Position numbers and translations under genes: made by a program. 64,000 nucleotides of DNA, taken from the IMG/VR virus record IMGVR_UViG_3300008266_009503, positions 1 through 64,000 of that record; one strand, written 5' to 3'. The DNA comes from a virus. This document shows positions 1-64,000 of this stretch, in pieces (positions within the stretch are counted from its first letter, which is position 1; each line of letters opens with the position of its first letter). The notes under the pieces are model-generated. The model searched no databases, was not told the origin of the DNA, and saw only the letters and a program-made list of their open reading frames with translations.

Positions 1-98
1 ACTGAGTCTTTACCTATGGTCTTGGCTATTGGATAGGATTGGGAGTAACTTGTAAGGCCTACCAACATTAGTATTAATACTATCTTTAAGTGTTTCAT
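1..98 (-). CDS. Partial secreted/membrane protein overlapping the lipoprotein gene (spanin-like overlap); runs off the window
   Basis: Read by eye: ATG at 98 gives MKHLKIVLILMLVGLTSYSQSYPIAKTIGKDS, a signal-peptide-like N-terminus; overlaps 10..372 by 89 nt. Confidence 0.55.
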   Translation of the reverse strand, partial: MKHLKIVLILMLVGLTSYSQSYPIAKTIGKDS

Positions 99-372
99 TT
101 GTTTCTTTTAATTCAGTTACGGTCTGTTTTAAATTGTTCATAACCGTAGTCGTAACTTCTATCTTTTTCATAACTGTGCTATCTACTGCTTTATTGATAG
201 TATATATTTTTGACTGGTTTGATTCACTTTTTTTAATTAGATTATCTAAAACACTAGTCTTTTTTTCTTGAGTTGCCTGTTCTAAAACTTCTTGCTTTTC
301 TGGCTCTTCTTCGACATTAGAACTACAGGAAGCAATAAATAGAGTGAATAATATAAGTATTACTTTCTTCAT
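10..372 (-). CDS. Lipoprotein with coiled coil, possible spanin component
   Basis: Signal peptide with lipobox FIASC; coiled-coil C-half; start overlaps the upstream stop (TAATG). Confidence 0.5.
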   Translation of the reverse strand: MKKVILILFTLFIASCSSNVEEEPEKQEVLEQATQEKKTSVLDNLIKKSESNQSKIYTINKAVDSTVMKKIEVTTTVMNNLKQTVTELKETNETLKDSINTNVGRPYKLLPILSNSQDHR

Positions 373-677
373 TATTGTATTTTTCCTAACTGTTGTAATA
401 TAGATATAGTAGCTATCGCTCCTGATAATGTGCTATCTGATTTTCTAAGTTGAGTTGATAGAATATCTATTTTACCCTCTAGGTTTTCTATTTTTTTACC
501 TTGTTTTTCTATTTGAGAGTTGTAGTTCATTTTACCATCGACATATAAATAACCTATAGCTATTAATACAATAAATAGTAATCCTTTAACAGGATCTTTA
601 CTAAACTCTTTAAAAGAAATAGGTGGTTTAATTGCACCCGCTACTGAGTCTACTGTTGTAGGTTTTTTTGGTGCCAT
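372..677 (-). CDS. Single-TM coiled-coil protein, i-spanin-like
   Basis: TM segment GLLFIVLIAIGYLYV followed by a heptad-rich helix; translationally coupled to the lipoprotein gene. Confidence 0.45.
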   Translation of the reverse strand: MAPKKPTTVDSVAGAIKPPISFKEFSKDPVKGLLFIVLIAIGYLYVDGKMNYNSQIEKQGKKIENLEGKIDILSTQLRKSDSTLSGAIATISILQQLGKIQ

Positions 678-685
678 TCTGTTTT

Positions 686-1432
686 TTATTTTTTACCACC
701 CTCTTGAGTAGCATATTTTATACCCATTATAGTACCGACTATAGAAAAAGCATTTGTAAGTAGTACACTGAACATATTACTCCAAGTTGAGCCAATAATT
801 TGTGTGTCTTTGCCAGTGACCATAGCCATCCAATATAGCATGGTTGTTATAACACCTACTCCCACAATAACTGCCAAAGCAACTTTAACAATCGTTTTTA
901 TTAATTCGGATTGACTTTTCTTCATCATCACATCCAAATCGTTCAACGCAGCGTCTTTTTCTAGCTCTATTGCATTTTTGAGTTTTTTGGAGTTATCCAA
1001 CTCAATTTGTAGATCTTTAGAAAGAGCGCCTATCTTATTCTTATAATTCACCATTTCCGTAATATCTGTAGCAATCTTCATCACTTTAGTTATGTTATTG
1101 CTATCGTCAAAAATTGGATTATAGGTTGCCTGTAAAAATATTGGACTTCCATCCATCTTCTTTCTTTCAAATTCTCCCTCAAAAAATTTACCACTCCTCA
1201 AGGTATCCCAAAACTTTTTATATTCTTCCGACTTCGAGTATTCGTACGATACAAATATACTATGATGCTTTCCAATGAGTTGCTTGTGGTCTTCTTCCTT
1301 ATAACCCATGACTACTAAGAAGATTGAGTTCATTCCTAGTATATAACCATCGAGGTCAAAGTATATAATGGCATTGCTACGATTAATCGCTTCAAGTCTA
1401 CTTAATAGTTCCTCTTTGGATAAATTTTTCAT
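686..1432 (-). CDS. PAS-domain sensor + coiled coil + two C-terminal TM helices
   Basis: INRSNAIIYFDLDG...GKHHSIFV...FWDTLRSGKFFEGEF...LQATYNPIFD...KIATDIT matches chemoreceptor-type (BdlA/Aer-like) PAS/PAC; two hydrophobic helices at the C-terminus. Confidence 0.85.
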   Translation of the reverse strand: MKNLSKEELLSRLEAINRSNAIIYFDLDGYILGMNSIFLVVMGYKEEDHKQLIGKHHSIFVSYEYSKSEEYKKFWDTLRSGKFFEGEFERKKMDGSPIFLQATYNPIFDDSNNITKVMKIATDITEMVNYKNKIGALSKDLQIELDNSKKLKNAIELEKDAALNDLDVMMKKSQSELIKTIVKVALAVIVGVGVITTMLYWMAMVTGKDTQIIGSTWSNMFSVLLTNAFSIVGTIMGIKYATQEGGKK

Positions 1433-1456
1433 GTTTGCGTAAATATAATTATTTTA

Positions 1457-1708
1457 CTATTCTCCGTTAGAATCTTCTTTGCCTTTGTTAATAAATTTAT
1501 CTACTGATCCGATTCCAAAAGAACCTAATGTTAACCACAGAAATGAATTAAATATAAACTCTTGAACAACAAGCTCTTTGCCAAGTGTTCCGGTAACAAT
1601 ATCTGCTCCTGCAAATACTACCATCATTACAAATGCTAAAAAACCAACAACTGATTTTTCATTGATGGTGTTGCTGTCATTGAATAACTGTGAGAAGAAG
1701 TGTTTCAT
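1457..1708 (-). CDS. Holin-like two-TM protein
   Basis: 83 aa, two hydrophobic helices, charged C-tail, heads a membrane/lipoprotein cassette. Confidence 0.5.
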   Translation of the reverse strand: MKHFFSQLFNDSNTINEKSVVGFLAFVMMVVFAGADIVTGTLGKELVVQEFIFNSFLWLTLGSFGIGSVDKFINKGKEDSNGE

Positions 1709-1738
1709 ATTTTTAATTTTTAATGTATGTAAAACAGA

Positions 1739-1770
1739 AAAAGGCTGTATATATACTATACAACCTCTTT
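1739..1770 (-). terminator. Hairpin + U-tract between the TATTTAT motif and the holin-like gene
   Basis: Sense AAAGAGGTTGTATA-gtata-TATACAGCCTTTT followed by TCTGTTTT. Confidence 0.5.
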
Positions 1771-1798
1771 ACATTAATAAATAGTCTAGCTTATTAAA

Positions 1799-2008
1799 TT
1801 ACGAAACTCCTCTAGATTCAGTTAGTTTTTTCATGTGCTCAGCTGTTTCTTTATCTCGTACAATAGATACTTCGTATTCTACCTTGTTAGCACCTCCTAC
1901 AAATCCGACGTACTTAAAAGCATTAGAATGGTTTACACAGGTATCTACATACCCTAACTGAACTCTTTTTTCCGGAATAAGACTTTGACACACCCTACAA
2001 AACTTCAT
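1799..2008 (-). CDS. Small zinc-finger protein (CxxC...CxxH)
   Basis: CRVC...TCVNH; loosely DksA/TraR-like spacing. Confidence 0.45.
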   Translation of the reverse strand: MKFCRVCQSLIPEKRVQLGYVDTCVNHSNAFKYVGFVGGANKVEYEVSIVRDKETAEHMKKLTESRGVS

Positions 2009-2214
2009 AAAATTTTAATTTTTAACTTAGTTAAACTATTTTTTCTTATTATTTCTTTCTTTTTTCTTTTCTGTAAAATTAAAATGCTCTACTAGAACAG
2101 GACCATTTCTAGTCTTACTGTAATTATAATGCCAGCGAGAATCTAATTTTTTATCGTCTGTAAAATACTCTACTACAAATTTTGTATAAACTTCCAGAAC
2201 TGCTTTTGCCATTT

Positions 2215-2502
2215 TTATCCATATTTACCTACTAACAAATCTATTCTCTCTTTATTAAGATTAGACTCGTTTAACTGGGATTGAATAAATATAAGATCTT
2301 TTTTTAAGTCTAGCAACTTTGCTGAAGGTCCTTTTCTACTCCATAAATCATATTCTTCTTGTATCTTAGTGTGGAGTGTTTTTATCCTATAGGGATAATT
2401 TTTACGGTTAGCTATCTCTTTTAGCTTTTCAAATTGATCTAACTGCTTAACTAGCTTATTAGCAGTTTTGTTTATCCCTGCTTGTTTATTAAAAAATTTC
2501 AC
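2215..2502 (-). CDS. Hypothetical protein
   Basis: ORF in the minus-strand gene array. Confidence 0.5.
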   Translation of the reverse strand: MKFFNKQAGINKTANKLVKQLDQFEKLKEIANRKNYPYRIKTLHTKIQEEYDLWSRKGPSAKLLDLKKDLIFIQSQLNESNLNKERIDLLVGKYG

Positions 2503-2675
2503 CCTCTACGTTTTCTTCTTTCGTCTTTTACTAATTTACGGAGGGTAAAGATAGATACGGTAATAGCCAAGAGTAGAGATAAGGTCTGCAAGTAAGGCAT
2601 ACTCGCCATGATAAAACTTGATATGTGCAAGCCCCAGGTACTAATAGTTAAAAATTCAGGCGTAGCTTGTTTCAT
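2499..2675 (-). CDS. Small membrane protein (not in ORF track)
   Basis: MKQATPEFLTISTWGLHISSFIMASMPYLQTLSLLLAITVSIFTLRKLVKDERRKRRG; hydrophobic core and basic tail. Confidence 0.5.
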   Translation of the reverse strand: MKQATPEFLTISTWGLHISSFIMASMPYLQTLSLLLAITVSIFTLRKLVKDERRKRRG

Positions 2676-2676
2676 T

Positions 2677-2895
2677 TTAGTTTTGAATACTGATTTTCTG
2701 TGTAAGTATTACTTCCCATCCTACAGCACACTTAGTAAGTATAGATAACTTTTTACTTATCGTACCTTTTTCTAATAACTCTACCATCAACTCAATCCAC
2801 ATCTCTCTACTATCTACATGCAACATTTTGTGTCTACCCTTCGGTATATGTCTTTCTGCTAAACTTTCTAACGCTTCGTATAAGACCTGAGTCAT
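2677..2895 (-). CDS. Hypothetical protein
   Basis: ORF preceded by the CTATTTAT motif. Confidence 0.5.
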   Translation of the reverse strand: MTQVLYEALESLAERHIPKGRHKMLHVDSREMWIELMVELLEKGTISKKLSILTKCAVGWEVILTQKISIQN

Positions 2896-3088
2896 AATAA
2901 TGATAAATAGAGTATATAATTACTTCACCCACTCGGTTACTCCCAATGCAAAGGCTTCCGCAGGAGAGAGTTCTGGATTTTTCTTCATAGTAGTAAGAGC
3001 AAAGTAGATTACTTCTAGCTCCAATCCATACTCCAATGCGGTATCGAGCATCTTGCCAATAGCTTCTAACTGTTTTTCTTCCATATAT

Positions 3089-3120
3089 TAAATATATGAT
3101 TAATTTCTTAAAATTTCAAC
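3089..3120 (-). promoter_or_regulatory. Bacteroidota-type sigma70 promoter (GTTG-N20-TATATTTA)
   Basis: Resembles the Bacteroidota -33 TTG / -7 TAnnTTTG consensus; same 20-nt spacing recurs at other sites. Confidence 0.6.
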
Positions 3121-3782
3121 TATATTTTAGAGATAAATTCAGATCCTGGCTCGTAATTATCTGTAGGTTCTAAACCAAGTTCTTTAAAGTGTTGCATAAA
3201 ACTATCATCTACCTCCCAATCTATCTGATCCTTTACCAGAGTGGTAGCATTTGCATCTTCAAGCCTTAGTATTTGTTTTTCAGAAAAGAGATTACCTACG
3301 TACAGGAAGTAACAATTATAGCATAACATACGAAGATTCTCTAACTTCCAATTATGCTTATTATTATCTTTAAAATTTAAAATAAGAGGCTGTCTGTAAT
3401 CTACAACCCTCTTCTCGTGATGTCCACAGTTATAGCACTCCATTCTAAGAATGCCTTCATATATTAACCTGTTCTTGAGTTTTTGTTGATTGACTGCCCT
3501 ATAGCTTTCGCTGGACATTATCTCGTTAATCTTTTCTACAGAGATGTCGTGATTCCACTTAACTCTTTTTATACCTCTACCTGAATCGTTCTTATGTAAT
3601 TCGTATAAACTCTTTCCTGAGTCCTGGTCAATGTATAACTTTGCATACTTCCTGTATGTTTCAATAGTGACATTCAGATACCGTGCAGCCTGAAAATTAG
3701 ATTGTGTATGCTTCATTGCATTTCTTATAACGGCTTCTGAAAAATCTCTCCTAGGCCTTCCGGCTTGTTTTCTATTCGCCAT
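3120..3782 (-). CDS. HTH + HNH-like zinc-finger DNA-binding protein (likely start MANRKQ at 3782)
   Basis: N-terminal HTH-like QAARYLNVTIETYRKY; CYNC...KDNNKHNWKLENLRMLCYNC HNH-like module. Confidence 0.6.
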   Translation of the reverse strand: MANRKQAGRPRRDFSEAVIRNAMKHTQSNFQAARYLNVTIETYRKYAKLYIDQDSGKSLYELHKNDSGRGIKRVKWNHDISVEKINEIMSSESYRAVNQQKLKNRLIYEGILRMECYNCGHHEKRVVDYRQPLILNFKDNNKHNWKLENLRMLCYNCYFLYVGNLFSEKQILRLEDANATTLVKDQIDWEVDDSFMQHFKELGLEPTDNYEPGSEFISKI

Positions 3783-4179
3783 AAGCAGGATCAATAGTAA
3801 GTAGTAAGTTCCACAGATCTTGTGCATTCTCTAGAACTACTTCGTTGTTATTAGCGTCTAATAAAGGAACTATACTTCCATCTAAAGCTAATCTCTCCCA
3901 GAGGTAATAACCGATCAACTCTGCTCCTTCTTTTCCAAAATGTAATACAATTAATGCATCAATAGTATCTAGGAAAGCTTCGTCGTATTTAGTTAAATCC
4001 AAATTTAACTCGGCATACATTAAGTTTTGCCTATTTACTACTTGTTCGATAGAATTAATTATAGAAGTAAACAACTCTTTCTTCTTCTCTATACGAGTTT
4101 TTTTCTTCTTTCTGATTAGGCTCTTTACGTTAAGTATTTGATTTATAGCTACTTGAATTTCATTAAGAGGCTGCTCCAT
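3772..4179 (-). CDS. Hypothetical protein
   Basis: Operon-coupled ORF. Confidence 0.55.
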   Translation of the reverse strand: MEQPLNEIQVAINQILNVKSLIRKKKKTRIEKKKELFTSIINSIEQVVNRQNLMYAELNLDLTKYDEAFLDTIDALIVLHFGKEGAELIGYYLWERLALDGSIVPLLDANNNEVVLENAQDLWNLLLTIDPAYGE

Positions 4180-4528
4180 TTTCCTTCTTTTTAGTGGTTT
4201 TGTTAGGGAGAGTTTTGACAGGTTGTCTTATTTCGTCAATAAGTTTTTTAAGAGGAATACACTCTTCGAATTTTTCTTCCTCTAGCATAAAATTAATACA
4301 CTGTTCGAGAGCTGGAATCCAGTACTGCTTTGGTATGTCTAGGTAAAAACCTAATCCATTTATCTCAAAAAGAGTAGCAAATGTTTTTCTACTTTCGAAA
4401 GCTTCTTTAATAGCGAGAGGGGTCTCTTTCTTAATTAAATCTAGTAATGCAGAAGTCTCTACAAGATCGACAGTCCTGATATTTTCTAAAGGCTCAAAAA
4501 GGGCTGTTGGAATTTTTCTTTTACTCAT
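4163..4528 (-). CDS. Hypothetical protein with UVR-like C-terminal motif
   Basis: EEEKFEECIPLKKLI resembles the UvrB/C motif. Confidence 0.45.
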   Translation of the reverse strand: MSKRKIPTALFEPLENIRTVDLVETSALLDLIKKETPLAIKEAFESRKTFATLFEINGLGFYLDIPKQYWIPALEQCINFMLEEEKFEECIPLKKLIDEIRQPVKTLPNKTTKKKENGAAS

Positions 4529-4546
4529 AACCTAATTCTGTGTTTA

Positions 4547-4996
4547 TTATTTTAATCCTGCCATTTTCTTAATCCACTCTCTCAACGGCTCTTCTTGTGC
4601 AGGCAATTCCTGCGCCGGTAATTCGGGTTCGGGTTTCTCTTCTGGAGTAGAGTCTTGTACAGAATCTCCTTTTATTACATTCTGTATCAAGTAGTTAGCT
4701 AAAGAAGGAAGTGGTAGTAAAAATCCTATTACATTCTTATACGGATTTTCAACATCATACATTAACTGTAATCCAGCATCACCAAACTTTTGTTGTAACT
4801 CTGTACCAATTTCGTTAGCCATTTGCTGAATTTGCTGCATGTCTTGAGGGGCATCCTTCATTACGAATTGCAACTTAACTCCTTTCTTAGTTTTGTTTAT
4901 ATTAGTATCAAATCTAAGAGTTAAGTGATGACCTGCAATCTCTACAGGGTATTCAGGTATTAACGCCGGCAAGGCTTCTTTTAACGTAGCTTTCAT
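4547..4996 (-). CDS. Hypothetical protein, possibly virion-internal
   Basis: CTATTTAT motif directly upstream; acidic ELPAQ repeat. Confidence 0.5.
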   Translation of the reverse strand: MKATLKEALPALIPEYPVEIAGHHLTLRFDTNINKTKKGVKLQFVMKDAPQDMQQIQQMANEIGTELQQKFGDAGLQLMYDVENPYKNVIGFLLPLPSLANYLIQNVIKGDSVQDSTPEEKPEPELPAQELPAQEEPLREWIKKMAGLK

Positions 4997-5008
4997 AATA
5001 ATAAATAG

Positions 5009-5653
5009 TTACTCCCAAGCGTTCATTTTAAACCTTTCGGCAGGAAGCCCAAAGAACTCTGTTTTCCACTTAGACTGATCGAAAAATTCCAAATTAATCC
5101 ACTCCTCTTTTCTCTCTATAATTTGCTTAGCTGCCCAGTTCCAGTCTACAGAAACTACCTTCTCCTCTACTCTCCCTTTAATCTCCCGTATCTCCTCTAC
5201 ACTGTAAGAGTCATATTCAAAATGTAAAAGTTCCATGGAATTTCCCAAGCTATCAACATAATCCATACTAAAATCAACACCCCATTTACCTTTATAATTT
5301 ATTAACTTGTAGATTAAGTTATTACCTTTTGCAAACTCGTTTAGTTGTTCTAGAGCAAGACCAGAGTAACCTTTTCTTTCAAACAAGAAAGCATGGTTGA
5401 TATGAGGACCTTCTACAATACTCCCGTTACGGTGCTTCATCCAGACTTTTCTTAGAGATTTCTCATCTCCATGCAGTATGTAGGGTTGATCATTTGCGTG
5501 TGAGTATTCCTGTTCAAGCAGAGTAAGCCTATAGCCGTTCTGATCGAATAAGTCTACCCACTGAGGAGTTTTAAAAATCTCCGGTTTACGCCAACCTAGA
5601 GGTTTATCCCAGGTCCGGTTTTGGTAAAATCTTTCGTTTGTAATTTCTATCAT
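5009..5653 (-). CDS. Hypothetical protein
   Basis: 214-aa ORF coupled to the flavoprotein gene. Confidence 0.55.
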   Translation of the reverse strand: MIEITNERFYQNRTWDKPLGWRKPEIFKTPQWVDLFDQNGYRLTLLEQEYSHANDQPYILHGDEKSLRKVWMKHRNGSIVEGPHINHAFLFERKGYSGLALEQLNEFAKGNNLIYKLINYKGKWGVDFSMDYVDSLGNSMELLHFEYDSYSVEEIREIKGRVEEKVVSVDWNWAAKQIIERKEEWINLEFFDQSKWKTEFFGLPAERFKMNAWE

Positions 5654-6414
5654 AGTAAAGTTCTAATGTCAATAATATTATCTAGAGAATGAACATCTTC
5701 CCTATATCCTTCTTTAGATTCGTCGTAAATATCGTCAGTAAATTGATAACCCAGGTATAATTCTTTTGCAGGCTTAAATCCATAAAATTCGTGTACCTGT
5801 TTTTGAGTCTTGACTACCTGATCTACATTCCAGTTATGTCCTATAAAAATAAATCCTGATTCAAGATCTCTTACTACGTTAGCTTCTTTCAGGGTAGCCC
5901 ATCTATTTTCTATCCAGTTTAACCTCTCAATCAAGTTCTGATAGTAAGCATTCGCCTGTCCCCACCTTACCGATCCTAAAAATACTACTACATTAGACTC
6001 GAAAAGAGGAAGAGATACTTTCCAAAGTTCATCGTCTGAGTTATTAATAGAAGCCCAACATCTATGATATCCGCTAGGATTCTTTTCTTTGTCTTGTAGC
6101 TTAGAAGCTCTTACTCCGCAATTATTTCCGTCCTTACTTGAAACGTTTCCTTCACAGTGGTAAATGTTTAGTTTAGGTATATCAATTAGTGTACATTTAT
6201 GCTCGCCGAGACTTCTTTGAATTACCTGAGCGATTCTAGTAGTCTTTGGGATGTCTTGCCCATCTTTAGAGCTAAATTTACTTCTGTTTGAAGTAGTTAG
6301 TAACAATACTTTTCCCTTAGTATCAAGGTACTTAACAGCTTTCTCTAACTGCTTTTTAAATTTAGTATCAACCTCTACCTTTTCTTCTTCTAATAATATA
6401 GATAAACTTCTCAT
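5650..6414 (-). CDS. Flavodoxin-fold NAD(P)H-dependent FMN reductase / iron-sulfur flavoprotein-like protein
   Basis: LLLTTSNR FMN-phosphate loop, HCEGNVS...C...HRCW, VFLGSVRWG. Confidence 0.7.
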   Translation of the reverse strand: MRSLSILLEEEKVEVDTKFKKQLEKAVKYLDTKGKVLLLTTSNRSKFSSKDGQDIPKTTRIAQVIQRSLGEHKCTLIDIPKLNIYHCEGNVSSKDGNNCGVRASKLQDKEKNPSGYHRCWASINNSDDELWKVSLPLFESNVVVFLGSVRWGQANAYYQNLIERLNWIENRWATLKEANVVRDLESGFIFIGHNWNVDQVVKTQKQVHEFYGFKPAKELYLGYQFTDDIYDESKEGYREDVHSLDNIIDIRTLL

Positions 6415-6427
6415 ACAAATAAATAGA

Positions 6428-7627
6428 TTAAAGAAGCTGATCAGTGTAGTAAGGATTGTTACTAGTAATCAACCTGTTCTCGTAAGTATCAAGGCTTATA
6501 ACCTTAATTTTAAAAATATCCAATTCAAATTCACCAATACCTCCTGATTCAGCTATGATTTGAGGTAGTTGTTGAATAAGGCTGTAAGACTGGTTCGTAA
6601 ACCTAGTTGCATCAAATTCAACCACTATATCATTTTCACCTTCGGGGTTGTTTGCTTTAATGGTTAATACTCGTTTACTTAGATTAAATTCGGTATTAGC
6701 TTGTTCTACTTCAACATAATCCCAAGCACGGCCAATGTTAAATACTTCGTCAACGTATACCCTGTCGCACCAAGGCTCCAATGCCTCTAGTAATGGTAGG
6801 TTGCAGTTATGTATTACATAAGCTAGATTATATTTCGGCGTAAGTACGGGATATTGATATTCATCATTTTTAATCCAACTACCCCATTTTCGAAGATAGT
6901 TCTTCATCGCATTAGTCTTCATTTGATGAAAGGCTGGATCTTGAGTTACTTTTTCAATACCGTCTTGGAATTGTCCACCTCGGCAGGTCAGGTGGTAAAC
7001 AAGTCCTTCCCACGTCTGAACTATTTTATATCCGTTCAGTATAAACCTATTAAACATATCACTATCTTCATGGTAAGAGTGAAAACGTTCATCGTGCATT
7101 CCGATAGACATAATATCTTCTCTGTAACAAGCCCATGGAGCAAAAATACCTCTAGTTGCCTTTCCGTCATTCTCCTTTATTAGAGCTTCACAATACTCAT
7201 TAAACTCTACTTCTTGAAAGTCTTCCGGGTACATACCGAAATGCTTAACTATTTTTTCTTTTCCTTCTGGATGTAGAGGTGGTTCAATTCTAGTACCGCT
7301 AATAACTTTTTTAGGAGCTAAATGTTTTAAAATAGCTACATCAAAGCCTTTAGCCATATACATGTCTGCGTGAAACATACAAACTAACTCTGTCTTAGCT
7401 GCTTCAATACATCTGTTATATCCGTAAGCTATCCCTTTTGGTTCTTGGCTGCTATTTTTAATGTAGACGATTTCATTCTCTACAAGCCATTCTTCTGTAC
7501 CGTCATTATCAGCATCTAAAAAAACTATAATGTCGTGTCCTACTTCTGAATTATTTTTTATAGACCGAATACTGTTCTTTAAGTAACGTAGGTTATTCTT
7601 ACTCGGTATACAGAACGTTATTTTCAT
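6428..7627 (-). CDS. Glycosyltransferase family 2
   Basis: ITFCIPS...DADNDGT...YNRCI...FHADM...HEDSD GT-A motifs. Confidence 0.85.
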   Translation of the reverse strand: MKITFCIPSKNNLRYLKNSIRSIKNNSEVGHDIIVFLDADNDGTEEWLVENEIVYIKNSSQEPKGIAYGYNRCIEAAKTELVCMFHADMYMAKGFDVAILKHLAPKKVISGTRIEPPLHPEGKEKIVKHFGMYPEDFQEVEFNEYCEALIKENDGKATRGIFAPWACYREDIMSIGMHDERFHSYHEDSDMFNRFILNGYKIVQTWEGLVYHLTCRGGQFQDGIEKVTQDPAFHQMKTNAMKNYLRKWGSWIKNDEYQYPVLTPKYNLAYVIHNCNLPLLEALEPWCDRVYVDEVFNIGRAWDYVEVEQANTEFNLSKRVLTIKANNPEGENDIVVEFDATRFTNQSYSLIQQLPQIIAESGGIGEFELDIFKIKVISLDTYENRLITSNNPYYTDQLL

Positions 7628-7630
7628 TAA

Positions 7631-8335
7631 TTAGTTTTTTTGAGTGTAGATATACCAGTTCCAAGAAGTTACAAGTTCATCCGGTAGAGTCTGTTCTGAG
7701 CTTTCTTTCGGAAAGTGCGGACATTTTAACGGAGATCCTGCTACGCTTTCTGGTTCCCATCCATGTATCTTACAGAAATATAAAAAATTATCGTAATCAA
7801 ACAAACCTCTATAAATAAATTCGTGATTCATTCTCCAATTAGGGACTGAAATAAAGAACCCAGACTTCTCTTTTGTAATATTTCTAGCTTGATACATTAC
7901 ATGACTCGGATTAGCAATATGCTCTAAAAAATCATTTGCTATAATCAAATCGTAGTCAGTATCTAGTCCGCTTATATCGAAAGAATGCATTAAATCTTTT
8001 ACGAAAAAGTTATTACCCTTAAACCCTCTCTTCTCAAATATAGCTTTCGACGTAGCTTTATCAATGAACGAGTAATTTAGGTCCGGTATGAGTTCAAGTA
8101 TATACTGACTTAGAAGTCCTGGGCCTGATCCTAGTTCTAAAATTTTTTTGTAGTTATTATCCTTACAAATTTCAGCTAAAATTGCAGCTTCGTACTTATA
8201 CCTACTAATCCAAGACTCTTCATCTATCCTAGATTTCTCTAATTCATCTGCCCATTCATGAGGAGATACTTCTTCTATAGCAGTATTGCCGAAATTGGTA
8301 AAATTGATATCTCCCTGTGTTCTATATAATGCCAT
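7631..8335 (-). CDS. Class I SAM-dependent methyltransferase
   Basis: ILELGSGPG motif I; DFLEHI. Confidence 0.8.
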   Translation of the reverse strand: MALYRTQGDINFTNFGNTAIEEVSPHEWADELEKSRIDEESWISRYKYEAAILAEICKDNNYKKILELGSGPGLLSQYILELIPDLNYSFIDKATSKAIFEKRGFKGNNFFVKDLMHSFDISGLDTDYDLIIANDFLEHIANPSHVMYQARNITKEKSGFFISVPNWRMNHEFIYRGLFDYDNFLYFCKIHGWEPESVAGSPLKCPHFPKESSEQTLPDELVTSWNWYIYTQKN

Positions 8336-8341
8336 CGTATT

Positions 8342-9304
8342 TTATTTTAAAACTTCCATCCAATGTTCAATCATTTCATCCATCATACTCTCAAAAGTAT
8401 ATTCCGGTTTCCATCCAAGAGCTCTAATTCTACTAGAATCACCTTTCAGGTAAGGAAGTTCTTCTGGACGTAAAAACTTTTGATTTTGTACTACATATTC
8501 CTGATAATCCATTTCTAAGCTTTCAAAAACGTACTTACACATATCTCTTACAGACCTTGTTTCTCCAGTAGCTACCACCCAATCTCCCGGTTGGTTTTGT
8601 TGAAGTATAAGATGCATAGCACGTACGTAGTCCTTTGAATGTCCCCAATCTCTATAAGCATCTAGGTTACCTAGCTCAAGCTCTTTAACCAAGCCTAGTT
8701 TAATCTGTACAGCCGTCTTAACTACTTTGTTAGTTACAAAATTAGAACCTCTACGAGGTGATTCATGATTGAATAAAATACCGTTACTGGCATGCAGTTT
8801 GTATGCGTTTCTATAATTACGGACGATGTTATATCCAAATACTTTTGAACAGCCGTAAGGCGATACAGGAGTCATCGAAGTAGTTTCTCTCTGAAATCCG
8901 TCGGCATCTACAGAGCTTCCAAACATCTCTGAACTACTTGCTTGATAAAACTTAGCTTCCGGACAAGACCTGCGGTAAGCTTCTAATACACTTAGAACTC
9001 CTAGAGCGTTTGTCTGTACTGTAAATTGCGGTATATCGTAACTTACACGTACATGGCTTTGTGCGGCAATATTGTAAATTTCGTCTGGTTGGATTTTATC
9101 AAGAAGATGCTCAATGCTAGACTGATCTAGTAAGTCTCCGTAGTAAATATGCATTTTACTTTTAACAGACTCTATCCTACTCTGTTGATGTTCAGTTACT
9201 GAGTTTCTACGTATAATTCCGTGCACTTCGTACCCAAGGCTAAGCAAATGCTCTGCAAGATACGAGCCATCTTGTCCTCCTATGCCTGTAATAAAAGCTT
9301 TCAT
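8342..9304 (-). CDS. gmd: GDP-mannose 4,6-dehydratase
   Basis: ITGIGGQDGSYLAE, AAQSHVRVS, QASSSEMFG, NGILFNHESPRRG, RDWGH. Confidence 0.96.
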   Translation of the reverse strand: MKAFITGIGGQDGSYLAEHLLSLGYEVHGIIRRNSVTEHQQSRIESVKSKMHIYYGDLLDQSSIEHLLDKIQPDEIYNIAAQSHVRVSYDIPQFTVQTNALGVLSVLEAYRRSCPEAKFYQASSSEMFGSSVDADGFQRETTSMTPVSPYGCSKVFGYNIVRNYRNAYKLHASNGILFNHESPRRGSNFVTNKVVKTAVQIKLGLVKELELGNLDAYRDWGHSKDYVRAMHLILQQNQPGDWVVATGETRSVRDMCKYVFESLEMDYQEYVVQNQKFLRPEELPYLKGDSSRIRALGWKPEYTFESMMDEMIEHWMEVLK

Positions 9305-9305
9305 A

Positions 9306-10217
9306 TTAATGTTTAGTATTTAAGAGTTGTATATAATCATTTTTATCTATCCAAGTATCTATAGCTTTGTGGTGAGCTGAAGGAGCAAAGTGGTATACGA
9401 CAGTATTAGGATTTAATAATGCAGCTGCATAACTAAAAGAGGATCCACCTACTATTAAATGATCTGCAAATACCATTTTCTTAAACGTGTTATAATCCTC
9501 TTCTGTATCATCATAAACTATTTCCCATCCTTTATAAGGTTCTGGATCAAACCCTACTCTCTGTGTGTATATTGTAATATCGTACTTTTCTTTGTATTGA
9601 CCTAATATATTTAAAATTTCTAAATAATATTCATCGTTAAAATGCTTATGTACGTGATTTATAGCATCTTTTCTCCTAATGTGAATTGCTACTTTTTTCT
9701 TACTGTAATTACCTTTACTAAGCCCGAAGCTACTTAAAATCTTGTTTCTATATTTCTTAAAATTATTTATATCTAGTATACCGAGATCATACTCTTTATG
9801 TAAATACCTTAGTATGAAAAGTATGTTTGCGTCGTAAGTATTTTTTTGAAATAGGTTAAAAAGATCATACCCCTCTCTAAACTCAAAAGAGCTTATATCC
9901 AAGCTATTAACTGTCTCTCCACTATACACAAAAGCTTGATCCCAAAGCTCTGCTCTTTTAAAGTAACCTCTATGGCTAATATCGTCGTAAGGGTACGGAT
10001 TTGCTAAATCAAAATTACCACGAAGATCTACTCCCTCTACATAATCTTCTCCGATTGGAGGAGGTCCTTGGTAACTAAAAGGAGTATGTACGTAAACTAC
10101 CGGAAGTCTAAGCTCTTCTCTTAAGTGATAAGTGTAACACAGTACAGAGAGGATTCTCTGCATCCTTGCTCCAAAACCATCTTGCGTTACTCCGCTAGTT
10201 ACGTATAGAGGTTTCAT
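9306..10217 (-). CDS. GT11/O-fucosyltransferase-like glycosyltransferase (GDP-sugar donor)
   Basis: DGFGARMQ, AIHIRRKD, GSSFSYAAALL motifs. Confidence 0.65.
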   Translation of the reverse strand: MKPLYVTSGVTQDGFGARMQRILSVLCYTYHLREELRLPVVYVHTPFSYQGPPPIGEDYVEGVDLRGNFDLANPYPYDDISHRGYFKRAELWDQAFVYSGETVNSLDISSFEFREGYDLFNLFQKNTYDANILFILRYLHKEYDLGILDINNFKKYRNKILSSFGLSKGNYSKKKVAIHIRRKDAINHVHKHFNDEYYLEILNILGQYKEKYDITIYTQRVGFDPEPYKGWEIVYDDTEEDYNTFKKMVFADHLIVGGSSFSYAAALLNPNTVVYHFAPSAHHKAIDTWIDKNDYIQLLNTKH

Positions 10218-10818
10218 TCTCTGTATTAAAAACTTTCATTTGAGTCAAATCTGGCCAATCGCTTATACTCCACTGCCTAGGCTCTGATAGTATTGCTGTT
10301 GGGAGTTTATCTAATCCTAGTTGAGCTGTCTCTGGTGTCATGTAATAGTGATAGCCAATAGTGTATATGTTTTGATCTCGCCAAGGAATTTCTGGTAGTC
10401 TACCATCGTAAGACATTTTCTTTAAGTTTAGATAGTCGTGCGGCCTACTACAGAGAAGAGCTCCTCCTCTACCTAAAGATAAGTGTTTCTGATATTGAAA
10501 ACTAATTCCCATAAACGTATCTGGAATATAGCTATTAGGTTTCCATAATACAGCTGCATCGATTACGTTTTTTGTTAAGTAGTAATAATCTACCCACTCT
10601 TCGTCTTTCCAAATCCTTTCAATAGAAAGCTTTTCTGCTAGGAAAGGAATAGAAAGGTAAGTACATTTAGGTACTGTGATAGATTTTGCTTCTGTCCATC
10701 TCAAAGCTAATTCAATACCGTGCGTACAACTATCAACTGCAACTGCATACGGAGCTCCAAAAAAGTCTGCGATCTTATTTTCAAACTCTGTAATTACGTT
10801 AAAGTCCAGTTTTGCCAT
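10195..10818 (-). CDS. Short DegT/DnrJ/EryC1-family PLP sugar aminotransferase
   Basis: AVAVDSCTHGIELAL, IDAA, SFQYQKHLSLGRGG (catalytic Lys motif); only 207 aa. Confidence 0.8.
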   Translation of the reverse strand: MAKLDFNVITEFENKIADFFGAPYAVAVDSCTHGIELALRWTEAKSITVPKCTYLSIPFLAEKLSIERIWKDEEWVDYYYLTKNVIDAAVLWKPNSYIPDTFMGISFQYQKHLSLGRGGALLCSRPHDYLNLKKMSYDGRLPEIPWRDQNIYTIGYHYYMTPETAQLGLDKLPTAILSEPRQWSISDWPDLTQMKVFNTENETSIRN

Positions 10819-11707
10819 CTAAGTATGTTTTAATATTATTATAATCATTACACCACTTAGTAGCGTACCTGCCTTTCAACGGCCTAGAGAACATTGGGTG
10901 ATAGTGCTTGCTACATCCTTTGAAGAAATAATGATTAGCTTGTGTTAACCTTGTTTTACTAAGGTCTGTTACACCTTCTACGTTACATCCACCATGTAAC
11001 ATATTAGCAGCCCATATTAAGGCTTGTCCCTTTTTCAACTTTACTATCTTTTCAGTTGCTTTCTTAGCTTTTACTAATTCAACTAAGAAATCTTCGTATA
11101 CTCTATAGTTAGCTGCTTCACCATCTTCGATATCGTCCGGATGCGGTAGATTGAGGTTGTGGTATTCGTAAACAGGCCATTTATGGCTGCCTGGTACTAT
11201 TCTTAATGATCCATTCGTTTCGTCAACATCTTCAAAAGCAACCCACACCCCTACCATCCATAAGTGCGGTACAGTATGAAAATGAATTGTGTCGCTGTGA
11301 AGCGGTTGATTACTGCCTTTGATGAAATTAATTGTTGAAAACGGAAACGGCTCTTCATCGTACAAGTAACTAAGCGTATCAACAATACCTGGATGCATTG
11401 TTAATTTAGCAATAGCAGCACTCTTTCTCCAATGCTCAAAAATTCTCTTACTTTCTGTGTATTGAAAATGATCTGCATGGTACTTAGTTTTCTCATCTTC
11501 TAAAGCTACATAAGTATCCTTTACTATTTCTCCTATTTCATCATCTTTCAACTCTAAGTCTACTATGAGGTATCCATTTTCATGATAGAAAATACAACCC
11601 TCTTTCTGCTTTTCTGTTAAATCTGATTGTTCTAGTAGTTCATAAAAGAACGGTGATTCAATCCACGGAATGTCTAGTGATCGTTTTGCTGGTTTAAAAT
11701 TATTCAT
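10799..11707 (-). CDS. PhyH-family Fe(II)/2-oxoglutarate dioxygenase
   Basis: PLHSDT, WVAFEDVDETNGSLRIVPGSHKW, MLHGG. Confidence 0.85.
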   Translation of the reverse strand: MNNFKPAKRSLDIPWIESPFFYELLEQSDLTEKQKEGCIFYHENGYLIVDLELKDDEIGEIVKDTYVALEDEKTKYHADHFQYTESKRIFEHWRKSAAIAKLTMHPGIVDTLSYLYDEEPFPFSTINFIKGSNQPLHSDTIHFHTVPHLWMVGVWVAFEDVDETNGSLRIVPGSHKWPVYEYHNLNLPHPDDIEDGEAANYRVYEDFLVELVKAKKATEKIVKLKKGQALIWAANMLHGGCNVEGVTDLSKTRLTQANHYFFKGCSKHYHPMFSRPLKGRYATKWCNDYNNIKTYLDGKTGL

Positions 11708-12242
11708 AGTTCATAAGTTTTTGTGCGCTTTCTATTATTCTTTTTGAGTCACGAGGCTTTATTGGCTTAGCTGGACAGCCTGCGTACACCGTCCAAGGTT
11801 TAGTATCTTTTGTCACTACTGATCCAGCACCTACTATACAACCTTCTCCTAAAGTTACTCCAGGCAATACCGTACAGTTAACTCCCAGTGTTGCATATCT
11901 TTTAAAGGTTACCGGTTTGTTTATGACAGTTCTATGTTCTAAAGGTACTACCGGTGATATTAGGCCTTGCATAAAGTCGTCTGTAGCACATACAATCCTG
12001 CCGCCAGAGCCTATATTAGTAAAGTCCTCCATAGTAAGCAATGCTGGTGCTCCGCCTATGATTGATACGCTAGGTGCTATATGAATGTAGTTACCCAACA
12101 CAGCTTGTGTCGATAAATAGACCCACATATCGATTGCTATATGGCTACCTACCTCAACTAATTCCGGACGAACAATCACAGCTTGGCTGCTTATTCTAAC
12201 GTCCTCTCCTACTTTTTTATACTTACTATAATCCTCCATCAA
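11700..12242 (-). CDS. Left-handed beta-helix acyltransferase
   Basis: Hexapeptide repeats; VLPGVTLGEGCIVGAGSVVTKD...VYAGCPAK. Confidence 0.85.
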   Translation of the reverse strand: MMEDYSKYKKVGEDVRISSQAVIVRPELVEVGSHIAIDMWVYLSTQAVLGNYIHIAPSVSIIGGAPALLTMEDFTNIGSGGRIVCATDDFMQGLISPVVPLEHRTVINKPVTFKRYATLGVNCTVLPGVTLGEGCIVGAGSVVTKDTKPWTVYAGCPAKPIKPRDSKRIIESAQKLMNYE

Positions 12243-12870
12243 TTCTTAAATTAATACCACATGCATATTCATTATCTACGAGATAATTAACAGTGTTGTT
12301 AAGTTCTTCAATACTCCCCCATCTCTTTAATCCTATCTTATCTTTCGCCATATCCTGGTACTCTTGTTCGATTCTATAACACATACCTCCATCCCAATAC
12401 CCTAGCTGTATAGTATTACAGGTTACTCCGTACTTTATATTTTCTCTATTTGCAGAAGACATTAATCTGTCTACAAAAGCTTTAGAAGCAGAGTACAGCG
12501 AATTCTTAGGTACATTTAATTCTGCAAATACAGAGGATATTGCTATCACTCTTCCCCATCTTCTTTCTACCATCTGCGGTAAGCAAGAAGCTAACACGTT
12601 TATGTTTCCTTTAATATTAACGTCTAGCATACTATCTACCTCTACCGTATCTTCTTCAGTAAGCTTGCTTAAAAAAACATCGTACTTTTTACCTGACATA
12701 TTTAATACGATATCTACTTGGTTTTCTTTAAAGAAAGCTTTTGTTTGCTGTAAACTAGTTAAGTCTACTTCTTTACTGCTAGGAGCTAATACTTCATACC
12801 TTTCCTTAAGTAACGGAAGTATCTTAGCTCCAAGACCGCCGCCGCTTCCAAATATAACTAGCTTTTTCAT
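12226..12870 (-). CDS. SDR oxidoreductase, FabG-like 3-oxoacyl reductase
   Basis: FGSGGGLG, ISS, YSASK catalytic motif; adjacent to fabH. Confidence 0.75.
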   Translation of the reverse strand: MKKLVIFGSGGGLGAKILPLLKERYEVLAPSSKEVDLTSLQQTKAFFKENQVDIVLNMSGKKYDVFLSKLTEEDTVEVDSMLDVNIKGNINVLASCLPQMVERRWGRVIAISSVFAELNVPKNSLYSASKAFVDRLMSSANRENIKYGVTCNTIQLGYWDGGMCYRIEQEYQDMAKDKIGLKRWGSIEELNNTVNYLVDNEYACGINLRIDGGL

Positions 12871-12875
12871 AATTC

Positions 12876-13817
12876 CTATTTCTTATAATATAGTAAAATA
12901 GACCCCCAGCTCCAACCCGATCCAATAGCTGTAAACATTATTTTATCTCCCTCTACTATTTCCCTACCTTTAATAGCTTCGTCTAAAGCTATTGGTATAG
13001 AAGCACCGGCAATATTAGCGTACTTATGCATAACTGTCTTTACTCTCTCCATAGGTATTGATAGTTCCTGTGCTATTACCTTAAGGATGTTTATACTCGG
13101 CTGGTGTGGAACTAGCATTTTAATTTCATCGATACTAGTCTCTGTTTCTTTAAGTACACTCTTTAATGATTCAGGAAGTACTTTAATAGCTTGATTCCAT
13201 ACTTCTTTTCCTCTCATAATAAAAGTTGATGATAACGGTAAATTAAATCCTGTCATCCCTGTACCTCTTCCATTAGCCTCTAATTTACTATACATCCATC
13301 CTTCTTCAGAAGGGCCCATAACAACAGCTCCGGCTCCGTCCCCAAAGAAGACTGCATGCTGATCTTCCCAATTAGTTATCTTGGAATAAGCTTCTGTGCT
13401 GATTATTAATATGTTTTTATAAGTTTTACTTTCAATTAAAGAAGCTGCTAAAGTCAGAGCATATACAAATCCTGAACATACTGCATTAATATCAAATGCT
13501 GGTATATTTTTCGATGTATTAAACTTATTATGAATAACACAAGAGGTGGGCGGCGAGATTTGTTCCGGACTTGATGTAGCTATTATCATCATATCAATAT
13601 CCTCTATGTCCATACTAGCATCCTTTAATGCATTTATTGCAGCATTATAACCTAGATTAGAAGGTAGCTCTTCTTCTACTACTCTTCTTTCTTTGATTCC
13701 CAGCTTATCGTATATCCACTCCTCGGTCGTATCTACCTTTTCTGCTACCTGTGTATTAGTAACAATCTTAGCCGGTAAATAAGAACCTACCCCTTTTAAC
13801 GTAACTTTATATTTCAT
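12876..13817 (-). CDS. fabH: 3-oxoacyl-ACP synthase III
   Basis: DINAVCSGF (Cys), FFGDGAGA, PHQPS (His), YANIAGAS (Asn). Confidence 0.92.
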   Translation of the reverse strand: MKYKVTLKGVGSYLPAKIVTNTQVAEKVDTTEEWIYDKLGIKERRVVEEELPSNLGYNAAINALKDASMDIEDIDMMIIATSSPEQISPPTSCVIHNKFNTSKNIPAFDINAVCSGFVYALTLAASLIESKTYKNILIISTEAYSKITNWEDQHAVFFGDGAGAVVMGPSEEGWMYSKLEANGRGTGMTGFNLPLSSTFIMRGKEVWNQAIKVLPESLKSVLKETETSIDEIKMLVPHQPSINILKVIAQELSIPMERVKTVMHKYANIAGASIPIALDEAIKGREIVEGDKIMFTAIGSGWSWGSILLYYKK

Positions 13818-14233
13818 TATAAGTCTATGAAAGTTTTATCTAAAGCTTGTCCTTCGTAAGGACCTGTTTTGTATTCATACACTAGAGTATTATCTTCTAA
13901 AATAAAGTAGTTGTGCCCTCCCTGTAAGGTAAAGCTAGCATCTCCAACCTTTAGTACAGGTTCTGCTACGATAGTATCGTCTAAGTCATAAAAAATACAT
14001 CTAACACTTCCCTGTACAACAATCCAACTTTCCTGTGCAATGACATCTCTAGTTCTCTGCTTCCAGATGTGTTTATGAGGTCTAAAAGTTTTCCCTTCTT
14101 CCATGTTGAGAATTGAACACTGTATGAAGTTTTCTTCTGAAACAATATCTTGTCTACCGGAAGTTATATCTTCTTTGCGCACAATTATATGTAACAGCGT
14201 TTCTGGGGATACTTTAGAGTATATTTTTTCCAT
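13817..14233 (-). CDS. Cupin-fold protein (WbuC-like, sugar-cluster associated)
   Basis: PHKH...QESWIV...GGH...YEYKTGPY. Confidence 0.65.
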   Translation of the reverse strand: MEKIYSKVSPETLLHIIVRKEDITSGRQDIVSEENFIQCSILNMEEGKTFRPHKHIWKQRTRDVIAQESWIVVQGSVRCIFYDLDDTIVAEPVLKVGDASFTLQGGHNYFILEDNTLVYEYKTGPYEGQALDKTFIDL

Positions 14234-14234
14234 T

Positions 14235-15698
14235 TTAATTTATATTTAACATAGTAGCAATATGATTAATGTCTTCATCGTTTAATTTGGTATTTTCGAA
14301 AACTGATTGATACCAGTCAGGAAGATATCTACCTCTTGCGTAAAGATGTGAATACATCGTCGGATGATCTTTAAGTGTAGTTAATATTCTCACTCCGTCA
14401 TTTTTAGCATGCTGTGTTTCAAAGTCCCATGGTGATTGGTTTGGCTTTAACAACTGCAAGAAGTAGTCTGTAGACCATATAGCAGACTGTACGCTACTTC
14501 TATAGTCGCATACCTGATTTACATCATGAAACATTCCATTCAATTCTTCGACAGGCGTTAATTCAATATCACCTAATAACGCTTTATTTCCGCTACTTAA
14601 CGATCCTATAAGAAAAGACTTCTTTACTAGCCTGTTCTTTAACATATAGTCAAAAGCAATACGTACTTTGTTAATATCTGATGGCCTAGTCATTAAGCTT
14701 TCATCGCACATATTAATAAAGTGTTGATCTTCGAAAGATTTAAAATAATCAATCAATCCATTAGACCAAGCTCCCGGTCCGTAGTCTTTTCCGAGACTTA
14801 CAAACTCCCAGTTATCTTTGAGTTTAAATTTAGGAGGTTGATATCCTAATACAACAAACTGATTCTTACAAGGCCAGTACTTATCTACTGTATACATTAG
14901 AGCTTCTACAAACTGAATATACCCGTCGCATGTAGGTATAAGTATTTTAAGGTCTTCTACATTTTTTACCTCCCTATACTCTTTAAAGTACGAAACTTCT
15001 TTAGCGTAGTTAGATGCAGGATTCATATAGGGCCTAGTAGGGTATCCATGTACAAACTCATCAATAGAAGATCCTACATCTATGTATTGGTTGTTCGGGT
15101 TTATGTTATACAGTCTGTGAATTATTACTTCCGATACTGGTCCACAGGATATAAAGAAGGTTTTATTCTGTAGCTGCGAAACGTAATCACCGAGCTGGCT
15201 TATATAATCGTCTCCGTATTCTTCCCAGTACTCTATACAGCTGTCAGGGAAAGGAAATATTTCAGCGACAGTAAAAGGAAAAGACTCTTTCTGAGCTTTT
15301 TGATTGCAAACTAAATAAACCTCTTTTTTAAGGTTTTGGTAAAATGCTTTCATCTTCTGATAGTTAGCATTTATCCACAAGTTAGCAAAAGTAATATTAC
15401 TTCGTACTTTTATTTTTCCGTCTAGAAAAGTATTATCTCCAGAAAAATCAGAAGTCGATGATATAGCGTAGTAGTAATTGTCTTCGGTATGGTCTAACGA
15501 TTCTAAGAGCTCTGAACCTACTTTGGTTAACCGGCCAGGCGCATGCCACTTGTCTACGTTATAGGCTTGACTTCCTACATTAATTGCTTTACCTAACATT
15601 AACGCCACCTCTCCATCAGCATATCTTGCATAAGCAAAATTCTTATCCGATAGTATTAAGTCAGTAAAAAATTCAAAATCTTTATTAAAATCCTTCAT
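14235..15698 (-). CDS. Two-domain glycosyltransferase (GT-D/DUF1792-like N-domain + GT-A-like C-domain)
   Basis: AYARYADGE...ISCGP...IDVGS GT-D motifs; second domain ILIPTCDGY...SPWDFE. Confidence 0.6.
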   Translation of the reverse strand: MKDFNKDFEFFTDLILSDKNFAYARYADGEVALMLGKAINVGSQAYNVDKWHAPGRLTKVGSELLESLDHTEDNYYYAISSTSDFSGDNTFLDGKIKVRSNITFANLWINANYQKMKAFYQNLKKEVYLVCNQKAQKESFPFTVAEIFPFPDSCIEYWEEYGDDYISQLGDYVSQLQNKTFFISCGPVSEVIIHRLYNINPNNQYIDVGSSIDEFVHGYPTRPYMNPASNYAKEVSYFKEYREVKNVEDLKILIPTCDGYIQFVEALMYTVDKYWPCKNQFVVLGYQPPKFKLKDNWEFVSLGKDYGPGAWSNGLIDYFKSFEDQHFINMCDESLMTRPSDINKVRIAFDYMLKNRLVKKSFLIGSLSSGNKALLGDIELTPVEELNGMFHDVNQVCDYRSSVQSAIWSTDYFLQLLKPNQSPWDFETQHAKNDGVRILTTLKDHPTMYSHLYARGRYLPDWYQSVFENTKLNDEDINHIATMLNIN

Positions 15699-16677
15699 TG
15701 CGTATGTGAGTTAGTATTTTTATAGCAGCCTTACCGTCTCCGTAAGGACATCTACTGTTAATATAGTAGTTATTTTTCAGAGAGTCAAATATTTCAGGCA
15801 ATTCTGTAGGTGTATTACATAAATGTAGATGCCCGGTTTCTAATGCTTCTGGTCGCTCTGTTACTGTTCTACAGACAATTACTTTCTTATTAAAAAAGGA
15901 TCCTTCTTCTTGTAAACCTCCTGAATCGGAAATTACAAGTTTACATTTAACTAACAGGTCTAGTAGGGAGTTATGATCTAATGGGTCAACTACCTTAACG
16001 TGTTTAAGGATATGTTTATACTTCTGTACATTCGGGTTAGGGTGTATAGGGAGGATAAATTCTATATTAGGATTGTTTAAAGCTATCTCATCAAGCTCTG
16101 TAAACCATTCTAACATCATTGAATGATTTTCTCTTCTATGTAATGTTACTAGTACTTTATCTTTATACTCACATTTGTTTTGATAGGTAACTAGATTATC
16201 TAGTACCGTGTTACCTGTTATGTAAACTCTTCCAGATACTTTTTCCTTAATTAGATTATTAAAAGATAGATCTGTTGGTGCAAAGTTTACATCCGCTATT
16301 CTAGCTATCATCTGCCTATAGGCTTCTTCCGGGTAAGGATGTTGTAAATTATAGCTCCTAAGCCCGGCTTCAAGATAAAAAATTTTTAATCGCCTATTAA
16401 AAGCAGCTACTGCGCAGGCAAAAGCAGAAGCGGTATCTCCTTGTACTAATACTGAAGTAAATTCTCCTCTCGGAAACTGTAACAGGCAGTCACTAATAAG
16501 CTGATCTAACCTATTTTCATTCTCTTGAATCTTAATTTGATAGTCTACCTCTACGTCTTCTAGTAGGTCTAGATGTTGACCTGTAAATAGTAGCTTATAC
16601 TCTACTTTATCCATTATGTGAATAAGAGGTTTAATCTTTAACCATTCGGGTCTAGTCCCAAAACAGAGTAGTATCAT
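15685..16677 (-). CDS. wecB: UDP-N-acetylglucosamine 2-epimerase (start MILLCF at 16677)
   Basis: GTRPE, TGQH, VQGDT, EAGLRS, PEE, TLHRREN, DSGGLQEE, PYGDG. Confidence 0.93.
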   Translation of the reverse strand: MILLCFGTRPEWLKIKPLIHIMDKVEYKLLFTGQHLDLLEDVEVDYQIKIQENENRLDQLISDCLLQFPRGEFTSVLVQGDTASAFACAVAAFNRRLKIFYLEAGLRSYNLQHPYPEEAYRQMIARIADVNFAPTDLSFNNLIKEKVSGRVYITGNTVLDNLVTYQNKCEYKDKVLVTLHRRENHSMMLEWFTELDEIALNNPNIEFILPIHPNPNVQKYKHILKHVKVVDPLDHNSLLDLLVKCKLVISDSGGLQEEGSFFNKKVIVCRTVTERPEALETGHLHLCNTPTELPEIFDSLKNNYYINSRCPYGDGKAAIKILTHIRNEGF

Positions 16678-16678
16678 T

Positions 16679-17296
16679 TTATAGGTTTCTGTTTGTAAAT
16701 AAAACTTCTTCGTGAAGATCAGATATCCAACTACAGGCCTTATTCGCACTATGTGTCTGTTCTATATGCTGCAGTAGTTCTTCATACTTCTCTTTCGGTA
16801 ACTGACAATGTAATTCAATTCCGATGTAATCTATACTACTAAGATCTTGATTCATTAAAAAATAATATTCTGATGCTTCACAGTCTACTTTCAAGTAATT
16901 AATATGGCCGCCTACACGCTCTAATACAGTCGGTAAAGAAACTGTAGTTACTTCCTCTATTTTACCTTTCCATCCTTGACTTGTGAGATCTGTTAAGATA
17001 GCATTTGAACCAGCATCCATATTAGGATGCGCTACTAACGGTATTTGAATACTATCTTCTCTGTAAACTGCTTCATTCCATCCAGTTACGTTGCTAAATT
17101 CTTTAGTCTTCTCTTCGACAACTTTAAAACAAACACTAAATGGTTCGTAGTAGTGTACTTTCTTAAAAGACTGAGCCTGTTCTACGGTAAAAGATCCTAC
17201 ATTAGCTCCAATATCTACACATACGTCTTTAACACAGTCCTCTGGAATTGTATAGCTACCGAGGTTATGTTCTGGGATTTTAATTTTATCTTTCAT
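16679..17296 (-). CDS. FkbM-family methyltransferase
   Basis: VDIGANVG, YEP, LKVDCEASEY, IELH. Confidence 0.85.
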   Translation of the reverse strand: MKDKIKIPEHNLGSYTIPEDCVKDVCVDIGANVGSFTVEQAQSFKKVHYYEPFSVCFKVVEEKTKEFSNVTGWNEAVYREDSIQIPLVAHPNMDAGSNAILTDLTSQGWKGKIEEVTTVSLPTVLERVGGHINYLKVDCEASEYYFLMNQDLSSIDYIGIELHCQLPKEKYEELLQHIEQTHSANKACSWISDLHEEVLFTNRNL

Positions 17297-18056
17297 TTAC
17301 TAGCCTCCAGCCTTTTTTTCTTTGTTCAACAAAATAATCGTGCATTGCTTGCTTGAAAGGAACTCCTGTTGCTGTTTGTTTATTACTCTCCCATAATGAG
17401 TTTTCATCGGCACCGTAAACAGATCCCTTAGTAGATCCCCACATCTCAATATCGTACTTCGAATGAGGAGGAACGTACGTTGGAAGATTTCTATACTTCT
17501 GTAGTATATAACTAAAGTGCATATCTTCTCCGCATAAATTATACTTAGGGTCTGGTTGCTCTCTCCAGTAGTCAGATAGCCACTCTTTCCTAAAAAACCA
17601 AGAATGTCCTACCAAGTCTACTTGAACTGGTTGTTCGTTGGGATTAACCCATCCGTGACGTTCGTAGTACTCGTAGTACGAACATAGCTGATGATTGGCC
17701 GGTAACGGTCTTTGATATAGGAGACCTACAGTACCTAGAAGCCCTTCATGAGTTTGCATCGTATTCATGCAGTTTTCAAGCCACCTTCTACCTGGAATAG
17801 TATCGTCATCGAAAATACAAATATACTCATGCTTAGCCATTAAAGCAAAAGCAAACCTTGCCCACACGCCGAAATTATAATTACAATAAGCTACTGGGAC
17901 TTCAGTGCCTATCTGATAGTTAATTGGAGAATCATCTCCCGGGTTGTTGTACCAAACTAGTATTTCATCAGGTTTTACAGTCTGGTTATTCAGAGCTTCT
18001 AGCTGTTCATCTAAGTTAGTACCTCTTTTATATCCGTTGAGTATTGCAGTTATCAT
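17286..18056 (-). CDS. GT-A fold glycosyltransferase
   Basis: ICIFDDD DxD motif, GEDMHFS. Confidence 0.75.
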   Translation of the reverse strand: MITAILNGYKRGTNLDEQLEALNNQTVKPDEILVWYNNPGDDSPINYQIGTEVPVAYCNYNFGVWARFAFALMAKHEYICIFDDDTIPGRRWLENCMNTMQTHEGLLGTVGLLYQRPLPANHQLCSYYEYYERHGWVNPNEQPVQVDLVGHSWFFRKEWLSDYWREQPDPKYNLCGEDMHFSYILQKYRNLPTYVPPHSKYDIEMWGSTKGSVYGADENSLWESNKQTATGVPFKQAMHDYFVEQRKKGWRLVNER

Positions 18057-18058
18057 AG

Positions 18059-19036
18059 CTAAGATATTATTAAATTTAATTTCTGTTTAAACGACTTTAA
18101 ACTATAGTACCTGTTGTAGTTCTGTTTTGCTATATCGCTACAAGAGCTATAAAATTCTGGTTCAGCTACTAATCTTTTAGCTAACTTTCTTGCTTTGTCT
18201 ATATCAGCAACATCAACAGCTAAATCTGGATGGCACAATATTTGTGTATCTACCTTTTCATTACCTATACAAGGAATTCCAAAGTATGCACAGTTAAGAC
18301 TAAAAGTACCGGCTGCTACTGTAGGCATTAAATGTACCGCATACCTAAAAGTACTTAATGCTTTCATCCAGTCAGTCCAGAAAAGTCTAGGTAGTAAGTT
18401 TATCATTTGTTCTTCTCCCTCTCTTTTAGCGTGAGAGGTCTGACCCCAGATTGGAACAGAAAATTCTTGGGCTACTACAAAGCTTTCAAAACCTCCGTAC
18501 CACCTAGCAAAATTGCCACCAACAAAGACTTTTTCTTCCCGTGTAGGTACTACATCTTCAATAGTGTTATGTATTAATAAAGAAGGTAAGACGTGTATAG
18601 GTATACTAGGGAACATTCCTCTATAGTAGGATGTATCGCTTTCATTATGAGCAAAAATACCATCACACGTTGCTAGAAAATTATAAAAGTTTAATTGGTC
18701 AGAAAGTTCATAATCATTAAACCACCAATGCGGACCTTCTTGTATGTAGTATATCTTTTTGTTATTTTGCTTTAAGTGTACGTAGAAGTCAGAGTTTAGT
18801 AGTTCTGTAACGGGATTAATTCCGTTAGTTATTTTAGAGGCTTCTGCACTTAGAAATGTTTTACCTTTAGGAAAGATTATAAATACGTGGTCATACCCTC
18901 TTACTTCTACGTAATGATTAATATGTCTATGTTCAGCCTCCAAAGCATGCATCCAAGCAAACTCTGTTCTCATGTTAAAATGATCAGAAGGTATCTTTCC
19001 TTCGAATCCCATCTCTGTTAAGAAAGCTATTCTCAT
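18059..19036 (-). CDS. GT-B-like glycosyltransferase
   Basis: Cluster context; GTFSLNCAYFGIPCIG resembles the GT-B C-terminal motif. Confidence 0.6.
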   Translation of the reverse strand: MRIAFLTEMGFEGKIPSDHFNMRTEFAWMHALEAEHRHINHYVEVRGYDHVFIIFPKGKTFLSAEASKITNGINPVTELLNSDFYVHLKQNNKKIYYIQEGPHWWFNDYELSDQLNFYNFLATCDGIFAHNESDTSYYRGMFPSIPIHVLPSLLIHNTIEDVVPTREEKVFVGGNFARWYGGFESFVVAQEFSVPIWGQTSHAKREGEEQMINLLPRLFWTDWMKALSTFRYAVHLMPTVAAGTFSLNCAYFGIPCIGNEKVDTQILCHPDLAVDVADIDKARKLAKRLVAEPEFYSSCSDIAKQNYNRYYSLKSFKQKLNLIIS

Positions 19037-19683
19037 CTCTCAATCTGTTGTAGAGTGTTGTAGTACTTATTCTGAGCTTCTTGTCTCATTATATGCTTTG
19101 GATGTAAAAGACAGTAGCTTTCTTCGGCAGGCAGTAAAGCGTAGTTGTTATGTCCTGTTAAGACTTCGTGTACTCTACTAGCCCAATTAATTTTGGGAGA
19201 ATTCTGCAAGATACGAGTTTGGTAGTCCGGGAAGTTTATCCAACCTTTATCGTCTACTCTCCACCCCCATCTCTTGATATGCTCTTCTGTAAGACCTTCT
19301 ACAGTATTTATCCTCGGTAAAAGAAATAAATCTACTTGAGGATTTTCTTGTAATATCTCCGGCAAAGCTTTAATAAACTCTTCGTAGAGATACTCATCAG
19401 CATCTATCTGAAATATCCAAGCTCTAGTACAATTACTCTTAAGGTTGTTTTTAAATGCTGCAAAATTACCTTTAAGTGGAAAAGATACGATCTTTACCTG
19501 GCTAGCAAACTTGTCTAACACCTGGTATACTTCTAAGGTAGTATTCCCCTGATCACACTGAACTACTATCTCATCAATATCTCTTTTTTGTTGAGTTAGT
19601 TGAGTTAAGAGTCTATCTAACTCTACATGCTCATTACATACAGGGATTGCATAACTTATTCCTACCATGGCATTATTTATCAA
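19033..19683 (-). CDS. Glycosyltransferase family 2
   Basis: ISYAIPVCNE, WIFQIDADE, FPDYQTRI, VHE. Confidence 0.85.
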   Translation of the reverse strand: MINNAMVGISYAIPVCNEHVELDRLLTQLTQQKRDIDEIVVQCDQGNTTLEVYQVLDKFASQVKIVSFPLKGNFAAFKNNLKSNCTRAWIFQIDADEYLYEEFIKALPEILQENPQVDLFLLPRINTVEGLTEEHIKRWGWRVDDKGWINFPDYQTRILQNSPKINWASRVHEVLTGHNNYALLPAEESYCLLHPKHIMRQEAQNKYYNTLQQIER

Positions 19684-20113
19684 ACATACCTATATAATCA
19701 CAAGCCTCTATAAAATCATTTCCAAAATGTTTCATCGATTTAGGATCTGATTTATATGTAAGGTTTTTATACTTAGGCTGAGTTTTTTCTTCTTCTGTTA
19801 AAAATACGGTTTTAATTGCAGACCAGTAAACCTCTTCTGTACTTTTTCCGTTTAAAAAAACAGTTCCTTTTTCTGTTATGTTAAGACTAATTGGATACCA
19901 GATTCTACTCTCTTGATCTTTATACTTAATACCTTTGTAGAGTTCAGGTAAGGTTTCTTCGTAAGCTTCGAAATTAAACTCACCCTCTTTCATTAGATCA
20001 TTCGTTTGAAAACCACACCCCCAACAGAAGTAACTATTCTTACTCTCATTGATAGGAGTTATGTAACATCCATCACATTCACATTTAGGGCATATTGCCA
20101 ATTGATCAGTCAT
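19673..20113 (-). CDS. Zinc-ribbon protein
   Basis: CPKC...CWGCG. Confidence 0.55.
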   Translation of the reverse strand: MTDQLAICPKCECDGCYITPINESKNSYFCWGCGFQTNDLMKEGEFNFEAYEETLPELYKGIKYKDQESRIWYPISLNITEKGTVFLNGKSTEEVYWSAIKTVFLTEEEKTQPKYKNLTYKSDPKSMKHFGNDFIEACDYIGMFDK

Positions 20114-20322
20114 TGAGCTGTTATTTTTTAGTTAGTATATTTTTTTAATTCATCTTCCAACCACTCCTCTTTACTCTTCATTTCAAATAACTGAGCCGCT
20201 TTAGCTGCATTTGGAGATAATATTTTAATTAAATCTTCTTTTATTTTACTATAATCTTCTTTAGCCTCATTATAGTATTTATCTATATTTTCTAATAACT
20301 CTTGTTTAGTCATTGAGCTGTT
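20108..20322. repeat. 15-bp direct repeat AGTCATTGAGCTGTT at 20108-20122 and 20308-20322
   Basis: Identical copies exactly 200 bp apart, flanking one small ORF. Confidence 0.85.
20128..20313 (-). CDS. Small hypothetical protein inside the direct repeat (start MTKQ at 20313)
   Basis: ATG lies inside the repeat copy overlapping the upstream stop. Confidence 0.55.
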   Translation of the reverse strand: MTKQELLENIDKYYNEAKEDYSKIKEDLIKILSPNAAKAAQLFEMKSKEEWLEDELKKYTN

Positions 20323-20536
20323 GTTTAGTTGTATAAGCAATATTTGTTCCTGGAGTATAATAAGATACAGAGGTACTTCCTCCAGTAGTAATCACAGCTG
20401 GTCTTACATACCCTGGTGTATCTGATACTCTTTCTAGTTCTTCCTTAATACGGTCCCATTGCTTGGACGTAAGAGTACTGTAATCACAGGCTTCCATAAA
20501 ACCTCTTAACCAGTTTGTAAATTCGTTAGAAGTCAT
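20306..20536 (-). CDS. Hypothetical protein
   Basis: Small ORF, MTSNEFTNWLRGF. Confidence 0.55.
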   Translation of the reverse strand: MTSNEFTNWLRGFMEACDYSTLTSKQWDRIKEELERVSDTPGYVRPAVITTGGSTSVSYYTPGTNIAYTTKQQLND

Positions 20537-20537
20537 A

Positions 20538-21848
20538 TTACAGTTTTTGTAGTTTGGGTAATTCTATTTTTTTGAGCTGAGGTAGTTTAACCTCTACTTG
20601 CTTAATAACATACCTTTCTAGGTAAGTAGAAAGTAACAGTAACATGTTATCGTAACTAAACTCAGTCTTTACTTTATGCCCTTGCTTCTTAGCTCTCACC
20701 TCATACTTACTGTAGTTTTCAAAAACATCAACCATAGCTTTAGATGCAATAGTAGGATCTACCGAAAACCAAGAAGCTTCCTTAAGTATCATGTTGTTGA
20801 CAGCAGCAGAACTATGTACTGGAGTTATCTCTCCTGGAAGTAATATAGCCATCTCCGGGTCTAGAAAGTCTATATGTCCAGACCATCCTGAAGCTATAAT
20901 AGGTTTTTTCGATAATGTAAACTCGGCAAGAGGTCTTCCATATCCTTCTCCTTTAGTCAGAGACACAAAAGCTTTTACTTTTGGATGATTGTAGAGGTTG
21001 TTAATCTCTTGATCTTCTAAATCTCCATGAACAACGTAGATGTTTGGTAGGTTGTCGCTTTTTATAGAATTTCTTATAATGTTAATCTTCGTCAGTACAT
21101 CTTCTCTGTCCATTATACTTGCTCCTGCTTGAGAAATCTTTAGTATGAGAGCAGGTTGCTTCTTTCTATCTTTAAATGCTTCTAAGAATACCTTAATAAA
21201 CAATCCCGTATTCTTTCTATCCTCTCCTAATGCTCCTTGTAGCCAATGCCCTACATGCAGAAAGCAAAAAGATTCTTTTATAGAGTTTAAATCTACGACT
21301 AGGGAAGTTTTTGTAAGTTCTTTCCCTGTAATATGGAAGTACTTATTAAGATCAACTCCTTCAAAAAGAATTTCGACGGGTTTTTCTAGCTTAATTTTCC
21401 TTTTAACAACATTTGTGTTTTTATCTTTCTCTTCAAAAGTGCTAGCTTCAAAAACTTGCTTAGCGTGACGAGAAGATACTAGGGTAACATTCATTCTATT
21501 ACAGCCTTCAATCCAAGAAGGATCACATACTGTAGTCTCAATACCGGCTGTAACTCCAATGTTGACTTTACCTACTGCTTGAAATTCATTTGGTACTGTA
21601 ATCTGAAACCAAATATCAGGTTGTCTAGGAAGACGTCCGTCGTATATAAACATCTCTTCCATCCACCCCCACTCTTCTTTGTTATTTTCTATAAAGCCCC
21701 AAGGAGTTTGACCCCATCTCTGAGGGAGTACTTTTATTTCCCATTCTTCTTGTTTTAGGTCTCGAATAGCTTTAATAAAGTCTCTTGCTCTTGCTCCATA
21801 GCCGCTGTAAGTATCGGGAGGGGCAGATATAACACACAACTGTTTCAT
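20538..21848 (-). CDS. Glycosyltransferase family 4 (GT-B)
   Basis: SGYG, RKN, TKGEGYGRPLAE, SGHIDF. Confidence 0.85.
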   Translation of the reverse strand: MKQLCVISAPPDTYSGYGARARDFIKAIRDLKQEEWEIKVLPQRWGQTPWGFIENNKEEWGWMEEMFIYDGRLPRQPDIWFQITVPNEFQAVGKVNIGVTAGIETTVCDPSWIEGCNRMNVTLVSSRHAKQVFEASTFEEKDKNTNVVKRKIKLEKPVEILFEGVDLNKYFHITGKELTKTSLVVDLNSIKESFCFLHVGHWLQGALGEDRKNTGLFIKVFLEAFKDRKKQPALILKISQAGASIMDREDVLTKINIIRNSIKSDNLPNIYVVHGDLEDQEINNLYNHPKVKAFVSLTKGEGYGRPLAEFTLSKKPIIASGWSGHIDFLDPEMAILLPGEITPVHSSAAVNNMILKEASWFSVDPTIASKAMVDVFENYSKYEVRAKKQGHKVKTEFSYDNMLLLLSTYLERYVIKQVEVKLPQLKKIELPKLQKL

Positions 21849-21871
21849 ATTATAAATGTAGTTAAGATTAA

Positions 21872-23323
21872 TTAATAAACCAACGGATGCACCATGGCTT
21901 TTCTTCCAAGTTTTTCTACTTTAATGAATTCGTATTCAAACCGCGGTTCCCACTTCTTAAAAGTTTCTTCAATAGAATCAATAACATTCTCACACATCAA
22001 CCTGGCAGACATCATAGACTCATCCGAGGTTACCCACTCACGAGCTGCTTTACTAATCTCTGCATAACGTTCTGGTGTTTCTATTTTAGTTCGGTAAGCT
22101 TTTTCAATCTGATCTGCTATTTCTCTAAAGTCTGCTCTATCGTCCCAAATATAAGGGGTAGGTATAGATCCTACAATACTAGTACTTTTAGGATAGACCG
22201 GGAATGCCCACTCTCCATGCTTTTTAGAAGTACCAAAATGATTAGAAGGAAACTTATCATTAAACTTAATCCAATCTCCGTTCTCGTCTTCGAACCTCAT
22301 CTGATCTTGCATACCTCCTGTTACTGTAGCGATAATAGGTTTACCGCACATCATACCTTCTGTTAAAGATAATCCCCATCCTTCGTTGGAAGAAACCAGA
22401 GCTACTACATCGCCGCAGTTATACATTAAATTCATCTCTTGAGTAGAGTATCTGTAATCCGAAAAAACTACTCTCTGGTATTCAGGGTCACAAAAAAGGT
22501 CTACTACTACAGGAAGATCTGTTCCATTTTCGTCCCTAGGTTGAGTGTGTAGTAATAGAGCACATTTCTTTGCTGCTTCCTTACCTATGCTGTCACAAAA
22601 CAAAGCATAAGCGGCAACCAAGTCGGAAGTACTCTTACGCCTAATATTTCTTGCATTGTACGTAACAACAAACTCGGGTTGATTATCTCCGAAGTATTTT
22701 TGTCTCATCTCCTGCAACTTACTATAATCTTCAGTCTTATCAGGAGTGATAGGGTAGAACATATTTTCGTTAATCCCATGAGGTACATACTTAATGATCT
22801 TTCCCTTAGCTTTATCTCCTAATACCATCCTGTTAATATTTTCAGTCTGTTTAGAGATAGCCATTAGGGTATCACAGGATTCATAGTATACTTTGTTGTA
22901 AAGCGGTGCAGGAAGATCATCCCAGATGTTTAAATAGATCATAGGGATTTTTCTCCTAACTTCATTTTCCATTTGAAATAACCATATCCAATACCTTGGA
23001 TCAGTAAAGAATATAATCGCGTCAGGTTTTTCAATGTGTAAAAATTGACGAAGTAGTTCCTGAGAACCGTACCCAGACGAAGGGTAAATGTATACAGAAG
23101 CATCAGGAATGCCTGCAATGTTGCTGGTATCTTGTGATACGTCTAACTTTTTACCTACCTCTGGATGATTAATTGCAGCACCTAAATTAACCCAGTTGTA
23201 CTTGTGTGCAGTACCTATGACAATCTCTTTAGCCATAGTCGAGATACCGGAAGTAAATCTAATATCATCGCATAGAAAAAGAATCTTCTTTCTCTGTTCT
23301 CTTGGAATGTAACCTTTTTTCAT
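21872..23323 (-). CDS. Glycosyltransferase family 4 (GT-B)
   Basis: VPHGIN, RNIRRK, SSNEGWGLSLTEGM, TGGMQDQ. Confidence 0.88.
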   Translation of the reverse strand: MKKGYIPREQRKKILFLCDDIRFTSGISTMAKEIVIGTAHKYNWVNLGAAINHPEVGKKLDVSQDTSNIAGIPDASVYIYPSSGYGSQELLRQFLHIEKPDAIIFFTDPRYWIWLFQMENEVRRKIPMIYLNIWDDLPAPLYNKVYYESCDTLMAISKQTENINRMVLGDKAKGKIIKYVPHGINENMFYPITPDKTEDYSKLQEMRQKYFGDNQPEFVVTYNARNIRRKSTSDLVAAYALFCDSIGKEAAKKCALLLHTQPRDENGTDLPVVVDLFCDPEYQRVVFSDYRYSTQEMNLMYNCGDVVALVSSNEGWGLSLTEGMMCGKPIIATVTGGMQDQMRFEDENGDWIKFNDKFPSNHFGTSKKHGEWAFPVYPKSTSIVGSIPTPYIWDDRADFREIADQIEKAYRTKIETPERYAEISKAAREWVTSDESMMSARLMCENVIDSIEETFKKWEPRFEYEFIKVEKLGRKAMVHPLVY

Positions 23324-23328
23324 GTAAC

Positions 23329-23535
23329 TTATTCTGATGGTTTTATGTAGCGAGCGTTTAATTGATTGTTAATCTTCTTTCTAAATTCTTCCTCTGTTAG
23401 GTATAAGAACATTGCTCTCTCTAACAGATTTCTCATAGTAATTTTATTCTTTACAGCTTCAGCTTTAAAATTCTCGAATAACTCATCCTGAAGTCTTACT
23501 GTTGTGAGTATATCCCCTTTTTTTCCAATGTGCAT
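23329..23535 (-). CDS. Ribbon-helix-helix-like DNA-binding protein
   Basis: TTVRLQDELFENFK...TMRNLLERAMFLY pattern. Confidence 0.55.
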   Translation of the reverse strand: MHIGKKGDILTTVRLQDELFENFKAEAVKNKITMRNLLERAMFLYLTEEEFRKKINNQLNARYIKPSE

Positions 23536-23585
23536 AGTTTTCTATTTTATAATAAATAGATAGTACTATATATAGAATTATATAT

Positions 23586-24455
23586 CTAGTTATTTTTTTT
23601 ATCACAGAGATTAGGTTTATCGTTGTATGGACAAAACTTACATTTTTTAGGGTCTTTAGGATACTCTTTTTCCCGGTAGTCTCCTTCCGGTGTGAATGCC
23701 TCTACAACAAACTTCTGAATATCTTCAAAAGCGTCTTTTACTTTCTTAGTTCCGTTTGCAGGTATAAACTCTTGAACTCTCTTAGGTGCAAATTCTAAAT
23801 TCTCATTGATTTTCCTACGTACTATGAAAAATTGAACGTCTATCTTATCTTCCGGGATTCCCTTTAAATTTGAAAAGAATCTCTTGTATAAGAGTATTTG
23901 ATTCACCTTTACCTGGTCTTTCTTTTCGTAATCAGACCAGCCTCTAGTAGAAGTTTTAATATCGTAGACTGTATACTTATCTAGAATTTTATCATAGGTT
24001 ATTAAATCAATAAAACCTTTCATAGTGACTCCAGGAACACTCTCTACGATAGGTCCGTTAATAGGAATCTCTATACCAATAAGCTCAGTATTCTTTTTAC
24101 TAAAGAACAAATTCCTCTTCTTCTTAAAAAAATCTAAGATAGATACTGCATCCTCGTAAAACTCTGAAAGTTCTTCTGGAGTAGAGAAATGGTCTGGTTG
24201 ACAGTTTTCTCTGTAAAGCTCTATAAACTTTGTTTTAAAGTAAGTCGGAAGGTGTATCTTATCTGCTGCAGTGGCGGATTCCTCATACATAACTTTCAGG
24301 TAGTTCTGCAGGGTCTCATGAAAAGCAGTACCGAATATTAAATGTATACTAGGTTTAAACGGCTGAAGCTTTTTAACGTAGTCAAGATACCACCGGTAGT
24401 TACACTGTTTGTAAATAGAGTATTGTGAAAATGAAACTGTCTTACCTTTGACCAT
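23586..24455 (-). CDS. PD-(D/E)xK exonuclease (RecB/AddB/Cas4-like)
   Basis: FGTAFHE, GFIDL, YDIKTS, Q..LY; Cys cluster C...CKFC...C. Confidence 0.85.
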   Translation of the reverse strand: MVKGKTVSFSQYSIYKQCNYRWYLDYVKKLQPFKPSIHLIFGTAFHETLQNYLKVMYEESATAADKIHLPTYFKTKFIELYRENCQPDHFSTPEELSEFYEDAVSILDFFKKKRNLFFSKKNTELIGIEIPINGPIVESVPGVTMKGFIDLITYDKILDKYTVYDIKTSTRGWSDYEKKDQVKVNQILLYKRFFSNLKGIPEDKIDVQFFIVRRKINENLEFAPKRVQEFIPANGTKKVKDAFEDIQKFVVEAFTPEGDYREKEYPKDPKKCKFCPYNDKPNLCDKKNN

Positions 24456-24837
24456 ACAACTCTCTTATTTTTACTCCTAGTTCTAAATCATTAGAATACT
24501 GTTTAGTTAAATCTTGAACTGTATTGAGAGTTGTGATTTCTTTTTTTAAATACTGAGCTAGGTCAAGAGCTTCTTCGTAGGCATGCTGTAGCATATTCTG
24601 ATGATTATTTTCTGCTAGAGTTGTATTATATTTTTCTACACCTCTTTTTGCTCTAGAAGTTAAGTCCTTCATTACTTCCCAAGTAATATCGTCTTTGGGT
24701 CTATCTATTTTATCATTCACCTGGTAAAAATTTACGTCTATAAAAGTTTCTTCGCTTTCTTTTTCAGCACACTTCCAACACCATCCCTCCTCGTCTGTAG
24801 CCCACGGATGCCAAATACACTTATCTACTAAGTTCAT
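24442..24837 (-). CDS. Putative all-alpha NTP pyrophosphohydrolase (MazG-like)
   Basis: GVEKYNTTL...HAYEEALDLAQY acidic helix motif. Confidence 0.45.
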   Translation of the reverse strand: MNLVDKCIWHPWATDEEGWCWKCAEKESEETFIDVNFYQVNDKIDRPKDDITWEVMKDLTSRAKRGVEKYNTTLAENNHQNMLQHAYEEALDLAQYLKKEITTLNTVQDLTKQYSNDLELGVKIRELYGQR

Positions 24838-25056
24838 TTATTGCAAATCTTTTGGTAAAAATTCTACGTTTACATGTCCGCATTTACTACAAGAAAAACT
24901 CGGGACAGGAATCAAAGCATCTTGATCAGTTCCTGTAATAAACTTACTTACTTTGCGGAGAAACGTGACTTGTATAAAACTCTCGTTGCTACATTCTTCG
25001 CAAACGATAGGAGTAGTCTTATCTAATGAAATGTTGAGGTTAAAATTTTGTGACAT
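24838..25056 (-). CDS. Zinc-ribbon protein
   Basis: CEEC...CSKCG. Confidence 0.55.
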   Translation of the reverse strand: MSQNFNLNISLDKTTPIVCEECSNESFIQVTFLRKVSKFITGTDQDALIPVPSFSCSKCGHVNVEFLPKDLQ

Positions 25057-25164
25057 AGTATTTTATTTATAATTGAATATTAAAAAGAAAAAAGCAACCT
25101 ACCAACTTTTAGCTTGACTTTTGAATTTAATAATCAAGACAGAATTCGAACCTATACGTAGTAG

Positions 25165-25353
25165 TTATTGCTTAATATAGACTAACTTACCGCCTCTAGG
25201 ATTATTGTAGTAGTATCCGTTCGATGTTTTTATAGGTCTAATATAATCTTCCTCTTTGGATAACTCTACCAGTCCATTATTCACTACGGGTTTAGTACTT
25301 ACACATCCTGATAGGAGTAATAAGAGCAGTGCAACTTTCCAAACTAAGTTCAT
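25165..25353 (-). CDS. Small lipoprotein (start MNLVWK at 25353)
   Basis: Lipobox LLSGC; the longer listed ORF overlaps tRNA-Leu. Confidence 0.55.
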   Translation of the reverse strand: MNLVWKVALLLLLLSGCVSTKPVVNNGLVELSKEEDYIRPIKTSNGYYYNNPRGGKLVYIKQ

Positions 25354-25374
25354 ATGGATTTCTATTAACGTATG

Positions 25375-25456
25375 TGCCCTGAGTCGGACTCGAACCGACA
25401 TGCCTTGCGGCGCTAGATCCTAAGTCTAGTCTGTCTACCAATTTCAGCATCGGGGC
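25375..25456 (-). tRNA. tRNA-Leu(UAG)
   Basis: GCCCCGA/TCAGGGC acceptor (one mismatch), CTAGA-CTTAGGA-TCTAG anticodon arm, long variable arm, GTTCGAGTC T-loop; CCA not encoded. Confidence 0.9.
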
Positions 25457-25577
25457 TGGTCGGGTCTCTCCCCGTGGTCACTTTCTGAGTTTCATTACCG
25501 GCGGTCGCACTGTACCTAGCCTAGACAAGCTGTACAGATTCTCCATTTAGGGCCCTCTTTAAGTTACTTTCCCCTCG
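25457..25577 (-). ncRNA. Unidentified structured RNA 1
   Basis: GC-rich spacer; CTGTAC/GTACAG stem; 3' TGACCA-CGGG-AGAGA-CCCG-ACCA abutting the tRNA-Leu 5' end. Confidence 0.5.
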
Positions 25578-25655
25578 CAGTCAGGACAGGATTCGAACCT
25601 GTGACGTACCACCACGGAATGAAAATAATGTACAAAAACGTTCCGCCACCCGACT
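25578..25655 (-). ncRNA. tRNA-like element C (degenerate D and anticodon arms)
   Basis: AGTCGGG/CCTGACT acceptor, ACAGG-TTCGAAT-CCTGT T-arm; no canonical anticodon loop. Confidence 0.7.
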
Positions 25656-25788
25656 ATAGAGTGGGTCTATTCCCCACAGTCAGAAGAACTTGATACTTAC
25701 CTACGCACCGTGAGGTATTCTTCGTGTTCGTTCGCATTGCCTTAGCAGTGTCTAGTATGCCTTCGGTTGCCGTGCGTGTTAAAGTTTC
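25656..25788 (-). ncRNA. Unidentified structured RNA 2
   Basis: ACGCAC/GTGCGT, GAAGAA/TTCTTC and TACCT/AGGTA pairings; 3' TGACT-GTGGG-GAATAGA-CCCAC hairpin similar to RNA 1. Confidence 0.5.
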
Positions 25789-26064
25789 TTATTTTCCATG
25801 AATTAAAAGTGATAAATAGATTCCTATAAGGGATCCTACTAATCCACCTAAGGCGTAACCAAACCAGAGATGCCAAGAGTCTTCAGACTTAGCTATCTTC
25901 TTAATAATAAAGAAGCTAAAAGAAGCCAAAACAAAATCTGATATTCCACTCCAAAAGTAACTTGCTTGCGCAACTGCTCTATAGTTAACAACTATTAATC
26001 CGTAATTAATGACTTGAGTAAAAAACAATAGGCTCATGTCTTTAAAATCTTTCCATGTTTTCAT
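25789..26064 (-). CDS. Small multi-TM membrane protein
   Basis: Three hydrophobic segments; YALGGLVGSLIG. Confidence 0.6.
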   Translation of the reverse strand: MKTWKDFKDMSLLFFTQVINYGLIVVNYRAVAQASYFWSGISDFVLASFSFFIIKKIAKSEDSWHLWFGYALGGLVGSLIGIYLSLLIHGK

Positions 26065-26078
26065 ATAAAAATCATTTG

Positions 26079-26149
26079 TAGTCAGGGCAGGATTCGAACC
26101 TACAACGGAAACTATCGCAACCGCTTTTCCAAGTTTAAGCTACCTGACT
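26079..26149 (-). ncRNA. tRNA-like element B (shortened, no proper anticodon arm)
   Basis: AGTCAGG/CCTGACT acceptor, GCTT/AAGC D-stem, GTAGG-TTCGAAT-CCTGC T-arm; only 19 nt between D- and T-arms. Confidence 0.7.
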
Positions 26150-26252
26150 ATTTAGGAAAGCAGAAGATGGGTGAGTGGACATCTGCTTTTATGATTGGCG
26201 TTTCTAACCGAGTTTCCAATCAACCTTTTAGACTTCACTGTGTTCAGAAGTT
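26150..26252 (-). ncRNA. Unidentified three-hairpin structured RNA 3
   Basis: ACTTC/GAAGT, TGATTGG/CCAATCA and AAAGCAGA/TCTGCTTT stems. Confidence 0.45.
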
Positions 26253-26588
26253 TAGTTACTGTTCTATGACTAGTTTTTATTTTTTATTAATTAACCTGTT
26301 TTCTAACTTGTCTAATCTAGAATCTAATTGACCGAATATTTCTTTTTCAAATAAATCTACCCTCCGGTGAATTTGTGTATTCTCTTCGGCTATACTTTGA
26401 TAAATTTGATTGATGGCTGTATTAAGGTATCTTTGAATTTCATCTAATTCATTTTTTACTTTGATTACCTTAACGAAAGCATAAGTTGCAACTACAGTTA
26501 AAGCTATAACCACAATAAATGCTATCCCTAAAATAAATGATAGTGTTTCCATAATTTATTTCTCCTTTATGTCAAAGAACAGTAACTA
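26253..26588. repeat. 18-bp inverted repeat (1 mismatch) enclosing ORF 26277..26552; upstream arm contains boxA-like GTTCTTTGACAT
   Basis: TAGTTACTGTTCTATGAC at 26253-26270 vs GTCAAAGAACAGTAACTA at 26571-26588. Confidence 0.85.
26277..26552 (-). CDS. Single-TM coiled-coil membrane protein
   Basis: N-terminal TM, C-terminal coiled coil; AAGGAG SD-like site upstream. Confidence 0.65.
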   Translation of the reverse strand: METLSFILGIAFIVVIALTVVATYAFVKVIKVKNELDEIQRYLNTAINQIYQSIAEENTQIHRRVDLFEKEIFGQLDSRLDKLENRLINKK

Positions 26589-26590
26589 GG

Positions 26591-26746
26591 CTGTCAGGGA
26601 AGGATTCGAACCTCCATGCTGTGATTCGGTAGTAGACAAAATAGCCGGCTTTGTGGTCAACCCATATCCAGTTACCTATCTCAAATTCAGCGCCCACGAG
26701 ACGAGTGGGTGTGTATGCCGTGGATATATCCTTTCACCACCTGACA
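26591..26746 (-). ncRNA. tRNA-like element A with giant variable arm and enlarged D-loop
   Basis: TGTCAGG/CCTGACA acceptor; CCCAC-TCGTCTC-GTGGG arm lacking U33 and purine 37; roughly 77-nt GCTG...CAGC-closed insert; GGAGG-TTCGAAT-CCTTC T-arm. Confidence 0.7.
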
Positions 26747-26751
26747 ATTAA

Positions 26752-26979
26752 TTAAAATATGTCGTTATTCCTTCTCTTAGCTTCTTCGGCTTCTTTGTAG
26801 ATACGAATCCAAATAAGAGTAATGTCGACAATAGCGAGTACGGGTGCAAAGACTATAATAGCAAGAGTTTCTAATCCCGGTGTAGTACCAGTGACGCCGT
26901 CCATAGAAGTACGTTTATAACTCTTAAAGACTCTCCAAAGACAGTACGTAACACTTACAAGATAGATATAAAAAAACAT
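26752..26979 (-). CDS. Small two-TM membrane protein
   Basis: Two hydrophobic segments. Confidence 0.55.
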   Translation of the reverse strand: MFFYIYLVSVTYCLWRVFKSYKRTSMDGVTGTTPGLETLAIIVFAPVLAIVDITLIWIRIYKEAEEAKRRNNDIF

Positions 26980-26993
26980 AATTTAAACTTTAG

Positions 26994-27079
26994 TACCGGG
27001 AGCGGGACTCGAACCCGCACGGGCTTTTTCTGCCCAAAGGATTTTAAGTCCTCCTCGGCTACCTTTACGACACCCCGGC
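26994..27079 (-). tRNA. tRNA-Leu(UAA)
   Basis: GCCGGGG/TCCCGGT acceptor, GAGGA-CTTAAAA-TCCTT anticodon arm, GGGC/GCCC variable arm, GTTCGAGTC T-loop. Confidence 0.9.
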
Positions 27080-27094
27080 ATTGATTATAAAATG

Positions 27095-27537
27095 TGGACC
27101 TAGCAGGACTCGAACCTGCGTCTCCGAAAGCGATAATAATACTAACGTCTCACATGCTTAGTACTGTATTTCTACTGCACCGTAGGGCTGACCTTTATGG
27201 TCGTTTCCACCACCTAGTTTACCAACTAGGAAATTACCTATCTTTTTACGACTTTAGCTTCAGTCGGAGAGATGATTCAAGATGTCTCGAAGTCTCCCAT
27301 TCCACGGTCCTTATTTAGCGAGTCGATCGTGAACGCTCAGAGTAGTTCTGTTCCTAGGTTACTCACCCGAGGCTAATTAGGCTGCTAGAGCGTAATCAGC
27401 GCCTACGAAAGACATTACGTCATCGAAGGTCATTGTTGACATTTCGTCAGTTATTGTTTGCAGTTTTTTAAGGCGACTCTACCAAACGCCTGCATGTAGT
27501 ATTACCTCAACATCCGGATCAATTCCAAGATAGGCCC
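27095..27537 (-). ncRNA. ssrA: tmRNA; tag (A)DEMSTMTFDDVMSFVGADYALAA at 27448..27377
   Basis: GGGCCTA/TAGGTCC-A acceptor with G3:U70 Ala determinant; GCAGG-TTCGAGT-CCTGC T-arm; resume codon after ATAACT; tag ends YALAA-stop. Confidence 0.93.
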
Positions 27538-27539
27538 AT

Positions 27540-27565
27540 ATGTACAAAGAACTTATAATAAATAG
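27540..27565 (-). promoter_or_regulatory. CTATTTAT motif followed by boxA-like AGTTCTTTGTACAT heading the RNA operon
   Basis: Sense CTATTTATTATAAGTTCTTTGTACAT-AT-GGGCC (tmRNA 5' end). Confidence 0.5.
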
Positions 27566-27621
27566 TAAAAGGAGTTTCAACGGTATCCTTTCCGAGCGTT
27601 ACCCTCGACATCTCGGGATTG

Positions 27622-27786
27622 TTATTTAGCTACTGCACTATCAGCAGCAATTTGAGCTACAGTCGAATCAACTGCACCAACAGCACTGTCAACTTGAACA
27701 GCAACTGAGTCGGTGGTTACTTCTGTAGAAGTACCTCCACAAGCAGCCAAAGCTACGATTGCGAAAATTGCGATTACTTTTTTCAT
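27622..27786 (-). CDS. Small lipoprotein (not in ORF track)
   Basis: MKKVIAIFAIVALAACGGTSTEVTTDSVAVQVDSAVGAVDSTVAQIAADSAVAK; lipobox LAAC; repeated DS motifs. Confidence 0.7.
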   Translation of the reverse strand: MKKVIAIFAIVALAACGGTSTEVTTDSVAVQVDSAVGAVDSTVAQIAADSAVAK

Positions 27787-27812
27787 TTTTCTTTTTTTAG
27801 TTAATAAATAAA

Positions 27813-28064
27813 TTATCTGAATTGTGATAATACTTGAGTCAGTTGCGGTTTAGACATTACACCGGAGTTTCTATAAACTATACTACCGTTACTCTCTACT
27901 AGGATAGTAGGAACGCTAGTAATACCGTACTTTTGTGCGAGATCTTTTTGAGTATCTACATCGACAATATTTACATTAATTCCAAGCTCTGACTGAACCT
28001 GTTGTAAGGTAGGTCTAAACATTTTGCAAGGGGAGCACCGTGATGCTGTAAAATAAAATACCAT
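27813..28064 (-). CDS. Thioredoxin
   Basis: FTASRCSPCK CxxC; VPT cis-Pro motif. Confidence 0.88.
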   Translation of the reverse strand: MVFYFTASRCSPCKMFRPTLQQVQSELGINVNIVDVDTQKDLAQKYGITSVPTILVESNGSIVYRNSGVMSKPQLTQVLSQFR

Positions 28065-28091
28065 TTATCTTCTTTTTATAAAAATATGAAC

Positions 28092-28433
28092 TTATTCTGG
28101 ATCTTCCAACTTCAACGAATACTTTTCTTGAACTCCCGGTATGGCACTCATTGTAAATTCTACTCTGTAAGTTGAGTTTAGAGTTGTTACAAGATAATAT
28201 CCTTGATGTTCTTCAATTTTCTTTACTTCGGAGGTATGAAAATATCTATCCGGACCATCTAAAATAAAGAAGCATTGATACTTGTTAGACAACTCTAAAT
28301 GTAAAATACCCTCTTTCACAGCTCCCTCGTAGATTTGATTTGGATGTTCTCCGAAAAACCTATTGTCTCTAAGTTTTGTGAGCTTTAGTGGAATTTTTGC
28401 GTACTTATCAAAGTCTATTAATTTCTTTTCCAT
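28092..28433 (-). CDS. Hypothetical protein
   Basis: FHTS...TLNSTY phage-type motif. Confidence 0.55.
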   Translation of the reverse strand: MEKKLIDFDKYAKIPLKLTKLRDNRFFGEHPNQIYEGAVKEGILHLELSNKYQCFFILDGPDRYFHTSEVKKIEEHQGYYLVTTLNSTYRVEFTMSAIPGVQEKYSLKLEDPE

Positions 28434-28434
28434 A

Positions 28435-29172
28435 TTATAAAATGTTTATTTCTCTATTACTCCAATCAGCTTCTACTTCCCAGGGTTTATTAGACGGATA
28501 GTAAAACTCATCACAAGTACTAGCATTGAAGTAATGTGTATCCACATCATAGTCGTACCCGTAACTCTCATGTATATGTCCACTTATGTGTATAAGAGGT
28601 TTTACCTTCTGTACAGCAGTCCGTAACTGATCACATCCCACATACTCTTGTGTCCCTGGAATATAATCTAACTTATAAGAAACTGGTCCGTGTGTAACTA
28701 CTACATCTGTTTCTTGCGGTATTTGATCCCACACTTCCCAAATCTCAGCTCCTCTATGCTTATTAAAAGCCCACCTGTCTCCGTGAAACCAAGGAGTAAT
28801 TGGAGACCCCCAGATATTAACTCCCCCTATGTTTACCGAACTATTTTCTAAGTAAGCTACGTTTGAAGGTAAGCCGAGCAACTCTTTTTGAAGCCAAACC
28901 GGCTTTACACCTTCCGTATCATCTTCGTAACGGTTAAACTTAGGATCAAAAGAACGGTCATGGTTTCCAGCTACGAAGACAATACCGTAAGTATAGTTAC
29001 TCGCAAACTTAGTACACCACTCCAAAAAGCTTTCTACTTCGTCTTTTCCTCCAACTCCGGAAAAATCTCCTGCATGGATAAGCAAATCTCCAGGGGGAAG
29101 AAAATAGTTTGTTCCTTTAGAAGTTAAGTGTTTATGCCTGTTATGTGTATCACTAATTAAAACTAATTTCAT
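28435..29172 (-). CDS. Calcineurin-like metallophosphoesterase
   Basis: SDTH, HAGD, AGNHD, THGP, GHIHE. Confidence 0.9.
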   Translation of the reverse strand: MKLVLISDTHNRHKHLTSKGTNYFLPPGDLLIHAGDFSGVGGKDEVESFLEWCTKFASNYTYGIVFVAGNHDRSFDPKFNRYEDDTEGVKPVWLQKELLGLPSNVAYLENSSVNIGGVNIWGSPITPWFHGDRWAFNKHRGAEIWEVWDQIPQETDVVVTHGPVSYKLDYIPGTQEYVGCDQLRTAVQKVKPLIHISGHIHESYGYDYDVDTHYFNASTCDEFYYPSNKPWEVEADWSNREINIL

Positions 29173-29235
29173 CTCCTAAATATATGGATTCTTTACTGAA
29201 ATGCCTAATATAAATAGAACTTTGAGAGAAACTAA

Positions 29236-30900
29236 TTAGAAATTACCCATATTCATCTCTTCTTCCTTCTTTTTATCGTCTTTTTTCTCAAAAATAACTG
29301 ATTCAGTAGTAAGAATTGTTCCGGCAACAGAAGCTGCATTTTCGATAGCAGTACGTGTTACTTTAGCTGGATCGAGAAGACCTGATTCTTGGGCTGTAAC
29401 TACGTTTTGAGTCTTAGCATTATAGGTAAACAGCATATCTTCACCGCCATTACCTACTAAGTCCATCCTAGCATCAGCAACTTCTCTGAGAATAGAGTAG
29501 TAATCTTCTATTCCGCAGTTACTGAGAATTGTTTTAAATGGCTGAAAGCATGCTTTACGTACTATATCAAAGCCAAGCATTTCATCTGCAGAGACTTCTT
29601 TTGGTTTAATTGAAAGACCGTTAAATGCTTCGATAAGAGCAATGCCTCCTCCGGGTACTACCCCTTCTACGAGTGCTGCTTTAGTAGCAAATAAAGCATC
29701 TTCTACTCTATCTCTTTTCTCTTTAATTTCGATATCAGAGTTACCGCCTACTGAAATAATAGCTACACCGCCTACCAGTTTTCCAAGCCTTTCTTGAAGC
29801 TTTTCTTTTTCGTAGAAAGAAGTAGCTTTTTCAACCTGATCTTTAATCTCTTCTGCTCTTGCACCAATCGCTTCTACAGTTCCTTGTCCGTCTACTACTG
29901 TAGTGTTTTCTTTAGATACGTTAACTATCCTAGCTTTTCCAAACATTTCTACAAGCTGTATAGGAGTAAGTTTGTCGAGTTTATGTCCTTTGTTCTTAGA
30001 AATAACTTGGCCTCCTGTTAGGATAGCTAGATCTTCTAGAATCAATGTACGCCTTTCTCCAAAATCGGGAGCTTTTACTGCTACTACACTTACAACTCCT
30101 CTCATTTTATTTACGATCAAAGTAGCCAACGCCTCATCTTCAATATCTTCTGCTACAACAAGGATAGATTTACTATCAGAATTAGCTTTACTCAAAGCAT
30201 TGAGAAGTTCTGCAGCTTTTGTAATACGTCCGTCGTAGATCATAATATACGGCTCATTTAGTACAGCCTGCATACTTGTATTATTCGTAACAAAGTACGG
30301 AGATTTATAACCTCTATCAAATTGCATACCTTCTACGATCTCAAGACTTGTCTCTCCTGTTTTAGATTCTTCGATAGTAACAATACCTTCACGGCCTACT
30401 TTCTCAATCGCCGTAGAAATTAACTCACCTACCTCGGTGTCATTATTAGCTGAAATAGTAGCTACTTGCTTAATTTGATCTTGAGAGGCAATATCCTTAG
30501 CAATCTCTTTAAGCCTGCTAACAACCTGTCCTACATACTTATCAATACCTTTTTTTACTTCTACGGGATTAGAACCTTGGTTAATCAACTTCAGACCCTC
30601 TTCTACCATAGTAGTAGCAAGTAGAGTGGAAGTTGTAGTACCATCGCCTGCTTCGTTAGCAGACTTAATGGATACCTGTTTTACAAGCTGTGCACCGAGA
30701 TCTTCTACTTGATCTTCTAATTCATGAAAAGAACGAGCAACTGTAACACCATCCTTAGTTACTTTAACCTCTCCTGATTGTTCTTTAATTAAGACTGTTC
30801 TACCTCCAGGGCCTAGTGTGGAAGAAACTGATTGATTTAGTTTCTTAATACCTGCTAGTAGTTTGTTCTTTAATTCTGTTCCGAAAACTGTTGTTGTCAT
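29236..30900 (-). CDS. groEL: Chaperonin GroEL
   Basis: [45 protein letters not shown]. Confidence 0.97.
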
Positions 30901-30901
30901 A

Positions 30902-31192
30902 TTAAGCTATTTTTGAGTAAATGTCTTGTTCTTTGCAAATAAAATATTCGTCACCTTCTACTGTAATTCTTACAGAACCTAACTTTGGAATAAGGACTTT
31001 ATCTCCAACGGAGAGTTGAGAAGGTACAAACTTATCTGAGTTGTAGTTATAAGTTTCTGAAATAGAAACTACTTCTCCCATCTCTGGTCTTTCTTTTCCG
31101 AGATCTGGAATAACAATGTTACCGTACATCTGTTCTTCCTCTTCGATCGGTTTAATAACGATGTAACCGTTTAGTGGACTTAAATTACTCAT
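30902..31192 (-). CDS. groES: Co-chaperonin GroES
   Basis: LSPLNGYIVIK, GNIVIPD, VGDKVL; adjacent to groEL. Confidence 0.92.
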   Translation of the reverse strand: MSNLSPLNGYIVIKPIEEEEQMYGNIVIPDLGKERPEMGEVVSISETYNYNSDKFVPSQLSVGDKVLIPKLGSVRITVEGDEYFICKEQDIYSKIA

Positions 31193-31197
31193 GTTTT

Positions 31198-31386
31198 TTA
31201 TTTAAATTCTTCAATAATTTCTAAATCGGGGATAGTTTCAAGAAAGTATAGTACCCCGTCTTTCTTCAATACGGTATCGGCTCTAAGATATTCTTTCCAA
31301 GCATCTATGTTTGGATTCAAGTCTTCTCTTAGAAGTCTTTTAACTACAAAAATCTTATCTTGAAATTTAAGGAATTCTGATTTCAT
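31198..31386 (-). CDS. Hypothetical protein in the chaperone operon
   Basis: Small ORF between hsp20 and groES. Confidence 0.5.
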   Translation of the reverse strand: MKSEFLKFQDKIFVVKRLLREDLNPNIDAWKEYLRADTVLKKDGVLYFLETIPDLEIIEEFK

Positions 31387-31392
31387 AACCTA

Positions 31393-31918
31393 GTACTTAG
31401 CAGGCCTTTTTTTATTTTTTCTGGGAAAGTGTTTTTAAAGGTTTAATTTCAACCTTACGTATAGCCTTTCCTTCAGCAACTGGAATGCCTAGTACAAGCA
31501 ATCCTTTATCGAGAGAAGCTTCTAGTTTGGAGAGATCAAACTTAGAAGAAATCTTCCAGCTTAAATCAAATCCAGATCTTTTAATTCCTCTGTATATTAT
31601 TGCTTCCTGGTCTATTGGTTTTGTTCTTTCGTATCTAATACGAAGCTGCTCTCCTTCAACGAGAATTTCAATATCTTCTTCGTTAAGACCTACTGCAGCA
31701 ATCTCAAAACGAATACCGTCTTGTGTTTCAAAGATGTCTACGGGGTGTGTAATTTTCTGTGTGATGTCGTAAAATTGCGGAGAAGCATTGAATAAATCTT
31801 TCCACAAAAGATCAAATTGATCCAATTCGAATGGTCTAATGAACGTCATAGTTTCAAGTTTGTGTTCCCTTCCGGTGAACGGTTAATTAATGTTTATAAC
31901 TGAAGGCCTGCTAAGTAC
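31393..31918. repeat. Perfect 16-bp inverted repeat enclosing the hsp20 gene
   Basis: GTACTTAGCAGGCCTT at 31393-31408 vs AAGGCCTGCTAAGTAC at 31903-31918. Confidence 0.9.
31412..31849 (-). CDS. Small heat-shock protein (Hsp20/IbpA family)
   Basis: PVDIFE, EIAAVGL, YRGIKRSGF, ASLDKGLLVLGIP, C-terminal VEI motif. Confidence 0.9.
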   Translation of the reverse strand: MTFIRPFELDQFDLLWKDLFNASPQFYDITQKITHPVDIFETQDGIRFEIAAVGLNEEDIEILVEGEQLRIRYERTKPIDQEAIIYRGIKRSGFDLSWKISSKFDLSKLEASLDKGLLVLGIPVAEGKAIRKVEIKPLKTLSQKK

Positions 31919-31959
31919 CTTGTTTATTTTTGATAAATATATAGAACTCTGCAAAACAT

Positions 31960-32262
31960 TTATTTTTTCTCGGGTTTAATTTTTTCTAAGTATTCCCATA
32001 AAGACTCAAAACTCTGACAAATTAAGTTTTTATTTTCGTCCCAAGCTTCAAATCCTCTACTACCGTATTCATTTTCATAACAAAACCAACTCCACCAATC
32101 ATATCCCTCCTCTCCATACACTTCTTTAATCAACTCGGTAATTACAGCGTTGTACGGATCTACAAAATCTATTAAATCAATTCGCTTTGTGTATAACTCA
32201 CTTAACAATTCATCTTGCTGTTTAAGCTGCATTGTTATTTTTAAAAATCTTTCGTATGTCAT
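31960..32262 (-). CDS. Hypothetical protein
   Basis: DWWSWFCYE...LWEYL phage-type motif. Confidence 0.55.
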   Translation of the reverse strand: MTYERFLKITMQLKQQDELLSELYTKRIDLIDFVDPYNAVITELIKEVYGEEGYDWWSWFCYENEYGSRGFEAWDENKNLICQSFESLWEYLEKIKPEKK

Positions 32263-32275
32263 AACTTAATTTTAG

Positions 32276-32369
32276 TAGTCAGGACAGGATTCGAACCTGT
32301 GTAAAGTTTACAAGCTTTAACTACCACATTCATTAGTGGTATGCGTTATACCTATTCCATCACCTGACT
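32276..32369 (-). ncRNA. tRNA-like element D (isolated copy, 8-nt anticodon loop, long variable arm)
   Basis: AGTCAGG/CCTGACT acceptor; ACCAC-TAATGAAT-GTGGT; TAAAG/CTTTA arm; ACAGG-TTCGAAT-CCTGT identical to element C. Confidence 0.7.
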
Positions 32370-32396
32370 ATTTGCTCTCTATACTCTTTAACAACC

Positions 32397-32428
32397 TAAA
32401 GATAGAAGTTTTCTGTTAAAAAAACAAC
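32397..32428 (-). promoter_or_regulatory. Bacteroidota-type promoter (GTTG-N20-TATCTTTA)
   Basis: Consensus-like -33/-7 elements upstream of element D. Confidence 0.65.
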
Positions 32429-34741
32429 CTAATGGCCATCTCTAAAATTTACCGAAACTTCTGGAATTGCAATCAACTCTACTCCGTCCAGTTTAGTTGT
32501 ATTTTCCATACAGTCTTGAACTATCTCACAAGCCCTTGATACATCTTCTTCCCTAACTTGACAGATTAACTGGTCATGTATCTGACAAATAACCTGTCCT
32601 ACAATATTCTCCCTTTGAAATCTCCTGTTTATTTGTAAAGCTGCACGGTTTACTATACTTGCAGAATAACTTTGAATTTGAAAGTTTAAACAGTTATTAA
32701 GTGCATTCTTATAGTCCCGGTATAGACTAGTAACATACTCAATTCCATAGTCTTTTTCGAGTTCTTTTCTAAATCGCCAATCTTCAATAAGCTTATCTCC
32801 TAGTGCAGCATAAATCTCTTTAGCTTGCGGTAGGTGTCTCACACGTCCTACTTTATTTTTAATATAACCTTGCTCCTTTACAAACTTACGAGAATTCTCT
32901 CTCCACTCTCTCAGTTGAGGAAATCCGTCAAGGTAACCTTCTATAAGCCTTTCTCCTTCTTTTCTATCTACGCCCAGTGACATTGCTAGAGCATACCCGG
33001 ACATACCGTACGGCACACCCAGAGAATAAGCTTTTGCTGTCTGTCTTTTAACCGGATCTACTTTTTTAAGGAAGTTAGGAGCTTTTGTGTGGGCACTAAC
33101 TCCTTCTAATTTTTCAGTTTTTATAGCAATGTGAGAATAAAAGTCAAGATCGTTGTTAAAGATATCTTTTAATCCCTGATCACCTGCCACAGTAGCGAAT
33201 ACTCTAGGTTCTAGTGAAGCATAGTCAGTATCTAAAACCTTAGTACCTTCGTCTGCAATAAAGAACGCTCGAACTAGGTTAGTATAGTTCATAATCATTT
33301 CTTCATCCTGTCCTGGTTCAAGAGGTTTAGGTAATTGCTGCATATCCGATCCATAACGTCCCGATACGGTGCCGTTTTGCTTAAAGTACGGGTAAAACTT
33401 ACCATCTTCTGCTGAATCTAAAAATCGATCTACATACGCAGTTTTAATCTTAGTAAGCTTGTTGTATAAACGAAGGTGTTTTGCCCAAGTATATTTGTCT
33501 TTAATAGACTGAATCATATCTTCGTCGAACTGTGCTTTACCTTTAGTAGTTGACGAAATAGGTTTTTCGCCTAGAACATTAAAAGCTATTTTACCCATTT
33601 GATCCTTAGACTGAATATTAAAAAACTGCCCACTATTATCTTCTTTCCAAAGAGAGAGGCTAGTTCTTACTATTTGATCTTTAGTTAGGTAGGTTGTATC
33701 GCCAGTTATTAGAAAATCTTTAAGAGCTGAGTTAGGAAGTCCAGATACAGCTGCTTTGTTAATCGTAAACTTACCTGTTTTTTCTGATTTAGGTAATTCT
33801 ATGTTATTATGCTCAAGCAGTCTTTGTGCAAAAATACCTTTACTCTTAGGAGGGTAAGCTTCTACAGCCTGATCTATAATCCAACCCCTGACTTTAGGCT
33901 CTTTTAATAGTTCTTGAACTACCAAGACAGACTGCTCTTCTAAGTCCTTAGCTATTCTGTCTCTAGTTTCTTGAATTAGAGGGATATCTAACCTTATACC
34001 GTGTTCTTCCATTGGTATAGTAACCTCTCTATAAACAGGCATAACTTCCTCTTCAAAGAAAAACTTATCTAGACCTTCTTTGATTAACACTTCTAAGAAA
34101 TGCTTATAGATACGTAGAGTCAAGTCAGTATCGGCTGCTGCATACTTAGATAAAATCTCTAGGTCTGCTTTGTAAATTTCGTAACTCTCCTTAGAAGTAG
34201 ATCCGCCATTAGCTTTAATACTATCCTTCAATGCTACCTGCTCTTCATTAGCTTCCTTCTCAACATCCAATCCAATTTCTTTCTGTACCATTATAGCAAT
34301 CGGTTTCAAACCAAACGGACTACCGTATCCGAAAGCTCCTTCTTCTTTTACTGTATGTACTAGTAAAGAAGTATCTGCATGAAGAGAAGGAAGCAAATTA
34401 ATCCCATAAAAACACTTTACATACCGTAAGTCGAAAGAGGCGTTATGGCATATAAGTTTTTTATTTATGAGTTGATTAATAACAAACTTAGTTAATTCAT
34501 GCGCTCCTTTACCTTCTATCTGTACTTCCTCTAATCGGTCTACATTCCATATCATAGTAGGCATATAAAAACCTTTACCTACCTCTCCGGAGACAGAAAA
34601 TCCTATAATACGCCCTTTACGCGGGTTCAGACTATCAGTCTCGGTATCGAAAGCTATGTACTCATTTTCCCTAATGTGTTGAATTAGTTCTTTTAAAGTT
34701 TCTTTGCTGTTTACAGTTACATAACTTTTTTGTTGTACCAT
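32429..34741 (-). CDS. polA: Family A DNA polymerase with 3'-5' exonuclease (Leu at the Klenow 762 position)
   Basis: FDTET, HNASFD, YAAAD exonuclease motifs; SGRYGS; DYASLEPR (A), RQTAKAYSLGVPYG (B), QIHDQL (C). Confidence 0.95.
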   Translation of the reverse strand: MVQQKSYVTVNSKETLKELIQHIRENEYIAFDTETDSLNPRKGRIIGFSVSGEVGKGFYMPTMIWNVDRLEEVQIEGKGAHELTKFVINQLINKKLICHNASFDLRYVKCFYGINLLPSLHADTSLLVHTVKEEGAFGYGSPFGLKPIAIMVQKEIGLDVEKEANEEQVALKDSIKANGGSTSKESYEIYKADLEILSKYAAADTDLTLRIYKHFLEVLIKEGLDKFFFEEEVMPVYREVTIPMEEHGIRLDIPLIQETRDRIAKDLEEQSVLVVQELLKEPKVRGWIIDQAVEAYPPKSKGIFAQRLLEHNNIELPKSEKTGKFTINKAAVSGLPNSALKDFLITGDTTYLTKDQIVRTSLSLWKEDNSGQFFNIQSKDQMGKIAFNVLGEKPISSTTKGKAQFDEDMIQSIKDKYTWAKHLRLYNKLTKIKTAYVDRFLDSAEDGKFYPYFKQNGTVSGRYGSDMQQLPKPLEPGQDEEMIMNYTNLVRAFFIADEGTKVLDTDYASLEPRVFATVAGDQGLKDIFNNDLDFYSHIAIKTEKLEGVSAHTKAPNFLKKVDPVKRQTAKAYSLGVPYGMSGYALAMSLGVDRKEGERLIEGYLDGFPQLREWRENSRKFVKEQGYIKNKVGRVRHLPQAKEIYAALGDKLIEDWRFRKELEKDYGIEYVTSLYRDYKNALNNCLNFQIQSYSASIVNRAALQINRRFQRENIVGQVICQIHDQLICQVREEDVSRACEIVQDCMENTTKLDGVELIAIPEVSVNFRDGH

Positions 34742-34779
34742 ACTAATTCTTTAGCTTACTACACTTACCTACTAGCGTT

Positions 34780-34950
34780 TTAAAATTCTTCTACTATACC
34801 AAGTATCTCAGCTCCAATCAATAGCCCTCCGGCTGTATTGAAATACCACTGATCGGCGTACATTAAAGCGATACCAGCGCATATTCGTACTCCTGATTTA
34901 ATCAAGCTGATATTGAAGTGCCAAGTTGATTTACTTTCTTTCGGTTGCAT
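34780..34950 (-). CDS. Small membrane protein (not in ORF track)
   Basis: MQPKESKSTWHFNISLIKSGVRICAGIALM...LIGAEILGIVEEF. Confidence 0.5.
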   Translation of the reverse strand: MQPKESKSTWHFNISLIKSGVRICAGIALMYADQWYFNTAGGLLIGAEILGIVEEF

Positions 34951-34960
34951 AGTTTATGTT

Positions 34961-35503
34961 TTATAGACTTGAACTTCTCTGCTTATCGTTTTGCCACTGC
35001 CCGTCATAGAGCTCTTCTACAGGACTGCATTCATGAAAATAAATCTGAGCTACTCTAGCATCCTCTTCAATAAAAATAGTTTCAGTAACAAGCATGATAG
35101 TACCCATATTCTCTGTTTCGAATCCTGGATCAAATACTGGAGAGTTAATCAATGTACCGTTACGCCACAGAGATGAACGCTGCTTAATAAAAGCTGTTCT
35201 GTTTGCAGGAATTTTACATCCTTCCCAAAAGGTGATATCGTAAGTTCCTGGATATAGTAACCATCCTTCTACTCCGTCTACTTGTTTAGTATCGACAGCT
35301 GTATAGGTAGTTAATTCAGTTTTGTCTTTTAGTACTTTACCTATTTTATTATCAGAGTAAATACTATTAGCCATACCCTCAACACTAATACCTATTCGCT
35401 GTACTTCTTTAAGTGATAAATCATAACCTACTTGTGCAGGTTTGCCTTTAGAATCCTCTACCTTAAGTAAGTTTTCCTCTAAGATCTGTTTTGAATTTAG
35501 CAT
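34961..35503 (-). CDS. dCTP deaminase / dUTPase superfamily protein
   Basis: GYDLSL, QRSSLWRNG, FDPGFE, RVAQIYF, YDGQWQ. Confidence 0.85.
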   Translation of the reverse strand: MLNSKQILEENLLKVEDSKGKPAQVGYDLSLKEVQRIGISVEGMANSIYSDNKIGKVLKDKTELTTYTAVDTKQVDGVEGWLLYPGTYDITFWEGCKIPANRTAFIKQRSSLWRNGTLINSPVFDPGFETENMGTIMLVTETIFIEEDARVAQIYFHECSPVEELYDGQWQNDKQRSSSL

Positions 35504-35504
35504 A

Positions 35505-35693
35505 TTATTTCTTTTTAAATGGAAATTTTTTATTTAACGTACGTTTTCTCCTCTCACAACCGCAATCCTCTTTACCGAAAAAACGTGCTACCTTCTCGGC
35601 TAACTTATCAATACCGAGAACATTAGTTATCTTAGCAATAACATCGCCAAGTCCTTCGGAAGGTTTCTTTGAATTAAATTCCTCTGTTTTCAT
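35505..35693 (-). CDS. Small phage protein (GLGD...CGC)
   Basis: GLGDVIAKIT...DCGCERRK. Confidence 0.55.
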   Translation of the reverse strand: MKTEEFNSKKPSEGLGDVIAKITNVLGIDKLAEKVARFFGKEDCGCERRKRTLNKKFPFKKK

Positions 35694-35706
35694 ATAAATT
35701 TTTAAC

Positions 35707-36414
35707 TTACTTTACAGCTAAGTCAATATTCTTATAGAACTCCGCTCTTGCTGAATCTTCTTCTAAGAAACATCCTGATAGCTTTGTGGTTTGCATAGAA
35801 GCACCTTGGTGTTTAATTCCTCTACAACTAACACAGTTATGAGTAGCATTTACCATGACAGCTACACCTAGGTTCCCTTCGCAGATTTTATTTACAGCAT
35901 TGTGTATAGCTACAGTCAACTGTTCTTGAATTGCTCCCCTTCTTCCAAAATGCTCTACAATACGGTTCAGCTTACTCAACCCTACCACTCTTCCGTTCTC
36001 ACTAGGGATATACGCAATCGATACAAGACCAGAAATCGTTTCATGATGGTGACTACAAACACTAGTAACAGGTATATTACTTTCCTGCACTATTCCGGTA
36101 TATCCATCACTAGGAAAACTTGTTATCTCCGCTAGAGGATTAAACCTGCCGGCGAATTTATCATTTACATAAGCTTTAGCTACTCTTCTCGGAGTATTAG
36201 AACTATTAGGATCATTCTCCCAATCCACACCCAATGCAGTTAAGAAGTTACCGTAATGCTTTGCTGCTTCTTCAATAATATAGTACTTATCGCTATCAGT
36301 CAGGGAGTGCTCTCCTCTTAAAATAGCATCTCTTAGGTAAGTACTAATACCATTAGCATGACCTGCTTGCGCTAATTCTAATTCTTCGATGTTTATGTGT
36401 TTGTCTCTATTCAT
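35707..36414 (-). CDS. folE: GTP cyclohydrolase I
   Basis: TPRRVAK, SVCSHH, VGLSKLNRIV, QEQLT, HNCVSCRG. Confidence 0.95.
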   Translation of the reverse strand: MNRDKHINIEELELAQAGHANGISTYLRDAILRGEHSLTDSDKYYIIEEAAKHYGNFLTALGVDWENDPNSSNTPRRVAKAYVNDKFAGRFNPLAEITSFPSDGYTGIVQESNIPVTSVCSHHHETISGLVSIAYIPSENGRVVGLSKLNRIVEHFGRRGAIQEQLTVAIHNAVNKICEGNLGVAVMVNATHNCVSCRGIKHQGASMQTTKLSGCFLEEDSARAEFYKNIDLAVK

Positions 36415-36421
36415 ACGTATT

Positions 36422-36940
36422 TTATAAGTAATTAGAAATTTGATTTAGACGCTGTTCTACCGTTCCTGTTAAAGTTACGATTTTTTCTGCAGGAATATGC
36501 TCCTTAATAAAATCTTGTATAACTCTATCAATCTTAACCTGTAATTCCTGCCAAACACCGCCTGGCCTTTCGTCGTCTATTACGTAGTCAAACTCAATAG
36601 GAATATAGAAAAAGTATTCCACTTGGTGCTTAGTTTGCTGAAATAGCTCTAACATTCCAGTAACATCCACGTCAGGAGCTACAATTTGAGAGTATATAAT
36701 ACAGTCTACAATACTTCGAGTACTTATTACATTCTTATGAGATAAGTAATTTTGATAAGCCCAAGCAGATAATTCGTTAATTACAAACTGCTTTTCGTTA
36801 TTAGTAAACTCTAAGTATTTAGCAATCTTAGTAACAGGCCTTGAGAATCCGTCTGTAACGTAGTAATCAGGAAACCGAGTAGGTACTTCCTTAAGTAAGG
36901 TAGTTTTACCGGTTCCATGCGAACCAATTAGTATTTTCAT
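36422..36940 (-). CDS. P-loop NMP-kinase-like protein (NadR/AAA_28-like)
   Basis: GSHGTGKTT Walker A; RSIVDCIIY; DDER. Confidence 0.7.
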   Translation of the reverse strand: MKILIGSHGTGKTTLLKEVPTRFPDYYVTDGFSRPVTKIAKYLEFTNNEKQFVINELSAWAYQNYLSHKNVISTRSIVDCIIYSQIVAPDVDVTGMLELFQQTKHQVEYFFYIPIEFDYVIDDERPGGVWQELQVKIDRVIQDFIKEHIPAEKIVTLTGTVEQRLNQISNYL

Positions 36941-36968
36941 GAGAATGTTTTAGTAAAAGTAAGTACCT

Positions 36969-37526
36969 TTATTCGAAGTTCCAATTATTTTTGAAAAATC
37001 TTATCCAGGAATCGAGGGAAGTTCCGCGAAGTAGGTTGTACATATCGTCTAAACTCTGTGCAGTATTTGAAATAGCAGCGAATCTCACTACCTCTCCTTC
37101 GTCAACTCCTTCTGTTACTTTGTGTACTACAGATCCGATAGTATCATACTTTCCTTCCCAAGCCCTGATTTGAGGATCTTTTCCTTTTAACTCTGGAAAA
37201 TAAGTAATCAGTCCAGGATGTCCGTTGTAAATCTTGCCAGTTAAGTACTGAAATAACTCTGGAGGTAGTATTCTCAAAAAGCCATGCAACGTAATTAACT
37301 TCTTTTCTAGTAGTTCTGGAATAAGATAATCTTCTAGAGTAGGTCTAAACGGCATCTCTTTTACGGTCACCCCTAATTCTACAAGAGATTTTAAGGTCTC
37401 TAGGGGCATCTTACGTATGTTATTGGTAATAAGAAGACTGGGGAGAAACCCAGTCTCTTTACTTATAGCAATAACTTCTGATCCGGTCTGCGAGATAAGT
37501 ACTCCCCAGTCTTTACATACTTTCAT
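36969..37526 (-). CDS. PurN-like formyltransferase (DpdN-like preQ1 formyltransferase candidate)
   Basis: GFLRILP, YNGHPGL, VVHKVTEGVDEGEV; translationally coupled to queF. Confidence 0.8.
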   Translation of the reverse strand: MKVCKDWGVLISQTGSEVIAISKETGFLPSLLITNNIRKMPLETLKSLVELGVTVKEMPFRPTLEDYLIPELLEKKLITLHGFLRILPPELFQYLTGKIYNGHPGLITYFPELKGKDPQIRAWEGKYDTIGSVVHKVTEGVDEGEVVRFAAISNTAQSLDDMYNLLRGTSLDSWIRFFKNNWNFE

Positions 37527-38446
37527 TACTGTCCCATTGCTTTTTTAGTGTAATAGTTTTTAGACCTTAAAGCTACCGGAATAAGTGCTTCTTTACTTGC
37601 ACGTACTGGACAGATATCTAGAGACCCTCTTCGTGCATAAAGTAGCATTACGCAGCAATCCTGTACTAGAGGGTTAGACATAATCTCAGTATAGAGCTTT
37701 TCTGCACAAAACTCATGAAACTCGTTTACTTCCCGTAGGGAGATAACTAACTTCAAAAGTTCTTTTTCTTTAATTGATCCTTCTTTAGTTATAATCTGAA
37801 AATAAGCAGCTCCAGTATCTTTTTGCTTTGTATGCCTGCAGCGAGACCTAAGTATGTTAGTAAAGAAAGAGATATCTTCACTTGCTTCACCGTCTTGTGC
37901 TACAATCTCATACTTCCCTGAAGCGTTGTAGTCGCTTATTTCCATAGAAGCTAATTCTTTATCCGAAATATAACCGTATAGATCAATAAAACCTTCTGTT
38001 GGGTTACCTTCTAGCATTTCATCGTCTCCAGAACCGAAGAAAGCGACTTCTACGGGGGCTCCAATACAGGCGCTAATATCCTTCTTTACTTGGTTTTCAT
38101 AATTAGCAACAGCTTCAGGAATAGTAGCTCCCATCTTACACATGTCAAACGTATTCAAGTAGAGCTTAAAGGATTTAGACTCTACCATAAATTCAGAACT
38201 TGCAGGACATACTATTTTCAATGTACCTGCTAGAGGAAGACCATTGTTAAGCAGGAAAGTAGCTTCGTGGCAATGCCATACATCATATCCTACAAATTCA
38301 TCTCCTTTAATACCCCAATCTTGACGTGCAAGAATACGCGGCATAGGATTAAGTTGTGAAGCATCAAACTGGTCTGTATAGACAGCATACGAGTTGGCCG
38401 AGCCAAGAGATTTAGCGGCGGCATCTGACATGTTATTAATTGACAT
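37526..38446 (-). CDS. queF: NADPH-dependent preQ0 reductase, bimodular type
   Basis: VESKSFKLYLN QueF motif, LRSRCRHTKQKD (Cys/Asp), FHEFC, YARRGSLDI. Confidence 0.9.
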   Translation of the reverse strand: MSINNMSDAAAKSLGSANSYAVYTDQFDASQLNPMPRILARQDWGIKGDEFVGYDVWHCHEATFLLNNGLPLAGTLKIVCPASSEFMVESKSFKLYLNTFDMCKMGATIPEAVANYENQVKKDISACIGAPVEVAFFGSGDDEMLEGNPTEGFIDLYGYISDKELASMEISDYNASGKYEIVAQDGEASEDISFFTNILRSRCRHTKQKDTGAAYFQIITKEGSIKEKELLKLVISLREVNEFHEFCAEKLYTEIMSNPLVQDCCVMLLYARRGSLDICPVRASKEALIPVALRSKNYYTKKAMGQ

Positions 38447-38466
38447 AAACTTTGTTTTTTATTAAA

Positions 38467-39129
38467 TTAAGGTATTTTATTTAACTTTCCAACTTTTTTA
38501 TAAGGACCTCTAGGCTTGCTAATCCGTTTTTTTCGAATTACTAACCTCATCTTTTCTTTTGTTTCTTCAGAATGGACGTATTTACCTACGTTACCTTTGT
38601 TATTGCTAGGCTTTCCTTTCTTGCTTTCAGACATCTTTTTTTTAGTTTCGTCCGAGCGTTTTTTATCCCTATTACTCTGCTTTATTTTTTCAATCGTCTC
38701 TCTAGAATGAAATTTACCTAGCATACCTCTAGAAGGATTTTGCTTAGCTATTTCAGATCTTTTAAGCCTTGCTGCTTGAGATAGTGTTCTATCTGATTTA
38801 GAAAAAAGTTCTTTCGCTTCTTCGTATACCCTGTTACCAGCCTTACCTCTCTTCTGGTACTGGTTCCCGCTATTACACATTTTGTAAAAAGTGTAGACTG
38901 CTTTCTTATTTGTAGGGTATATTCGTGCTAGTAGCCAATGACATAAAAAATGCTCTCGAGCAGTTAACAGTACAAGGTTAGGATGCCATTTCCATTGATG
39001 GGCTTTTCCTTCTCCGCCTAAAAACTTAGGACGTATATGGTGAGCTTCGTAGTAAGACCCGTTTCCCCTACTACGGCACTCTTTCTTAGCTTTTTCAATA
39101 ATCTGATCGTAAATTTTTTGATAGTCCAT
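38467..39129 (-). CDS. Free-standing HNH homing endonuclease with NUMOD3 repeats
   Basis: YEAHHIRP...NLVLLTAREHFLCH; HSRETIEKI, SDETKKKMS, HSEETKEKM. Confidence 0.88.
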   Translation of the reverse strand: MDYQKIYDQIIEKAKKECRSRGNGSYYEAHHIRPKFLGGEGKAHQWKWHPNLVLLTAREHFLCHWLLARIYPTNKKAVYTFYKMCNSGNQYQKRGKAGNRVYEEAKELFSKSDRTLSQAARLKRSEIAKQNPSRGMLGKFHSRETIEKIKQSNRDKKRSDETKKKMSESKKGKPSNNKGNVGKYVHSEETKEKMRLVIRKKRISKPRGPYKKVGKLNKIP

Positions 39130-39224
39130 ACAGTAAAAAATTGGCTCTTAGTCTAAGAGAGTACGGCAATACTCAATTAAACCTCGAGCCAAAAGTTTAT
39201 AGCTGTTGCCGCAGCTTTTACTGT
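39130..39224 (-). ncRNA. Structured 5' leader with kissing loops upstream of the HNH gene
   Basis: ACAGTAAAA/TTTTACTGT closing stem ending at ATG; AGCTG-CGGCAA-CAGCT and GAGTA-TTGCCG-TACTC hairpins with complementary loops; TTGGCTC/GAGCCAA stem. Confidence 0.75.
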
Positions 39225-39240
39225 AATAAATATTTAAAAG

Positions 39241-40017
39241 CTACAAATAATTTCTAAAAGTTTTTACGTTTTTAAAAATTAAATCTAACTGCTCTTCTTT
39301 TAACTCGATATCAAGATTATCAGCAAGCTTAGCTTTAGGTTTAGGAGTAGTTAACCCGTGAGGACCTAGTTCACTACCTACCCACCCGTTTACGACAGGG
39401 GAACTTGTATCTAGGGAATATATGAGGTTAGTTATATGCCTCTGATTATACTTATAGAGTATAAATTCGACAGGGTTTTGACATCCTAGTAGGTGGAATT
39501 TAGGCATTTTACCTGAAAACTTAAACCTATTAGCATACCACCAGTTTAGAAACCTAAACCTAACTGTTACGTAATCTGAATCAGGTACTAGATCAAAAGG
39601 TAATGCAATAATATCTACATTTTTTTGCATATACAAATCAATGCAATCAGCAATTTGATCAAAAGTCTCTCCTTGACATACGCCGATATAATTTAACTTA
39701 TCAGACGCAAACTCATCGAGGTATTTTATAGCATTGCTTACGGTCTGATCATGATCGTTTACCTTATCCGGAAGTACGAGGTGAGTAGGCTTGTACGCCT
39801 CTCCTAACTCATATAACTCTTCCATTGGAATAGACTGCCCTAATTCAAAAGCAGAATTGTCTAGGATAGAATAAGGGGCTGTTTGTAACTTCTCTTTATA
39901 AAACTCTGCATACTCCTTATCTTGATTTAGCAAATGACCTAACACGTAAGGGTAATCGCTAATTAAATCGTGGTAAGGAAATAACTGCTTTGGAATTTCG
40001 TGACTAATCTGTATCAT
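39241..40017 (-). CDS. TGT-fold 7-deazaguanine transglycosylase-like protein (DpdA family)
   Basis: ILDNSAFE, LVLPD, VCQG, HLLG, SLDTSS; embedded between queC and queF. Confidence 0.7.
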   Translation of the reverse strand: MIQISHEIPKQLFPYHDLISDYPYVLGHLLNQDKEYAEFYKEKLQTAPYSILDNSAFELGQSIPMEELYELGEAYKPTHLVLPDKVNDHDQTVSNAIKYLDEFASDKLNYIGVCQGETFDQIADCIDLYMQKNVDIIALPFDLVPDSDYVTVRFRFLNWWYANRFKFSGKMPKFHLLGCQNPVEFILYKYNQRHITNLIYSLDTSSPVVNGWVGSELGPHGLTTPKPKAKLADNLDIELKEEQLDLIFKNVKTFRNYL

Positions 40018-40020
40018 CTT

Positions 40021-40878
40021 TTATTTATTATGTTCTGCTAATACATTTTCAACGTGTGCTCTAGCTACTTCCCAGCTAACAGGACCTCTTTCATCAGCAT
40101 AATCTACAGGATCAGGACGTCCTAGTTTAATAAATGCTTCAATACGCTCTACTGATGCTGCTGATTTATAGTCGCTAAACCAGTACCCTTCTTTCGATTC
40201 ATACAGAACTATGTCTCCATCTAATGTCTGAGCTTTAGGAATCCAAATAGGTTTATAGCTTGTATTGGTTCTTTTGTATACTTCATCAAAGTTAATACCA
40301 AGCTTCTCACAACACTCGAGACCGTCTTTTAAAATATCGAACTTATTAACTTCCAAATAAGGCGTGTAATAAGAAACGCGATCAGCATGCCAGTTACCAA
40401 CCCTAAAAGCGGTATCATCTGCATCACGGAATTCTTGACGGCAGTCCGGGTAGATAGCATGATCGCCTGCATGAATACCCATAGCGATTTTAACTTCTGT
40501 TTCATTTTTAGTGGCAATTGATAAAGCTACCGCCTGAATAAGCGAGCTAAAAATTTTATTACGGTTAGGTACTACAGTATCTTTCATATTATCCTGTTCG
40601 TAGTGTCCTTCGGGTATATCCCATCCGCCTTCTACAAGGGCTGAATTGAGTAGTTGAGTAATACCGTCAATCTTAATTACCTGGTGTCTCACATAAGGAG
40701 TAGTACAGTCTGAATTAAGATACTCGATCAGAGATTTAGCTCTTTCAAGCTCTACTCTATGTTTTTGTCCGTAGTCAAAGCTAAGAGCTGTTACTTCATA
40801 ACCGTTTGCAAGAAGGTGAAGAAGGAGAGAACTTGAGTCCATTCCACCTGACAGTGATAATACTGCTTGTTTTTTCAT
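40021..40878 (-). CDS. queC: 7-cyano-7-deazaguanine synthase
   Basis: SLSGGMDS, FDYGQKH, VPNRN, YPDCR. Confidence 0.93.
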   Translation of the reverse strand: MKKQAVLSLSGGMDSSSLLLHLLANGYEVTALSFDYGQKHRVELERAKSLIEYLNSDCTTPYVRHQVIKIDGITQLLNSALVEGGWDIPEGHYEQDNMKDTVVPNRNKIFSSLIQAVALSIATKNETEVKIAMGIHAGDHAIYPDCRQEFRDADDTAFRVGNWHADRVSYYTPYLEVNKFDILKDGLECCEKLGINFDEVYKRTNTSYKPIWIPKAQTLDGDIVLYESKEGYWFSDYKSAASVERIEAFIKLGRPDPVDYADERGPVSWEVARAHVENVLAEHNK

Positions 40879-40930
40879 TGTTAAAATAATTAAAATATAG
40901 AGCGTATTATTTTATGAATCGATTAGCTCT

Positions 40931-41143
40931 TTAACCGATTTTTTTATCTTCTTTCTTACTAATCTCCTGCTGCATAGATATTATTTGTGCAGCTAGACTA
41001 GCAGCTAAAGTTCCGAGCTGGGTCCAGAGATGGTCGCATTCTTTTTGAAACTTAAAAATTACTCTCCACTGCCAAACTTGTATAGCCATTAGGATTAAAA
41101 TAATAGCTACATAAACGTGTTCAGAACCTATTGTAAATGTCAT
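40931..41143 (-). CDS. Small membrane protein
   Basis: N-terminal TM helix. Confidence 0.5.
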   Translation of the reverse strand: MTFTIGSEHVYVAIILILMAIQVWQWRVIFKFQKECDHLWTQLGTLAASLAAQIISMQQEISKKEDKKIG

Positions 41144-41155
41144 ACTATAAAGATA

Positions 41156-41410
41156 CTACTTCTCTTCTGAATTAGCAACTGTCTCTCTCATAAAGTTATA
41201 AGCTTCTGGAGTTCCTGGAAAAGCTATAAAATTAGGTTCATTCATAGCTCTTTGTAGAATCTTAATAGTCAAATCTCTATTACGGGCATCTATCATAAGA
41301 GGTTCAAAAACAAATTCAGTATTAGAACCTTTCTTACGAACTAAGTAGTAGAGGCTTCCTGCGCCTACATGCTTAATTGCTTCGTAAAAACTTTCAGCTG
41401 TTGTTTGCAT
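41156..41410 (-). CDS. Hypothetical protein
   Basis: Operon-coupled ORF. Confidence 0.5.
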   Translation of the reverse strand: MQTTAESFYEAIKHVGAGSLYYLVRKKGSNTEFVFEPLMIDARNRDLTIKILQRAMNEPNFIAFPGTPEAYNFMRETVANSEEK

Positions 41411-41636
41411 AATATAGGTGTCTTACTTTTTTTCCTAGTTCTTGATCGTTAGGTGTATCGTGAATTATCTTCTTTGGAATGAAGAAATGTGTCTTTTCTT
41501 CTGGGTTATCGTAGCAAAGTCTGCAGAGTTGACCCATTCCTTTAATGTAGCCGTATCTAAAATCAATGTGAGTATCGACAGTGTATGGAGTTTCACCTCC
41601 ACATATTATACAATTTTCTGTTTGTGGCATATTCAT
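41394..41636 (-). CDS. Small zinc-finger protein
   Basis: CIICG...GQLCRLC...TPND. Confidence 0.55.
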   Translation of the reverse strand: MNMPQTENCIICGGETPYTVDTHIDFRYGYIKGMGQLCRLCYDNPEEKTHFFIPKKIIHDTPNDQELGKKVRHLYYANNS

Positions 41637-41739
41637 TGGTTTTTATCTTGTTTATCTGCATACCACATGGCTAACTTCAACATACCTAGCGGTACTGCAA
41701 AGGTTACTACTACTCCTAATATTAGATAAGGAACATTCA

Positions 41740-42576
41740 CTATACATTCAATGTTTTATTCCAAGCAGCAATATGTAATCTAGTCAATCCACGGAATTTA
41801 TATTTCTTAGCCATTTCAAGAACGAACTGTGTACGCTCTTCAAAGTTAGCTACATCATCCAAACCAGGCATGCAAACTACATTTTTAAGAGGTATGCTAA
41901 ATGGTACGACAAAGTCCCTAAAAAGTTCCAATACATCTTCTTCATTGCTGATTACGAATTTAAATTGATAATTTTTATGTTCCATTACTCGCCTAATAGC
42001 GGCTTCGTTGATACGTTGTTTAGCTTCTAGTCCTGAATTGGATAGCTTGGGTGAGCAGTTAATTTGATCAAGCATAGTGAATAGCTTGTCTTCAATTTTA
42101 ACTGTACCGTTTGTTTCAATTTCATAGAACGGACTAACAGTATTATCAAGATGTTTACCTAACCAGTAGTTAGTGAAGTTAACAATTGCTTGCTGATGAC
42201 CTTTAATTGTTGGTTCTCCACCCGTCCAAATAATATGAATTACACCGTTTAGAATATCATCGTAAATACCTTCATCTTTCCAGCGTTTAATTAGATAGTC
42301 AAATTCTTTATCTTCGCCTCTCCACAACCATTGGCTTGTAGAATCACAAGTCCAAGTTGCTTTACCTTCAGCCTGTAAATCACCGACGAATATTTCACCG
42401 TCTTCAAGCTTTTGTTCTTTAGCAAGTTGGTTAGCAAACTGACGAGACATTCCGCAAGTTAAGTTACAGATACCTAGACGAACAAAGTAAGAAGGTACTC
42501 CAGAGGAGATTCCCTCTCCTTGTACAGAATAAAAGTCTGAACTAATTAAAAGTTTACTTGAATCTATTTTACTCAT
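41740..42576 (-). CDS. queE: 7-carboxy-7-deazaguanine synthase (radical SAM)
   Basis: FYSVQGEG, RLGICNLTC...WTCDS (CxxxC with long insert), TGGEP, IETNG, SPKL. Confidence 0.9.
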   Translation of the reverse strand: MSKIDSSKLLISSDFYSVQGEGISSGVPSYFVRLGICNLTCGMSRQFANQLAKEQKLEDGEIFVGDLQAEGKATWTCDSTSQWLWRGEDKEFDYLIKRWKDEGIYDDILNGVIHIIWTGGEPTIKGHQQAIVNFTNYWLGKHLDNTVSPFYEIETNGTVKIEDKLFTMLDQINCSPKLSNSGLEAKQRINEAAIRRVMEHKNYQFKFVISNEEDVLELFRDFVVPFSIPLKNVVCMPGLDDVANFEERTQFVLEMAKKYKFRGLTRLHIAAWNKTLNV

Positions 42577-42768
42577 TTATAAAAATTTTTCTTTTTTAAG
42601 TTTATTATAAGTTGCGTTAGCTATAGCCAAAGTCCATAACACAAAGCATAGCCTTCCAATCCATCCCCAACTAACAATACTAGACTCCCATGTTATAAGA
42701 GCTATGCAAATATAAGGTACAACTATAGCACCAACGGCTATTAGACAATAGACTAAGAACTTTCTCAT
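42577..42768 (-). CDS. Small two-TM membrane protein
   Basis: Two hydrophobic helices. Confidence 0.5.
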   Translation of the reverse strand: MRKFLVYCLIAVGAIVVPYICIALITWESSIVSWGWIGRLCFVLWTLAIANATYNKLKKEKFL

Positions 42769-42790
42769 CTGAATAATGTTTTTATATAGG

Positions 42791-42822
42791 TGAATATAGG
42801 ATTTAATTGGGGTGTTTCCAAC
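42791..42822 (-). promoter_or_regulatory. Bacteroidota-type promoter (GTTG-N20-TATATTCA)
   Basis: Same 20-nt spacing as the other copies. Confidence 0.5.
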
Positions 42823-42893
42823 AAAAAAGCAGCAAGTGAGGGATGACTATCTCCACAAAAGCCTAGTGTGTGACTAATTACTTCTACCATAGT

Positions 42894-43208
42894 TTATTTA
42901 TAATGTTGTAACTTAGCTCTATACTTATCAATCTGAATTTGACAATACCATTTACCTAACCAGCTACTAGCTTCAGCGTACTTTTTTTCCCACTTTTCTA
43001 TATTCCTGAATACAGGTCTATTTGCTTTATTAATAATGTCTATATCGTAGTAGCTATCATTTTCTAACATACTCTCTTCCCAATGCCCTTCTGTATAGGG
43101 AGGAGGAGCTTGTTCAGCCTTTTCAATAAATTCTTTTTTCTTACTGTTCTTGGTAGATTTTTTATTCTGCATATATGGCGGTATTTTTACTGTGTTCCAT
43201 AAATTCAA
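42894..43208 (-). CDS. Hypothetical protein
   Basis: ORF downstream of queD; true start may be later. Confidence 0.45.
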   Translation of the reverse strand: MNLWNTVKIPPYMQNKKSTKNSKKKEFIEKAEQAPPPYTEGHWEESMLENDSYYDIDIINKANRPVFRNIEKWEKKYAEASSWLGKWYCQIQIDKYRAKLQHYK

Positions 43209-43626
43209 CCTTTGCAGCCCGTACTCTACCCTCGGTCTCTACCTGTACAAAAGTATTAATTTTCTCAAAAATAAATTTTGCAAATTGCTCCGCTCCGACG
43301 CCAGGAATAACTCTTAATTGAATAATACCTTGCTCATGCATTTTTTGAAATTCTGACAAGAAAGGATCGTCTTCGGCTACAAGGGTTGTATGGTCGAACA
43401 TATAATCCATCCACGCTTTAGGATTCATTCCGTCGATAGTACCTTGAGCACGTTTCATACCTCCGAAATCCCAAACCCAATTACGGTGATCTAAATCACC
43501 CTGAAACCATACTCTAAAGGATATTCCATATCCATGCATGAACCTGCAGTGGGTACCTGCTGCTTTCCATTGACGGAATACACAACTATAACCGTCAAAA
43601 ACTTTTGTTGATTGAAACTTAGGCAT
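43162..43626 (-). CDS. queD: 6-carboxy-5,6,7,8-tetrahydropterin synthase
   Basis: HCRFMHGY, VWDFG, FDHT, GAEQFA, VEFME. Confidence 0.9.
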   Translation of the reverse strand: MPKFQSTKVFDGYSCVFRQWKAAGTHCRFMHGYGISFRVWFQGDLDHRNWVWDFGGMKRAQGTIDGMNPKAWMDYMFDHTTLVAEDDPFLSEFQKMHEQGIIQLRVIPGVGAEQFAKFIFEKINTFVQVETEGRVRAAKVEFMEHSKNTAIYAE

Positions 43627-43669
43627 TTTAATAACTTTTTAATAAGATGGGATATACCTTTACTTAAAT

Positions 43670-43873
43670 TTACGGTTTTTCTTCTAAATAAGCAAATTTT
43701 TCTGCTACTTTATCGCTATTTCTTTTATGTCTTGGTTCAAAAGGACAGCTAGAGCATCCATTTCCACAGCACTTACCTCTTTGAATGTGAAAAAGGGCAG
43801 TAAATATAATCTGCCCTCTCTCTTTGTGGTAGTGAATTTCTTCTATAAAACCGTCTCTATAATGTGGTTGCAT
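43670..43873 (-). CDS. Cys-rich small protein (DUF5522-like)
   Basis: FHIQRGKCCGNGCSSCPF. Confidence 0.65.
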   Translation of the reverse strand: MQPHYRDGFIEEIHYHKERGQIIFTALFHIQRGKCCGNGCSSCPFEPRHKRNSDKVAEKFAYLEEKP

Positions 43874-43904
43874 AGTAGTTTGTACCTATTTTAATTTTTA
43901 CTAG

Positions 43905-45764
43905 TTATACAACCTCACAAGCTCCTCCTGCACAAGCTGCTTCTCCGGCTAAGTTTGTATTGTCTACAAATTCTATAACTTGGGAGAGATCTACCTTGTG
44001 CAGGCTTTTCATTTTTTCGTTATAAATCTCTTCTGTACAGTCTTCAAATGGAGCTTGAATATAGGTTCCGCCGTCGTAAGGTAGTACTGAAAGTCCGTTA
44101 TAAAACTTTCTGTTCTCCCACATCCACTTACCTACCTCTTCCCATTCTTCTGCTTTTATAGAGACTGTAGCAGAAATATTGTGAGTATTACTTCCTGTTC
44201 TATGTCCAGGTTTAATCCAGTTTTGGTAAAAATGCTTAACCCTTTCTAAAAGATCCAAAGCAGATTCATGCCTCAGTATAGCACCTTCTGGTGCTTTTTG
44301 CGGTACTGAAATTACAGCAGTATCGTGTGGACGGAAGTACTCGTCTTCAATAAGTTCTGGATGATTTATCAACAGGTGAGTATAAATTGATTCGTTCTTA
44401 CCGACTCTAATCCTACGAAGGTAGTAATCGTTATGCCAAGCATGAATACCGCTTGAAGTACCTAAAGTCAGAGAAGAAGTACCGGAAGGTTTAATAGTAG
44501 TACACCTTGCGGCAGAGTTAATACCGAGTAACTTAGCTACTCTGTCGTTTTCCTGCTTTACTATTTCAGCAGCTTCTTTTAAATTTAACTTCTGTGCAGC
44601 ACCAGATCCAATTCCAGTCATACCTACACCAATCAAAGCATCTTTCTCGGTAGTACGTTGCCATACTGGTCTTAGGTAGTGAAAGTTAGTGTACGAGGCT
44701 TGTAAAGTTCCAATAAAAGTAGCAGCTTTTACTCTTGCATTCAAGTCTTCTTGATCTACTACATCAGAAACATTTACCTCACAGAGGTTACAAAACTGAA
44801 AAGGACGTAAAGCAATCTCACAGCACGGGTTAGTACCCCAATCCTTGTCGTTATTAAAATAAATCCCGGGTTCACCAGCTCCACTAGCTTTAATTTTCTC
44901 CCATAAGTCAGAAAAGAACTCCTCTGTTACTTTGCTTCTGAGGAGAACTGCTGAATTATTGGCACGGCCTCGTTGAGGATGGAGCTCCCACCAAGCACCG
45001 GATTTAGCAGCAATCATATCTTCATCATCAGCACTAAATAGACTGATAAGAGCTGCTCTACGTATACCTCCTGCAAGTACTGCATCAGCAATGTGACATA
45101 CCATGTCATGTACTTCGCTCGGAGTTAATTTATCGTTAGTTTCTTTACTATCTAGAATTCCTTGAACCTTAATCAAACACTCTTTAAGAGGTTGAGGACC
45201 AGGAGCTTTACCTCCTGAAGTTATTAACGCTGCTCCTTTTGGACGGATATCAGAAAAATCGAATATAGGAGTTGTCCCACCTTCGAAATACGATTTAACC
45301 AGTACTTTTACTGCATCGGCCCACCCTTCAATACTATCGCCAATCAAAAAACGTCTATGCTTCTTAGAATCTGGTTTTCTTATTTCCGGTAGCTGCTCTA
45401 CATGGTGTTTTTGAACAGAGTATCCTACCCCTGTACCGCCTAGAAGCAAAAACATTACCTCTCCAAAAGCTCTCCAATCGTCAATCGGTAAATAAGCGCA
45501 ATTATAAATACGGTTAGGACTGATCTCGACAGGTTTACCGGCGAATTGCATAGACCTCATAGAAGGAAGTGCTTTCTTTTCGTAGACAAATCTATAGTTT
45601 TCTTCAATCTCTTCAGCTAGCTGCGGAAATTTTTTTAAATGCATACCTTTATTCCTGTCGACTAACTCTTTCCAGCTTTCCCTTCTTTCTTTTTCGGGAT
45701 TGAATTTTGCATATTTCATGTAGACTGTTAGATCCGACAAAATACTCTTACTTACTTCCATCAT
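43905..45764 (-). CDS. nrdJ: Class II (B12-dependent) ribonucleotide reductase
   Basis: IYNCAY, GTNPCCEI, TIKPSGT, C-terminal CAGGAC; no small subunit nearby. Confidence 0.9.
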   Translation of the reverse strand: MMEVSKSILSDLTVYMKYAKFNPEKERRESWKELVDRNKGMHLKKFPQLAEEIEENYRFVYEKKALPSMRSMQFAGKPVEISPNRIYNCAYLPIDDWRAFGEVMFLLLGGTGVGYSVQKHHVEQLPEIRKPDSKKHRRFLIGDSIEGWADAVKVLVKSYFEGGTTPIFDFSDIRPKGAALITSGGKAPGPQPLKECLIKVQGILDSKETNDKLTPSEVHDMVCHIADAVLAGGIRRAALISLFSADDEDMIAAKSGAWWELHPQRGRANNSAVLLRSKVTEEFFSDLWEKIKASGAGEPGIYFNNDKDWGTNPCCEIALRPFQFCNLCEVNVSDVVDQEDLNARVKAATFIGTLQASYTNFHYLRPVWQRTTEKDALIGVGMTGIGSGAAQKLNLKEAAEIVKQENDRVAKLLGINSAARCTTIKPSGTSSLTLGTSSGIHAWHNDYYLRRIRVGKNESIYTHLLINHPELIEDEYFRPHDTAVISVPQKAPEGAILRHESALDLLERVKHFYQNWIKPGHRTGSNTHNISATVSIKAEEWEEVGKWMWENRKFYNGLSVLPYDGGTYIQAPFEDCTEEIYNEKMKSLHKVDLSQVIEFVDNTNLAGEAACAGGACEVV

Positions 45765-45841
45765 TTAAATGTTTATCTATATTTTTAAAATTTCAATACT
45801 ACGTTCAAACTACCCTAACTGTTACAGACAGTACTATTAGC

Positions 45842-45871
45842 TAAAGATAGGTATTTCAGCTAAAAATCAAA
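45842..45871 (-). promoter_or_regulatory. Bacteroidota-type promoter upstream of nrdJ (TTTG-N18-TATCTTTA)
   Basis: Consensus-like elements. Confidence 0.5.
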
Positions 45872-45908
45872 AGATTCTCAGAAAGATTCAAAACCTATTT
45901 ACTAAAAA

Positions 45909-46127
45909 TTAAAGTAATCTGCTTGCTCCTGCATTCTGCTTGAATGTCTGAGCGATATACGAATCTTCAGGAAGAGGAGGTCTAAACGTAGGATCAACCT
46001 GATTTCTTTCGACAAGATCATTAGTTCCGTTCCTTTCCATATTGAAAACGAACTGCTCATAAGTATCCTGTACTGGAGGAGGCCCAAAGGCTGATTTTTT
46101 CTCGTCGTAAAGTGTAATAAGACTCAT
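45909..46127 (-). CDS. Hypothetical protein
   Basis: Preceded by the CTATTTAT motif at 46148-46155. Confidence 0.5.
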   Translation of the reverse strand: MSLITLYDEKKSAFGPPPVQDTYEQFVFNMERNGTNDLVERNQVDPTFRPPLPEDSYIAQTFKQNAGASRLL

Positions 46128-46156
46128 ATTAAGGCAGTTTTATAGTAATAAATAGA

Positions 46157-47530
46157 CTATTTCCCTAATTCAAAGAATTTTTGCTGTAAATAATTTCGTT
46201 CTTCTGTACTAAATCCAGTTACAGGAGTCTTTCCTGGAATCACTGATCCTTCCGGAGTTAATTCATCTTCTCCGATTTCACGTGCTTCGATTTCAATATT
46301 ACCATTCTCTGTGTTAATTTTCATAGGATAAGTCATTCCATCGGCACCATATCTATTTTTCATAATATGTCCTCTTCCTGTTCCGTTTACCTTGTCTAGC
46401 CTTTTTCTAGAAAGAGACATAGCAAAATCGGCGATCATAATCTTATTATATGAACCTGCTGCTTTATCTCCTTCAATAACATCGTCTTTTGCACCAGCCC
46501 TATTCACCTGAGATACTGTCCATACAGGTATTTTTAATTCCCGGGCTAGAGCTTTAGTAGATATATAGACATCGTCAATTTCATCTTTCCTGTCTATTGA
46601 CTTTCTCTTAGACTTTAGCAAATCTACGTAGTCAATAATAATAAGATCAGGTTTATGACCGAGATCTGCAGTTTTCTGAATATGGCTTTCAATAGTAGAT
46701 ATAGACGCTTTACCCATTGGAAACTCCTTGATAATAAGCTTACCGGGTAGTTTATTAATAGCAGCATCTACCTCTGCTCTATGCAGGCCTAACTCTTGAA
46801 TTCGAATCCCGGTAAATACTGCATCATATCTCTTACCTACGTAGGCTTCTGATAACTCTAAAGTGTAGTGACATACTGTACGTCCTGCAGAAACTGCCAT
46901 AGCTCCCAAGGCTGTTAACATCCAGCTCTTACCTCCGCCTGGATTACCGAAGACAATACCGAGGTCTCCTGAACCTAATCCTCCTTCAAGTAATACGTTA
47001 ATATGTTCCCATGGTGTAGCAACAGGACTTCTTTCTTCTAGTCTATAACGAGTTTCAGTGTCCTTTTCGTACTCGTGTCCAATATTTTTATCAGACCCTG
47101 CTTTTAATGCAGTATCAATAAGGTATCTAATATCATCGTACTGCCCTTTTTCAAGAAGCTCCACCGAGGAGAGCAGGGCTTTTTTAAGTTGTTGGTTCTT
47201 ACAGAAATTAGCAAATTCCTGTTCTACAAACTCTCTATCTTCGTTAGAGGCTTTATAAGCTTCTTTTAATTGCTCGATAACAGAAACCTTCAGTACTTCG
47301 TTATCAATTTTTTTAACCTCTACCTGCAGTACGTCAAGAGTCGGAGAGGTATTATACTTGTAGTAGTACTTAAGAATCTCTTCTACAATCCATTTGTGAG
47401 CGGGGTTATCAAAATAATCTTCCTCTAAGATATCGTAGATACCTTGTAAAAACTCTTTATGCTTTAGTAAGCTTGATAGTACCTTAATCTGAAAACTTAC
47501 CCCGTATTGGTTCAGCTGATTCAAAACCAT
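46157..47530 (-). CDS. Replicative DnaB/gp41-like helicase
   Basis: GNPGGGKS Walker A, YTLEL, IIIDYVDLL, SQVNR, KNRYG. Confidence 0.92.
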   Translation of the reverse strand: MVLNQLNQYGVSFQIKVLSSLLKHKEFLQGIYDILEEDYFDNPAHKWIVEEILKYYYKYNTSPTLDVLQVEVKKIDNEVLKVSVIEQLKEAYKASNEDREFVEQEFANFCKNQQLKKALLSSVELLEKGQYDDIRYLIDTALKAGSDKNIGHEYEKDTETRYRLEERSPVATPWEHINVLLEGGLGSGDLGIVFGNPGGGKSWMLTALGAMAVSAGRTVCHYTLELSEAYVGKRYDAVFTGIRIQELGLHRAEVDAAINKLPGKLIIKEFPMGKASISTIESHIQKTADLGHKPDLIIIDYVDLLKSKRKSIDRKDEIDDVYISTKALARELKIPVWTVSQVNRAGAKDDVIEGDKAAGSYNKIMIADFAMSLSRKRLDKVNGTGRGHIMKNRYGADGMTYPMKINTENGNIEIEAREIGEDELTPEGSVIPGKTPVTGFSTEERNYLQQKFFELGK

Positions 47531-47560
47531 GTTTATGTTGTTTGTTTAAATATAAAACTT

Positions 47561-48256
47561 CTATATGTAACTAAAAACTTTTTTTCTTACGTAATAGCTC
47601 ATATTACTCGGAGCTATGTTGAAAGTTTTTGCTGCTTCTGCTGCAGATTCATATACCTCTCCGGTAGCTACATGCTGTACTTTTTTTCTAAGAGTACTAT
47701 ACTTTTCTATACGTAATTGAATTTTAGTTTTACTTCTTTTTTCATATTCCTGTTTTGTAATAAAACTAAATTCTCCTTTTTTTAACCGGCCTGTAATAGT
47801 TCCCGGAGTTAATCCCAGTATTTTTGCAGCATGCTTTCCAGATTCAAAAACAGCCCCTGTTTCATTATGTATAATTGCTGTTTTACGAGCTTCCCCTATT
47901 TTTGTCTTAGTTTCTTCGGAATGTTTCATACCGGTTCTAGTACTACTTATTCTTCTATTTCTTTCTAAAGAGTGTTTTACTCCTTTTCTGATTTTACTGA
48001 AATGTTCTTTCATTTCTTCTGTATGATGCCACCCTTTCAGAGTCTCTTTTTCCATTCGTAACCTTATGGCGTGACATGCAATTTCATCTCCCTGCTCTAA
48101 ATGTATTTTATAGTGATCCTCTATGGTAATACATTTTAAATTTTCTAAAGAGTTATTTTTTCTGTTTCCGTCAACATGATGTATCTCGTAACTCCTACCT
48201 TGTTCGTCTACCGGGATAGGGCCGTAGTGTTTTTCCCAAAGTTTTCGATAGTTCAT
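47561..48256 (-). CDS. HNH homing endonuclease with NUMOD3/NUMOD1 domains (start MNYRK at 48256)
   Basis: EIHHVDGNRKNNSLENL...H; HSEETKTKIG; TGEVYESAAEAAK. Confidence 0.88.
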   Translation of the reverse strand: MNYRKLWEKHYGPIPVDEQGRSYEIHHVDGNRKNNSLENLKCITIEDHYKIHLEQGDEIACHAIRLRMEKETLKGWHHTEEMKEHFSKIRKGVKHSLERNRRISSTRTGMKHSEETKTKIGEARKTAIIHNETGAVFESGKHAAKILGLTPGTITGRLKKGEFSFITKQEYEKRSKTKIQLRIEKYSTLRKKVQHVATGEVYESAAEAAKTFNIAPSNMSYYVRKKVFSYI

Positions 48257-48320
48257 ATTTAAATTTATAATAAATATCAACTAATTTAAAACACTCATAA
48301 CTTAATTTAACTTATTTTTA

Positions 48321-49337
48321 TTAATCTTTCAACTTATACTGCAATAGTTTAGTAAAAGTTTCATTTAACCACATCTGCGGATTGAGTAAAGTCTTTCCTA
48401 GCAAATCCTCTTTATACAAGTCTACAAACTTTTCAGGAGTATAGCTTATAGTCGGATTAGCAATAAGAAAATCTAATCTAGCTACATCTTCTTCCGGAAT
48501 GTTAGGATTGTGTAAATCCATTAGTTGTTTATTAATCTGTAGCTGAGCTTTAAAGTTAATAATATCTACAAATTTTTTATCTTTTCCGTTACACTCCTGT
48601 AGTAGATCTTCTAGACTAACTTTCTTTTCGCTAGCTAGACTAGGAAACATTTTTAGCAGAGTCTTAATTTGAATACCTTTTACTCCAGGCACGTTATCCC
48701 CCTTATCCCCTACGATAACCTTATGGGTTAAAAAGTTATGTGGTGGTATACCATACTCCTTTAGAACCTGCTGAGGGCTATAGATAACCTTTTTAACAGG
48801 GGAATAAATACTGGTATTATTAGAAGTGAGTTGTAGATAGTCTTGATCGGTAGAAAGTATAACTACTTTTTCAGAAAATTTCTGTGCTAGGTAGCCAATA
48901 ACATCGTCTGCTTCAATCTTATTAATAGCAATTAAGTCTACCGGTAAGCACTTAAGGTAGTCAATAAGTCGTATGATTTGACTCGTTATTGACTCTGACT
49001 CTTCTTCTTGACTGTCGAATGCATCCCAGTTAGAGATTTTAGTAATATGGCGGTTAGCTTTGTAGTCAGGGTACAGGTACCTTTTGTTGGTAGAACCTCC
49101 CTGTCCGTCAAAAACTAGTATTACTCTGGTGGGTTGAATCTGTCTAATTACAGCTCCTATAGATTTTAAAAATCCTCCTAATCCTCCAACATGATTGCCG
49201 ACTGGATTAATATGATGAATAGCTACAAAGTTACGTAAGAAAGTATTAAGAGAATCTACAATTAAAACTTTACTATTCCTGTGTAAATGTACTTCCGGCT
49301 CTTTCTCCATCTGCTCGAACATCTTTCTGTAGTCCAT
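48321..49337 (-). CDS. 5'-3' exonuclease / flap endonuclease (T4 RNase H-like)
   Basis: LIVDSLN, VFDG, YKANR, EADDVIG, STDQDYLQL, GDKGDNVPGV. Confidence 0.92.
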   Translation of the reverse strand: MDYRKMFEQMEKEPEVHLHRNSKVLIVDSLNTFLRNFVAIHHINPVGNHVGGLGGFLKSIGAVIRQIQPTRVILVFDGQGGSTNKRYLYPDYKANRHITKISNWDAFDSQEEESESITSQIIRLIDYLKCLPVDLIAINKIEADDVIGYLAQKFSEKVVILSTDQDYLQLTSNNTSIYSPVKKVIYSPQQVLKEYGIPPHNFLTHKVIVGDKGDNVPGVKGIQIKTLLKMFPSLASEKKVSLEDLLQECNGKDKKFVDIINFKAQLQINKQLMDLHNPNIPEEDVARLDFLIANPTISYTPEKFVDLYKEDLLGKTLLNPQMWLNETFTKLLQYKLKD

Positions 49338-49716
49338 TTTTCTTTTGTTTAGCGATAGGATTAGCCAACCTTTCAGCTATTCTTTCTCGAATTATTTCAA
49401 TATCCTTGATAGTAGGAATGTATCCATTCATTAATTCCTGTGGAACTCCGTCCCAAGATACTAGATAGCTCTGCACATTAAAGCCCCTGTTTAAACACTC
49501 GTTGTAAAGGCCAACGTACCTATCTCTTAAGTAGCCGAGCTTATCATAAAAGAAAGATACGTGACCTTTACCGAGAGTAAACTGTGTTGGTATGTTGTTA
49601 AGATTACACCTACCTTTTGCTACAACATTAGGAATACGTTTTAATTCCCTATGTTCAGCAATCAAATGCTTATTTGTTAATTCTATAGGAGGAATACCTA
49701 CATTAATTCTTGTCAT
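49273..49716 (-). CDS. denV: Pyrimidine-dimer DNA glycosylase (T4 endonuclease V)
   Basis: MTRIN...HLIAEHRELKR...FTLGKGHVSFFYDKL. Confidence 0.93.
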   Translation of the reverse strand: MTRINVGIPPIELTNKHLIAEHRELKRIPNVVAKGRCNLNNIPTQFTLGKGHVSFFYDKLGYLRDRYVGLYNECLNRGFNVQSYLVSWDGVPQELMNGYIPTIKDIEIIRERIAERLANPIAKQKKNGLQKDVRADGERAGSTFTQE

Positions 49717-49729
49717 AACCTATTTTAGC

Positions 49730-49761
49730 TAAAGATAAGGTTATTCCTCTGATACGTCAAA
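49730..49761 (-). promoter_or_regulatory. Bacteroidota-type promoter upstream of denV (TTTG-N20-TATCTTTA)
   Basis: Consensus-like elements. Confidence 0.55.
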
Positions 49762-50817
49762 GATATCTTTATTATCTTCGTCGGTTTCTATCACTACATC
49801 AAAATCTGTAGACCCTAAAGTCTTTAACCAGTCTTTTGAGTATTGCTTTTTGTAAGCATCAATAGCTTGTTTAGTATCATCGATAAAACCGTGAGCAGTC
49901 ATAATGACCCTTCCGGTAGATGTTACATCATTAACGTGGTTTTTATCGCAACTAACCTTAGTTCGCTTTGCAAACTCTACATCCTTACCGTTCTTAGTAG
50001 CTTTTATTTTATTAGTCCCGGAATTAGTTACATTACCGAACGTGATAATCAAAGAAGAATCAAAGTACATAGTGTCGCCGCCTTTATTTTTCATTTTAGG
50101 CTGCGCCATAATATTTTCTGCTTTAGCTACCCAGATTTTATTTACTGCAAGCATGGTATTAGTGTAGGGTTGACTTTGCTTGCGGGATAGTACAATTTTC
50201 TGATTGATAAAGTTACCAAACTGCTGAGACATTGCACCTGCATTCCACTCGTTATTATTCTTATTAGACTCAACAGATAACCTGCTAGGAATAGATCCTA
50301 CAGAATCCCATAGAAGCAGTAGATCGTGTGGAAGCCTTCCGTTCTTTTGCTCATCAAGTAGATCAGCAATAAAAGCAGCAACGTCTTCAATGGTATTTAA
50401 TCTCTCTCTATCAATGTATATAAAAAAACCTTTATAATCCGATACCACACCGTTACTGTCTGGTACGTCTTCAAACTGTAGACCCATCTGCCGGGCATGT
50501 TCCCAGTTCCACTTCATCTCCGTAATAATAAAAACAGGTAAGATGCTCATTTTCTGGGCATTTACTGCTGCTTCTAGTAATGCGGTGGTTTTTCCTGTAT
50601 CAGAATGACCTCTTAGTAAGGTAATATGTCCGATAGGAATACCTGGGATAGACAAGCAGTCTTGAAAAGCTTGTGATAAAGGAATCCACCTTTGTTCTTT
50701 CATTTTGATGGAAGTACTAGATAGATTTTTAGCTTGAATAAACTTCTCAAGGTCAAAAGAACCTTTCAAAGCACCTGCAACACTTTCGTTAAGTGAAGCT
50801 TTATTTGCTTTCGACAT
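49741..50817 (-). CDS. RecA/UvsX-like recombinase
   Basis: GHSDTGKTT Walker A, ITE, WDSVGS, KGG, KNHV. Confidence 0.85.
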   Translation of the reverse strand: MSKANKASLNESVAGALKGSFDLEKFIQAKNLSSTSIKMKEQRWIPLSQAFQDCLSIPGIPIGHITLLRGHSDTGKTTALLEAAVNAQKMSILPVFIITEMKWNWEHARQMGLQFEDVPDSNGVVSDYKGFFIYIDRERLNTIEDVAAFIADLLDEQKNGRLPHDLLLLWDSVGSIPSRLSVESNKNNNEWNAGAMSQQFGNFINQKIVLSRKQSQPYTNTMLAVNKIWVAKAENIMAQPKMKNKGGDTMYFDSSLIITFGNVTNSGTNKIKATKNGKDVEFAKRTKVSCDKNHVNDVTSTGRVIMTAHGFIDDTKQAIDAYKKQYSKDWLKTLGSTDFDVVIETDEDNKDIFDVSEE

Positions 50818-50886
50818 ACTCTTATTTATTTTATTTGCAATTACCGATTATTTTTCTTAATTCACTGCTCTATAGGCAGTAAGCTA

Positions 50887-51687
50887 TTACTTGAAAAGCT
50901 CATCAAATTCGTCATCAATGCTTACTTTTGGTTTTGCATTGAGAGTAAAAGAAGCAGGCGGAACAGCGGGCTTAGGAGCTTCTGCCTCTGGTGCAGCTGC
51001 TTTCTCTGCAGTTTCTTCTGGATTTAACCAAGAGAACAATGATTCTTTCATTTCGTCGTAAGAGTACTTCTTAAAGATAGAAAATACTTCGGGTTGATTA
51101 TTTAACCACTTTTCTACCTCTGCAGCATTGTCTGAAAGAGGAGTTGTTTTAGTACGTACGCGTACTTTGGACTGATTAAAACTAGTTCCGTTACTTTCAG
51201 GACCTGTAGTTTCAATAGTAATATCACGACCCTGGATTACATCGGTATAATCACCAACATCTGGATCATCAGCAAGGCTGAGTAGTTCGGCATAAATTTG
51301 CTTACCGAATTCCCAGAGACGAACTCCTTTCTCTTCTTCCCCACGTACAATTACAGGAGCAAATACACGCATCTTTGGTTCAAGCTTACGTGACATCATC
51401 CAATTCTCCTTATCGCCCGTAGTAGCTAGTTGTTTAGCAAACTCTACAATAGGGTCTTTTTCGCCAAAATTTGCTAAAGAAATCATAGTACGGTTACCAA
51501 TACCGTAGTGTACGAAAACTTCCTTAAAAGGATTTGACTTATCCCACATAGCAGGAACAATTCGTACAGAATGCTTTCCTACTGCTGGCTTCCAGAGAAT
51601 AAGAGACATATCTCTTTTCTGTCCGCCCTGTTTTTGGTTTTGCAATGCGCTTAATTTAGACTTAATGGTGCTGAGATCCATTCCCAT
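50887..51687 (-). CDS. Single-stranded DNA-binding protein (T4 gp32-like)
   Basis: VRIVP...PF...HY...LWEFGK...GRDI; acidic tail DDEFDELF. Confidence 0.8.
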   Translation of the reverse strand: MGMDLSTIKSKLSALQNQKQGGQKRDMSLILWKPAVGKHSVRIVPAMWDKSNPFKEVFVHYGIGNRTMISLANFGEKDPIVEFAKQLATTGDKENWMMSRKLEPKMRVFAPVIVRGEEEKGVRLWEFGKQIYAELLSLADDPDVGDYTDVIQGRDITIETTGPESNGTSFNQSKVRVRTKTTPLSDNAAEVEKWLNNQPEVFSIFKKYSYDEMKESLFSWLNPEETAEKAAAPEAEAPKPAVPPASFTLNAKPKVSIDDEFDELFK

Positions 51688-51752
51688 AACTTTTTTTTTA
51701 ATTAAGAATTATTTGACTAAGGAAAAATAAAAAGAAATTTTCAATCTAGCAA

Positions 51753-52172
51753 CTAAATGTTGACTATTCTGTAAATTTTTGTAGAAAGCTTCTTAAGCTC
51801 GTCTCCTTGTGATAGGAGTACAGTGTTTCTGTAGTTTTGCCATTCGACTTTAAACGTAGTATCGAGAATACCTTCGTTTAGAGATTTAATCAACAGATTA
51901 AGACTGTTAATTGTGTATAGAGTATTAGTCTCTTTCTTTCTATGCAAGAGTATCGTGTTAGGAAGCACTCTAGCACTACTTCCTTGAAGCTCAATATTGT
52001 AAGTACATAAATATTCTTCAGAATCTTCCGATTCTAGTACAAAAATCTTACCGTACATGATAATGTACTCGGATCTAATAGTAGTCAGGATATCTTCTAG
52101 CTTATCCTTAGTAGAAAAAGTACAAAATAACTTATTTTTCAACTGATCTTGTGTTAATTCAATATATTCCAT
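51753..52172 (-). CDS. Hypothetical protein
   Basis: LHRKKETNTLYTINSLN; CTATTTAT motif directly upstream. Confidence 0.6.
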   Translation of the reverse strand: MEYIELTQDQLKNKLFCTFSTKDKLEDILTTIRSEYIIMYGKIFVLESEDSEEYLCTYNIELQGSSARVLPNTILLHRKKETNTLYTINSLNLLIKSLNEGILDTTFKVEWQNYRNTVLLSQGDELKKLSTKIYRIVNI

Positions 52173-52193
52173 AATAAATAGGATTAAACCCTT

Positions 52194-53489
52194 CTAAAAG
52201 TTGTAGTTATGACCTTTTTTTGCTTTTACTTTATAATTACCTATCTCAATGACGTTTTTAATTTCAGTTAGAAACCCTTTTCCGTCCTCTGCTGAATAAT
52301 CTATTAGAATAGAGTCGTAGACAACTAGTATTACTTTACTTTTCTTTCCTCTTAGTAATTCTTTTAGGTCTATCAGCTTTTTTACATTATTTACCGTCTC
52401 TAAACATTGAACATAGTAGTTAAAGAGTTTTTGAGGTGTGAAATCTCCTTTAAAAATCTTCCTACCGTTAGGTAAGGTTAACTTTCCTACACGTCTATAC
52501 TCAACCCACATAGCCTCAACAAATTCAGCAATTTCTTTAAATAGTTCAATATGTTTATATTCCTCTTCTACTCCATTATACAGTTGCCTAAAGGTAATTT
52601 TTTTAGACTCCTGGTATTCTTCCGGAGTTAATTCTTCTTTTTTAAAATACTCCTCACCTAAGAATACATGGATTGACTTATCTACAGGTATTTCTGTTCC
52701 TAACATGTTTGCAATTAACCTCAAATGATATCCATCGAAGTCAAATTCAACAAAAGCATCGTTTTCAGGAATAAAAGCTGTTCTGGAATTGTTATCTTTG
52801 TTAAAGGCTAGGAAGTTTATACCATTAAAAGCGTTAGTAGGCCTAGAAGTTATGTTATAAAGGTTATAGCTTGTGTATATCCTACTCTCTTTCATAGATC
52901 TACCCTTCCATACGGGTTCGAAGAACTTATCGAAAACCCGGGGATCTGTAAGCAGACCCTGTTCTTCTACCCACCTATAGGCCTCTACATACTTTTCCTG
53001 CCATTCTACATTAGTTTCCTGTCCAATATAGGATTTTACTTTTTCAAACATACACTCACACCTCTCGTAATGTTTTGAAATAGGAATGAGAGTGTTAACC
53101 TCTACGTTATACTTAAACTTATTATAGAAATCAAAATGCAATGTAGTATAGCACTGTAAGTCCTTTAACTCGTTATCATGATCAAGGATAGTAAAGTATA
53201 CATCTACAGCTTGCGGCAGGTCGAGGTAATAGGAATGCCACTTCTTATCTAAGAGATAGACTTTTGGAATGTTTTGTAAAAAGGTTTGAATATCTTCTAA
53301 CCTAAGAGAAAAGGCTTCTGAATGTTTAATTGGAAAAATATAGCCTTTCTGAAAATCGTTGTAATATAGTAGACAAGGAGCAGTAAGCAGTGGATGAGAT
53401 TCTTCAGATAGAGAAACAAGCTCAATGAAACACTTCTCCGGTTTCGGTAAACTCTCTAACTGCTCTTTTGTTTCTATCACGAAGTACAT
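52194..53489 (-). CDS. Second, divergent family A polymerase-like protein (degenerate exonuclease, reduced thumb)
   Basis: TSRPTN, EFDFDGYHLR (A), SKKITFRQLY (B), YYVQCLET, VVYDSILID (C). Confidence 0.8.
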   Translation of the reverse strand: MYFVIETKEQLESLPKPEKCFIELVSLSEESHPLLTAPCLLYYNDFQKGYIFPIKHSEAFSLRLEDIQTFLQNIPKVYLLDKKWHSYYLDLPQAVDVYFTILDHDNELKDLQCYTTLHFDFYNKFKYNVEVNTLIPISKHYERCECMFEKVKSYIGQETNVEWQEKYVEAYRWVEEQGLLTDPRVFDKFFEPVWKGRSMKESRIYTSYNLYNITSRPTNAFNGINFLAFNKDNNSRTAFIPENDAFVEFDFDGYHLRLIANMLGTEIPVDKSIHVFLGEEYFKKEELTPEEYQESKKITFRQLYNGVEEEYKHIELFKEIAEFVEAMWVEYRRVGKLTLPNGRKIFKGDFTPQKLFNYYVQCLETVNNVKKLIDLKELLRGKKSKVILVVYDSILIDYSAEDGKGFLTEIKNVIEIGNYKVKAKKGHNYNF

Positions 53490-53511
53490 AACTTTTATTT
53501 TTACCCTTACC

Positions 53512-53543
53512 TAAAGATAGATAGTCTACCTTTATATACCAAC
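53512..53543 (-). promoter_or_regulatory. Bacteroidota-type promoter (GTTG-N20-TATCTTTA)
   Basis: Consensus-like elements upstream of the second polymerase gene. Confidence 0.65.
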
Positions 53544-53544
53544 T

Positions 53545-54171
53545 CTATGGTGTCACTCTAGCAAACTTAGTATAGTCTCCCCCTATGTAAGAAATAATTC
53601 CTTTAAAAGAAGCTTCCTTAGCTTCTGTAACTCTTTTATTAGTGTCTACAATACCTCCCTGTATCTGGTACTGAGATATTCTCTTATTGTTTAGAGGTCC
53701 GGTTAGTTGCCAAAACATACTAGTTACTTCATAAGCAAGAACAGTTTGTTCTGTAAGTCCGTTTTGTAAATTAGACCAATCGTTTTCTGAAATTTCAAGT
53801 ATGTAACCAGGGCCAGTTAATTGCTTGGCAAAATATCTAGTAAAATACCCTCTTGCATAATCTGATTCTAAAGGTATGGGATAGTACGGTACAAGTTGTC
53901 CGAGTTCGACACTAGTAGCTATTGTTGCTCCCTGTGTTGCAGATTGAATTGCTTCTGCACGTAGAGCAGGTCTACGGGTAAGAACTTCTTCCTGTTCACT
54001 TTTAACGAGAAGTATATTGGTTCCTAGCAGAGGATTAACTCCTGTAAAAGCTTTTCCATCAAACGTCAAGTAATACCTTCCGCTATAAGGTTTTCCATCA
54101 GGCAGAAAAAAGTCTCCTCCTCGTGTGTAAAGGTTTGTTTTTATTCTAGTGGAAGGGTAATATTTAACCAT
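53545..54171 (-). CDS. Putative baseplate/tail structural protein
   Basis: Last gene of the tail operon; NLYTRGG...YSGRYY, DYARGYFTRYF. Confidence 0.5.
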   Translation of the reverse strand: MVKYYPSTRIKTNLYTRGGDFFLPDGKPYSGRYYLTFDGKAFTGVNPLLGTNILLVKSEQEEVLTRRPALRAEAIQSATQGATIATSVELGQLVPYYPIPLESDYARGYFTRYFAKQLTGPGYILEISENDWSNLQNGLTEQTVLAYEVTSMFWQLTGPLNNKRISQYQIQGGIVDTNKRVTEAKEASFKGIISYIGGDYTKFARVTP

Positions 54172-54173
54172 GA

Positions 54174-57100
54174 TTAAAACTGTAGATTATTAGATTCATA
54201 AATAGAAAAATGCATTGGATCTTTCGACTTAAACCAACTCACTCCGTACTTGTTTAAGATCAAGGCAACTCTTTCAAATCCTCTGTTAAAATCATTCTGA
54301 GGTAAGCTATTCCATGAAACGTCATACCCGTACACACTAGCATTAATGTCAATAGCAAAGCCCCAAGCATGAAAAGAGAGAGCTGTTCCGTTAGTTACGT
54401 TTCTAACAGCTAAACCTCCTGCTACGTCTACAATATACCTCTGAAGTCCTTGCTGACGCACTTCTGTAAAGGCAGGTACTAGTCTAGTAGCAAAGGCCGG
54501 ACTTACCCTAACTGTAACGTCTCCTGTATTTGTTGGAATTGTTACATTTACTAACCTTGATAGATATGTTGGGTTTGGCTGTAACCAGTATCGGCTTCCT
54601 TCTATTCTAGCGATCTGGAAAGTACCGTCTGCTAACTGTACTGCAGGTAATACTCCACCTGTATATTGGTTAGCAAAAGCAATATCAGACTGCGATACAG
54701 GGTATCCATCCCCTATTACAAATCTTCCTTGATCTGTATCTAATTTTTTCTTTAATGCATTTTGTCTCTTGTTTACTTCTGTAACAACTGATACGGTTGA
54801 GACATCTCTTAGCTTAATCATCTGACCTCTAATCTTAGTAAGCCATTGATTATTTACAATACTATGAGAGAGTCCTGCGACAATAAAGCCTACTTTCGGC
54901 CTACCCGGTTCTCCCCTTAACGAAAGAGGTAACCTATCTTCCGGAATCGTAAAAGCGTTTCCTATCAGTATACCTGCAATCCCGTCTATAGTGATTTCAA
55001 GATCAGCAGGAATAAACGGTGCAGCCGAAGTAACAGAGTCTTCTGATTTAGATTTAGAGATACATTCAATATAGTAATTCTTAGCTGCATCTACTTTATC
55101 GAAATCAAGATCAAAATTAGAATAAATACTCTCTACTAAAGCATTAAACTGTTCGGCTACTACCAAGTCGTTGTTCGTTTGGTCTGTAGATTTTTTCTCT
55201 ACAGCCTTTGTAGCAGCATTACCGGAAACAGGATCTCCTGATCCTTCTGTGATATAGGGTTTAAACCTATCTTGATAGGTAGCGTTTAAGTAGCTAAAGG
55301 AAGAGGGATCGGTAGCATTAATAGAACCTGTAGCTGCTTGTGCAGAGATAGCTACCATACTACCTAACTTAGTAGATACATTCGTTCTAAACTGAAAACT
55401 TCTAACTAAGCTCTGAAGACCGAAAACAGGTAATTCTCCTAGCCGTAGTTTACTTGTAGCGTTAACAGGAGTGTTTCTGTTTAGTATAGATACTTCACCA
55501 GCAGCACCCGGTACCCACTGATCGTCTTTTATCTGTACTGTATTCGAATCATCTCTATAGGCTACTCTAAATAAATTTAAATTACCTAAACTCTTATTTA
55601 CCTCTGTTAAAATAGCTTCAAGAAACGGCTGTAAGTTGACGGCATGGTCAGGACTTGAAGCAGTAAAACTATTTGCAACTTTCATTAAAAAGTCAACATT
55701 CAATAAGATGTTCATCGTTTTACCCTGGTATGGATTCCCTGCTAAGGTTTTAAACTCAGGTAATTGTCCGGATAATTCATCTTCTTGCTTAGGTAAGAAA
55801 ATTCCCTGTACAGCAGAAGAAACATTACTTGGAAAAATCTCTTTATAATCTTCGTTACTTCCTTGAAAAGGAATTAAGCATATTCTGGGGTCTATAGATA
55901 AATGCTGCGGGGAGGTAAGACAAAAGTTTGTATCGGGATTAAAATCGATATAAACGTACGGAGTCTTATCTGAACCTTGCGGTGAGTTGTTGGAACCTAT
56001 CTTCTGTTTTGAATCGTAAATTAAACACATATTGTTTATAAACGCAAGAAGATACCCTAAACTAATGTATACCGGATACTCAATGTTCTCAGAAGTTTGA
56101 TTACTTAGCTGATACTGTGTTAAGTATGCTCTACATAGCTTGTTAAAATCTACACTGCCTACTTGTCCAAATAGTTCCGGAGTACTTAAAGCATCGGCTA
56201 ATAAATTACTATTAAATCCTTTTTGGGCATAAGAAGTTAGGTTGAAAGGAGTCGTTCTAAAAATTTCTACAGACGGTACCGGATTAAATACATTTTTTAA
56301 TACTCCATCTTGGTAGAAAGCTTTAGTAGCAGAGACTAGATCTACAACAATTGTCTTTTTTGTAGCATTTTCTGCTAAAGTTGCTTGATTTAGGGATAAA
56401 GTCTTGACATAAGCTAGCATAACATGAAGTGCTGACTCATATCCTGGTGCTGCATCTGTTTGAGTGGCAGTAGCAGTATTTTCAGCTGCAGAAGTATCTC
56501 CGAGATTAGGAGTTTGAGTAGCTCTTACAGCAGGTAAGCTCTTAGTAATAGGCGGAAGAACTTTTTCAATGAAAGCAGTATTATTAAAGGTAACGCTTAT
56601 ATTAGGAATAAAATCTCCTACCTTAATATCTAGCAAGTTACCCTGTACTACAATGTTAGATCTTTTATTCTTAAGATTAGGGTTAAGACCGTAATCTATT
56701 TTACCGAGAAGATCTTCATCTACGGTAGTATCAATCGTAGTAATACTTATTTTACGGCTACCTGAAAACCATTTCTGCAAAGCCTCTATTAGCTGTTGAC
56801 GTGTAGGCCTGAATCCGGTAGACTCTGCTGAAGGAGGTTGGTAATTTAGTACGAGAAAAAAAGTTTTTAACTCTTCTACTCCTTGTGCATTTTTTACCCT
56901 AGTTACATACGATACTTTAAAAGCTATCCCAGAAGAAACAGGATCTACCAAGTTAATATTAGCTAAAACTCTAGTAAGTCCAGCTCCTAGTATGTTAGCT
57001 GCAGTAGAGAAAACAGGAAAAACCGGTTCATTCGGATCTACGTACAAATCACCAGACAGAAACCTATTTACGGTACTTGCGATATTAGGAGTTGTACTAG

Positions 57101-58496
57101 TTCTGATAGTCTCATCATAGAGCTTAACAAAGTTATCCTCTCCTAAATTATTTTGCAGATTCACTCCTTCTGCTTCTATAAAAAACCGAGCTGCTTGATT
57201 TAACAGGGTAGCAGAAAGGGCTACGGGTGGTGAGTTTTCTGCAAAAACTACTTGCCAATCACTTCTAACACCCGGGACAGGGTTTAAAAATAGTCCGGTA
57301 TACTTAGTATTAAGCTCTCTTACGTAAGGTACACTGTTACTGGTACCTCCTTTTTGTGCTCTATAAAAATAATCAAAAACGTTATTAGTAACGGTTAGAC
57401 TAGGTTGATAAGAAACAGGGTAAGAAACTACTTCTAAGAAAGATTGCTCGTTCTGAGTAACGGCATTACCTCCTCTATCATTTTTAAAGATATACTGGTA
57501 GATTTGCGAAGGGTTACTCGGCACAGCAGGCGGGGAAGGAGGTAATCCCTGTCCTTGTCTCTCTCTAGCAAGCCTGTCTTCTTCGGCTGCAATAGCTTTT
57601 CTCTGTATTTCAGCTTCGATAGATTGAGTAGCTTTTTTAAACTCTTTAACTAACCCAGAGGGCATTTTATAGGATTGATTAATTCTTACCGTATCGATAA
57701 TAGAGCCAAGCCCTACAATCTTTACACTACAATCATATCCTCCTTCTTGATTAAAAGACCAAGTAAAGTTAGAAACAATACCTAACATTCCGTCGTAGTT
57801 ACCGCTCAACTCTTTTGACTTTTTAGTAATTTTTTGCTGAACAGTTGCCTTATCTGTACCTACTGCAAAAGGATCGTCTAATCCAAAAGTATTAGTAGCT
57901 ATTTCAAATTTTCCTCCCGGTGTATTGACAGTAGGGTTGTTAAAAAATTGAGTATGTCCCCATTCTAGTAACATTGAATATCCTAGCCTAAAATATAAAG
58001 CTTCAACTATGTTAAGTTGATTCATATTCCAGACCTTAAAGTTGATCATAGCTTGTCTTAGAGATCCTAATCTTCCTGCTGTTTCAACTTCTACTGTGGT
58101 AAGTCCGGGCATTGGTCTATACCCGAGTTCTTCAATACCTCCTAATCCGTAAGCTCCTTCTGCCCCTATTCCCGATCTTAAAGCTATACCTTGACCTGTT
58201 CCTATAGAAGTACCTCCTTGTAAGATCCAGTTCTTCGCTAAATCTTCAGGCTTTGTATAAGTAGAACCCAGACCCAAAGTCTTATAAAACTCAGTTAAAG
58301 GTTTTGTGTTGGCAGAATCGCCTACATTTATGTTAACAGAAGAAATGAGTCTAGCCCATCCTGTTTTATTCGCTAAAAACAAAACCTCTTCATTACTTCT
58401 CTGAGAAGTGCTGTTACGTGTAGCTCTTATGTAGAGTTGATCTAAAACATAATTACTAAATGGAGCTCCTATTACATTAGATAACTTCTCAGCCAT
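54174..58496 (-). CDS. Baseplate hub-like protein with C-terminal M15 peptidoglycan peptidase
   Basis: RPMPG, LLEWGH, NYDGMLG-VSNFTWS, ITIDGIAG hub-type motifs; SFHAWGFAIDIN...DPMHFS peptidase motif. Confidence 0.75.
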   Translation of the reverse strand: MAEKLSNVIGAPFSNYVLDQLYIRATRNSTSQRSNEEVLFLANKTGWARLISSVNINVGDSANTKPLTEFYKTLGLGSTYTKPEDLAKNWILQGGTSIGTGQGIALRSGIGAEGAYGLGGIEELGYRPMPGLTTVEVETAGRLGSLRQAMINFKVWNMNQLNIVEALYFRLGYSMLLEWGHTQFFNNPTVNTPGGKFEIATNTFGLDDPFAVGTDKATVQQKITKKSKELSGNYDGMLGIVSNFTWSFNQEGGYDCSVKIVGLGSIIDTVRINQSYKMPSGLVKEFKKATQSIEAEIQRKAIAAEEDRLARERQGQGLPPSPPAVPSNPSQIYQYIFKNDRGGNAVTQNEQSFLEVVSYPVSYQPSLTVTNNVFDYFYRAQKGGTSNSVPYVRELNTKYTGLFLNPVPGVRSDWQVVFAENSPPVALSATLLNQAARFFIEAEGVNLQNNLGEDNFVKLYDETIRTSTTPNIASTVNRFLSGDLYVDPNEPVFPVFSTAANILGAGLTRVLANINLVDPVSSGIAFKVSYVTRVKNAQGVEELKTFFLVLNYQPPSAESTGFRPTRQQLIEALQKWFSGSRKISITTIDTTVDEDLLGKIDYGLNPNLKNKRSNIVVQGNLLDIKVGDFIPNISVTFNNTAFIEKVLPPITKSLPAVRATQTPNLGDTSAAENTATATQTDAAPGYESALHVMLAYVKTLSLNQATLAENATKKTIVVDLVSATKAFYQDGVLKNVFNPVPSVEIFRTTPFNLTSYAQKGFNSNLLADALSTPELFGQVGSVDFNKLCRAYLTQYQLSNQTSENIEYPVYISLGYLLAFINNMCLIYDSKQKIGSNNSPQGSDKTPYVYIDFNPDTNFCLTSPQHLSIDPRICLIPFQGSNEDYKEIFPSNVSSAVQGIFLPKQEDELSGQLPEFKTLAGNPYQGKTMNILLNVDFLMKVANSFTASSPDHAVNLQPFLEAILTEVNKSLGNLNLFRVAYRDDSNTVQIKDDQWVPGAAGEVSILNRNTPVNATSKLRLGELPVFGLQSLVRSFQFRTNVSTKLGSMVAISAQAATGSINATDPSSFSYLNATYQDRFKPYITEGSGDPVSGNAATKAVEKKSTDQTNNDLVVAEQFNALVESIYSNFDLDFDKVDAAKNYYIECISKSKSEDSVTSAAPFIPADLEITIDGIAGILIGNAFTIPEDRLPLSLRGEPGRPKVGFIVAGLSHSIVNNQWLTKIRGQMIKLRDVSTVSVVTEVNKRQNALKKKLDTDQGRFVIGDGYPVSQSDIAFANQYTGGVLPAVQLADGTFQIARIEGSRYWLQPNPTYLSRLVNVTIPTNTGDVTVRVSPAFATRLVPAFTEVRQQGLQRYIVDVAGGLAVRNVTNGTALSFHAWGFAIDINASVYGYDVSWNSLPQNDFNRGFERVALILNKYGVSWFKSKDPMHFSIYESNNLQF

Positions 58497-58794
58497 TATT
58501 TTCTATATTATAAGAACTTAAAACTCTTTGAACGTCTGTTGGAATTCTTAACTGTATACCAATGGGCGGGTAGATTGAATCCCCCGGAAGAGCATTAGCA
58601 GAAGCTATGATCCACCATAGACTTGAGTCTTGGTAAAAATCATATGCAAGTAAGTCAAGCCTGTCTTCTGCTGTTGTAATAACATAGTAATCGGTGTCGG
58701 TCGGTGTAATGGAAGGATAAATATTATTCCTATAATACAGACTTCCTGTTCCGTCTAATTTGACTATCGGTATGTTCTGATATCTTGATGCCAT
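58489..58794 (-). CDS. LysM/tail-X-like baseplate protein
   Basis: DRLDLLAYDFYQDSSLWWIIASAN...QLRIP. Confidence 0.85.
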   Translation of the reverse strand: MASRYQNIPIVKLDGTGSLYYRNNIYPSITPTDTDYYVITTAEDRLDLLAYDFYQDSSLWWIIASANALPGDSIYPPIGIQLRIPTDVQRVLSSYNIENNG

Positions 58795-58804
58795 AAGTTA
58801 AAAT

Positions 58805-60895
58805 TTAAAAACCACCTCCAAACTGTCCAGGAGCTCCCTCTGGTCTAAACCGGTTTACATTACTTCTAGTAGGAGTGGGTTGAGAGGGAGTTCTTCCTGG
58901 TTGATTTGTTAATCCAATACCATACGCAGGACCTTGTGGGATAAAACCTTGCTTAGCTTTTGCATTTGCTTTAGCTGCTGCTTGTTTATTTGCTTTATTG
59001 ACTACTGCTTTTTTCTTTGTAGCAGTATCAGCAGAATTAGCCCCTACCTGTATGGCAGGAATTCTCACATCTTCGTCTACAATGACTATTTCATCCTCCT
59101 GTGGGATCGGAATTTGCGGTGTAGGAGTCTTGTCTACAATGTTACCCATAAAGATATCTTTCTCTACATTACCTATTAAGGATACACGCGGGTTAGCCAT
59201 TGTTACCCTGGATGGTAAAATGTCCATAATAGGTCTAAAAGAACAGTATACAGTAACCATGTGAGGTAGCTGTGCTACATCGGATTCAACTAGCGGACCG
59301 TATAACTGTATCTCCCACGGAGTATTACTGTTATCAATAGTAATAGAAATATTCTCTAAAAATCCTGGCATTCTATAAATATAATCTCCAATCGTCAATC
59401 TAACAACAGATCCTCTCATTAACTTAGATTGTGGAGAGTAGTCTGGGTATAGCTGTGATAATAAAGTATTAAGCTTAGTATAGAGAGGTCTTACTTCTTC
59501 ACGTGTTTGTGCAAAAACTTTAAAACTAAATCCAATAGTTCTATCAAAGCCTTGATATGTCCTAAAAGTTTCACCCCTACCTAAATACTTAAAAGAGTCA
59601 AACTCCGCTGAATTACTATCTGAGATTTGTCCTTCAAGAAAAGCTCTAAAGATTAAAGCTACTGCGTAGTCTGGATTGTCATTAGACATACACTCGAAAG
59701 CAAACTTTATAATATCTTTCGTATCATTACCTCCTGCTGTCCAAGGGGTTTCAGTGCTGGCATTATAGTAAAAAGGATTTACCTTATTTAATAAATCTAC
59801 ACCTCCAGGCTTGGCAAAAAGAGGGTTAGTTTCTCGTAGAGGTTCTCCTGGATTACCTATACCTAATCCTCCTGCAAGACCGTCGTATGGTTTTGCAATA
59901 TTGTAAAGAGTATAATCAGTCCAAGGAATAACAGGACTACCGTTATTAGTTTGACTTCTAAAGTCCTGTATTGCAGCTTGAGTAGGAGATACAGGGTTAG
60001 TTGTACGAGTATCTTGATCAGCTAACTGCTGATAGGTTAATGCAATAGCAGAATATGGACGAGAAACTCCTACCGGGGTTGGATCTCCGCCAATAGTAAA
60101 TCCTACTGTATTATTGTCTAAAAAATTGGTAGCTTCTGTATTAGAGTATCTAAAAATTCTAGTATTTCCAATACCGTAGACAGATCCAGGACCTCCGGGG
60201 TAGTTAAATAGTTGATTACTTATAGGAGAAATACCTAGCTCTTCAATCTTATCTACAGCTACTCCAATATCAATAATATCTCCCCTTGTAGGTGCAAAGC
60301 CGCTTAAGTTTCCTAGCTTTAAAGACTTTAAAATAAGTAACCTATTAGTAGAGGCAGTATTATTTTGCGGTGCTCCGGCAATATATTCGTAGGTTTGTTG
60401 TAAACTTTCTGTTATTGTTGGAACGACTCCTTGTCTATTAAAATGTGCTCCTGTTCCCTGTACTTGTACCTGGGCTAAAGTGTTTAAAGGGTTATAAGTC
60501 TGCGTAACAGGTAGTACAGCATTGCCTAGTACACTACCTGCAAATTGTATAGTGTTAGGTACTTGAGTTCTGGGATTGGTTAACTGTAATCCTACCTGTT
60601 TTTGGATAAAAGCAGTACCGCGTGGAGCGTCTTTAAAAAATTTTTGAATCCTCTCTCTATCCACCGTTGCAGTAACAGCAGAAAAAGCTCCATCCACTAG
60701 TGCTGATATTGCACCCCCTCTAATTGGAAAATCTAAACCAGTTCTATTAATCTCATAGTACCTTCTTGTAGCAGAAGGAGTGTTAGGACCTTCAATAGGG
60801 TTTTGAATATAGGGTTGCCCGCTATACCCTCCTCCTGGTTGATCAAGTCCGTACTTGAGGCTAGTTAAATTCGTTTTAAAGTCTATTAATGGCAT
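58805..60895 (-). CDS. Baseplate / tail-tube initiator-like protein
   Basis: FRAFL...YLGRGE...RTIGFSF...VRLTIGD; lies between tape measure and LysM genes. Confidence 0.65.
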   Translation of the reverse strand: MPLIDFKTNLTSLKYGLDQPGGGYSGQPYIQNPIEGPNTPSATRRYYEINRTGLDFPIRGGAISALVDGAFSAVTATVDRERIQKFFKDAPRGTAFIQKQVGLQLTNPRTQVPNTIQFAGSVLGNAVLPVTQTYNPLNTLAQVQVQGTGAHFNRQGVVPTITESLQQTYEYIAGAPQNNTASTNRLLILKSLKLGNLSGFAPTRGDIIDIGVAVDKIEELGISPISNQLFNYPGGPGSVYGIGNTRIFRYSNTEATNFLDNNTVGFTIGGDPTPVGVSRPYSAIALTYQQLADQDTRTTNPVSPTQAAIQDFRSQTNNGSPVIPWTDYTLYNIAKPYDGLAGGLGIGNPGEPLRETNPLFAKPGGVDLLNKVNPFYYNASTETPWTAGGNDTKDIIKFAFECMSNDNPDYAVALIFRAFLEGQISDSNSAEFDSFKYLGRGETFRTYQGFDRTIGFSFKVFAQTREEVRPLYTKLNTLLSQLYPDYSPQSKLMRGSVVRLTIGDYIYRMPGFLENISITIDNSNTPWEIQLYGPLVESDVAQLPHMVTVYCSFRPIMDILPSRVTMANPRVSLIGNVEKDIFMGNIVDKTPTPQIPIPQEDEIVIVDEDVRIPAIQVGANSADTATKKKAVVNKANKQAAAKANAKAKQGFIPQGPAYGIGLTNQPGRTPSQPTPTRSNVNRFRPEGAPGQFGGGF

Positions 60896-60896
60896 A

Positions 60897-61127
60897 TTAC
60901 TTGGCTGGTGAAGATCTTAGAAAATCGAGGTAAGTAGGTTGCGCAACACTATTAGTACTAATGTCAATCGGACTCTGTATAGGAGGTATAGCACGAGATG
61001 TTATAGGGACTTGTACCCCTCTCTCTACTAAAGATACATTATCAGGAGTTCCTTCAAATACACCTGTAGGGTTGGTTAGCCCCTGTTTACTAAGTTTTGA
61101 AGTTTTTATTTGATCAAGGATAGCCAT
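60897..61127 (-). CDS. Small tail-operon protein
   Basis: Tightly spaced between flanking genes. Confidence 0.5.
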   Translation of the reverse strand: MAILDQIKTSKLSKQGLTNPTGVFEGTPDNVSLVERGVQVPITSRAIPPIQSPIDISTNSVAQPTYLDFLRSSPAK

Positions 61128-61129
61128 AG

Positions 61130-63433
61130 TTATTTAAGATTAGTTTGAAACATACCTGGGACTCTATTAACAACCTGTTTTGCAATTACTTCACCGTCTA
61201 CTACCATGTATACAGTCGTGGTTTGGTTACCAGTAGTGGTCGGGATTGGTCCATAGGCTGCAGCAGGTGCAACCGTTTCTCCTCTAGCCCCTCTCTCTAA
61301 TACCGATCCTACAGAAGGTGCAGCAGTTCCTTCTACAGCAGAAGTAGCAGCAGTAATACCGCTAGCAAAACCTGCCGCACCAGACCTTACCGAAGAAGCT
61401 AGACCTCTTAATTTTGTTGCTCTATCTTCACTAAAAAAGCCAGTAATGTCGGCCATTAGTTCTACAATTCCTGCTACAAGTTCACCTACCATGTTAACAG
61501 CACCTGCTAATCTATTCATAAGTCCTGTTATAAATCCTTGAATCTTATCTGGATTGGTAATAAAATCTAAAATACCAGACTTTTCAACAAACTCAACAAA
61601 AGTTGTTTTGATTCTGTTCATCAACTCGGCAAGACGTTCAGCAGTAGAAGTTTGCGTAATGTAATTATAAGCGTCTTCTCCAATTCTCTTACTAATTTCT
61701 TCCTGCGTTAGTCCTTTTTCTTTTAGAGCTTTTAATTCTTTCTGTGCTTGATCTAAATTAGTAGCACCTAACTTTCTATAGTAGTCTTGTTGTTTTAGAA
61801 CATCCGCTAAACCATCTCTAGTCATACCAACAGATTCTGCAATTGCTTCTTGCTGAATTCTATTCATTCTTAAGTACTCGTCTGTACTACCTATTTGGGA
61901 TGTGATTTCTCTAGCTACAGTTACAAGATCGTTATTTAGGGCAGCTTCCCGGGCTTTTGTTAAATTTAATTCTTTTCCTGTTAAAATTTGAGCTTCTATT
62001 TCTTTAGAGATACTACTTTCAAAATCTAGAAAACTACTAGCTATACCGTCAAGCTGTTTAAGCTCAATACCCATAGCTTTTGTAGTCATTAAGGCTTTTG
62101 TTAATTTTTCTGGATACTTTGTAAAAGTCAATCCCAATACTCCGGCCTGTTTTGAAGCCTCTCCCAGTATTTGCCTATATTCAAAAGCAACACCTGTTTG
62201 AAATTCAAAAGCTTTAGACTGTGCAAGAACATTCTTTGTTAACTGTGTAGCACTCCTGCCTTGAATTACGCTAGTTTGTGCAATAGCTTTTCTAGTCTCT
62301 AACTCAAGACCTGCTATCTCTTTTAACTTAATATTATTTTCAAGAATATCTCCTGAAAGTTGATTTCTAACACCAAGAGCTCTAGTTAATTCAACTTGAG
62401 ACTCCATTAATCTAGTCTCGTTGACTACTATGTTATCACTAGCCTTAGCTATTGCTCTAAAGTCTTCTTTTACTGCTTTGGCTTGATCTTTTGAAATACC
62501 GAGGTTACGAGCAAAATTAGTTATACCCTGATCAAGGCCTAAAACAAGGTCAGCGATGCCTTTAAAGATTCCTATCAAGCCTCCAAGCAATCCTCCTATG
62601 AAAGGTATTTTGCTAGCTATTTCTTGAAATCCTCCTAATATACTTGTTGCACCTGTACCTGATATTGCTCCTCCGCCTACGCCATAACCTCCCCCTATTC
62701 CTCCTGATACTAGCCCTGATACTTGTTGTAAGGGCCCTGCAAGAGAGGTAAGAATTAATTTACCGATTCCTAAAAGTGTATTTTTAATTCCCTGTACAAC
62801 AGTTACTAACCCTGCCGCTAAAGCACCGTAAGGACCTCCTGCAGCAGCTCCTGCAGCAGCGGCACCAGTAACACCGCCTCTTCCACCACCGCCGCCGGCA
62901 TTGCCTCCGCCTCCTGCTCTTGCACGAGCTATGTCTATGTCTCTCTGCCTGGCTTCCTTACTTCTAAATAAATCAGCAATCCTACCGGTAATGGTCCGCT
63001 GTTTATTAATATCCTTAATTAAGTCCCTTTCAGCAGTTAAGGCTCTTCTAGTAGCATCGGCTTGAGTTTTCCGAGCAGCTAGCATACCTCCTTCTGTCTT
63101 AGCTAAATCTTTTAACTTGGCTTGTTGCTCATTAAGCATTCTCTTGGCTTGCCTAGCAACTTGATTATTTCCGTTTCTCTTAGCTTGAATTAAGCTTTCC
63201 TCTAAATTCTTTATGACATTTAACTTCCCTTGATATTGAACTGCATTCCGGGCCTGTTCTCCTTGGAGTTTGTTTATAGCTTTATCGAAAACTTCTTGCT
63301 CTTTAGCAGCATCTTTGATCTTTCCCCTTAACCTGAGTATATTAGTCCAGGCGAGTTGTTCACGTTCTAGTCTTTCGACCCGTGATCTCTGTTCTCTTTC
63401 TTCCGGAGTTAGTGGATTTTGTGATAATGACAT
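61130..63433 (-). CDS. Tail tape measure protein
   Basis: Long helical Ala/Gly-rich protein; FESSISKEIEAQILTGKELNL; follows the chaperone pair. Confidence 0.8.
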   Translation of the reverse strand: MSLSQNPLTPEEREQRSRVERLEREQLAWTNILRLRGKIKDAAKEQEVFDKAINKLQGEQARNAVQYQGKLNVIKNLEESLIQAKRNGNNQVARQAKRMLNEQQAKLKDLAKTEGGMLAARKTQADATRRALTAERDLIKDINKQRTITGRIADLFRSKEARQRDIDIARARAGGGGNAGGGGGRGGVTGAAAAGAAAGGPYGALAAGLVTVVQGIKNTLLGIGKLILTSLAGPLQQVSGLVSGGIGGGYGVGGGAISGTGATSILGGFQEIASKIPFIGGLLGGLIGIFKGIADLVLGLDQGITNFARNLGISKDQAKAVKEDFRAIAKASDNIVVNETRLMESQVELTRALGVRNQLSGDILENNIKLKEIAGLELETRKAIAQTSVIQGRSATQLTKNVLAQSKAFEFQTGVAFEYRQILGEASKQAGVLGLTFTKYPEKLTKALMTTKAMGIELKQLDGIASSFLDFESSISKEIEAQILTGKELNLTKAREAALNNDLVTVAREITSQIGSTDEYLRMNRIQQEAIAESVGMTRDGLADVLKQQDYYRKLGATNLDQAQKELKALKEKGLTQEEISKRIGEDAYNYITQTSTAERLAELMNRIKTTFVEFVEKSGILDFITNPDKIQGFITGLMNRLAGAVNMVGELVAGIVELMADITGFFSEDRATKLRGLASSVRSGAAGFASGITAATSAVEGTAAPSVGSVLERGARGETVAPAAAYGPIPTTTGNQTTTVYMVVDGEVIAKQVVNRVPGMFQTNLK

Positions 63434-63456
63434 AAGACTACAACGTTACTGTACAA

Positions 63457-63464
63457 ATAAATAG
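63457..63464 (-). promoter_or_regulatory. CTATTTAT phage promoter-like motif (representative copy)
   Basis: Recurs in intergenic positions at about 1777, 2903, 5001, 6419, 23552, 27558, 31933, 39226, 46148, 48270 and 52174. Confidence 0.65.
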
Positions 63465-63468
63465 CTAC

Positions 63469-63748
63469 TTACTTCTTTTTTACCTTAGACGTATAGGTAG
63501 GTGTGACGTCTTGAGATTTGATCCCCGGTTTAGCAAGTAAGGGCTTATCTGCCGTAACTGTTTGTCTCTCATTACGGATCTCTTGTAGCTTTTCTAGATG
63601 CTCGGTAATAAACTTGATGTTGAGTCGTCTTTCAGCCACAGGCATATCCATGACTTCAGACCATGAAAACCCGCCACCACCGTGGTAGGTAAGTTCAAAC
63701 ACCTCTCTCTTAAATACCTGGCGGTATTCAACTCCCGGGAAAAAAAAA
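63469..63748 (-). CDS. Tail assembly chaperone C-terminal extension, probably reached by frameshift
   Basis: Frame is open from the T9 run: FFPGVEYRQVFKREVFELTYHGGGGFSWSEVMDMP; no ATG upstream of the GTG in this frame. Confidence 0.6.
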
Positions 63749-64000
63749 TTCCGCCGTAAGCGGGAGGCTCTCCTCTACCTCTTTACCGTTGGATAGGGTA
63801 AAGTTAACAGTTAAATCGATATCTGGAGTGAGATTTGTCATATAAGCTCTTAGTGGACTAGAATCCTTAGCTATGAGGTAGTTGTCTACAAAATCTCGTA
63901 CGTTCTTTGCTTCGTAATCACTGTTTACTGATAGAATCTGCTTTTTTAACCTGGTTGTAATTTCACCGGCAGTTAAATTAGCTTTTTTCAATCCTTTCAA
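63728..64000 (-). CDS. Tail/baseplate assembly chaperone (T4 gp26-like), partial
   Basis: ITTRLK...DFVDN...KDS..LR...PDIDL...EFFFP; lies upstream of tape measure. Confidence 0.65.
   Translation of the reverse strand: MKGLKKANLTAGEITTRLKKQILSVNSDYEAKNVRDFVDNYLIAKDSSPLRAYMTNLTPDIDLTVNFTLSNGKEVEESLPLTAEFFFPGS

Follow-up and report, generated by a model that had tools for sequence, protein, structure and literature searches.

We report a phage gene whose product uses one long helix to connect a PAS sensor domain with a two-helix membrane hairpin of nearly invariant sequence, and which in its relatives is tightly linked to endolysin, holin and spanin genes; the explanation that we lean towards, with some reserve, is that the protein is an accessory, signal-gated regulator of lysis timing. 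The gene belongs to an uncultured lake phage. The stretch of DNA analysed (64,000 nt, hereafter the window) makes up the opening 64 kb of a viral contig from IMG/VR that is 73.7 kb long and ~45% complete (CheckV). Nearly all genes of the contig lie on the minus strand, and it codes for a family A DNA polymerase, a ribonucleotide reductase, a DnaB helicase, GroEL and glycosyltransferases. Five metagenome contigs with a 29-nt exact match to the window were recovered. An independent metagenome contig (L246) is 100% identical to window positions 1-4609 and adds 1,460 nt past the window start. Cultured phages gave no near-DNA match to the window and only partial, PAS-only matches to the protein. 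Coordinates of the features discussed are collected in Table 1.

Structurally, the protein is a sensor without a recognizable signaling output. Its PAS domain, proposed in a preliminary description made from the sequence, was confirmed by the Pfam profile PAS_9 (E=3.6e-12, residues 22-126, 46.9 bits with a cut-off of 27) and by three more PAS profiles above their cut-offs, namely PAS_3 (42.1 bits, cut-off 25.6), PAS (33.9, cut-off 22.6) and PAS_4 (30.7, cut-off 23.1), with the matched profiles (PF13426, PF08447, PF00989 and PF08448) covering residues 19-126 overall. Hydropathy placed two C-terminal transmembrane (TM) segments at residues ~181-199 and ~220-238, and the 248-aa protein had no Pfam match to a kinase, MCP (MCPsignal), HAMP, cyclase or other output family, in agreement with the two TM helices and the lack of a kinase, chemoreceptor or cyclase output described previously. 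The chain ends 10 residues past TM2 in a short basic tail. An AlphaFold2 model (alignment A3) predicts an uninterrupted helix from residue 116 to 206, a four-residue turn at 207-210 and a second helix at 211-246, with pLDDT values of 78-89 over residues ~130-240 and values below 50 for the PAS part, the latter because the alignment was shallow and mixed. The coiled coil that had been suggested between the PAS domain and the membrane survives in part: the long helix is there in the prediction, yet residues 127-177 did no better than shuffles in a crude heptad a/d test, and "long helix" is the safer term than "coiled coil" for this linker. Evolutionarily, the gene is under strong purifying selection, with dN/dS below 0.1 for the PAS domain, the linker and the hairpin alike in comparisons with relatives for which dS is saturated.

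Table 1. Features of the window at and around the PAS-hairpin gene.
Feature	Position in window	Strand	Description
PAS-hairpin gene	686..1432	-	ORF of 248 aa with ATG start; PAS domain, long helix and two-helix membrane hairpin
PAS domain, residues ~20-126	1055..1375	-	PAS_9, E=3.6e-12; ATDIT motif at its end, leading into the long helix
Continuous predicted helix, residues 116-206	815..1087	-	AlphaFold2 model; spans the PAS end, the linker and TM1
Membrane hairpin, TM1 ~178-206 and TM2 ~216-239	716..901	-	Hydropathy and invariant columns; short outer loop TGKDTQIIGSTW
tm83	1457..1708	-	83 aa, 2-TM, holin-like; C-terminal tail is charged; next gene upstream of the PAS-hairpin gene
TMcc101	372..677	-	101 aa; N-terminal TM and helical outer part, i-spanin-like; stop overlaps the lipo120 start
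lipo120	10..372	-	120-aa lipoprotein, lipobox IAS|C; o-spanin-like by position
143-aa ORF, 5' part	1..98	-	Signal peptide and C-terminal TM; whole ORF is L246:1127-1558(-)
Terminator-like hairpin	1738..1770	-	14 pairs and a T run; between the zinc-ribbon-like ORF and tm83
Stretch present here and absent in three relatives	697..1468	-	PAS-hairpin gene and short spacers; blastn, junction alignment and ORF maps

The hairpin is a module in its own right. An exhaustive HMMER search (phmmer) with residues 165-248 as the query found it in 92 representative clusters, 69 of them at E<=1e-10, and most of these proteins are 180-230 aa long and combine a different N-terminal domain of ~60 residues with a variable long helix and the same hairpin. 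The window protein bears the hairpin motif, TWSN.FGILLTN.FSI.GTIMGVKYA (in a looser form, TWSN.F..LLTN.FSI.GTIMG.KYA). Among 29 sequences with identities down to 22% (alignment A3), columns W217, N227, F229, S230, I231, T234 and G237 are unchanging, and N227, S230, T234 and G237 fall on one helical face of TM2. Neither in the whole protein nor in the hairpin relatives did the module match a Pfam or PHROG family above threshold, and no holin or antiholin family in either collection was matched by the hairpin; weak matches were to phrog_1544 (unknown function) and to DUF7442 (below its cut-off), and the ESM Atlas returned only viral hypothetical clusters with scores below 0.9. Hairpin fusions longer than 434 aa were not found, which by the search's own warning is weak evidence. 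Among 185,579 species genomes the module was present in 8 contigs, all from MAGs and spread over 8 different phyla, a pattern that points to mis-binned viral DNA, and the hairpin module is almost confined to phage DNA.

Both single-PAS and tandem-PAS homologues are common in viral contigs. A protein search gave thousands of matches, the best 120 of which were all ~371 aa long, 72-78% identical to the query and built of two PAS domains followed by the same helix and hairpin; overall, relatives of the window protein are 73-90% identical to it. Single-PAS genes, up to 90% identical, occupied 60 of the 73 loci from a viral-contig scan seeded with the window protein, and a separate representative of 251 aa (P0129) has the same single-PAS junction. 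By identity, the single PAS is more similar to PAS1 and to PAS2 than PAS1 is to PAS2, and in a quick tree (quick search only, the careful tree search not having finished) the PAS1 clan had a support of 99.5 and the PAS2 clan of 100, with single-PAS sequences outside both. The GKHHSIFV repeat of the tandem-PAS forms had first prompted a reading of the window copy as a recent in-frame deletion or collapse of a tandem-PAS gene; this is ruled out by the populous single-PAS lineage, the intermediate identity and the position outside the PAS1 and PAS2 clades. The single-PAS form is an old, natural lineage.

In the JGI annotation, homologues are labeled "methyl-accepting chemotaxis protein". That label, together with the collapse hinted at by GKHHSIFV in the tandem forms, could be read to mean that the gene is what is left of a host chemoreceptor (Aer/MCP-like, cut after the membrane anchor), in decay or no longer working, or else an assembly artefact in which two PAS repeats were collapsed, which we regard as very improbable given a dN/dS below 0.1 and single-PAS genes that prevail in the seeded scan and are nested in neither PAS clade. 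The identity of an independent contig (L246) over 4.6 kb speaks against an artefact as well, as do the virtual absence of the hairpin from cellular genomes and the lack of an MCP signaling domain against a chemoreceptor remnant.

Genomically, the strongest pattern is the company that the gene keeps. ORFs were called around it in 80 tandem-PAS loci and in 73 further loci, neighbors were clustered, and the main clusters were named by Pfam; an endolysin-family gene was taken as GH19, PG_binding_1, Phage_lysozyme or Peptidase_M15_3, and duplicate genes were removed before counting. Such a gene lay within 1 kb of 49 of the 52 unique genes that were retrieved with the window protein as seed (most of them single-PAS), of 28 of the 29 members of that set with both flanks complete, and of 44 of the 60 unique tandem-PAS genes, so that homologues unlinked to lysis genes, which the preliminary description had named as what would refute its idea, are not what the survey found. 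The tm83 family or its c19 cousin was found within 1.5 kb in 42/60 tandem-PAS and 44/52 window-seeded unique loci. Comparing inner with outer flanks of the same loci, endolysin ORFs numbered 15 (≤3.5 kb) versus 1 (3.5-10 kb) in one count and 27 (≤2 kb) versus 0 (2-6 kb) in another, and the endolysin, from any of four enzyme classes, is usually the very next gene. Recurrent neighbors were GH19-type endolysins (many with PG_binding_1), Phage_lysozyme, Peptidase_M15_3, Phage_holin_4_1, the tm83 family, the related 2-TM family c19, a u-spanin-like protein (lipobox and C-terminal TM), and pairs of a single-TM helical protein with a lipoprotein. Outside the cassette, genes vary widely by locus (tail fibers, replication genes, glycosyltransferases), and these varied backbones around recurrent lysis neighbors indicate that the PAS-hairpin gene travels with lysis genes and not with the backbone. 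A minority of loci (e.g., L040, L059 and L017) have replication or other genes as neighbors.

In the lake phage, the minus-strand order is zinc-ribbon-like ORF, terminator-like hairpin, tm83, PAS-hairpin gene, TMcc101 and lipo120, which upholds the described position of the gene, with a holin-like gene of two TMs on one side and the TM/lipoprotein pair on the other; the terminator-like hairpin suggests that the membrane-gene run forms its own transcription unit. In the window copy of tm83, TM1 is clear and TM2 weaker, its homologues having two TMs, and with no Pfam or PHROG holin family matched, tm83 is called a holin from topology and position only. For lipo120 there were weak PHROG matches to Rz-like spanin (E=0.0025, signal region only). 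TMcc101 and lipo120 fit a two-component spanin in topology, lipobox and stop/start overlap, and the exported 143-aa ORF, which extends past the window start, also shares the 3' end of lipo120 in another reading frame. The caution previously attached to these holin and spanin calls, that they were topological, still applies to them. The TMcc101 family (c31) occurs in the GH19-endolysin cassettes of loci L004, L005, L179 and L222, and in those same loci the tm83, TMcc and lipoprotein families co-occur with the GH19 endolysin.

No endolysin accompanies these genes here. The genes in the L246 extension are, in order, the 143-aa ORF, a 51-aa TM protein, a 188-aa 2-TM protein with CxxC pairs and a 56-aa lipoprotein; no known family was matched by any of the four, and an endolysin is not among them. 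Tblastn with four endolysin clusters of relatives found none in the 73.7-kb contig either, and Pfam PF01471, PF00182, PF01510, PF00959, PF08291 and PF01464 gave no match, PF00182 carrying little weight as it had no match in any control genome; across the ~75 kb of this phage (73.7 plus 1.46 kb), no endolysin was found. The lack of a visible endolysin already remarked on for the window therefore extends to the rest of the contig and to the 1.46 kb beyond the window start. The PAS-hairpin gene of this phage belongs to a run of eight genes for membrane or exported proteins, none of them an endolysin, and in this lineage the membrane-gene run is apart from the endolysin. The lysis genes of T4 are likewise separate from its endolysin gene.

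Such a run raises the alternative that the protein is a membrane effector with a target outside lysis, be it a conserved host inner-membrane protein (e.g., of respiration, transport, division or envelope synthesis) or superinfection exclusion, and that its location merely reflects the clustering of membrane genes in phages. The extreme conservation of TM2 across divergent phages, which suggests a conserved partner, would suit this alternative, as would the loci without lysis neighbors and the loose endolysin linkage of an unfused form of the hairpin described below. We nevertheless consider it rather unlikely, since the linkage in relatives is too tight and too direct for mere clustering of membrane genes, with the endolysin usually the next gene, 27 endolysin ORFs within 2 kb set against 0 at 2-6 kb, and four enzyme classes represented.

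Close relatives reveal that the gene is dispensable. Three metagenome contigs with three different accession prefixes (L244, L245 and L247) are 87-91% identical to window positions 1-696 and 84-85% identical to positions 1469-1726, with positions 697-1468 entirely missing; in them, tm83 is followed after ~16 nt by TMcc101, and the TM/lipoprotein pair is kept. On a related backbone (L003/L228), tm83, a 1-TM gene and a tandem-PAS gene fill the same slot after an HNH gene. Clean absence from three relatives at 85-90% DNA identity argues for an accessory modulator and not an essential holin, and on this genomic evidence the PAS-hairpin gene appears to be a modular, optional accessory, whose dispensability is less in keeping with a primary holin than with a modulator like T4 rI. 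Of the sensor-gated holin or antiholin put forward initially, then, the link to lysis holds, in that homologues are linked to endolysin, holin and spanin genes, but the role of an essential holin does not.

A signal-gated holin or pinholin is a separate matter. Here the protein itself would make the lesion, its 2-TM hairpin (N-in, C-in) oligomerizing through the polar face of TM2 and depolarizing or permeabilizing the membrane upon a switch in the PAS domain, as a second, conditional trigger beside tm83. It has some holin-like traits, namely two TM domains, a short basic C-terminal tail, a class II holin topology and, in many related loci, a gene that directly adjoins the endolysin, and TM2 carries an invariant mid-membrane Asn together with small and polar residues, as is typical of oligomerizing or lumen-lining helices. 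At 248 aa with a large cytoplasmic domain, and with no endolysin nearby in this phage, though, it departs from that pattern; holins are highly diverse in sequence, and a near-invariant protein with a cytoplasmic N-terminus of 175 aa is unlike known ones. With the gene cleanly dispensable in close relatives, most loci already supplied with tm83/c19 or Phage_holin_4_1, and no holin family matched, we hold this possibility to be distinctly unlikely.

The sister form of the protein bears on what the hairpin does. In 79 viral loci with an unfused hairpin, a stand-alone receiver lies immediately upstream in 76, and a histidine kinase of 2TM-PAS-HATPase_c architecture is present in 70; these kinase-receiver-hairpin loci (L082-L161) share their C-terminal module with the window protein at E-values down to 1e-30. 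An unfused hairpin protein (P0140) had no match at all in cultured phages. The unfused form is also found in the endolysin region, with a looser linkage than that of the PAS-hairpin genes (16 endolysin ORFs within 2 kb versus 18 at 2-6 kb, in 34 loci). As the same hairpin follows either a receiver and kinase or a fused PAS domain, it behaves as a common output for different sensors, and the simplest reading is that the helix and hairpin form an output device driven by a fused PAS or by a phage two-component system. A sister form with a kinase and receiver fits a design that runs from sensor to membrane output. More tentatively, and with less conviction than a working model would ask for, these interchangeable inputs could amount to an inside-out lysis clock, in which a common, phage-only hairpin gates holin triggering and takes interchangeable cytoplasmic inputs, so that burst time would depend on how the infected cell stands metabolically or in redox terms, and not just on the build-up of holin. 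The inputs in such a clock would be a fused PAS, a tandem PAS, or a phage redox kinase of the Aer/MmoS type with its receiver.

As for the signal, the PAS type had been said to bind FAD or heme and to sense redox or oxygen, as in Aer and NifL, and this does not carry over to the window protein. The nearest solved sequences to its PAS are MmoS (3EWK, E=2e-9), followed by a phototropin LOV domain, Aer (8DIK) and NifL, all of them flavin binders. In Aer, H53 stacks on the isoalloxazine, N85 hydrogen-bonds O4/N3 and R115 is near N5, the equivalent MmoS contacts being H132, N164 and R195, while Aer W70 is the adenine-stacking Trp and R57 the phosphate-binding Arg (PMC9668731). Mapped by HMMER alignment of the window PAS to 8DIK and 3EWK, two of these five Aer contacts are kept (H53 as H57 and W70 as W75) and three are replaced (N85 by R90, R115 by A121 and R57 by V61), and the five contact-equivalent positions of the window PAS are invariant across the phage family. 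A flavin in the window PAS is possible, not indicated. The PAS of the kinase in the unfused branch matches MmoS at E=7e-28 and Aer at E=3e-19 and keeps all three Aer flavin contacts (H, N and R); it is 26-28% identical to the fused PAS.

Taken mechanistically, we posit that the N-terminal PAS domain of the window protein would stay in the cytoplasm and read an intracellular signal, that its state would travel down one long, probably dimeric helix directly into TM1, and that this would alter the packing of the nearly invariant hairpin in the inner membrane. The hairpin would then act on the hole-forming machinery of the phage, of which the adjacent tm83/c19 or Phage_holin_4_1 holins are the likeliest target, and lethal hole formation would be delayed or advanced, in a manner like that of an antiholin or a pro-holin, with an internal instead of a periplasmic cue. 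A complex prediction, as suggested in the preliminary description, that paired tm83 (alignment A4) with residues 150-248 of the hairpin protein (alignment A3) had a score of 0.00 and gives no verdict either way. The lysis-timing output, the contact between hairpin and holin, whether lysis is delayed or advanced, and the kind of signal are inferred. Points against a regulator of lysis are that no endolysin is nearby in this phage, that a minority of loci have no lysis neighbors, and that the hairpin matches no holin or antiholin family. A near-invariant TM helix is also unusual for proteins of holin systems and could point to a conserved membrane target in the host, and the unfused form is less tightly linked to endolysins, its ORF counts within 2 kb and at 2-6 kb being similar.

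Lysis timing sets phage fitness. To our knowledge, the only well-studied environmental sensing in lysis is the lysis inhibition of T-even phages and ICP1, where the condition sensed is superinfection and the sensing is periplasmic, and a full-text literature search turned up no account of a lysis protein fused to a PAS domain or coupled to a two-component system. If the proposed regulator is real, phages would have a second and different way of choosing their burst time, coupled to host physiology, through a widespread and strongly conserved module in which a membrane hairpin in the lysis cassette is wired to a sensor in the cytoplasm or to an entire two-component system of the phage. Additionally, the compactness of the module (one 248-aa gene) and the natural variants with and without it make it directly testable whether the energy state of the host is read in lysis timing, and the module could offer a ligand-controlled lysis switch for synthetic biology.

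Architecturally, the nearest analogue of the PAS-hairpin protein is Aer, in which, likewise, a two-helix membrane anchor comes after a cytoplasmic PAS at the N-terminus, and in Aer, MmoS and NifL (8DIK, 3EWK and 2GJ3; PMC9668731), as here, the PAS ends in a DIT-type motif leading into a signaling helix. The phage protein, however, stops after the hairpin without a HAMP or kinase-control domain, its hairpin belongs to a phage-only family, and N85, R115 and R57 of Aer are R, A and V in it. The kinase-receiver-hairpin unit has the same C-terminal helix and hairpin module and is also borne by phages in the endolysin region, but its input is a phosphorelay and its hairpin protein has a different N-terminal domain of ~60 aa, whereas the window locus has the PAS as a direct fusion and neither a kinase nor a receiver close by.

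Class II holins and pinholins, such as S68 of phage 21, have two TMs with both termini inside, a polar or small TM face, a short charged tail and an endolysin-adjacent gene. The PAS-hairpin protein shares the N-in/C-in topology of two TMs, the polar/small face, the charged tail and, in relatives, the endolysin adjacency; it differs in being three times larger, with a cytoplasmic sensor of 175 residues and no holin family, in being dispensable in close relatives and in being nearly invariant in sequence. Functionally, the nearest analogues of the proposed regulator would be T4 lysis inhibition, in which the holin T works with the antiholins RI and RIII (PMC11413866), and that of ICP1, with the holin TeaA and the antiholin ArrA (PMC7182436). 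RI, RIII and ArrA are non-essential accessories in or near the lysis genes that tune holin triggering to a sensed condition, and RI is able to act while membrane-anchored (PMC11413866). These antiholins have no sequence or domain similarity to the PAS-hairpin protein, whose binding to a holin is a proposal, and where RI senses superinfection by a periplasmic domain, the sensor of the PAS-hairpin protein is cytoplasmic and its outer loop spans ~10 residues. The proposed regulator would thus follow the same logic as the T4 and ICP1 systems with a different structure and a different site for the signal.

Outside the fused PAS-hairpin gene, the C-terminal long helix and two-helix membrane hairpin (the hairpin module) occur on hundreds of viral contigs in a three-gene unit that encodes a 2TM-PAS-HATPase_c kinase and a stand-alone receiver together with a hairpin protein. 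The kinase carries a full Aer/MmoS-type flavin PAS domain in which H, N, and R are retained. Representative proteins P0123, P0157, and P0121 present the module behind other N-termini, namely a C2H2-like zinc finger, a GT2 glycosyltransferase fragment, and a TsaD-like fragment, combinations that could reflect either genuine domain exchange or chimeric assembly.

In the window, the terminator-like hairpin suggests that a separate transcript probably starts with the membrane-gene run, whose first gene is the holin-like tm83. An HNH endonuclease-like gene lies ~1.4 kb upstream of tm83, with several small ORFs between; in relatives L244 and L245, tm83 is immediately preceded by an HNH-like gene. 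Past this gene, the stretch differs among relatives, some of which have a single-PAS or a tandem-PAS gene there and others no PAS gene at all. Elsewhere, genes for a GroEL-type chaperonin, family A DNA polymerase, and ribonucleotide reductase are consistent with a large phage, with genome size estimated by CheckV at ~160 kb.

Features of the window and related loci
Feature	Position	Strand	Remarks
143-aa ORF	window 1-98, continued in L246:1127-1558	-	signal peptide, C-terminal TM
Terminator-like hairpin	window 1738-1770	-	14-pair, T run; directly before tm83
HNH endonuclease-like gene	window 3120-3827	-	PHROG E about 1e-9
GroEL-type chaperonin	window 29236-30900	-	
Family A DNA polymerase	window 32429-34741	-	
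Ribonucleotide reductase	window 43905-45764	-	
Kinase/receiver/hairpin unit	L082-L161, e.g. L096:4255-5532, L106:5560-5997		unfused hairpin branch

Window positions 1-4609 were 100% identical to metagenome contig Ga0315909_10023918 (L246), which reaches 1.46 kb past the contig end (L246:1-1460) and adds genes for two TM proteins, one of 51 aa and the other, a 2-TM protein with CxxC pairs, of 188 aa, and for a 56-aa lipoprotein; no PHROG match to any of the three is better than E=0.002. At the window start, the 143-aa ORF and the 3' end of the lipoprotein gene (10..372) share ~90 nt in different reading frames, an arrangement kept in L244 and L245 and resembling, in its layout, overlapped spanin pairs.

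Follow-up and report, generated by a model that had tools for sequence, protein, structure and literature searches.

A folded RNA lies directly ahead of a free-standing HNH endonuclease gene in the window (the whole stretch of viral DNA analyzed here, 64,000 nucleotides, positions 1 to 64,000 of IMG/VR record IMGVR_UViG_3300008266_009503), and our analyses confirm that it is real: its two hairpins carry complementary loops, and this complementarity is kept by compensatory changes in related leaders. The RNA is part of a portable promoter-leader module, chiefly of homing endonuclease cassettes, and belongs to a large family whose phages probably infect Bacteroidota. With moderate confidence, we read it as a negative control element acting in cis, which would keep nuclease output low through attenuation, occlusion of the start region, or both.

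Leader fold and mobile cassette

The leader, its gene, and their neighbors occupy the following positions in the window.

39241-40017: dpdA-like gene, upstream neighbor
38447..39240, minus strand: inserted cassette of 794 bp, comprising the promoter-like motif, the leader, the HNH gene, and a 20-nt spacer
39130-39232, minus strand: kissing-loop leader RNA, the 103-nt 5′ leader of the HNH cassette
39226..39232, minus strand: promoter-like TATTTAT motif, immediately 5′ of the leader
39225-39216 with 39138-39129, minus strand: closing stem P1, UACAGUAAAA with UUUUACUGUA, from the minimum free energy (MFE) fold
39216..39225, minus strand: 5′ strand of P1, (U)ACAGUAAAA, an A-rich anti-start strand pairing with 39129-39138 in the MFE fold
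39201..39216, minus strand: hairpin 1, AGCUG-CGGCAA-CAGCU, with loop L1 at 39206-39211
39141..39192, minus strand: hairpin 2, three helical segments and two internal loops, with apical loop L2 at 39164-39169
39135..39140, minus strand: U-tract UUUUUU, which abuts the base of hairpin 2 and is terminator-like together with it
39129..39138, minus strand: 3′ strand of P1, UUUUACUGU plus the A of AUG, the initiation region predicted by the MFE fold to be sequestered
38467..39129, minus strand: free-standing HNH-NUMOD3 homing endonuclease gene, 220 amino acids (Pfam, PHROG, tblastn)
37526-38446: queF, downstream neighbor

The fold was computed for the 106 nt of the minus strand that span TATTTAT through ATG (39232..39127). 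It reproduced the structure that a sequence-only reading of this DNA had proposed, with an MFE of −38.2 kcal/mol; 200 dinucleotide shuffles gave −19.4 ± 3.0 and none equaled the leader (z = −6.27), bearing out the view that such a set of pairings is unlikely by chance. The opposite strand folds more weakly (−30.9, z = −4.31). P1 reaches the start codon as had been claimed, its last pair being formed by the A of AUG. Hairpin 2 has an outer stem, UUGGCUC/GAGCCAA (39192-39186 with 39147-39141), and the apex GAGUA-UUGCCG-UACUC, and the two loops are, as originally seen, exact reverse complements: L1 is CGGCAA (39211-39206) and L2 is UUGCCG (39169-39164). The same reading had noted that the second HNH gene of the window (47561-48256) lacks the leader, and indeed only TATTTAT and 15 nt precede its ATG. 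One copy was found by the A-type model in the 73.7-kb record (IMG/VR contig).

The TATTTAT motif is a putative promoter. In the sense direction it occurs at 29 sites of the window, 15 of them within the 8.4% that is intergenic and usually 1 to 25 nt before a start codon, versus nine antisense sites, two of which are intergenic; this enrichment points to a recurrent upstream signal of the phage. The motif stands at the same leader position in all copies of the A type, to which the window's leader belongs, and of the C type (leader types are described below). At that position the B-type copies carry TAnnTTTG (35/55) or TATTTAT (10/55), ending mostly 3 to 6 nt before hairpin 1. TAnnTTTG is the −7 promoter box of Bacteroidota; its presence points to Bacteroidota hosts, and its position would put hairpin 1 at the extreme 5′ end of the cassette transcript. 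An antisense promoter was also considered, the reverse complement of TATTTATA being TATAAATA, the T4 late promoter, and was rejected given that the motif is enriched in the sense direction and upstream of genes. Elsewhere in the window, (C)TATTTAT(T) often lies 1 to 9 nt before an ATG (15 intergenic sites, e.g., 5001, 6419, 2903, and 52174, + strand). Should TATTTAT be a −10-like promoter element, a large number of the phage's mRNAs would have little or no leader.

The HNH gene matches Pfam NUMOD3 (6.4e-09) and PHROG 655, “homing endonuclease” (1.8e-38), and its product shares 32 to 39% identity with annotated phage homing endonucleases (tblastn). The cassette is mobile. It is surrounded by a queC/queE/queF/formyltransferase cluster, and 38 related viral loci were gathered by means of their DpdA-like protein (71 to 87% identity); in 37 of these 38, an HNH gene and intergenic DNA are both absent and the dpdA and queF genes share a few bases, which identifies 38447-39240 as an insertion at the dpdA/queF junction. 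A homologous HNH cassette occupies the same dpdA/queF site in L218, where the leader is 83% identical to that of the window and the protein just 46%, so that the leader is conserved above its gene. The cassette is present in lake and freshwater metagenome contigs from several studies; in the region's contigs from four DNA runs, the cassette was present and no empty-site joint was seen.

The 7-deazaguanine cluster as a whole (queE, queC, the DpdA-like gene, queF, and a PurN-like formyltransferase gene; window 36969-42576) is a hot spot for homing elements: L218 also has a gene for a 313-amino-acid GIY-YIG protein between queC and dpdA (L218:1321-2262), and in L216 about 1 kb is inserted between the same two genes. 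Across the window (1-64000), a single strand, the minus strand, holds 82 of the 83 open reading frames (ORFs), and the phage genes include those for a PolA-type DNA polymerase, a DnaB-like helicase, a ribonucleotide reductase, and a GroEL-like chaperonin.

Loop-loop covariation and leader types

Related leaders were collected from metagenome and viral contigs by a leader-independent scan for the conserved N terminus M[DN]YQKIYDQI and by a second scan for the hairpin-2 pattern in which both loops were left free. Exact 16-base hairpin-1 patterns had about 100 IMG/VR matches each and were discarded as chance matches, with the exception of the L218 contig.

Seven close leaders form the A type (the window, L103, L218, L333, L344, L369, and L374). 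In their alignment (A5), the L1-L2 helix is paired in all seven, with double-sided changes at four of its six positions; the loop pairs are CGGCAA/UUGCCG (four copies), CCCUCA/UGAGGG, CUGGCA/UGCCAG, and CUGCAA/UUGCAG. The other helices are 98 to 100% paired and nearly invariant, and the stem of hairpin 1 is retained in every copy (7/7). One C-G pair of P1 is replaced by U-A in L103, L333, L344, and L374 and by U·G in L369, and is a C·A mismatch in L218. Between L333 and L344, 8 of the 12 loop bases differ, as do about 5 of the remaining ~99 positions. More distant leaders, which precede HNH genes of the same kind, share this layout although their loop sequences are unrelated: GGUCGGAG/CUCCGACC in L029, GUAACGG/CCGUUAC in L342, CUGGUCC/GGACCAG in L336, CUGUGAA/UUCACAG in L329, GCUACUACC/GGUAGUAGC in L354, and CCUGAAC/GUUCAGG in L335. 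Cognate loops match over 6 to 9 nt, compared with 1 to 5 nt for non-cognate combinations.

Other arrangements also occur upstream of such genes. L345 and L351, ahead of an MNYQKIYDQII gene, have a minimal variant consisting of an 11-bp hairpin, ATGCCTATTTA/TAAATAGGCAT, followed by TTTTTTATTATG; here TATTTAT sits in the 5′ strand of the hairpin, as in T4, and an RNA initiated at this promoter would lack the hairpin. In L024 and L355, a pseudoknot-like element is found about 40 to 75 nt before the HNH start, where a CCTGGGGA/TCCCCAGG hairpin is preceded on its 5′ side by ATAGAAATTA, which is complementary to the hairpin loop; the element is followed by a ATATTTAT motif and a small start-proximal hairpin.

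The B type was defined from an apex common to L029, L339, and L342, (A/G)AGUAGAG-[L2]-CCUCGAAAG. A scan with this apex only returned at least 119 stretches, 105 of them distinct among the matches listed. With no selection for pairing, 65 of these 105 distinct stretches among the matches listed have a perfect complement to L2 of at least 7 nt within 75 nt upstream, compared with 0.8% in shuffles and with 2/105 within 75 nt downstream. In an alignment of 55 non-redundant copies (A3), 93% of the cells are paired over all helices and the covariation score is 0.66 versus 0.18 for shuffled alignments, although the kissing-helix figures of A3 are inflated by the selection of copies, so that 65/105 versus 0.8% are the unbiased ones. 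Many double-sided changes were also seen in the stem of hairpin 1 and in the basal stem of hairpin 2. Loop-loop complementarity, for which the sequence-only reading had looked to homologs, is thus conserved by compensatory changes both in the A type (7/7) and among the B-type pattern matches.

A covariance model of the B type built without the pseudoknot (R1) recovered about 80 copies, and two unselected copies found in this way kiss as well: L466 (UUCGCGG/CCGCGAA) and L480 (GGUCAG/CUGACC), the latter with an apex that differs from the B-type apex. In a partial copy, L470:1-62, the 3-bp apical stem GAG/CUC has become GUG/CAC. Columns 74 to 99 of A3 hold an invariant apex, AGUAGAG...CCUCGAAA, in which AGUA and GAA surround a 3-bp stem; we take this module to fit, as a prediction, the bulged-G motif of the sarcin-ricin loop or loop E, a motif that often binds protein. 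R1 found no B-type copy in the window and did not detect the window's leader, and the A-type model (R2) reaches C- and B-type leaders only weakly (L329, E = 0.003). The three types therefore have a common architecture and distinct models, and judging from these sequence comparisons they are probably remote relatives.

The compensatory changes also bear on whether the complementary hexamers might be inverted repeats acting at the DNA level in recombination or as nuclease sites, or simply an accident of AT-rich sequence. One locus would fit: at L444:7031-7158, the hairpin-2 part is inverted relative to the promoter and hairpin 1, suggesting that the short inverted repeats may occasionally recombine. 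Even so, we regard a DNA feature or chance as hardly credible, since Watson-Crick and G-U pairing is maintained by the compensatory changes for just one of the strands, folding is stronger in the sense than in the antisense direction, orientation relative to the promoter and ORF is the same in essentially every copy, and the element is common to three unrelated nuclease families. L444 itself is rearranged, with hairpin 2 in one orientation and the TATTTAT promoter and hairpin 1 on the other strand; owing to the opposite orientations, its loops are identical on either RNA and non-complementary, and the locus may have arisen by inversion between the short L1/L2 inverted repeats.

The loops change far more rapidly than the rest of the leader. 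Among pairs of leaders with at least 95% core identity, L1 differs at 0.35 per site versus 0.04 per site elsewhere (~9-fold); contigs with two copies have differing codes (L103/L374, L466, and L480), and the same three codes recur across gene contexts. A purely structural lock does not predict this behavior, which points to selection that keeps codes distinct and free of cross-reaction, and possibly to pairing in trans.

The loops could accordingly be specificity codes for RNA-RNA recognition, with a terminated short RNA or another leader copy kissing nascent leaders, or with leaders dimerizing through L1 and the L2 of a partner (L2′), for which the dimerizing pRNA of phi29 is a model. In the first case, the codes would provide control of dosage or incompatibility for each cassette, in the manner of antisense copy control in plasmids. 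Besides the hypervariable loops (including the 8/12 of L333 and L344) and the differing codes in two-copy contigs, a promoter, a ~95-nt RNA, and a terminator follow one another as they do in a small-RNA gene, and by our estimate the 8-nt linker of the window's leader strains an intramolecular kiss. We nevertheless consider pairing in trans unlikely. Covariation is blind to whether pairing is in cis or in trans, the ORF follows at a tightly fixed short distance that fits a leader and not a free small-RNA gene, the genome of the window has a single copy in 73.7 kb, and the number of codes is large enough for differing ones to meet in one genome by chance. A strong form of this idea, to which we likewise assign a low probability, is a hypervariable “address code” by which each leader would recognize only itself or its own terminated RNA through a private kiss of 6 to 8 bp. 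If true, it would amount to orthogonal RNA recognition and would allow selfish nuclease cassettes to be dosed independently within one phage or among co-infecting phages, making it an analog in phage homing elements of plasmid incompatibility determinants.

Downstream genes, and proposed termination and start occlusion

The genes headed by the leader are varied. Five of the A-type copies precede HNH-NUMOD3 genes and two (L103 and L369) precede GIY-YIG genes. An ORF follows 54 of the 55 B-type copies, mostly 17 to 29 nt past the conserved core; by Pfam, these ORFs encode NUMOD4 plus HNH_3 (16 copies), NUMOD3 (6), DUF6291 (6), prim-pol/DUF3987 (2), several other HNH families, GIY-YIG, and EndoVII proteins, and some replisome-organizer-like proteins. 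An RNA partner of the nuclease in the sense of HEARO or omegaRNA, one of the two roles envisaged by the sequence-only reading, is not supported by this result: a leader that also stands before GIY-YIG, NUMOD4-HNH, EndoVII-like, replisome-organizer, and prim-pol genes is no guide RNA tied to one nuclease. It goes instead with the promoter and the cassette, not with one protein.

The same diversity makes general autoregulation by the encoded protein unlikely, the downstream proteins being unrelated. This weighs on a further reading, in which the leader is an operator bound by an RNA-binding regulator of the phage or host, or by a ribosomal protein at the loop-E-like module of the B type, and in which the kiss only builds the binding surface. 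The invariant AGUA...GAA module around the 3-bp stem of B-type hairpin 2 would suit such a role, and I-TevI does autorepress, though through DNA binding (PMC2988022). However, the A-type leader of the window is without the loop-E-like module and no candidate binder was identified, and we think a protein-bound operator very unlikely.

In the window, the stable stem UUGGCUC/GAGCCAA followed by UUUUUU, together with the A-rich strand, is built like an intrinsic terminator. All A- and C-type copies have the U-run that follows hairpin 2, and in the B-type alignment its conservation is 90% or higher. Against termination stands the length of hairpin 2 and its interruptions; a simple terminator scan, run with a sigma-70 promoter scan, did not call it because the loop part is long.

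From the base of hairpin 2 to the AUG there are only about 8 to 19 nt, and the U-rich tract is paired, as far as the AUG, with the A-rich strand. P1 is predicted to cover positions −9 to +1 in the window; in L333, L344, and L374, and also in L369, it is predicted to reach into TATTTAT and to pair the whole AUG. P1 begins 1 nt after the end of TATTTAT in the window, and motif and helix overlap in other A-type copies. The predicted unpaired probability at −9 to −1 is 0.10 to 0.22 in A-type leaders, and the predicted accessibility of −15 to +3 is 0.34 to 0.39 for leaders, with a mean of 0.39 in the A type, versus 0.56 for 48 other genes of the window. These predictions agree with sequestration of the start region. 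The initiation region has no Shine-Dalgarno sequence. Bacteroidota initiate translation without Shine-Dalgarno pairing, and poor initiation would matter where hosts depend on an unstructured start region.

The conserved U-run, the start region predicted to be occluded, and the L1-L2 pairing, present in every type, lead us to propose that the leader is a cis-acting brake. Hairpin 2 and the U-tract would halt a share of the transcripts before the ORF. Transcripts escaping termination would have their initiation region masked by the A-rich/U-rich helix together with the base of hairpin 2, and the L1-L2 kiss would lock the fold or speed its formation. In the A type, where P1 extends with its 5′ strand into the promoter motif, only RNAs started in the upstream operon and reading through would be able to form the full sequestering helix, following the logic of I-TevI. 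In the B type, the A-rich strand is downstream of hairpin 1 and would always be transcribed, so that promoter discrimination of the T4 style cannot hold across the family. The translational switch proposed in the sequence-only reading thus stands as a possibility but appears incomplete, as hairpin 2 and the U-tract are also terminator-like and the junction has no conservation of the ligand type.

The kiss itself may be dynamic. In the window the linker that joins the hairpins measures 8 nt, against about 20 stacked pairs in hairpin 2; by geometric estimate, an intramolecular kiss would need a sharply bent hairpin 2 or would compete with the outer stem or P1. Given the strain of so short a linker, the kiss could belong to a switch instead of acting as a static clamp, and a static picture in which all helices form at once may be wrong.

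An effect in the opposite direction was also weighed, in which the leader would stabilize or insulate the cassette and queF mRNA against 5′-end-dependent or 5′-to-3′ decay, its 5′-terminal hairpin being tied by the pseudoknot to the next hairpin, or would be a put-like antiterminator preventing polarity. Hairpin 1 does lie a few nucleotides from the predicted transcript start in nearly all copies. The cassette interrupts the dpdA-queF pair, which is translationally coupled in relatives, so that the phage would need downstream expression restored, and B-type copies head replication genes, the expression of which is required. Such a role nonetheless seems improbable to us: the predicted accessibility of the start region is lower than for other genes, the conserved U-tract after a stem favors termination over protection, and the nuclease leaders of T-even phages are repressive (PMC2988022).

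Relation to known RNAs and cassette controls

As the sequence-only reading had suggested should be checked, Rfam was searched, and the leader belongs to no family of Rfam 15. The best match in the window was MtlS, at 20.4 bits versus a gathering score of 80; nothing reached the gathering threshold on the leaders of eight related loci, the L339 leader gave weak chance matches only, and permissive E-values yielded no credible family for the leader. A description of this RNA was found neither in Rfam 15 nor in full-text literature searches, and the region had no blastn match among 50,697 phage records. HMP2_4078, a candidate RNA of Bacteroidetes near D5_N/integrase genes (PMC8040213) and known here by its description alone, may overlap with the B type.

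Like HEARO and the omegaRNA of IscB, the leader is a structured RNA adjoining a gene for an HNH-domain protein; unlike them, it is 5′ of the ORF, has no guide segment and no Rfam match, and is common to GIY-YIG and non-nuclease genes. The purine riboswitch is a three-way junction with a loop-loop contact (L2-L3) in which P1 controls the expression platform. The A-type leader is similarly a P1-closed three-way junction with two hairpins and paired loops, but one arm is 5 bp and the other about 20 bp, all loop bases are Watson-Crick paired, and there is no Rfam match. Invariant nucleotides of the kind that form a ligand pocket were not seen in the alignments, the joining regions differing in length as well as sequence between the A, B, and C types and partly within the A type; the conserved positions of the leader are the stems, the promoter motif, and the U-tract.

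Complementary loops of 6 to 8 nt serve as varying specificity codes in the antisense systems of plasmids, namely ColE1 RNAI/RNAII, R1 CopA/CopT, and pT181, and in pT181 attenuation the kiss decides whether a terminator forms. In plasmid antisense control, however, the partner is a separate transcript, whereas here a single sense transcript carries both loops and there is no sign of an antisense promoter. A similarly portable element is the PeSL (“promoter-early stem-loop”) cassette of T4-type phages, said to have been described by Arbiol et al. in 2010 and reportedly made up of a terminator stem-loop and then a sigma-70 promoter. As here, a short portable module of promoter and stem-loop precedes differing accessory ORFs and is shuffled among genomes; the PeSL differs in being without long-range RNA pairing.

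Homing endonuclease genes need enough expression to spread and not so much that they harm their carrier. To our knowledge, the control of their expression outside the T-even phages is largely unknown, and in uncultured phages probably of Bacteroidota a single portable leader is used by three or more nuclease families that are unrelated to one another. The leader is also an annotation marker for mobile cassettes in phage metagenomes, and its unusually clean loop-loop covariation would make it well suited as a model of intramolecular kissing complexes, of terminator or translation control in Bacteroidota, and possibly of orthogonal RNA codes.

In T-even phages, homing endonucleases are repressed by start-sequestering hairpins, embedded promoters, and 5′ terminators (PMC2988022). 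The leaders of I-TevI, I-TevII, I-TevIII, segB, and Aeh1 mobE sequester the start of a selfish nuclease gene in a structure, with a phage promoter at or in the 5′ strand so that only some transcripts carry the full helix (Edgell, Gibb, and Belfort 2010, PMC2988022). The present leader is likewise predicted to sequester the start, and its promoter-like motif may be similarly placed, P1 reaching into TATTTAT in L333, L344, and L374. Those leaders are single hairpins over a Shine-Dalgarno sequence, whereas the present one has two hairpins, a covarying loop-loop helix, and no Shine-Dalgarno sequence; it also has a terminator-like U-tract, shows no sequence similarity to them, and comes from another phage and host group. 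The 5′ terminators of T4 mobE and segF, which are presumed to reduce nuclease-containing transcripts, likewise consist of a stem and poly(U) where a free-standing nuclease gene begins (PMC2988022). They are inside the coding region and stand alone, whereas here the corresponding element is between promoter and AUG and its loop pairs with an upstream hairpin. The homing endonuclease leaders, promoters, and terminators of the T-even phages are the closest known systems, with what would be the same purpose and a different, much simpler RNA.
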